DNA of 16,974 nucleotides from Ramlibacter sp. (GTDB taxonomy: Bacteria; Pseudomonadota; Gammaproteobacteria; Burkholderiales; Burkholderiaceae_C). Under the pieces are notes generated by a model. That model saw only the letters and a list, made by a program, of their open reading frames with translations. It searched no databases and was not told where the DNA came from. This document shows positions 1-16,974 of this stretch, one piece after another (positions within the stretch are counted from its first letter, which is position 1; each line of letters begins with the position of its first letter). The translations under genes were made by a program, and so were the position numbers. The DNA is taken from positions 1 through 16,974 of the forward strand of contig DATJJL010000385.1 of NCBI GenBank assembly GCA_035492155.1. The letters are read 5' to 3'.

Positions 1-2
1 GC

Positions 3-740
3 TTACTCTTCGCGCCAGTACGCGTACGTCCACGCGCGCTCGAAGCCGCAGCGCTTGTACACGCGCGTGGCAACGTCGTTTGCGACCTCCACCTGCAGCA
101 CGATGCGATCGTGATCTCGCCGGATCGCTTCGCGTGCCAGCGCAGCCAGCACGCGCGTGGCGAGCCCCTTGCCGCGATGCGCGAGCGCCGTGCGCATGCC
201 GTGAATGCTCGCCCAGCCATGACCGAAAGCGAGCACGCCGCCCGCGATCACTTCGCTGCCCTCGCGGACCCCGGCGAAAAGCGAGCCTTTCGCGCGCGTG
301 AGCGTCGCCACGCGGCTGGCGCCATCGACAAGATCGAAACCTTCACCGAGGAACACGCGGGTCCATGCATCGTTTGGTTCGGTGGCGATTTCAACGCTGC
401 CGTCTGCAACGCAAGCCACGTCATGCGCCATCGCGACCATCACCTGCGTCGGCTGCTTCGGGGGCAAGCCGAGACGATGCAATTCGCTTTCGACCGCTCG
501 CATCGCCGGCAACTGCGGCACGCGGAAGTTCGGCGCAATGCCGCGCACGCGGTAACGCTCGAAGATGTGCGCCACCGCATCTGCGTCGGGCTCGTCATGC
601 GAAAGCGGCACTGCACTGCGCGCGCGATTGACGGTGACATCGTCATATGCGACGAGCCAGCCGTTCAACTCTTCCACCTCGCGAGGTGCGACGGCGGCAA
701 CGGTTGCGCGCTCGATTCGTTCGACATCCGACTCGTTCAT
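3..740 (-). CDS. GNAT family N-acetyltransferase (about 245 aa, two-lobed type)
   Basis: ORF-track frame 3..1493(-) was trimmed to the internal ATG at 738-740 (MNESDVERIE...). The upstream part of that ORF is Arg/Gly-rich read-through and overlaps two better ORFs. The C-terminal half has a GNAT-like acetyl-CoA segment (HRGKGLATRVLAALA...VANDVATRVYKRCGFE). The N-terminal lobe carries the GWLV...NRARSAVPL motif seen in about 250-aa GNATs. Stop TAA at 3-5. Confidence 0.8.
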   Translation of the reverse strand: MNESDVERIERATVAAVAPREVEELNGWLVAYDDVTVNRARSAVPLSHDEPDADAVAHIFERYRVRGIAPNFRVPQLPAMRAVESELHRLGLPPKQPTQVMVAMAHDVACVADGSVEIATEPNDAWTRVFLGEGFDLVDGASRVATLTRAKGSLFAGVREGSEVIAGGVLAFGHGWASIHGMRTALAHRGKGLATRVLAALAREAIRRDHDRIVLQVEVANDVATRVYKRCGFERAWTYAYWREE

Positions 741-769
741 TGCCCGATCAGTGTAGCCGCCGCGCCGGA

Positions 770-1066
770 TCAGAATTTGTTGGCGACGCCCTTTTCCAAC
801 ACGGCCGCCGTGCTGGTCAGCCCGAGCGCCGTCGTATCCAGTTGCGCGCCCAGCGTCTGCAGCGCCACGAGGTTCGCGGCCGTCATACCGTCGCCGGCAC
901 CGTTCGGCCCCATCACTTCGGCGAACTTGGCGCCGGCTTGCGCCTGCAGGCTTTCGACCACGGAGACGGCCGCTACCACGGCACCGAGCCCCGAGGGCGA
1001 CGACGTTGTCGAAGAAGTTGCAGGCGTGATGGACAGGGCAGGGGAAGTTGCAGCGATGTTGGCCAT
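770..1066 (-). CDS. hypothetical small protein (98 aa), Ala/Thr/Ser/Gly-rich, no Cys/Trp/Tyr/His
   Basis: Complete ORF with a GGAG Shine-Dalgarno 8 nt upstream of the ATG (1064-1066). GC3-biased codon usage matches the neighbouring genes. It has a Ser/Thr/Pro-rich N-terminus, then a hydrophobic stretch LGAVVAAVSVV and an amphipathic C-terminus ending ...LEKGVANKF. I recognise no family. Confidence 0.6.
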   Translation of the reverse strand: MANIAATSPALSITPATSSTTSSPSGLGAVVAAVSVVESLQAQAGAKFAEVMGPNGAGDGMTAANLVALQTLGAQLDTTALGLTSTAAVLEKGVANKF

Positions 1067-1093
1067 GGGCGAATCTCCAGCGGATGGAATGGG

Positions 1094-1378
1094 TCAAACG
1101 GAGCGGCGTTGCGCGACGTAGCGCGACACCGGATTGGAAGGAGTGGCTTGCGCGACCTTGCGTTCCACTTCTTCCTGGACGAGGCGAAGTTTTTCGCGAA
1201 CGCTGCGCTGCACCGTTTCGACTGCGGCGTCGCCTTCCGCGCGGCGCAGCGCTTCGAGTCCACTGGCAGTCGACATGCCGGCCGCGGCCAGCGCCTGCGC
1301 GCTGCGCTCGAGGGCCCTGCGCGCTTGATCGATGATCCGGTGCGGGTCCAGGTGGCTCAGGTCTTCCTGCGGATTCAT
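1094..1378 (-). CDS. hypothetical small protein (94 aa), predicted helical, charged
   Basis: Complete ORF with a strong GGAGG Shine-Dalgarno 4 nt upstream of the ATG (1376-1378) and GC3-biased codons. It lies 27 nt upstream of the 98-aa gene on the same strand. I recognise no family. Confidence 0.6.
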   Translation of the reverse strand: MNPQEDLSHLDPHRIIDQARRALERSAQALAAAGMSTASGLEALRRAEGDAAVETVQRSVREKLRLVQEEVERKVAQATPSNPVSRYVAQRRSV

Positions 1379-1515
1379 GGTGCCTCCAGGGGCTGTCGAT
1401 GTGCTTTAAGTGACGGCGGCGGCGAACCGGTTCCATGCATCCGCGCACGCGCCGGGAAACGAATTGTTTTTTAGGTAGCATGCCAACCTGCAATCAATAT
1501 ATTCAGGAGACATTC

Positions 1516-2616
1516 ATGCGTTTCGGGCTTGCTCCCGTTCTTCTGCTTGCCGCGTTTCCGGCGGTGGCCGCCGAAATCGTCATCGGGCAGTCGGCGCCTC
1601 TTTCCGGCTCCAATGCGGAACTGGGCAATGACATCCGCAACGGCGCGCTCGCCTATTTCAAGAAGGTGAACGACGCCGGCGGGCTGCCGCAAGGAAAGAT
1701 CCGTTTCGTCACTTTGGACGACAAGAACCAGACCAAGCTCTCCGAAGAAAACACGAAGAAGCTCGTGAACGAAGAGCGTGTTGTCGCGCTGTTCGGTTAT
1801 GCGTCGTCCACGCTCAGCATCCCGGCGATGCCCACCGTCGCGCAGATGAAGGTGCCGTTCTTCGCTCCTTTCACGGGTGCCGACACGATTCGCAAGCAGA
1901 ACGATTACGTTTACACCGTTCGTTCAAGCTATGCCGACGAGATCGGCAAGATCGTGAACTTCTGGGGCAACCTGGGCAGCACGCGCGTCGCGGTCCTGCA
2001 CTACGACGACAAGGTCGGCAAGGAAAACTACGACACCGTCGCGCAAGCGCTCAAGAAGTTCGGCAGCACTCCGACTTCGATCGCCGTCAAGCGCAACACC
2101 GACGTTGCCGCCGAACAGGTGAAGCAAGTGCTGGACGCCAATCCGAACGTCCTGCTCGTCACCACGTCGTATGCGCCCGCTGCGCAGCTGGTGAAGCAGC
2201 TCAAGGGTTCAGGAAAGCAGTACATGGTCACGAGCTTGTCGTTCGCGGGTGCGAGCCAGCTCGGCAAGGCACTCGGGCCTGATGCCACGGGAGTTTCCGT
2301 TGCCATCGACGTGCCGGCCCCGCGCGCGCAGACGATCCCGGTCGTTCATGAATGCACCGAAGCCTGGGCTGCCGCAGGCCAGAAGGAGCCGATGTCGGTG
2401 ACTGCGATGGAATCGTGCATCGCCGCGAAAGTGCTGGTCGAGGGAATGAGGCACGCCGGCAAGGAAGTCACGCGTGCGTCACTGCAACATTCCCTGGACG
2501 GCCTCGGCCGCTATGACGCCGGCGGCTATGTCGTGCAGTTCAAGCCCGGCTCGCACTACAGCGGCACCTTCGTGAGCATCGCGTTGCTCACGCCCAGCGG
2601 CGAAGTGCGGGAGTGA
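1516..2616 (+). CDS. ABC transporter periplasmic substrate-binding protein, type-1 PBP (Leu/Ile/Val-binding-like family)
   Basis: ORF 1435..2616 trimmed to the ATG at 1516, which is preceded by AGGAGA (1505-1510). It has a signal peptide MRFGLAPVLLLAAFPAVAA/EIVIGQSAPLSGSNAELG, and the N-terminal motif is typical of LivK/amide-binding-type SBPs. No permease or ATPase genes are adjacent. Confidence 0.85.
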   Translation: MRFGLAPVLLLAAFPAVAAEIVIGQSAPLSGSNAELGNDIRNGALAYFKKVNDAGGLPQGKIRFVTLDDKNQTKLSEENTKKLVNEERVVALFGYASSTLSIPAMPTVAQMKVPFFAPFTGADTIRKQNDYVYTVRSSYADEIGKIVNFWGNLGSTRVAVLHYDDKVGKENYDTVAQALKKFGSTPTSIAVKRNTDVAAEQVKQVLDANPNVLLVTTSYAPAAQLVKQLKGSGKQYMVTSLSFAGASQLGKALGPDATGVSVAIDVPAPRAQTIPVVHECTEAWAAAGQKEPMSVTAMESCIAAKVLVEGMRHAGKEVTRASLQHSLDGLGRYDAGGYVVQFKPGSHYSGTFVSIALLTPSGEVRE

Positions 2617-2637
2617 TCGGCGGCGCGACGCCGGTGC

Positions 2638-3147
2638 TCAGCGCATCACCGGCTCGTCGGGCAGCTCGTTCGGGTTGGCTTCGCCCGGCGCGAGCGGAAA
2701 GTGAAGCTCCAGCAGCGAGGTGACCGCGTCGATGGCCTGCGTGAGGCCTTCCTCGTAGCGGCCTGCGCGGAATGCGCCTTGCATCGTCCCGACGATTCGT
2801 TGCCATTCGCCCGCGGGCACACATGACGTGAGGCCGCGGTCCGCGACGATCTCGATCGCGCGTTCGGCCACGAGCAAGTAGATCAACACGCCGTTGTTGT
2901 GCTGCGTGTCCCACACGCGCAGCTTGCCGAAGAGGGCGACTGCGCGCTCGCGCGGTCCGGCATCGCGCATCACATAGCTCGTGGGCAAGCCTGCTTCGAC
3001 GCACACGCGAAGCTCGCCGCTGTGATGTTGCTCGCTCGATGCGACGCGCTGCGTGAGCCGCTCGACCACCGCACGCGGGATGACGCGGCGCGAATCGTCG
3101 TGCCAGCGATGTCGCAGAAGGCGTGCGATGCGCTTGTGCCAGGCCAT
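2638..3147 (-). CDS. TPM domain-containing protein (cytoplasmic; third gene of the LemA/TPM module)
   Basis: ORF 2638..3507 trimmed to the ATG at 3145-3147 (MAWHKRIARLL...). The start overlaps the upstream stop by 1 nt (TGATG). The core GELRVCVE...WDTQHNNGVLIYLLVAERAIEIVADRG matches the TPM/DUF477-type fold. There is no signal peptide. Confidence 0.8.
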   Translation of the reverse strand: MAWHKRIARLLRHRWHDDSRRVIPRAVVERLTQRVASSEQHHSGELRVCVEAGLPTSYVMRDAGPRERAVALFGKLRVWDTQHNNGVLIYLLVAERAIEIVADRGLTSCVPAGEWQRIVGTMQGAFRAGRYEEGLTQAIDAVTSLLELHFPLAPGEANPNELPDEPVMR

Positions 3148-4064
3148 CACCAGTTCCCCGAGGCGCCGCCGCCTCCGAAATCGCCGCCGCCACCCGATCC
3201 GCCCCAGCCGCCTGCGCCACCACCGAAGCCTCCGCCGAACCCACCCCCACGGCCGAATCCGCCCCCGCCGATCCACGGGCCGCCTACCGACGGTGCGATG
3301 CGCCCGCCGAAGCCGCTGACCAGCGTGAAGAACAGCGCGACGAGACCCGCAAGACCTGCAACCAGCATGCTCGAAGTGATCAGCAGCGCGAGCCCGCCGA
3401 CGGCGCCACCGGTAACGATGGAGCCCAGCGGCCGACCGAAGATCGCGCGCAGCACGCGTCCGGCGACGAACACGCCGACAAAAAGGAAGATCGCGAGGTC
3501 GCCCCAATCGAACCCGTGGCCCGTCGTGCGCTGCGGCTTGTGAGTCTGCGCAGGTGCCGGAAGCGGTTCGCCATTGATCCGCGCGATCAGCTGGTCGACG
3601 CCGTCACGCAAGCCGCCCGCGAAATCCCCTTGCTTGAATTTCGGGATCATCACGTCGTCGATGATGTTCTTGGCCGCGAGATCCGGAATCGCGCCTTCCA
3701 GCGCCTTCGCGACTTCGATGCGCACCTTGTGATCGTCCTTCGCCACGACGATCAGCACGCCATCGCCCACACCTTTGCGCCCTATCTTCCACGCGTTGCC
3801 CACGCGATTGGCAAAGCTTGCGTCGTCTTCCGGATGCGTCGTGGCGACCATGAGGATTGCCATCTGCGAGCCCTTCGATTGCTCGAAGGCCATGAGCTTG
3901 TCCTCCAGGCCCTTGATCTGGATCGCATCAAGCGTGCCCGTCTGGTCGATGACGTGCGCCGTGAGCGGCGGGATGGGCTGGAGATTTTGCGCTTGCGCCA
4001 GCGCGCACAAACACAGAACGCAGAGTGCGCAGAGTAAACGCAGAGTGCGCAGAGATTTATTCAT
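3147..4064 (-). CDS. TPM domain-containing protein, YgcG-like (signal peptide, TPM domain, TM segments, Gly-rich tail)
   Basis: 305-aa ORF. The signal peptide is MNKSLRTLRLLCALCVLCLCALAQA/Q. The TPM core is VIDQTGTL...ILMVATT...GVLIVVAKDDHKVRIEV. Hydrophobic segments follow, then a C-terminal tail GGGGFGRGGGFGGGFGGG...GGGGASGNW typical of this family. Confidence 0.85.
   Translation of the reverse strand: MNKSLRTLRLLCALCVLCLCALAQAQNLQPIPPLTAHVIDQTGTLDAIQIKGLEDKLMAFEQSKGSQMAILMVATTHPEDDASFANRVGNAWKIGRKGVGDGVLIVVAKDDHKVRIEVAKALEGAIPDLAAKNIIDDVMIPKFKQGDFAGGLRDGVDQLIARINGEPLPAPAQTHKPQRTTGHGFDWGDLAIFLFVGVFVAGRVLRAIFGRPLGSIVTGGAVGGLALLITSSMLVAGLAGLVALFFTLVSGFGGRIAPSVGGPWIGGGGFGRGGGFGGGFGGGAGGWGGSGGGGDFGGGGASGNW
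3150..3284 (-). repeat. Low-complexity Gly-rich (GGGF-type) coding repeat at the 3' end of the YgcG-like gene
   Basis: The + strand shows reiterated ccgcc/ccacc/gaagcc units. These translate on the minus strand to a tail of about 45 aa made of Gly/Phe/Trp. The same units produce a spurious Pro-rich ORF on the + strand. Confidence 0.7.
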
Positions 4065-4116
4065 GAAATTCTTCTGTGTCCTCTGCGAAACCTCTGCGCC
4101 CTCTGCGTTCGGCTGT
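4011..4116. mobile_element. Cargo-less (MITE/REP-like) inverted-repeat element of the ACAGCCGAAC + CGCAGAG-heptamer family
   Basis: The left arm (4011-4054) is ACACAGAAC plus 4 CGCAGAG copies at 4019, 4028, 4039 and 4048. The right arm (4081-4116) has 3 CTCTGCG copies at 4081, 4092 and 4101, followed by TTCGGCTGT. The reverse complement of 4092-4108 matches 4038-4054 and 4018-4034 at 16/17. The reverse complement of 4092-4116 matches the cassette arm 8841-8865 at 23/25. Confidence 0.5.
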
Positions 4117-4124
4117 CCGCGTGT

Positions 4125-4724
4125 TTACTTCTTCGCCCCGAAGTCCACCGTCGGCGGCTTAGAGATCTGCGCTTCGTTCTCCACCGTGAAGTTCGCCTTC
4201 GGCTGGTAGTGGAACATCATCGCGGTGAGGTTCGTCGGGAAGCTGCGTGCGAGCACGTTGTACTGCTGCACCGTCTGGATATACCGGTTGCGCGCGACCG
4301 TGATGCGGTTTTCCGTGCCTTCGAGCTGCACGCGCAAATCGCGGAAAGACTGGTTGGCCTTCAAGTCGGGGTAACGCTCCGATACTGCGAGCAGCCGACT
4401 GAGCGCGCCGGTGAGCTGCGATTGCGCCTGCTGGAACTGCTGCATCTTCTGCGGGTCGTTCAGCATGTCGGGCGTGACCTGGATCGACGTCGCTTTCGCG
4501 CGCGCCTCGACAACTTTCGTGAGTGTGTCCTGCTCGAAATTCGCCTCGCCCTTCACTGTCGCGACGAGGTTGGGGACGAGGTCGGCGCGCCGCTGGTACT
4601 GGTTGAGCACCTCGCTCCACGCGGCCTTGGTCTGCTCATCGAGCCGCTGGAAATCGTTGTAGCCGCAGCCGCCCAGCACAAGAGTCGTGAGGACTGCTGC
4701 GAGGATCAGGAGCCAGCGCTTCAT
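4125..4724 (-). CDS. lemA: LemA family protein (lipoprotein)
   Basis: 199-aa ORF. The lipobox is LVLGG/C. The canonical LemA core is present (AWSEVLNQYQRRADLVPNLV...RYPDLKANQSFRDLRVQLEGTENRITVARNRYIQTVQQYN). Confidence 0.9.
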   Translation of the reverse strand: MKRWLLILAAVLTTLVLGGCGYNDFQRLDEQTKAAWSEVLNQYQRRADLVPNLVATVKGEANFEQDTLTKVVEARAKATSIQVTPDMLNDPQKMQQFQQAQSQLTGALSRLLAVSERYPDLKANQSFRDLRVQLEGTENRITVARNRYIQTVQQYNVLARSFPTNLTAMMFHYQPKANFTVENEAQISKPPTVDFGAKK

Positions 4725-4871
4725 GGTTTGTCGCCTTTCGATTTAACCGCAAACGGTAGCATAGATGGATGCCGGATTCGTCGATTCAAGGCGCCTTGGT
4801 GATCGCAGGCGCCGTGAGCAAGTGGGTCGAAGCGTGAATGGCACAATGACCGGCAACGTTCCATCCGCTAC

Positions 4872-5327
4872 ATGGCCACCCGCAAGAGCAAGCTGCAAGC
4901 CGCCAACCTCGAAGGCGATGCCGACGACATCGAAGCCGCGTTCTACGACGCGCTGCAAGGCGGCGACATCGACAAGCTCATGGCCTGCTGGGCCGACGAG
5001 GACGAGATCGTCTGCATTCATCCGGGCGGCCCGCGCGTCGTCGGCGCGATCGCGATCCGTGCAACGTTCGAAGCGATGTTCGCCAACGGCAGCATCCGCG
5101 CGTGGCCGCAGCAGGTCCGCAAGACGCAAGGCATCGCCAGCTGTGTGCACAACGTGCTCGAACGTGTCGAGGTGCTCGGCCCCGACGGCCTCGCGCAGGC
5201 GTGGGTGATCGCAACGAACGTTTATCACAAGACGACGCAAGGCTGGCGCCTGGTGGCGCACCACGCAAGCCCCGGCACGCCCAGCGAGATCCAGGAAGTC
5301 TCCGGCTCGCCGCAGATCCTCCACTGA
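4872..5327 (+). CDS. NTF2-like / SnoaL-like (DUF4440-type) protein
   Basis: 151-aa ORF. DIEAAFYDALQGGDIDKLMACWADEDEIVCIHPGG...GWRLVAHHAS resembles NTF2-fold DUF4440/YybH-like proteins. It is divergent from lemA and 5 nt upstream of the hydrolase gene. Confidence 0.7.
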   Translation: MATRKSKLQAANLEGDADDIEAAFYDALQGGDIDKLMACWADEDEIVCIHPGGPRVVGAIAIRATFEAMFANGSIRAWPQQVRKTQGIASCVHNVLERVEVLGPDGLAQAWVIATNVYHKTTQGWRLVAHHASPGTPSEIQEVSGSPQILH

Positions 5328-5332
5328 TCCAA

Positions 5333-6334
5333 GTGCAAGATTACAAGGCGCCGTGGTGGTTGCCGGGGGGCAACCTGCAGACGATCTGGCCGGCGCTTTA
5401 CGCGAAGCGATATTTCGGCGCGCATCCGCAATACCGGCGCGAGCGATGGATTACGCCCGACGGCGATTTCGTCGACGCCGACTGGCTCGTCTCGCCGAAG
5501 CGAAGCGACACGCTGCTCGTGCTGTTCCACGGTCTCGAAGGTTCATCGCGCAGCCATTACTCGGAGGCTTTCGCGGACTTCTGCGCGGAGCGCGGCATCT
5601 CGTTCGTGATCCCGCACTTCCGCGGTTGCGGCGGCGAGATCAACATCGGCCCGCGCGCCTACCACTCGGGCGACCACGAGGAGATCGGCTGGATGCTCGC
5701 GCGCCTGCGCGAAATGCATCGCGGCGCGATAGTTTCCGTCGGCATCTCGCTGGGCGGCAATGCGCTGATGCGCTGGGCGGGCGAGCAGGGCGAGCGCGCG
5801 CGAGATTTCGTGGAGGCGGTCGCATCGGTCTGCTCGCCGCTGGACCTCGCGGCCGGATCGGTTGCGATCGGCAGCGGCTTCAACCGCCTCGTCTACACCA
5901 GGATGTTCCTGCGCACGATGAAGCCGAAGGCGCTGCGCAAGCTCGAGCAGCATCCCGGTCTTTTCGACGGGGTCAAGCTCGCGGCTGCACGCGACCTTTA
6001 CGAGTTCGACGACATCTTCACCGCGCCGCTGCACGGCTTCGCGAACGCCGACGACTACTACGCGCGCGCCTCGGCCAAGCCTCACCTGCATCGCATCCGT
6101 ATCCCGGCGCTCGCGCTCAACGCTCGCAACGATCCCTTCGTGCCTGCAGCGAGCGTGCCGACTCAGGAAGACCTCGGATCATGCGTCACGCTGTGGCAGC
6201 CGCGCGAGGGCGGCCACGTCGGCTTTCCGGATGGGCACCTTCCCGGGCACGTGCGCCGCATGCCCGATGAGGTGGGCACATGGCTGCTTGCGCATTCGTC
6301 CTACGGCCACGCTGCTGTCGACGCGCGAGCATGA
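5333..6334 (+). CDS. alpha/beta hydrolase, YheT-like
   Basis: ORF 5102..6334 trimmed to the GTG at 5333 (MQDYKAPWWLPGGNLQTIW...). The upstream part overlaps the previous gene out of frame. Motifs present: HGLEGS oxyanion motif, GISLGGN nucleophile elbow, and a C-terminal GGHVGF His. Start choice is uncertain because there is no clear SD. Confidence 0.8.
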   Translation: MQDYKAPWWLPGGNLQTIWPALYAKRYFGAHPQYRRERWITPDGDFVDADWLVSPKRSDTLLVLFHGLEGSSRSHYSEAFADFCAERGISFVIPHFRGCGGEINIGPRAYHSGDHEEIGWMLARLREMHRGAIVSVGISLGGNALMRWAGEQGERARDFVEAVASVCSPLDLAAGSVAIGSGFNRLVYTRMFLRTMKPKALRKLEQHPGLFDGVKLAAARDLYEFDDIFTAPLHGFANADDYYARASAKPHLHRIRIPALALNARNDPFVPAASVPTQEDLGSCVTLWQPREGGHVGFPDGHLPGHVRRMPDEVGTWLLAHSSYGHAAVDARA

Positions 6335-6338
6335 GCTC

Positions 6339-6806
6339 ATGGATCGCGAGCAGGAGAAGACGGTCGAGCTCGACGATGCGGTGAGCTATGCGCTCGACGA
6401 GGCGCGCATGGTCCTGCCGGGCATCCAGGCCTTGTTCGGCTTCCAGCTCGTCGCGGTTTTCGACGAGCGTTTCAACGAGATTTTCGGCGCTTGGGGCCAA
6501 TGGCTGCACCTCGCGGCGCTGGTGCTTGTCGCGCTTGCATGCGCGTTGGCGATGACGCCGGCTGCGTTTCACCGGCAAAACGACCACGGCAAGGTCTCGC
6601 GCGAGTTGCTGGACATCAGCTCGATGTTCATCGGCGCCGCGATGATTCCCTTGTTGGCCGCGATCTCGATCGACGTGGGCTTGGTGACCTATGTCGTGAG
6701 CGAGAGCGACGCGGCCAGCGTCGCGCTTGGCGGTGCGTGCGCGATCGTCTTCGCCGGGCTGTGGATCGTGTTCCCGCGCTTTGGCCGCAGCAGGCGACGC
6801 CGTTAG
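6339..6806 (+). CDS. DUF6328-like integral membrane protein
   Basis: ORF 6231..6806 trimmed to the ATG at 6339 (MDREQEK...), 4 nt after the hydrolase stop. An acidic N-terminus is followed by PGIQALFGFQLVAVFDERF and three or more hydrophobic helices. The tail RFGRSRRRR is basic. Family assignment is from memory of the motif only. Confidence 0.6.
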   Translation: MDREQEKTVELDDAVSYALDEARMVLPGIQALFGFQLVAVFDERFNEIFGAWGQWLHLAALVLVALACALAMTPAAFHRQNDHGKVSRELLDISSMFIGAAMIPLLAAISIDVGLVTYVVSESDAASVALGGACAIVFAGLWIVFPRFGRSRRRR

Positions 6807-6810
6807 AAGG

Positions 6811-8823
6811 TCAGGGCGAAACGGCTGCCGACGCGGCGCCGACGCTCGCCGCCGCAGACGTCGTGCCATTTGTCGGCGGCCAGGCGAATTGAGCGGCGGG
6901 CCGCTGCTTGCCGATAGGCGCCGTCGCCTGCGCCTTGCGCACGGCGGCGATGTCTTCTTCGCTCGGGTACAGGCCCGACAGGTAGTAGTCGAACGCACGG
7001 CGTGCGATGGGCGCGGCCGCCTGAGCGCCGAAGCCCGCGTTCTCGACGACCATCGCCACGGCGATCTTCGGGTCGTCCGCCGGGGCGTACGCAATATAGA
7101 GCGCGTGGTCGCGATGGCGCTCCTCCGTCTGCGAGGCGTTGTACTTGGCGCCTTGTGCGATGCCCACCACCTGCGCCGTTCCTGTCTTGCCGCCGCTCGT
7201 GTAGGGCGCGCCGCGGAATGCCGCGGCAGCAGTGCCCTCGATGTTCACGCCCACCATCGCGTTGCGCACGATCGCGATGTTCTCCGGTTTCGCGACGCGC
7301 TCGCCCACCGTTTGCTGCGTGGGCGACAGCACCGCCTCCTTGCTGACGACGTCGACCACCTTTTCGACGAGGTGCGGCTTCATCTTGATGCCGTTGTTGG
7401 CCAGCGTCGCGACAGCCTGCGCCATCTGCAGGATCGTGAAGCTGTTGTAGCCCTGTCCGATGCCCAGCGAGATCGTCTCGCCTGCATACCATTTCTGCTG
7501 CTCGGCCTTGCGGTAGGCCGCGCGCTTCCACGCTGTGGAGGGCAGCAGGCCCTTCGATTCGCCCTGGATGTCGATCCCCGTCAAATCGCCGAAGCCGAAC
7601 TTGTGGGTGTGCTCGTAGATCGCGTCCACGCCCAGGTCGTTGGCGACCATGTAGTAGTACGTGTCGCATGACAGCACGATCGAGCGGTACATGTCGACCG
7701 CGCCGTGGCCCTCGGGTTTGTCGTCGCGGAACTTGTGCCCGCCGAACCAGAAGAAGCCCGGGTCGTGGTAGACCTGCTCGGGGCGGCGCTTGCCTTCCTC
7801 CAGCGCTGCGATCGCCATATACGGCTTGTAGGTGGAACCCGGTGGGTATGTGCCGCGCAGCGCGCGATTGAGCAGCGGCTTGTCGATCGACTCGTTCAAG
7901 GCCGTCCAGTTTTCCGTGTCGATGCCGTCGACGAACAGGTTCGGGTCGAACGTCGGCTTGCTGACGAAGGCGAGCACTTCGCCGGTCTTCGGATCGATCG
8001 CGACGAAGGCGCCGCGGCGGTCGCCGTACAGATCCTCGACGAGACGCTGCAGCTTGATGTCCACCGACAGCTGCACGGTGTTGCCCGGTGTCGGCGGGTG
8101 GCTGCGCAGCTTGCGGATTGCGCGGCCGGCTGCGGAGGTTTCCACCGCTTCGACGCCGGTCACGCCATGAAGCTGCTCTTCGTAGCTTTGCTCGATGCCC
8201 AGCTTGCCGATGTATTCGGTGCCGCGATAGTTGGCCTGCCGCGCTTCCGGCCAGTCCTCCATCGCTTCCTTTTCGGACTGGTTCACGCGGCCGATGTAGC
8301 CGATCAGGTGACTCGCCAATTCGCCCCATGGGTAATTGCGGAACAGGCGCGCCTTGATCTCCACGCCCGGAAAGCGCCACGCGTTGGCCGCGAACTTCGC
8401 GACTTCCTCGTCGGTGAGCTTGGTGCGGATCGGCAGCGATTCGATCGACTTGTTTTCTTCGAGCAGCTTCTTGAAGCGCTTCTTGTCGCGCGGCTGCACT
8501 TCGATCACCTGCCCGATGTCGTCGATGACTTTGTCGAGCGGCGCCGTCACGCGCTGCGGCTGTATCTCGAGCGTGTAGGCCGAGTAATTGGTGGCAAGCA
8601 CGATGCCGTTGCGATCGAGGATCAGCCCGCGGTTCGGCACGATCGGCACGATCGCCGTGCGGTTCGCCTCGGCCTGCTCGGCAAGATCGGAGTGGCGCCA
8701 GATCTGCAGATAGGAAAGCCGAAGGCCAAGCAGCAGGAAGCACACGACCACGACAAGGCTCGCGGCGAACACGCGCAGCCGGAACTTCGACAGGTCCGCT
8801 TCGACGTTTCTGAGCTCGGTCAT
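6811..8823 (-). CDS. mrdA: penicillin-binding protein 2 (elongasome transpeptidase)
   Basis: ORF 6811..8874 trimmed to the ATG at 8821-8823 (MTELRNVEADLSKFRLRV...), with GGAG 10-13 nt upstream. Catalytic motifs are STYK (PPGSTYKP), SCD (VLSCDTYYY) and KTGTA. The 17 extra N-terminal codons in the track (MRVLCALCVRLFVERST) are a translation of the repeat arm. The last ~50 aa form an Ala/Ser/Pro-rich tail. Confidence 0.9.
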   Translation of the reverse strand: MTELRNVEADLSKFRLRVFAASLVVVVCFLLLGLRLSYLQIWRHSDLAEQAEANRTAIVPIVPNRGLILDRNGIVLATNYSAYTLEIQPQRVTAPLDKVIDDIGQVIEVQPRDKKRFKKLLEENKSIESLPIRTKLTDEEVAKFAANAWRFPGVEIKARLFRNYPWGELASHLIGYIGRVNQSEKEAMEDWPEARQANYRGTEYIGKLGIEQSYEEQLHGVTGVEAVETSAAGRAIRKLRSHPPTPGNTVQLSVDIKLQRLVEDLYGDRRGAFVAIDPKTGEVLAFVSKPTFDPNLFVDGIDTENWTALNESIDKPLLNRALRGTYPPGSTYKPYMAIAALEEGKRRPEQVYHDPGFFWFGGHKFRDDKPEGHGAVDMYRSIVLSCDTYYYMVANDLGVDAIYEHTHKFGFGDLTGIDIQGESKGLLPSTAWKRAAYRKAEQQKWYAGETISLGIGQGYNSFTILQMAQAVATLANNGIKMKPHLVEKVVDVVSKEAVLSPTQQTVGERVAKPENIAIVRNAMVGVNIEGTAAAAFRGAPYTSGGKTGTAQVVGIAQGAKYNASQTEERHRDHALYIAYAPADDPKIAVAMVVENAGFGAQAAAPIARRAFDYYLSGLYPSEEDIAAVRKAQATAPIGKQRPAAQFAWPPTNGTTSAAASVGAASAAVSP

Positions 8824-8874
8824 GGTCGATCGCTCCACGAACAGCCGAACGCAAAGGGCGCAAAGGACTCGCAA

Positions 8875-8898
8875 AAAGCGCGAAATAAAGTGCGCTTC
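8875..8898 (-). terminator. Weak terminator-like hairpin just after the GxxExxY stop (inside the cassette, upstream of mrdA)
   Basis: The minus strand reads GAAGCGC-ACTTTATTTC-GCGCTTTTTG. That gives a 6-7 bp stem, a 10-nt loop and a T5 run. The stem is short, so function is uncertain. Confidence 0.25.
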
Positions 8899-9229
8899 AC
8901 AGATTGTTCACCAGACGTTGGATTCCCTTGGTGACCGGGAAAGCATGGAAGTTGATCAGCAGGCCCAACTTGTGCCCAGAGACCGAACGCTCCACGATGA
9001 AATCCGCTCGATACAGCAGGCCGATGTCGTGGGACTTGTATCTCCCGTAGACGGGAACTTCCCTTCGATAGTTCAGGTCCGCGTGCGAAAGTTCAATTTC
9101 GAGAGCCGCCGCATACGCACTTTCCAGCAGGCCGACGCCGAGCACGCGTTGCACTTCGACCGCAGCACCAATGATTTCACGGCTGCAGTCGAGGTCCAGG
9201 ATGTCTTCGCTTTGCGCCCTTTGCGTCAT
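8897..9229 (-). CDS. GxxExxY family protein (PD-(D/E)XK-like fold), internally shortened, possibly degenerate
   Basis: 110-aa ORF from the ATG at 9227-9229. It has the hallmark GVGLLESAYAAAL (GxxExxY) and the C-terminal KLGLLINF...GIQRLVNNL. The first 8-9 codons (MTQRAQSE) are encoded by the heptamer repeat arm. Compared with typical ~125-aa members, a segment of about 20-25 aa is missing between ...RADFIVERSV and SGHKLGLLINF. That segment normally holds the (I/V)ExK strand and the following helix. Confidence 0.7.
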   Translation of the reverse strand: MTQRAQSEDILDLDCSREIIGAAVEVQRVLGVGLLESAYAAALEIELSHADLNYRREVPVYGRYKSHDIGLLYRADFIVERSVSGHKLGLLINFHAFPVTKGIQRLVNNL

Positions 9230-9261
9230 CTTTGCGCCTTTTGCGTTCGGCTGTTCGGTGT

Positions 9262-9780
9262 TCAGAGCGGCCGGTTCTCGTCCGGATCGGGTGCGCGGCG
9301 CTGCGGCGCGAGCAGCACGATGCTCGCGACCGGCCACAACACGGCCTCGAACACCGGCGCGAGCACGATGTCCCAGCCGGGGAAGATGCCGCCCGCAATC
9401 ATGCGGATGACCAGCGAGATCCCGTGCGCCGCTGCGAACACCGGGAACACCTGCAGTGCCTGCGACGGCACGGTGAACCACAGAAGCCGCCGGTGAATGG
9501 TGATGGCGAAGAAGTTCAGCGCCGTGTAGGCGAGCGCGTGCTGGCCCAGGAGCGATGCCTGGTGCACGTCCATCGCGAGGCCGAAGATGAATGCGGCGCC
9601 CACTCCCACACGCAGCGGCTGGTGCACGGCCCAGAAAACGAGCGTGAGCGCGAGCAGGTCCGGCGTCCAGGCCGTGCGGCCGATCGGCAGCATGTTGAGC
9701 AGCAGGGCGCCGAGCAGCGACATCCAGATGAAGGCCGGGCTGGCGGGCAGCAGCAGCGGCTGGCCGGGTCGCATGATCAT
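9262..9780 (-). CDS. mreD: rod shape-determining protein MreD
   Basis: 172-aa polytopic membrane ORF. Its ATG overlaps the mreC stop by 4 nt (ATGA at 9777-9780). It sits in the canonical position after mreC. Confidence 0.85.
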   Translation of the reverse strand: MIMRPGQPLLLPASPAFIWMSLLGALLLNMLPIGRTAWTPDLLALTLVFWAVHQPLRVGVGAAFIFGLAMDVHQASLLGQHALAYTALNFFAITIHRRLLWFTVPSQALQVFPVFAAAHGISLVIRMIAGGIFPGWDIVLAPVFEAVLWPVASIVLLAPQRRAPDPDENRPL

Positions 9781-10700
9781 GGCGCGGGCCCTTTCTTGTG
9801 GGCCCCGGGCGCGGGCGTTTCCGGCGCGGGACGCGGCGGCAACTGGCGCGCGGTGCTGCCCAGCACCATCACATACCGTCCACCCTCGACGCGGGCCTGC
9901 GGCACGCAGCTGATCCGCGCAAACCCTGCGTTGCCGCGGCGCTCGACCTTCACGACTTTCGCCACCGGCACGCCCGGCGGGTAAACGCCGTCGACACCGC
10001 TGGTCGTGAGCATGTCGCCGGGCTGCACGTCGGCGTTACCGGCCATGAAGCGCAACTCGAGCGGGCCGTCGTCGGATTTCGGGTCGCCGTAGGCCACGCT
10101 GCGAGCGCCGGTGCGCGAGTTGAGCACCGGGATCGCGTGATCCCGATCGGTGATCAGCGTGACCTCCGACACCAGGGGCAGCACGCGGGTGACCTGGCCG
10201 AGCACGCCCGATTCGTCGATGACCGGCGAGCCGGATTCGATGCCCTGCGCGAGTCCCTTGTCGATGATGATCTTGCGTGTGTAGGGATCGGGGGCGTCGT
10301 ACAACACCTCGGCCGCTGTGGCGGGCACGGTGATCCGCTCCTTGAGGGCGAGCAGCTCGCGCAGGCGTCTGTTTTCCAGCAGAAGCTCGTCGACCTGGTT
10401 GGCGCGCTGCGACTGCATGGCGAGCTTGAGGCGGGATTGCTCCTCGTTGGCCTGCGCGGTGGAGAGCGACTCGAAATAGCCGGCGGTGTAGCGCACGGCC
10501 AGCACGGGCCGCAGCGCGAGCCATTGCATCGGGTAAAGCACGGTGGCGACACCCGCGCGAATGGGCTGCGCAAGCTTGAAGCGCGTGTCGGCGACCATGA
10601 GGAACAGCGCGACGGCCGAGAACACCATCAGCTTGGACAATGCTGATGGCCCTTGCTTGAAGAAGGGCGGCGGCGTGCGGTCTAAAGTGCCGAGGGGCAT
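9777..10700 (-). CDS. mreC: rod shape-determining protein MreC
   Basis: 307-aa ORF. It has an N-terminal TM segment, a coiled-coil (ANEEQSRLKLAMQSQRANQVDELLLENRRLRELL), a beta-barrel core (GSPVIDESGVLGQVTRV...SGVDGVYPPGVPVAKV) and a Pro-rich tail. Confidence 0.9.
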   Translation of the reverse strand: MPLGTLDRTPPPFFKQGPSALSKLMVFSAVALFLMVADTRFKLAQPIRAGVATVLYPMQWLALRPVLAVRYTAGYFESLSTAQANEEQSRLKLAMQSQRANQVDELLLENRRLRELLALKERITVPATAAEVLYDAPDPYTRKIIIDKGLAQGIESGSPVIDESGVLGQVTRVLPLVSEVTLITDRDHAIPVLNSRTGARSVAYGDPKSDDGPLELRFMAGNADVQPGDMLTTSGVDGVYPPGVPVAKVVKVERRGNAGFARISCVPQARVEGGRYVMVLGSTARQLPPRPAPETPAPGAHKKGPAP

Positions 10701-10778
10701 GTCAATTCACTGCGGTGGCGCGATTGTCGCCGAGAGTGTGCCCGCGCAATCCCCTGGCAGAGCAGGAGAAACAAAAAC

Positions 10779-11939
<1,161 letters not shown>

Positions 11940-11950
11940 TTACACCTCCC

Positions 11951-12250
11951 ATGGCACTCGATTCGCAAGACATCGCGCGCATTGCCCATCTCGCGCGCCT
12001 GAAGCTCTCGCCCGAAGAGGGCGAACGCATGCAAACACAGATCAACGGCTTCTTCGACATCGTCGGGAAGATGCGCGCCGTCGACACCACCGGCATCGAG
12101 CCGCTCGCGCATCCCGTGGCGGCCATCGAAGACGTTCAGCTTCGCTTGCGCGACGACGTGGCGACGGAAGGCAATCAGCGCGAAGCCAATATGCAAAGCG
12201 CGCCGGCGGCGGAACGTGGCCTCTTCCTCGTGCCGAAAGTGATCGAGTAA
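11951..12250 (+). CDS. gatC: Asp-tRNA(Asn)/Glu-tRNA(Gln) amidotransferase subunit C
   Basis: ORF 11903..12250 trimmed to the ATG at 11951 ([23 protein letters not shown]...), giving 99 aa. The N-terminal motif is typical of GatC. The stop overlaps the gatA ATG (TAATG). Confidence 0.9.
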
Positions 12251-13716
12251 TGGCGGCTCTGCATGAATTGACGGTGGCGCAGCTCGCCGCCGAATTGCGC
12301 TCGAAAAAGGTATCGGCCGCCGAAGTGGCAAAGCATTTCCTCGAGCGTGGACGCCAGCACGAATCGCTGGGCGCGTGGCTCGCGGTCGACGAAGGCGTGA
12401 CGCTGTCGCAGGCGCGCGCCGCCGACGAGCGAATCGCCAGGGGCGATGCCGCGCCGCTTCTGGGCGTGCCCATCGCGCACAAGGACATCTTCGTCACGAA
12501 GGATTTTCCGAGCACGGCAGGCTCGAAGATGCTCGCGGGCTATCGCTCGCCTTTCGATGCGACGGTAGTCGCCAAACTCGCCGAAGCCGGCTGCGTGACG
12601 CTGGGCAAATTGAACTGCGACGAGTTCGCGATGGGTTCGTCCAACGAGAACTCCGCATTCAAGCCGGTAAAAAACCCGTGGGACACAGCGCGTGTTCCGG
12701 GCGGCTCGTCCGGTGGAAGCGCTGCGGTGGTGGCCGCACGCGTCGCGCCTGCGGCAACCGGCACGGACACCGGCGGATCGATCCGCCAGCCCGCGTCCTT
12801 CTGCGGAATCACCGGCATCAAGCCGACTTACGGCCGCGCATCGCGCTACGGGATGATCGCTTTCGCATCGTCGCTCGACCAGGCAGGGCCGATGGCTCGC
12901 ACGGCCGAAGACTGCGCGATGCTGCTCTGTGCAATGTGCGGGCCGGACCCGGACCGCGATTCCACCTCGCTGGACATGCCGGCCGAAGACTTCACGAAGT
13001 CGCTGAATGCATCGATCGAAGGCCTGCGCATCGGCGTGCCGAAGGAGTTCTTCGGCGAAGGCCTTGCAAGCGATGTGCGATCGGCCATCGACGCTGCGCT
13101 GAAGGAATACGCGAAGCTCGGCGCGAAGATCGTCGAGGTGTCGCTGCCTCGCGCCGAAGTCGGCATTCCCGTGTACTACGTCATCGCGCCGGCCGAAGCA
13201 TCGTCGAACCTGTCGCGCTTCGACGGCGTGAAGTTCGGCCATCGCGCCAGGCAGTACGCCGACCTGATCGACATGTACAAGACGACGCGCGCCGAAGGCT
13301 TCGGCGACGAGGTCAAGCGCCGCATCATGATCGGCACGTACGTGCTCTCGCACGGCTACTACGACGCTTACTACCTGCAGGCGCAAAAGGTGCGCCGCAT
13401 GATCGCCGACGATTTCCAGAATGCGTTCAAGCAGTGCGACGTCATCGCCGGGCCCGTGGCTCCGACGGTCGCATGGCATCTGGGCGACCATGCGAAGGAC
13501 CCGCTCGCGGACTACCTCGCGGATTTCTACACGCTTCCCGGTTCGCTCGCGGGGTTGCCCGGCATGAGCATCCCTTGCGGGTTCGGCGAGGCAGGAATGC
13601 CTGTGGGTTTGCAACTGCTCGGCAACTATTTCGCCGAAGCCAAGCTGCTCAACGCGGCGCATCGCTTCCAGCAGGCGACGGATTTCCATTCGAAAAAACC
13701 GGGAGGCCTGCAATGA
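12250..13716 (+). CDS. gatA: Asp-tRNA(Asn)/Glu-tRNA(Gln) amidotransferase subunit A
   Basis: 488-aa ORF with the amidase signature [13 protein letters not shown]...[20 protein letters not shown] overlap with gatB. Confidence 0.95.
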
Positions 13717-15161
13717 GCAACGCACGCCTCGTCCGCGGCTGGGAAGTCGTCATCGGCTTCGAGACGCACGCGCAGCTTTCGACGCAATCGAAGATCTTTT
13801 CGCGCGCGCCGACGGCCTTCGGCGCCGAGCCGAACACGCAAGCCTCGCCGGTGGACATGGCGCTGCCGGGCACGCTGCCCGTGATGAACGTGGGCGCGGT
13901 CGAGCGCGCCATCCGCTTTGGCCTGGCCGTGAACGCAAAGATCGCACCGCGATCCATTTTTGCGCGCAAGAACTATTTCTACCCCGACCTGCCCAAGGGC
14001 TACCAGATCAGCCAGTACGAAATCCCGGTCGTGCAAGGCGGCATCGTGGAGTTCTATCTCGGCGACGAGAAGAAATCCGTGCGCCTCGTGCGTGCGCACC
14101 TCGAGGAGGATGCCGGCAAGTCGCTGCACGAAGATTTCATCGGCCAATCGGGCATCGATCTGAACCGCGCCGGCACGCCGCTGCTGGAAATCGTCACCGA
14201 GCCCGACATGCGCTCGTCGGACGAAGCGGTGGCGTACGCGAAGGAGCTGCACAAGATCGTGACGTGGATCGGCATCTGCGACGGCAACATGCAGGAAGGC
14301 TCGTTCCGCTGCGACGCGAACGTCTCTGTACGACGCCCCGGCGAGCCCTACGGCACGCGCCGCGAGATCAAGAACCTGAACAGCTTCAAGTTCATGCAGC
14401 AGGCGATCGACTACGAAGTGCAGTGGCAGATCGACGAGCTGGAAGACGGCCGCAAGATCGAGCAAGCCACCGTGCTCTTCGACCCGGACACCGGCGAGAC
14501 ACGCGCGATGCGCACGAAGGAAGACGCGGCGGATTACCGCTACTTCCCCGATCCGGACCTGCCGCCGCTCGTGGTCTCGGGCGAATGGGTCGAGCGCGTG
14601 AAGTCGCAGATGGCCGAATTGCCGCGCGCCATGGCGGCGCGCTTCGTCGGCGACTACGGCTTGCCCGAGTACGACGCGACGACGCTCACCGCATCGAAGG
14701 CGATGGCGGACTATTTCGAAGATGCCGCGAAGCTGTCGAAACAACCGAAGCTTGCAAGCAACTGGGTGATGGGCGAGCTCTCGCGCCGAATCAATACGGG
14801 CGACACTGCGATCGAAGCGGCTCCCGTCTCTTCGAAGCAGCTGGCCGCGCTCATCGGCCGTATCGCCGACGGCACGATCTCCAACAACGCCGCCAAGCAG
14901 GTCTTCGACGCGCTGTGGAGCGGCGAGGGCAGCGACATTGACGCGCTTGTCGAGTCCAAGGGCCTCAAGCAGATGAACGACACCGGCGCGCTGGAAAAAA
15001 TCATCGACGAGGTGATCGCAACGAATGCCGACAACGTCGCGCAATACAAGGCGGGCAAGGAGAAGGCCTTCAACGCCCTGGTCGGCCAGGTGATGAAGGC
15101 CAGCCGCGGCAAGGCCAACCCGCAGCAGGTCAACGAGCTGCTGAAGAAGAAGATCGGGTAG
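13713..15161 (+). CDS. gatB: Asp-tRNA(Asn)/Glu-tRNA(Gln) amidotransferase subunit B
   Basis: The 928-aa track ORF (12375..15161) was trimmed to the ATG at 13713 ([24 protein letters not shown]...), giving 482 aa. The upstream part is an out-of-frame read through gatA. Canonical GatB N-terminus and C-terminal YqeY-like tail are present. Confidence 0.95.
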
Positions 15162-15780
15162 CCCAGATCGAGCGCAGGCGCACGAGTTCTTTGTCGTATT
15201 TCGCGTTGATGCGCTTCTTCTCGTCGTCCTGGTTGGCAACAAAGCGCTGCTGCGCCGCGAGCTCCTGCTCGTTGTCGGCGAGCCTATGTTTCAACTGCAG
15301 CGGCACCTTCGCCGGGTCCTTGCTGTAGAACTCGAGCTCGGTGTCGAGCTTCTTGCGGTCGGCATGCAATTCGTCGATGCGTTGGAGGGCGCTGCGAATG
15401 ACGTCGTCCACCGCAGCCAGCGCCTGGTTGCGCTCCTTGTCGTGCGTCAGCTTGTCCGGATACCGCGCGAGCAGCACCCGATCGCGCCTTTTCTCCTCGA
15501 CCTCGCGACTGCGTTCTTCGGCCGCACGGCGCGCTTTTTCATCCTGTGCCGCGCGTTCGGCGGCAGTGAGTGACGGGCCGATCCGGCGAACCACCTGCCC
15601 CGTCGGACTCAACTCGGTTTGTTCCCGGTCGATGCAATCGATGATCGGGCGGTCGGAGGTCAGGCGGTGGCCCTTCGCGTCGATGCACGTGTAGATGCCT
15701 TCGGCCCGCACGTCATTCGACAATGCCGAAAGCGCCGACCACAAGCCGGCGGCAATGACGCATCCCAACCAGCCGCGCAC
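15130..15780 (-). CDS. DUF4124 domain-containing periplasmic protein with charged coiled-coil region
   Basis: 216-aa ORF with GAGGA SD 5 nt upstream. It has a signal peptide and then [22 protein letters not shown], the DUF4124 signature. The rest is Glu/Arg/Lys-rich and helical. Its 3' end overlaps the gatB 3' end by 32 nt. Confidence 0.75.
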
Positions 15781-15797
15781 GAATGTCCTCTACTTTT

Positions 15798-16478
15798 CTA
15801 GCTGACGCCGTAGCGTTCGCGATAGGCGAGCACCTGGGGATGCCAGCCGGCCAGCGCACCGCTGCCTTGCTGCGCCAGATACTGGAGCAAGTCGGCCAGG
15901 CGCGCAATTGAGCAAACCTGAAGGCGCAAGTGCGTTTCCACATACTGCACGGCGCTGTAATCGACGTCGCCGCCGTCCTCGGTGGCTTTTTCCTGACGAT
16001 CGAGCGCGATGGCCACCGCGTGCGGCGTCGCGCCCGCCTGCGTGATGAGCGCGATCGATTCGCGCACCGACGTGCCCGCGGAGATCACGTCGTCGATGAT
16101 CAGCACGCGGCCCTTCACCGGTGCGCCGACCAGCGTGCCGCCTTCGCCGTGGTCCTTCGCTTCCTTGCGGTTGTAGGCATAAGGCACGTTGCGCCCGAGC
16201 CGCGCCAGCTCGATCGCCACGGCCGCCGCGAGCGGGATGCCTTTGTAGGCCGGACCGAACAACATGTCGAACTCGATGCCCGACGCGAGGATGCGGCGTG
16301 CATAGAATTGCGCCAGCCGGCCGAGCTTGGCGCCGTCGTCGAACAGCCCCGCGTTGAAGAAGTAGGGCGAAAGACGTCCCGCCTTCGTCTTGAATTCGCC
16401 GAATCGCAGCACGCCGGCCTCGACCGCGAACTGAACGAACTCCTGCGCCAGTGCATCCTGGCCCGCATCCACCGTCAT
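15798..16478 (-). CDS. pyrE: orotate phosphoribosyltransferase
   Basis: ORF 15798..16541 trimmed to the ATG at 16476-16478 (MTVDAGQDALAQEFVQFAVEAGVLRFGEFKTKAGRLSPYFFNAG...), with AAGGA SD 8 nt upstream. PRPP-binding motif VLIIDDVISAGTS is present. 226 aa. Confidence 0.9.
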   Translation of the reverse strand: MTVDAGQDALAQEFVQFAVEAGVLRFGEFKTKAGRLSPYFFNAGLFDDGAKLGRLAQFYARRILASGIEFDMLFGPAYKGIPLAAAVAIELARLGRNVPYAYNRKEAKDHGEGGTLVGAPVKGRVLIIDDVISAGTSVRESIALITQAGATPHAVAIALDRQEKATEDGGDVDYSAVQYVETHLRLQVCSIARLADLLQYLAQQGSGALAGWHPQVLAYRERYGVS

Positions 16479-16974
16479 GGCAAAGTCCTTGTTCAAACTG
16501 ACCAGTCTCAACCTGAATGGCATCCGGTCGGCCGCCAGCAAAGGTGTCGAGGCCTGGATTGCAAAATCCAGACCGAATTGTATTTGCGTGCAGGAGGTAA
16601 AAGCACAGGCCGCCGACGTCGAGGGCCGCTTCGAAGAGCTGGCGGGCCTGCGCGGCCACTTCCATTTCGCCCAGAAGAAGGGCTATTCGGGCGTGGGCGT
16701 GTATTCGATGCATGAGCCCAGCGACGTGCTCGTCGGATTCGGCTCGCAAGAGTTCGACGCCGAGGGCCGCTGGGTGGAGTTGCGCTTCGACACGCCGGCG
16801 CGCAAGTTCTCCGTCATCAGCTGCTACTTTCCTAGCGGCTCCTCGGGCGAGGAGCGCCAGCAGGCCAAGTTCCGCTTTCTCGACCAGATGGACCCGCACC
16901 TGGTCGAACTGAAGAAGACGCGCGACTTCGTCCTGTGCGGCGACGTGAACATCGCCCATCGCGAGCAGGACCTG
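16477..16974 (+). CDS. xthA: exodeoxyribonuclease III (ExoIII/APE1 family), 5' partial (runs off the window end)
   Basis: Not in the ORF track because it is open-ended, so I translated it by hand in the frame ending at 16974. The product is MAKSLFKLTSLNLNGIRSAASKGVEAWIAKSRPNCICVQEVKAQ...KKGYSGVGVYS...SVISCYFPSGSSGEERQQAKFRFLD...FVLCGDVNIAHREQDL. These are the typical ExoIII motifs (NxNG, QExK, GDxN). The start could instead be TTG 16489 or CTG 16498. Confidence 0.85.
   Translation, partial: MAKSLFKLTSLNLNGIRSAASKGVEAWIAKSRPNCICVQEVKAQAADVEGRFEELAGLRGHFHFAQKKGYSGVGVYSMHEPSDVLVGFGSQEFDAEGRWVELRFDTPARKFSVISCYFPSGSSGEERQQAKFRFLDQMDPHLVELKKTRDFVLCGDVNIAHREQDL

What the first reader, a model, noticed from the sequence alone, without database searches (positions are those of the whole stretch)
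4011..4116. Cargo-less sibling element straddles the TPM/YgcG gene start and encodes most of its signal peptide
Seen directly: the lemA-TPM junction contains the same arm architecture as the GxxExxY cassette. The reverse complement of 4092-4116 (ACAGCCGAACGCAGAGGGCGCAGAG) matches 8841-8865 at 23/25. Here only about 26 nt separate the two arms. The short core ATTTATTC resembles the TTTATTTC found just after the GxxExxY stop in the full cassette. This hints that the element is a deletion derivative, though that evidence is weak.

The TPM gene ATG (4062-4064) lies in the core. Codons 4-17 (SLRTLRLLCALCVL) are read straight through the 4-heptamer arm, so the n- and h-regions of the signal peptide are repeat-derived. 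No alternative start leaves a usable signal peptide. The same LCALCV peptide appears when the arm upstream of mrdA is translated.

On the mRNA, the intergenic arm can pair 16/17 with codons 4-9 or 11-16. This places the SD and AUG in the loop. The result could be a translational or processing control point between lemA and the TPM gene.
Basis: partly seen in the sequence, partly recalled or inferred. Interest (0 to 1): 0.65.

Follow-up and report, generated by a model that had tools for sequence, protein, structure and literature searches.

The report
Hairpin repeat donating a signal peptide
A 95-base hairpin repeat, an empty relative of a small nuclease-gene cassette that sits between genes in operons, lies right after the lemA stop codon and now supplies the start codon and most of the export signal of the next gene, and relatives have kept it foldable by matched changes in both arms.

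Summary
Window 4016-4110 is a 95-nt interrupted hairpin. Each arm has four CGCAGAG-type heptamers spaced 9-11-9. On the mRNA strand it folds at -66.9 kcal/mol (z = -8).

It is a cargo-less member of the family whose arms flank the GxxExxY (PD-(D/E)XK) gene at 8838-9257. Its 5' arm aligns with the 5' end of such cassettes from the upstream stop codon onward. It translates to GQPNAEGAEVSQRTQK, the N-terminal tail of all 120 closest GxxExxY proteins.

The TPM/YgcG start codon lies in the loop, and codons 4-17 are the 3' arm. The 11-nt step between unit pairs shifts the frame, so the same heptamer encodes Leu-Arg (n-region) and then Leu-Cys (h-region).

The element occurs at this junction in 23 of the 34 closest TPM homologues and in none of the next 86. 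Seven orthologous hairpins differ in unit sequence (GCAGAG, GCAAAG, GCAAAA, GCAGAA), always in both arms.

A role in translation or RNA processing is plausible, because the SD is buried and the AUG exposed, but it is untested. I found no paper describing this element family. I rate it a new variant of REP/MITE-like elements.

The parts
4125..4127 (-). lemA stop codon (TAA), which is the left boundary of the element
   Evidence: ORF 4125-4724 is LemA (PF04011). In alignment A4 this stop aligns with the upstream-gene TGA of the ATGA overlap at the left end of GxxExxY cassettes.
4111..4124 (-). Element leader ACACGCGGACAGCC, matching the cassette 5' leader
   Evidence: It aligns with TGA-ACAC-CGAACAGCC of the window's own cassette and with the trpE cassettes.
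4071..4110 (-). 5' arm of the hairpin, non-coding, with four heptamer units. It reads GAAC GCAGAGG GCGCAGAGG TTTC GCAGAGG ACACAGAAG, and the SD-like purine run lies in unit 4.
   Evidence: In the TPM frame it translates to GQPNAEGAEVSQRTQK, the GxxExxY N-terminal tail.
4056..4070 (-). Apical loop AAUUUCAUGAAUAAA, which contains the TPM start codon (4064-4062)
   Evidence: Fold. Opening the AUG costs 0.1 kcal/mol. An ATGA-containing loop is conserved in all orthologous hairpins and in a Xenophilus copy at another locus.
4016..4055 (-). 3' arm of the hairpin, equal to TPM codons 4-17 (SLRTLRLLCALCVL)
   Evidence: It pairs with 4071-4110. Covariation is shown.
3990..4064 (-). Predicted Sec signal peptide of TPM/YgcG (residues 1-25, with AQA|QN cleavage inferred)
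   Evidence: Read. Cleavage-region conservation with repeat-free orthologues (AFAQ|N/D LQP) is. No SignalP was available.
3147..4064 (-). TPM/YgcG-like gene (305 aa)
   Evidence: PF04536 with E = 5.7e-37.
9211..9257 (-). Left (5') arm of the sibling GxxExxY cassette. The ATG at 9229-9227 lies between units 2 and 3.
   Evidence: (I1).
8897..9229 (-). GxxExxY / PDDEXK_3 ORF, a decayed copy with an internal deletion
   Evidence: PF13366 and TIGR04256 match only profile positions 2-70 of 116. The orthologous L001 copy is full length.
8838..8884 (-). Right (3') arm of the sibling cassette, just upstream of the true mrdA start (ATG 8823-8821)
   Evidence: (I1, I2).

Best explanation
Window 4016-4124 is a cargo-less derivative of a GxxExxY-type cassette. 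That cassette is a small element made of two inverted arms of tandem CGCARAG heptamers around a PD-(D/E)XK gene. It sits directly after the stop codon of an upstream gene, in the same orientation as the operon.

The copy at the lemA stop codon entered once, in the ancestor of a Ramlibacter-like clade, and was co-opted. Its loop provides the TPM start codon. Unit 4 of the 5' arm provides the SD-like purines. The 3' arm provides codons 4-17. Because the unit pairs are 11 nt apart, the heptamer is read as Leu-Arg twice (n-region) and then as Leu-Cys twice (h-region). Only the c-region and cleavage site remain from the ancestral signal peptide.

On the lemA-TPM mRNA the arms form a stem of about 40 pairs, interrupted at the 2-nt spacers. 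The AUG is exposed in the loop, while the SD and the first 17 codons are paired.

The inferred consequence is that translation of TPM is uncoupled from lemA and throttled. The stem may also be a processing or stability site, for example for RNase III or as a 3' exonuclease barrier for lemA.

Shown here: family membership, single origin, coding use, and conserved pairing with matched changes in both arms. Inferred: deletion origin, signal-peptide function, and any regulatory effect.
For: - **Anatomy and stability:** (MFE -66.9 kcal/mol, z = -7.99).
- **Family membership:** the 5' side aligns with cassette 5' ends from the stop codon onward. The arm translation GQPNAEGAEVSQRTQK equals the N-terminal tail of all 120 nearest GxxExxY proteins. 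In the AlphaFold2 model that tail is disordered, with pLDDT below 50 for residues 1-26.
- **Other family copies:** cargo-less hairpins occur in Ottowia, Variovorax, Xenophilus and Ramlibacter monticola. Cargo-bearing copies sit at trpE-trpG in four genomes.
- **Single ancestral insertion:** all seven intact orthologous junctions share the same derived right end, GT(T/C)CTG(G/T), and the same reading frame.
- **Lineage-specific distribution:** 23 of the best 34 TPM homologues carry the arm-coded motif, and 0 of the next 86 do.
- **Matched changes in both arms:** in the orthologous alignment 84.9% of cells pair, against 37-55% when the partner is slid. Fourteen pairs change on both sides, and 0 of 500 shuffles reach the covariation score. 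The family alignment gives 91.4% paired.
- **Constraint on the non-coding arm:** its unit positions are 24-30 of 32 identical to the window, while lemA four-fold sites are 0.59-0.72 identical and arm spacers 2-6 of 8.
- **Structured initiation region in every orthologue:** opening the AUG costs 0-3 kcal/mol, the SD region 9-16, and positions -18 to +12 cost 12-22.
Against: - No expression, RNA-end or protein data exist. The only metatranscriptome contigs do not cover the hairpin.
- G.U versus A.C mismatches, which would show selection on the transcribed strand, stand at about 24:12 once copies are oriented by their flanking genes. That is not decisive.
- Complementarity could be kept by DNA-level processes instead of selection on RNA. 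Candidates are template switching in quasi-palindromes or conversion between arms.
- Two orthologues have lost the 5' arm and still have a TPM gene (L187 and L015). The hairpin is therefore dispensable.
- A deletion origin of this particular copy is not shown. Its loop has no convincing similarity to the cargo ends.
- The signal peptide was judged by rules, not by SignalP.
Confidence: 0.65

Rival explanations
1. The element is a fixed selfish remnant with no RNA function. Only its coding use matters: the 3' arm is kept because it encodes the signal peptide. The 5' arm tracks it through DNA-level homogenisation, either template-switch correction of a quasi-palindrome or conversion between the arms.
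For: - The hairpin has been lost without loss of the gene in L187 and L015.
- The G.U versus A.C test is inconclusive.
- Cassette arms about 400 nt apart also stay more alike within an element (36-40 of 42) than between orthologues (30-38 of 42). This fits conversion, or shared recognition of both ends by one protein, as well as it fits pairing.
Against: - The 2-nt spacers stay mismatched in all orthologues while the heptamers stay paired. Blind homogenisation should erase those mismatches.
- Unit positions of the non-coding arm are more conserved than four-fold sites.
Confidence: 0.25
2. The heptamer arrays work in double-stranded DNA as a binding array, either for the GxxExxY nuclease or for a nucleoid protein. 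Alternatively they are the ends recognised for mobilisation. The hairpin potential would then be a by-product of inverted ends.
For: - The 9-11-9 spacing gives a 20-nt period, about two helical turns.
- The same unit type flanks GxxExxY genes in four phyla.
- ATGA or TGA is found at both cassette ends, against a single ATGA at the empty mreD/mrdA site.
Against: - Two unit variants coexist stably in one genome: GCAGAG at the junction and GCAAAG in the cassette, in both the window and L001. A single binding protein would not predict that.
- No binding or cleavage data exist.
- The fold search gives only generic PD-(D/E)XK relatives.
Confidence: 0.1
3. The hairpin is an intrinsic terminator or attenuator that ends most lemA transcripts before TPM.
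For: It is a very stable stem that begins 8 nt after the lemA stop, followed by a U-rich stretch, UCUGUGUUUG.
Against: - There is no proper U-run. The terminator scan finds only a 5-pair sub-stem, and its count is no higher than in shuffles.
- The U-richness follows from hydrophobic codons.
- The TPM start lies inside the stem-loop, so termination there would leave TPM without its own 5' end.
- Gene order and spacing indicate one operon in all relatives.
Confidence: 0.05

Closest known systems
REP/BIME elements and REPIN-RAYT systems (Enterobacteria, Pseudomonas; REPINs: PMC3116915)
   Same: Both are dispersed hairpin-forming repeats that sit after stop codons inside operons. Both have a dedicated gene flanked by inverted copies of the repeat. 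Known effects of REPs on upstream mRNA stability and on translation when close to a stop codon are cited from my own knowledge.
   Different: The associated gene here is a PD-(D/E)XK GxxExxY protein, not a Y1/HUH RAYT transposase. The arms are arrays of four heptamers, not single 20-40 nt palindromes with a GTAG head. The 5' arm is translated as the tail of the cargo protein. This copy overlaps a host coding sequence.
MITEs of bacteria (Correia/NEMIS, ERIC, RUP)
   Same: Both have terminal inverted repeats, cargo-less relatives of a gene-bearing element, and transcription as part of host mRNAs with hairpin formation. Correia elements are RNase III substrates (my own knowledge).
   Different: No transposase is encoded, and no target-site duplication is evident at the lemA-TPM copy. 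The partner element sits precisely at stop/start junctions and is translationally coupled to the host gene.
Rickettsia palindromic elements (RPE)
   Same: Both are palindromic repeats that end up translated in frame as part of host proteins (my own knowledge).
   Different: RPEs insert inside ORFs and add internal peptide segments. Here the element supplies the start codon and the n- and h-regions of a signal peptide. There is no sequence relationship.
Hairpin-flanked small ORFs in 23S rRNA intervening sequences (four-helix-bundle 'S23p' proteins)
   Same: In both, a small ORF of unknown function is enclosed by long complementary arms inside a host transcript. Both form large paralogous families (recalled from memory and not tested here).
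   Different: The protein fold is different, and the host context is rRNA rather than operon junctions. No heptamer arrays are known to me in that case.

Membership tests
   (23/25 to the cassette arm). Covariance model hit at 84.8 bits, E = 6.6e-16.
   Alignment A4. The peptide GQPNAEGAEVSQRTQK matches 120 of 120 homologue N-termini.
   Only a 15-nt loop lies between the arms, so this is the cargo-less form.
REP / REPIN-RAYT | Short imperfect palindromic units with a conserved GTAG-type head, and a RAYT (Y1 transposase) gene flanked by them | tested here: not met
   The arms are heptamer arrays without that head. No Y1 transposase was found among the window's proteins. The whole genome is not available.
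MITE | Terminal inverted repeats | tested here: met
   (I4, and I1 for the cassette).
MITE | Target-site duplication, and an autonomous partner that encodes a transposase | tested here: inconclusive
   ATGA or TGA is present at both cassette ends, against one ATGA at the empty mreD/mrdA site. None is evident at lemA-TPM. The partner encodes a nuclease-fold protein of unknown activity.
Rho-independent terminator | A G+C-rich stem immediately followed by a U-run | tested here: not met
   only a 5-pair sub-stem with the tail TCTGTGTTTG, and a count no higher than in shuffles.
Sec-type (type I) signal peptide | A positive n-region, a hydrophobic h-region of 7-15 residues, and small residues at -3 and -1 | tested here: met
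   By inspection only: K3, R6 and R9; L10-A23; A-Q-A|Q. The cleavage region aligns with repeat-free orthologues. SignalP was not available.
Any Rfam family | A score at or above the gathering threshold | tested here: not met
   There were 0 matches at gathering threshold. At E <= 10 only generic long-hairpin miRNA models appear, far below threshold.

The most novel reading that the evidence does not exclude
GxxExxY (PF13366) genes with their heptamer-array arms may be a cross-phylum class of operon-junction elements. They would insert at overlapping stop/start codons (ATGA), borrow translational coupling from the upstream host gene, and translate their own left end as a disordered tail. They would also shed the nuclease gene to leave ~95-nt hairpins, which hosts can retain for long periods and co-opt. 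In this window such a hairpin serves as a structured initiation region plus a ready-made signal peptide. This would be a REPIN/RAYT-like partnership built on a PD-(D/E)XK nuclease instead of a Y1 transposase, and I could not find it described in the searchable literature.
Probability: 0.45. Interest if true: 0.75.

Novelty: new variant of a known kind. Interest (0 to 1): 0.6.

Why it matters
- **Protein evolution:** this is a clean, datable example of a repeat element giving a host gene its start codon and export signal. The mechanism is simple: one heptamer read in two frames yields a charged segment and then a hydrophobic one.
- **An uncharacterised gene family:** GxxExxY proteins are abundant across bacteria, and I found no study of their function. 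Here they are tied to a defined DNA/RNA architecture and a preferred site, the stop/start junction of operons. That turns "unknown function" into testable hypotheses: a nuclease acting on arm hairpins, a mobile or homing element, or RNA processing.
- **Annotation:** arm-encoded peptides inflate or distort called ORFs. Examples are the 687-aa mrdA ORF against the true 670-aa protein, and the N-terminal tails on GxxExxY proteins.

Tried and rejected
- **Rfam:** nothing at gathering threshold. With permissive E-values only eukaryotic miRNA-precursor models match, which is what any long hairpin gives.
- **blastn against PLSDB plasmids:** no match for the element.
- **15-mer scan of GTDB genomes:** the pattern was too short.
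- **phmmer with the 30-aa N-terminus:** 0 hits against 1.84 billion representatives, because the query is too short. I could not test whether other protein families reuse the arm as a signal peptide.
- **Sequencing runs:** DNA metagenomes and two metatranscriptomes hold the locus, but only as sparse contigs. No transcript ends or cleavage sites could be read.
- **G.U versus A.C strand test:** 30:10 as first aligned, but about 24:12 after orienting copies by their neighbouring genes. Inconclusive.
rejected, because it compares opposite strands of the two elements.
- **My own idea that the loop ATGA descends from the cassette's CTATGA stop:** the alignment is too weak (about 10 of 16 positions), so I leave it as speculation.
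- **Terminator reading:** rejected.
- **Structure of the GxxExxY protein:** a confident PD-(D/E)XK core, but Foldseek finds only generic relatives (Cas4 SSO0001, lambda exonuclease; TM 0.4-0.5). PDB sequence search gives nothing and PADLOC gives only weak Cas4 hits. No specific activity can be inferred.
- **Literature:** no paper found on GxxExxY cassettes or on the arm sequences.
Full report
**Setting.** The window comes from a Ramlibacter-like member of the Comamonadaceae, found in soil and rhizosphere metagenomes. The nearest named homologues of its TPM and GxxExxY proteins are Ramlibacter, and the runs that hold it are soil or rhizosphere.

On the minus strand the genes run mreB-mreC-mreD-[GxxExxY cassette]-mrdA. 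Further along come lemA (4724-4125), a TPM/YgcG-like gene (4064-3147) and a second TPM gene. The finding concerns the 60 nt between lemA and TPM and the first 50 nt of TPM.

**The observation.** It is correct in every sequence detail.
- The heptamer CTCTGCG or its complement occurs seven times in 4019-4107. Five of the remaining seven CTYTGCG matches in the whole window lie in the arms of the GxxExxY cassette.
- The repeat finder reports arms 4016-4053 and 4073-4110. It also reports 86% complementarity between 4084-4119 and the cassette arm 8838-8873. The quoted 23/25 match is exact.
- On the mRNA (minus) strand, 4000-4130 folds into one long stem at -66.9 kcal/mol. Shuffles average -39.5 +/- 3.4, giving z = -8.
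- The ATG at 4064-4062 is in the apical loop, and codons 4-17 (SLRTLRLLCALCVL) are the 3' arm.

**Anatomy.** Each arm is [unit-2 nt-unit]-4 nt-[unit-2 nt-unit], with unit CGCAGAG, so unit starts are 9, 11 and 9 nt apart. This has a consequence that can be read directly from the sequence. Within a pair the units are in the same frame, and between pairs the frame shifts by two. In the TPM frame the first pair of the 3' arm reads (S)LR-(T)LR and the second pair reads LCA-LCV. One heptamer therefore yields the arginines of the n-region and then the Leu/Cys/Val of the h-region.

The remaining residues, LCLCALAQA|QN, lie outside the element. They align with the AFAQ|(N/D)LQP of orthologues that lack the element. 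The only later in-frame start (TTG, codon 19) would leave no usable signal peptide.

**What the element is.** It belongs to the same family as the arms around the GxxExxY gene, and the evidence goes beyond arm similarity.
1. In the TPM frame the 5' arm translates to GQPNAEGAEVSQRTQK. All 120 closest homologues of the neighbouring-type GxxExxY protein begin with M..QP(N/D)A(E/K)(G/D)A(E/K)V(S/T)QR(T/A)QKEQP. In real cassettes the left arm is therefore translated as an N-terminal tail, and the junction element carries that same sequence. AlphaFold2 models the tail (residues 1-26) as disordered and the PD-(D/E)XK core as confident.
2. Aligning left ends shows that homology starts at the upstream stop codon. 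The lemA-TPM copy reads TAA-ACAC-GCGGACAGCCGAAC. The window's own cassette reads TGA-ACAC-CGAACAGCCGAAC, and the trpE cassettes read TGA-ATAC-CGGACAGCCG(A/G)AC.
3. Complete cargo-less hairpins with the same four-unit arms occur at unrelated junctions in Ottowia pentelensis, Variovorax, Xenophilus aerolatus (between miaB and a histidine kinase) and Ramlibacter monticola (upstream of leuB).
4. The Variovorax copy L087 still carries the cassette's own ATG and an MKNFEYGQPNAE start, but no nuclease domain. This is the best evidence that cargo-less copies arise by loss of the cargo.

**The cassette.**
- At trpE-trpG in Ramlibacter cellulosilyticus, an unnamed MAG, Ottowia pentelensis and Comamonadaceae ALPHA2B, the cassette starts with an ATG (GTG in the unnamed MAG) that overlaps the trpE stop (ATGA/GTGA). 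It reads through the left arm, ends CTATGA, and is followed by the right arm and then the trpG ATGA.
- At mreD-mrdA the empty site in L003 is a single overlapping CTATGACC. The cassette is also absent in L004, L185 and L186, where mreD and mrdA abut within 10 nt. The filled site in the window has TGA on the left and ATGA on the right. This suggests insertion into stop/start overlaps with duplication of (A)TGA, but one empty/filled pair is not proof.
- The two orthologous copies are decaying differently. The window's ORF has an internal deletion, with TIGR04256 matched over positions 2-70 of 116. L001 has a full ORF but has lost the right arm, so its stop now overlaps a GTG start of mrdA.
- The same architecture occurs with other unit spellings in other phyla. 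A Sphingomonas plasmid has CGCGAAG units between fabD and fabG. Bernardetia (Bacteroidota) has CACAGAG units. In Gemmatirosa (Gemmatimonadota), two three-unit CGCAGAGG hairpins flank the gene.

**History at the lemA-TPM junction.** I fetched the junction from eight further orthologous contigs.
- Six of these contigs (five distinct sequences, L002 being nearly identical to L001) carry an intact ~95-nt hairpin with the ATG in the loop and the 3' arm in the same frame. With the window's own copy this gives the seven hairpins aligned below. All share a derived right end, GT(T/C)CTG(G/T), instead of the canonical GTTCGGCTG. This argues for one ancestral insertion.
- L187 has lost most of the 5' arm. 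In L015 the lemA TAG is followed directly by a GTG start, and only two units survive, still encoding LWALCVL.
- Among the 120 best TPM homologues, 23 of the first 34 carry the arm-encoded motif and none of the other 86 does.
- More distant orthologues have ordinary MKRLL-type signal peptides, or N-termini made from other REP-like hairpins (VIAGLTRNP, WMPDRVRHD) at the same junction. The junction is thus a recurrent landing site for hairpin repeats.

**Conservation of the hairpin.** The unit spelling differs by lineage, and both arms always change together. The spellings are GCAGAG (window, L001, L184), GCAAAG (L004) and GCAAAA/GCAGAA (L185, L186). In the coding arm these are Leu (CTC/CTT) to Phe (TTT/TTC) changes.
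- On the seven-sequence alignment 84.9% of cells pair, against 37-55% when the partner is slid. Fourteen of 40 pairs change on both sides, and no shuffle reaches the covariation score.
- The 12-sequence family alignment gives 91.4% paired.
- The 2-nt spacers stay mismatched throughout.
- The non-coding 5' arm is more conserved at unit positions (24-30 of 32) than lemA four-fold sites (0.59-0.72). Its spacers drift (2-6 of 8).
- In the window and in L001 the junction copy (GCAGAG) and the cassette (GCAAAG) keep different spellings in one genome. Genome-wide homogenisation is therefore not the cause.
- Cassette arms about 400 nt apart also resemble each other (36-40 of 42) more than they resemble their orthologues (30-38 of 42).

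**How it probably works.** The following is shown by sequence comparison: the element supplies the TPM start codon, the SD-like purines (unit 4) and the n- and h-regions.

The following is predicted by folding in every orthologue: the AUG is free (0-3 kcal/mol to open), the SD region is paired (9-16 kcal/mol), and the whole initiation region costs 12-22 kcal/mol to open.

My preferred reading is that the hairpin replaces the ancestral close coupling and throttles TPM initiation. In the repeat-free junction L005 only 8 nt separate stop and start. The stem may also be an RNase III or exonuclease-barrier site, which would set the lemA:TPM ratio. This step is inference.

The main rival is that only the coding arm matters and that DNA-level correction keeps the arms alike. 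The persistent spacer mismatches and the conserved non-coding units argue against it, while the two natural losses of the 5' arm argue for dispensability. The strand test (G.U versus A.C) is inconclusive at about 24:12. A terminator role is unlikely.

**Comparison with known systems.** The element works like REP/BIME or REPIN elements and like bacterial MITEs. It resembles Rickettsia palindromic elements in being translated.

It is not a member of those families. It has no GTAG-headed REP unit, and no RAYT or transposase was found in the window. There is no Rfam match. Its partner gene is a PD-(D/E)XK protein of unknown activity. I found no paper on GxxExxY cassettes or on these arm sequences in the searchable library. 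That is absence from that library, not proof of novelty.

**Verdict.** The finding is real and mostly correctly interpreted. I rate it a new variant of a known kind, with interest 0.6. The broader reading is that GxxExxY cassettes are an undescribed operon-junction element class with co-optable hairpin derivatives. I give that reading about 0.45 probability, and it would deserve about 0.75 interest if true.

Noticed in passing
window 8838-9257 (compare L001 4866-5306, L003 4540-4556): The GxxExxY cassette between mreD and mrdA is an insertion into an ATGA stop/start overlap. The site is empty in L003 (single ATGA overlap), and the cassette is also absent in L004, L185 and L186. The window's copy has an internal deletion in the ORF, while the orthologous L001 copy has a full ORF but has lost its right arm. 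The two copies are decaying independently.
   Followed up: yes
window 8821-8874: The mechanical mrdA ORF (687 aa, TTG at 8874) runs into the cassette arm (…LCALCVRLFVERST). The true start is most likely ATG 8823-8821, giving 670 aa as in L001. This is an annotation hazard caused by the arm.
   Followed up: partly
L006-L016 (lemA-TPM junction of more distant orthologues): Other hairpin repeat families occupy the same junction and are called as TPM N-termini (MAVIADLIRNP…, WMPDRVRHD…). Examples are GTCATTGCGGGCTTGACCCGCAATCC and GGATGCCGG…CCGGCATGAC. The junction is a recurrent landing site for palindromic repeats.
   Followed up: partly
L191 2501-3030, L192 2501-3042, L193 2501-2953, L106 7519-8000: A GxxExxY cassette sits between trpE and trpG in several Comamonadaceae genera, and its start codon overlaps the trpE stop. 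In Ottowia pentelensis a phage-type integrase gene follows it where the other genomes have trpG.
   Followed up: partly
L189 1281-1361 and 1867-1948 (Gemmatirosa kalamazoonensis plasmid 1): Two complete three-unit CGCAGAGG hairpins flank a GxxExxY gene in a different phylum. They have the same GAAC terminus as the Comamonadaceae elements.
   Followed up: partly
L121 1798-1930 (Xenophilus aerolatus): A cargo-less hairpin between miaB and a histidine-kinase gene has the same GGAATTCATGAA loop. It opens a 28-codon ORF through the 3' arm whose TGA overlaps the kinase ATG (GCTGATG). This could be translational coupling through the element.
   Followed up: no
L116 6583-7061 (Bacillus solitudinis): The 15-mer used for the genome scan hits 18 times at a spacing of about 66 nt. 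It looks like a CRISPR-type array whose repeat happens to contain the pattern, and is probably unrelated.
   Followed up: no
window 3150-3290: The TPM protein ends in a long Gly-rich tail (GGGFGRGGGFGGGFGGGAGGWGGSGGGGDFGGGG), encoded by imperfect 60-nt direct repeats (repeat family D9).
   Followed up: no
window 4052-4116, run X2: In one rhizosphere metagenome about eleven contigs match the 5' arm and then continue into unrelated sequence beyond 4110/4116. The arm therefore occurs in several other genomic contexts in that community.
   Followed up: no

Follow-up and report, generated by a model that had tools for sequence, protein, structure and literature searches.

The 420-bp unit located between mreD and mrdA in the Ramlibacter sp. 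DNA analyzed here (the window, 16,974 nucleotides in its entirety) is probably one of the ORF-bearing members of a palindromic, REP/MITE-like family of repeats in the Comamonadaceae that has an associated PD-(D/E)XK nuclease, making it an analogue of the REPIN-RAYT systems. Judging from the copies compared below, an element of this family would comprise two arms of ~45-55 nt, each with four 9-nt units and a terminal GGACAGCCGAA, enclosing either a short loop (the common, cargo-less form) or, rarely, a GxxExxY gene with an N-terminus encoded by the 5' arm. The elements would occupy the tight spacer right past a stop codon, with the start of the ORF overlapping or abutting the upstream stop, and intact GxxExxY nucleases may recognize the 9-nt arrays or the hairpin and drive the spread or maintenance of the elements in trans, as RAYTs do for REPINs. 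The hairpin-repeat family of Ramlibacter and its relatives is apparently undescribed; an Rfam scan of the whole window matched no family at E <= 1, and the literature searched on PDDEXK_3/GxxExxY contained no tie to repeats.

The cassette between mreD and mrdA

All of the genes involved lie on the minus strand (Table 1), and the genes on either side of the cassette code for MreD (TIGR03426, 86 bits) and PBP2/MrdA (TIGR03423, 755 bits). An earlier note on this DNA had described a 420-bp unit bounded by 28-bp terminal inverted repeats, containing one small gene on the strand of the operon, beginning 4 nt after the mreD stop codon and ending 14 nt before the mrdA ATG, with the mrdA Shine-Dalgarno sequence left outside. 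Each of these points holds: the outermost 28 nt (8838-8865 versus the reverse complement of 9230-9257) are identical at 27 of 28 positions, and the Shine-Dalgarno GGAG at 8833-8836 falls within the 14-nt spacer outside the arm. The arms as a whole pair over 47 nt, are 83% complementary and lie 326 nt apart, and each is built of four 9-nt units with the consensus CGCARAGGN. The start codon of the ORF (9227-9229) is located inside the 5' arm; this arm shares the reading frame of the ORF and codes for EQPNAKGAK, a conserved N-terminal peptide of longer homologs. The sequence T(G/A)A-ACAC followed by CG(A/G)ACAGCCGAACGC is common to the mreD-side end of the cassette and the lemA-side end of a cargo-less copy in the same window. 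Both the arm-encoded N-terminus and the internal deletion described below go beyond what the earlier note had observed.

Table 1. Coordinates of the elements in the window, and further junctions holding ORF-bearing copies in other genomes
Feature	Position	Strand	Description
Cargo-less copy	4011..4119	-	Belongs to the same repeat family; neighbors are lemA (4125-4724) and a TPM-domain gene (3147-4064)
mrdA-side spacer and start	8821..8837	-	14 nt at 8824-8837 = tGGAGcgatcgacc; mrdA ATG 8821-8823
3' arm	8838..8884	-	Reverse complement of the 5' arm; downstream of the ORF stop
GxxExxY/PDDEXK_3 ORF, 110 aa	8897..9229	-	Internal-deletion derivative of a 134-aa protein
Junction of 72-nt in-frame deletion	8980..8981	-	At GTC microhomology
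5' arm (operon sense)	9211..9257	-	Four 9-nt units CGCAAAAGG CGCAAAGAT..CGCAAAGGG CGCAAAG, preceded by terminal CGAACAGCCGAA
mreD stop and spacer	9258..9264	-	TGA 9262-9264, then 4-nt ACAC (9258-9261) before the arm
nadK-recN junction			ORF-bearing copy
argB-ugd junction			ORF-bearing copy
Junction next to a livG-like ABC ATPase gene			ORF-bearing copy

The suggestion that the unit is a discrete insertion rather than ancestral spacer, for which an empty mreD-mrdA site in relatives was to be sought, is supported by near-identical contigs. In two of them (L001 and L002) the junction is empty and reads TGA-ggcgctga-ATG, with mreD and mrdA 8 nt apart and flanks 99.2-100% identical, and in the window and a further contig (L003) it is filled, so that the cassette is a presence/absence polymorphism in a population that is ~99.4% identical. 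The junction is also empty in the outgroup, Ramlibacter solisilvae. The cassette occupies this site in lineages where mreD identity is 87-91%, and because it is thus old there, the polymorphism may reflect loss or allele exchange as opposed to recent gain. At this junction one lineage, its MreD 97% identical, has a 92-nt spacer of unrelated sequence, and another locus (L085) has kept the ORF with its 3' arm gone.

No target-site duplication was found at mreD-mrdA, the cassette ends being without a direct repeat, and the filled junction acac...tggagcgatcgacc does not simply contain the ggcgctga of the empty allele. The absent duplication is the sole point for a chance inverted repeat or an ancestral spacer with no element involved, a reading to which we give practically no probability. 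It is already refuted by the empty sites, by hundreds of related arms at other places, and by enrichment of the two-unit motif CGCARARNNCGCARAR, which occurs 8 times in the window versus 0.33 expected, all within the two elements, a count reached in none of 200 shuffles; the folding of the arms, with z-scores ranging from -11.7 to -13.6, is likewise beyond chance.

A promoter and terminator scan of positions 8600-9500 found neither in the cassette, and an internal promoter or polar terminator was rejected on this basis. Because the ORF has none of its own and its start overlaps or abuts the upstream stop, it appears to ride on host transcription and translation, and the cassette would be co-transcribed with the operon. 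In keeping with the long stem that the arms had been proposed to form, the joined arms are predicted to fold at -69.9 kcal/mol (z = -11.7), and in the structure of minimum free energy UGGAGCG is paired with CGCUCUG from the mreD end, which lengthens the stem by 7 bp over the mrdA Shine-Dalgarno. In the mre transcript, pairing of the arms at ~-70 kcal/mol would loop the cassette out and set the mreD stop beside the mrdA Shine-Dalgarno, such that the insertion could be tolerated, and the arm duplex would be a potential RNase III substrate. Processing of the cassette duplex by RNase III, which the earlier note had offered as an inference for uncoupling mrdA from mreBCD, is plausible, but the wobble-pair spectrum given below lends it no support.

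The same duplex could be taken to mean that the element is an adaptive RNA-processing module, its stem selected as an RNase III site or 3' stabilizer that uncouples mrdA from mreBCD and its ORF incidental. We consider this explanation improbable. A near-perfect 47-bp duplex on paper, with the mrdA Shine-Dalgarno drawn into the stem base, would fit it, as would the co-orientation of the elements with the operon directly past stop codons and the cleavage of Coxiella intervening sequences (IVS) and Correia elements by RNase III; however, near-identical strains do without the cassette, the junction holds the unrelated 92-nt spacer where MreD is 97% identical, and L085 is left without any 3' arm. 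On the sense strand, G.U pairs show no bias over A.C mismatches, with 118 versus 160 in the ORF-bearing copies and 79 versus 73 in the cargo-less tandem copies. Because G.U was not enriched either time this wobble-pair test was run, the sense RNA stem bears no mark of selection, and RNA-structure selection is not claimed. The presence of the same hairpins at dozens of unrelated junctions also speaks against a role confined to the mre operon.

The GxxExxY gene and its deletion in the window

The 110-aa ORF scores 71.1 bits on the TIGR04256 GxxExxY profile (cutoff 35) and 69.8 bits on PF13366 (PDDEXK_3; cutoff 22), and the motif itself, G33-L-L-E36-S-A-Y39, is invariant in homolog alignments. 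The earlier assignment of the cargo to the GxxExxY family therefore stands, but the PD-(D/E)XK-like catalytic motif expected with it is absent here as a result of the 72-nt deletion. The 24 missing amino acids are equivalent to residues 84-107 of the homolog P0002 and include E86-x-K88 and RAQLLSY (QxxxY); D76 is still present, leaving the core (D ... E-x-K) incomplete, and the TIGR04256 match spans only profile positions 2-70 of 116. Because E-x-K and QxxxY are both lost, the window copy is almost certainly nuclease-dead, and the cassette would represent a non-autonomous, decaying copy, although it was found in two or more samples. An exact-protein look-up of the 110-aa ORF returned no record, and a PDB sequence search returned no meaningful match.

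Full-length relatives have the complete PD-(D/E)XK core, in which D, E-x-K and Q are invariant, and the ORF is under purifying selection (dN/dS of ~0.14 in the trpE type and of 0.06-0.10 in the mreD type). The structure predicted by AF2 (pLDDT 83) has a PD-(D/E)XK fold with Cas4 and lambda-exonuclease as the best structural matches, and PADLOC returned weak matches to Cas4 for the full-length homolog only. A search of PHROGs yielded one marginal family with no function assigned. A phage origin was rejected, since the GxxExxY protein is without a relative in IMG/VR and just one viral contig has the arm motif. Also rejected were an integron gene cassette (repeats are present on both sides of the ORF, the neighbors are mreD and mrdA, and the window has no integrase), a toxin-antitoxin system (no partner gene) and a retroelement (no reverse transcriptase).

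A repeat family with and without cargo

The earlier note had pointed to a related cargo-less copy in the window as support for multi-copy, mobile behavior. This copy is real and reaches to position 4119; its arms (4016-4053 and 4073-4110; fold z = -6.4) are of the CGCAGAG type and nearest to trpE-type cassettes, and its 5' arm still reads GQPNAEGAEVSQRTQK. An empty lemA-TPM allele was not found, the two other contigs both being filled. In 80 metagenomic loci there are at least 75 arm pairs, and among those listed 73 are cargo-less and 2 enclose the gene. Several contigs carry two to three element copies each, and there is ~1 additional element for every 60 kb of the DNA sampled, an approximate figure that is subject to bias. 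Cargo-less hairpins are 50-220 nt in length (mostly ~90-130 nt) and are found in trp operons as well. Elements are mostly positioned 3-20 nt past stop codons, between genes that are in tandem (35), convergent (13) or divergent (6). On these counts, the hairpin family is abundant and its ORF-bearing copies are evidently rare. For annotation, the hairpins matter in that they give adjoining genes spurious N- and C-terminal extensions, and perhaps real signal peptides.

Multiplicity is also apparent in the gene-bearing form, as arms of ~38-57 nt surround the homologous gene in ~65 of 80 genomes. Mobility is supported by ORF-bearing copies at five or more distinct operon junctions, mreD-mrdA among them (Table 1), always in the same orientation as the host operon. 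The copy at trpE-trpG is present in 75 of the 80 genomes and conserved across Comamonadaceae genera; in 70, the ORF is in frame from an ATG overlapping the trpE TGA, and the protein N-terminus is made of arm units in 70 loci. GxxExxY homologs number ~1 per genome among the 80 loci, and a search for more divergent paralogs in 1.2 Mb of DNA found none. Protein clades correspond one-to-one with junctions (mreD type, P0002-5; nadK type, P0021/26; argB type, P0019; and trpE type). A Variovorax clade has the ORF at trpE-trpG without arms, and because this clade and L085 both keep the ORF, the arms are dispensable for its persistence.

Inside a locus, inverted repeats and direct repeats both evolve in concert. 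Comparison of the 5' arm with the reverse-complemented 3' arm gives agreement at 1553 of 1664 unit positions, 11 positions having at least two states, and the inverted arms are 93% identical within a locus versus 81% between loci. The direct half-arms follow the same pattern (88% versus 78%, permutation p < 1e-4), and a likeness is seen between cargo-less copies and the ORF-bearing arms in the same genome (79% versus 74%, p = 0.0016). As read from sequence comparison, the association and co-evolution of nuclease and arms are correlative. A gene that in one bacterial family is bound both physically and evolutionarily to a hairpin repeat with many cargo-less copies suggests a nuclease that recognizes its own 9-nt arrays.

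Two further explanations bear on these patterns. According to the first, which is unlikely, the ORF is a free-standing homing-endonuclease gene, each clade of which cuts its own empty junction and is copied by double-strand-break repair, with the arms as accessories. The one-to-one relation of clades and junctions, the presence/absence differences between close relatives, the patchy distribution of the cassette over MreD lineages and the purifying selection on a PD-(D/E)XK nuclease are all consistent with homing. However, filled and empty alleles show no added divergence or co-conversion tract in the flanks beside the mreD-mrdA junction, site-specific homing cannot spread cargo-less hairpins to many unrelated sites, the window copy recurs in spite of being catalytically dead, and the concerted evolution of eight 9-nt units is left unexplained. 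The second explanation follows from the seemingly vertical descent of the trpE-trpG copy over genus-level time, by which the gene may be domesticated and not selfish. GxxExxY would then have a cellular role (e.g., trp-linked), the hairpins would be ordinary REP-like mRNA stabilizers, and the mreD copy would be a stray paralog. Retention of the trpE-trpG copy across genera at ~1 per genome with a dN/dS of 0.14, together with the arm-less Variovorax clade, agrees with such a role, but an N-terminus built of arm units in 70 loci, the joint movement of arms and ORF to five or more junctions, and the likeness of cargo-less copies to the ORF-bearing arms of the same genome do not, and there is little chance that domestication is the answer.

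Significance and comparison with known systems

Among the families of bacterial annotation whose function is unknown, PDDEXK_3/GxxExxY is a large one, with 25,038 representative clusters (50% identity) at E <= 1e-3, and it is classed as 'Unknown' in a survey of PD-(D/E)XK proteins (PMC3424549); it now has a concrete, testable hypothesis. In distant members, N-terminal peptides look repeat-encoded (TEGTEDTE, RQGRQGRQ, QGAQGAQGAE), which hints at an association with arms far beyond the Comamonadaceae. It is tentatively possible, if doubtful, that GxxExxY/PDDEXK_3 proteins are the cognate enzymes of widespread tandem-repeat-armed hairpins, a PD-(D/E)XK counterpart of RAYT-REPIN, and that the hairpins colonize stop-start junctions of essential operons through looping-out of the mRNA, as rRNA intervening sequences do. 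A 420-bp selfish unit within the essential mreBCD-mrdA operon, with others in trp operons and at nadK-recN, offers a natural system for studying how insertions are neutralized at the level of RNA and translational coupling.

1. rRNA intervening sequences. The comparison drawn in the earlier note is apt: RNase III cleaves the 428-nt IVS of Coxiella, which contains an inverted-repeat stem and, ahead of an ORF in decay, a run of tandem heptamers (PMC4990558). Like the 23S rRNA IVS with an S23p ORF (Coxiella, Leptospira), the cassette is ~420-430 nt in size, with terminal inverted repeats that would form a long stem round a small, deletion-prone ORF, short tandem repeats ahead of that ORF, and a position inside an essential transcript (PMC4990558). 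The cassette differs in occupying the spacer of a protein-coding operon (mreD-mrdA) instead of 23S rRNA helix 25 or 45, and in carrying a PDDEXK_3 ORF instead of the four-helix-bundle S23p; RNase III excision is known for the IVS, whereas here it is a thermodynamic prediction.

2. Correia elements (CREE/NEMIS), Chunjie and other bacterial MITEs. In Correia elements the terminal inverted repeats are where RNase III cuts, while the Chunjie MITE lies inside an operon that remains unbroken (PMC2649163; PMC10969869). The shared features are small size, terminal inverted repeats that in MITEs are RNase III substrates, many copies, co-transcription with neighbors and tolerated sites in operons (PMC2649163; PMC10969869). 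In contrast to these elements, no target-site duplication was found here, the arms are internally repetitive, and the coding full-length form encodes a small nuclease and no recognizable IS transposase.

3. Free-standing homing endonucleases of phages. As in the cassette, conserved genes of one orientation have a small nuclease ORF between them, which depends on host signals for its expression and varies in presence among close relatives. The cassette, however, resides in a bacterial chromosome with long inverted repeats on either side, cargo-less derivatives of it are found at many sites, and no co-conversion tract was seen.

4. REPIN-RAYT systems. RAYT genes occur as single copies, are inherited vertically and have REPs on either side (PMC5581495, PMC3116915). 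The present elements differ in encoding a PD-(D/E)XK GxxExxY nuclease of ~135-150 aa in place of a Y1/HUH (IS200/IS605-like) transposase, in having arms that are 9-nt tandem arrays where a REP is a single hairpin with a GTAG/CGTC head, in the translation of the 5' arm as the protein N-terminus, and in the movement of the gene to at least five junctions. The two systems are alike in having a single-copy, largely vertical gene between inverted repeat copies (PMC5581495, PMC3116915), in the occurrence of that repeat at many extragenic places as short palindromes a little downstream of genes, and in repeat variants that follow the gene of the same genome.

Anatomy of the cassette and its cargo

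The cassette between mreD and mrdA (8838-9257) belongs to a palindromic repeat family, is discrete and polymorphic, and has a nuclease gene nested within it. Its two 47-nt arms, at 8838-8884 and 9211-9257, are 83% complementary, with 27 of the outer 28 nt matched. The mreD TGA lies 4 nt before one end and the mrdA ATG 14 nt beyond the other, a stretch that holds the GGAG Shine-Dalgarno sequence of mrdA. The inverted repeat and boundaries described in an earlier note, made from the sequence alone, are thus real. Four 9-nt units (CGCARAGGN) make up each arm. The window contains eight copies of the two-unit motif (0.33 expected by chance), all of them in the cassette or in the hairpin at 4011-4119, which confirms the related cargo-less copy recognized earlier near 4011. 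In line with the stem proposed in that note, the predicted folding energy of the joined arms is -69.9 kcal/mol (z = -11.7) for the sense strand and -73.3 kcal/mol for the antisense strand, and the predicted fold of the whole cassette keeps both arms paired. A scan of 8600-9500 found no promoter or terminator belonging to the cassette.

Coordinates of the genes at the cassette and at the cargo-less copy
Feature	Coordinates	Strand	Remark
mreB	10779-11849	minus	
mreC	9777-10700	minus	
mreD	9262-9780	minus	
Small ORF	8897-9229	minus	GxxExxY/PDDEXK_3, 110 aa
mrdA	6811-8823	minus	PBP2
TPM-domain gene	3147-4064	minus	start region 3990-4064

Assignment of the cargo to the GxxExxY family is borne out by a profile match, which covers positions 2-70 of 116 only. 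Alignment with homologues of 134-150 aa reveals a 24-aa in-frame gap, caused by the loss of 72 nt at a GTC microhomology, and the missing part is the near-invariant E-x-K and RAQLLSY (QxxxY) segment. The structural model of a full-length relative (P0002, pLDDT 83) has a PD-(D/E)XK core, with Cas4 SSO0001 and lambda-type exonucleases as its nearest solved structures. Because this segment is deleted and the core is seen in the P0002 model, the window copy should be catalytically dead; its cargo is a deletion derivative, a point that we add to the earlier note. Against full-length mreD-type copies the window ORF has a dN/dS of 0.06-0.10, and trpE-type orthologues compared with one another have 0.14; purifying selection has acted on the ORF for most of its history.

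Distribution and evolution of the arms

With each species represented by a single genome, a scan for this GxxExxY clade gave 80 loci, or about one in each genome, and all are from Comamonadaceae (Ramlibacter, Variovorax, Polaromonas, Ottowia, Xenophilus, Brachymonas, and Acidovorax). The trpE/trpG junction is the orthologous site of 75 of these, and distinct protein sub-clades occupy nadK/recN, argB/ugd, and a junction ahead of a livG-like ABC ATPase gene. The ORF always points the same way as its operon and begins 0-5 nt from the stop codon before it, placed for translation by coupling to the upstream gene. At 70 of the 75 trpE/trpG loci, the reading frame opens at an ATG overlapping the trpE TGA, continues across the 5' arm and enters the domain, so that the arm encodes the conserved N-terminal peptide (P[DN]A[EK][DG]A[KE].TQRTQKE). 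Inverted repeats of 38-57 nt, built of the same 9-nt units, bracket the ORF at about 65 of the 80 loci and at several junctions, supporting the claimed multi-copy behavior. The homologues are not always found between arms, however, since a Variovorax sub-clade is armless. In this sub-clade (L060, L061, L068, L070, L072, L074, L075, and L078; 129-132-aa gene at trpE/trpG), the arm-encoded N-terminus and the 3' arm were lost together and the ORF was kept.

Scanning metagenomes for a 22-nt pattern of the arm found at least 80 loci. Among the matches listed (80 loci), only two of 75 arm pairs enclose a GxxExxY gene, both at trpE/trpG, and the other pairs are short-looped hairpins, 50-220 nt long and mostly ~90-130 nt. 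Also among the matches listed, several contigs carry two or three hairpins, most hairpins have a stop codon 3-20 nt upstream, and the flanking genes are tandem (35), convergent (13) or divergent (6). As a rough estimate, the sampled DNA contains one further element for every ~60 kb. Further cargo-less copies occur at other trp-operon junctions in at least 14 genomes. These hairpins (L012, L019, L020, L030, L033, L034, L050, L053-L056, L062, L064, and L065; hosts Polaromonas, Variovorax, and Brachymonas) lie 0.9-2.9 kb downstream of the ORF, in L050 just before trpD, and a single trp operon can carry two or three elements. We extend the earlier note in that the arms belong to an abundant hairpin family. 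No Rfam family matched in the whole window, and we found no account in the literature of these repeats or of GxxExxY tied to repeats.

At 52 trpE-type loci, the 5' and 3' arms are reverse complements of each other at 1553 of 1664 unit positions, with 11 co-varying positions of at least two states. Identity between 5' and 3' arms is 93% within a locus versus 81% between loci, and that between direct half-arms of one arm is 88% versus 78% (p < 1e-4). Cargo-less copies resemble the ORF-bearing arms of their own genome (79% versus 74%, p = 0.0016). Such concerted direct and inverted repeats would be expected from protein-binding sites that co-evolve or from copy-based turnover; concert of the direct repeats is not required by a stem alone. 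On the transcribed strand, G.U pairs are not in excess over A.C mismatches (118 versus 160 in ORF-bearing and 79 versus 73 in cargo-less tandem elements), and thus this test gives no sequence signature of selection on a sense RNA helix.

In the window's cargo-less copy, the only in-frame start of the TPM-domain protein falls in the hairpin loop. Roughly the first 25 residues (MNKSLRTLRLLCALCVLCLCALAQA) are specified by the 3' arm of the element; they resemble a Sec signal peptide and directly precede the TPM domain. The repeat may have become the signal sequence by co-option or taken its place, much as happens with Rickettsia palindromic elements on in-frame insertion. The same lemA/TPM arrangement recurs in two other contigs (L214 and L215), with the same ATG chosen by the gene caller in L214. 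The Gly-rich low-complexity C-terminal tail of the protein (3168-3270; GGGFGRGGGFGGGFGGG) is encoded by imperfect 60-nt direct repeats with no relation to the cassette.

Turnover at the mreD/mrdA junction

Two metagenomic contigs carry an empty allele (mreD-TGA-ggcgctga-ATG-mrdA, 8-nt spacer) with MreD identical to that of the window and both flanks 99.2-100% identical, as predicted for a discrete insertion rather than ancestral spacer. The search for empty sites among relatives also yielded Ramlibacter solisilvae (MreD 83% identical, 7-nt spacer). A third contig is filled, as the window is. Mismatches between the window and the near-identical empty contigs do not cluster near the junction, and non-acquisition, loss or allele exchange are all possible for these empty alleles. 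In lineages with 87-91% nucleotide identity in mreD, the same junction holds the cassette with a full-length ORF, and the cassette is old there, which corrects the earlier note. One of these lineages (L085, 1150-1180) has a full-length ORF and no 3' arm, and the ORF stop overlaps the mrdA GTG start (TTGTGACC); arm and spacer were precisely deleted, thereby fusing the ORF into the operon. In a lineage whose MreD is 97% identical, the cassette site is occupied by a 92-nt spacer that is unrelated and rich in hairpins; a different small palindromic insertion has therefore struck the same junction. This spacer (L220, 2017-2114; L222, 742-839) contains two short G+C-rich hairpins (GCCCCCCGAGGGGGC; CAGCCTCC...GGAGGCTG). 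Together, these variants make the junction a turnover hot spot.

Proposed mechanism and known systems

The overall picture that we favor, with moderate confidence, is that intact GxxExxY nucleases act on the repeats, with arrays or hairpins as the substrate, and maintain or spread the elements. This would parallel the role proposed for RAYTs in maintaining or spreading REPINs; RAYTs are single-copy, vertically inherited genes with REPs on their flanks (PMC5581495, PMC3116915). The window copy would be non-autonomous because E-x-K is lost. Less certainly, the arms may pair in the mre transcript, with the cassette looped out. In the minimum-free-energy fold, the helix gains 7 bp that join CGCUCUG (mreD end, including part of the stop) to UGGAGCG (mrdA Shine-Dalgarno); a ribosome terminating at mreD could open the base of the helix and free the ribosome-binding site of mrdA, restoring the coupling provided by the 8-nt spacer of the empty allele. 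The arm duplex is likewise a candidate, and potentially good, RNase III substrate, like the Coxiella intervening sequence (PMC4990558) and Correia elements (PMC2649163, PMC10969869), both of which are cut by this enzyme.

A profile search places 25,038 representative clusters in the wider GxxExxY family. Periodic low-complexity N-terminal peptides (TEGTEDTE, GRQGRQ, QGAQGAQGAE, SKGREGRKDRKE) occur in the distant members P0271, P0276, P0279, P0311, P0381, and P0389. They resemble translation products of short tandem DNA repeats like those of the Comamonadaceae arms, and because several distant protein sequences carry them, the association of repeats with GxxExxY may be general. Many wider-family representatives (P0243, P0244, P0246, P0247, and others) have ~275-295 aa and two matched stretches, and are either tandem double GxxExxY domains or fused neighboring genes.

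The closest systems are Correia/Chunjie-type MITEs, REPIN-RAYT, and the 23S rRNA intervening sequences with an S23p ORF. Formal membership fails in each case: the cassette has neither the target-site duplication nor the IS transposase of the MITEs, its enzyme is of the wrong class for REPIN-RAYT, and both its host transcript and its ORF family are wrong for a 23S rRNA intervening sequence. The core of the earlier reading, a discrete, multi-copy insertion resembling intervening sequences, is supported.
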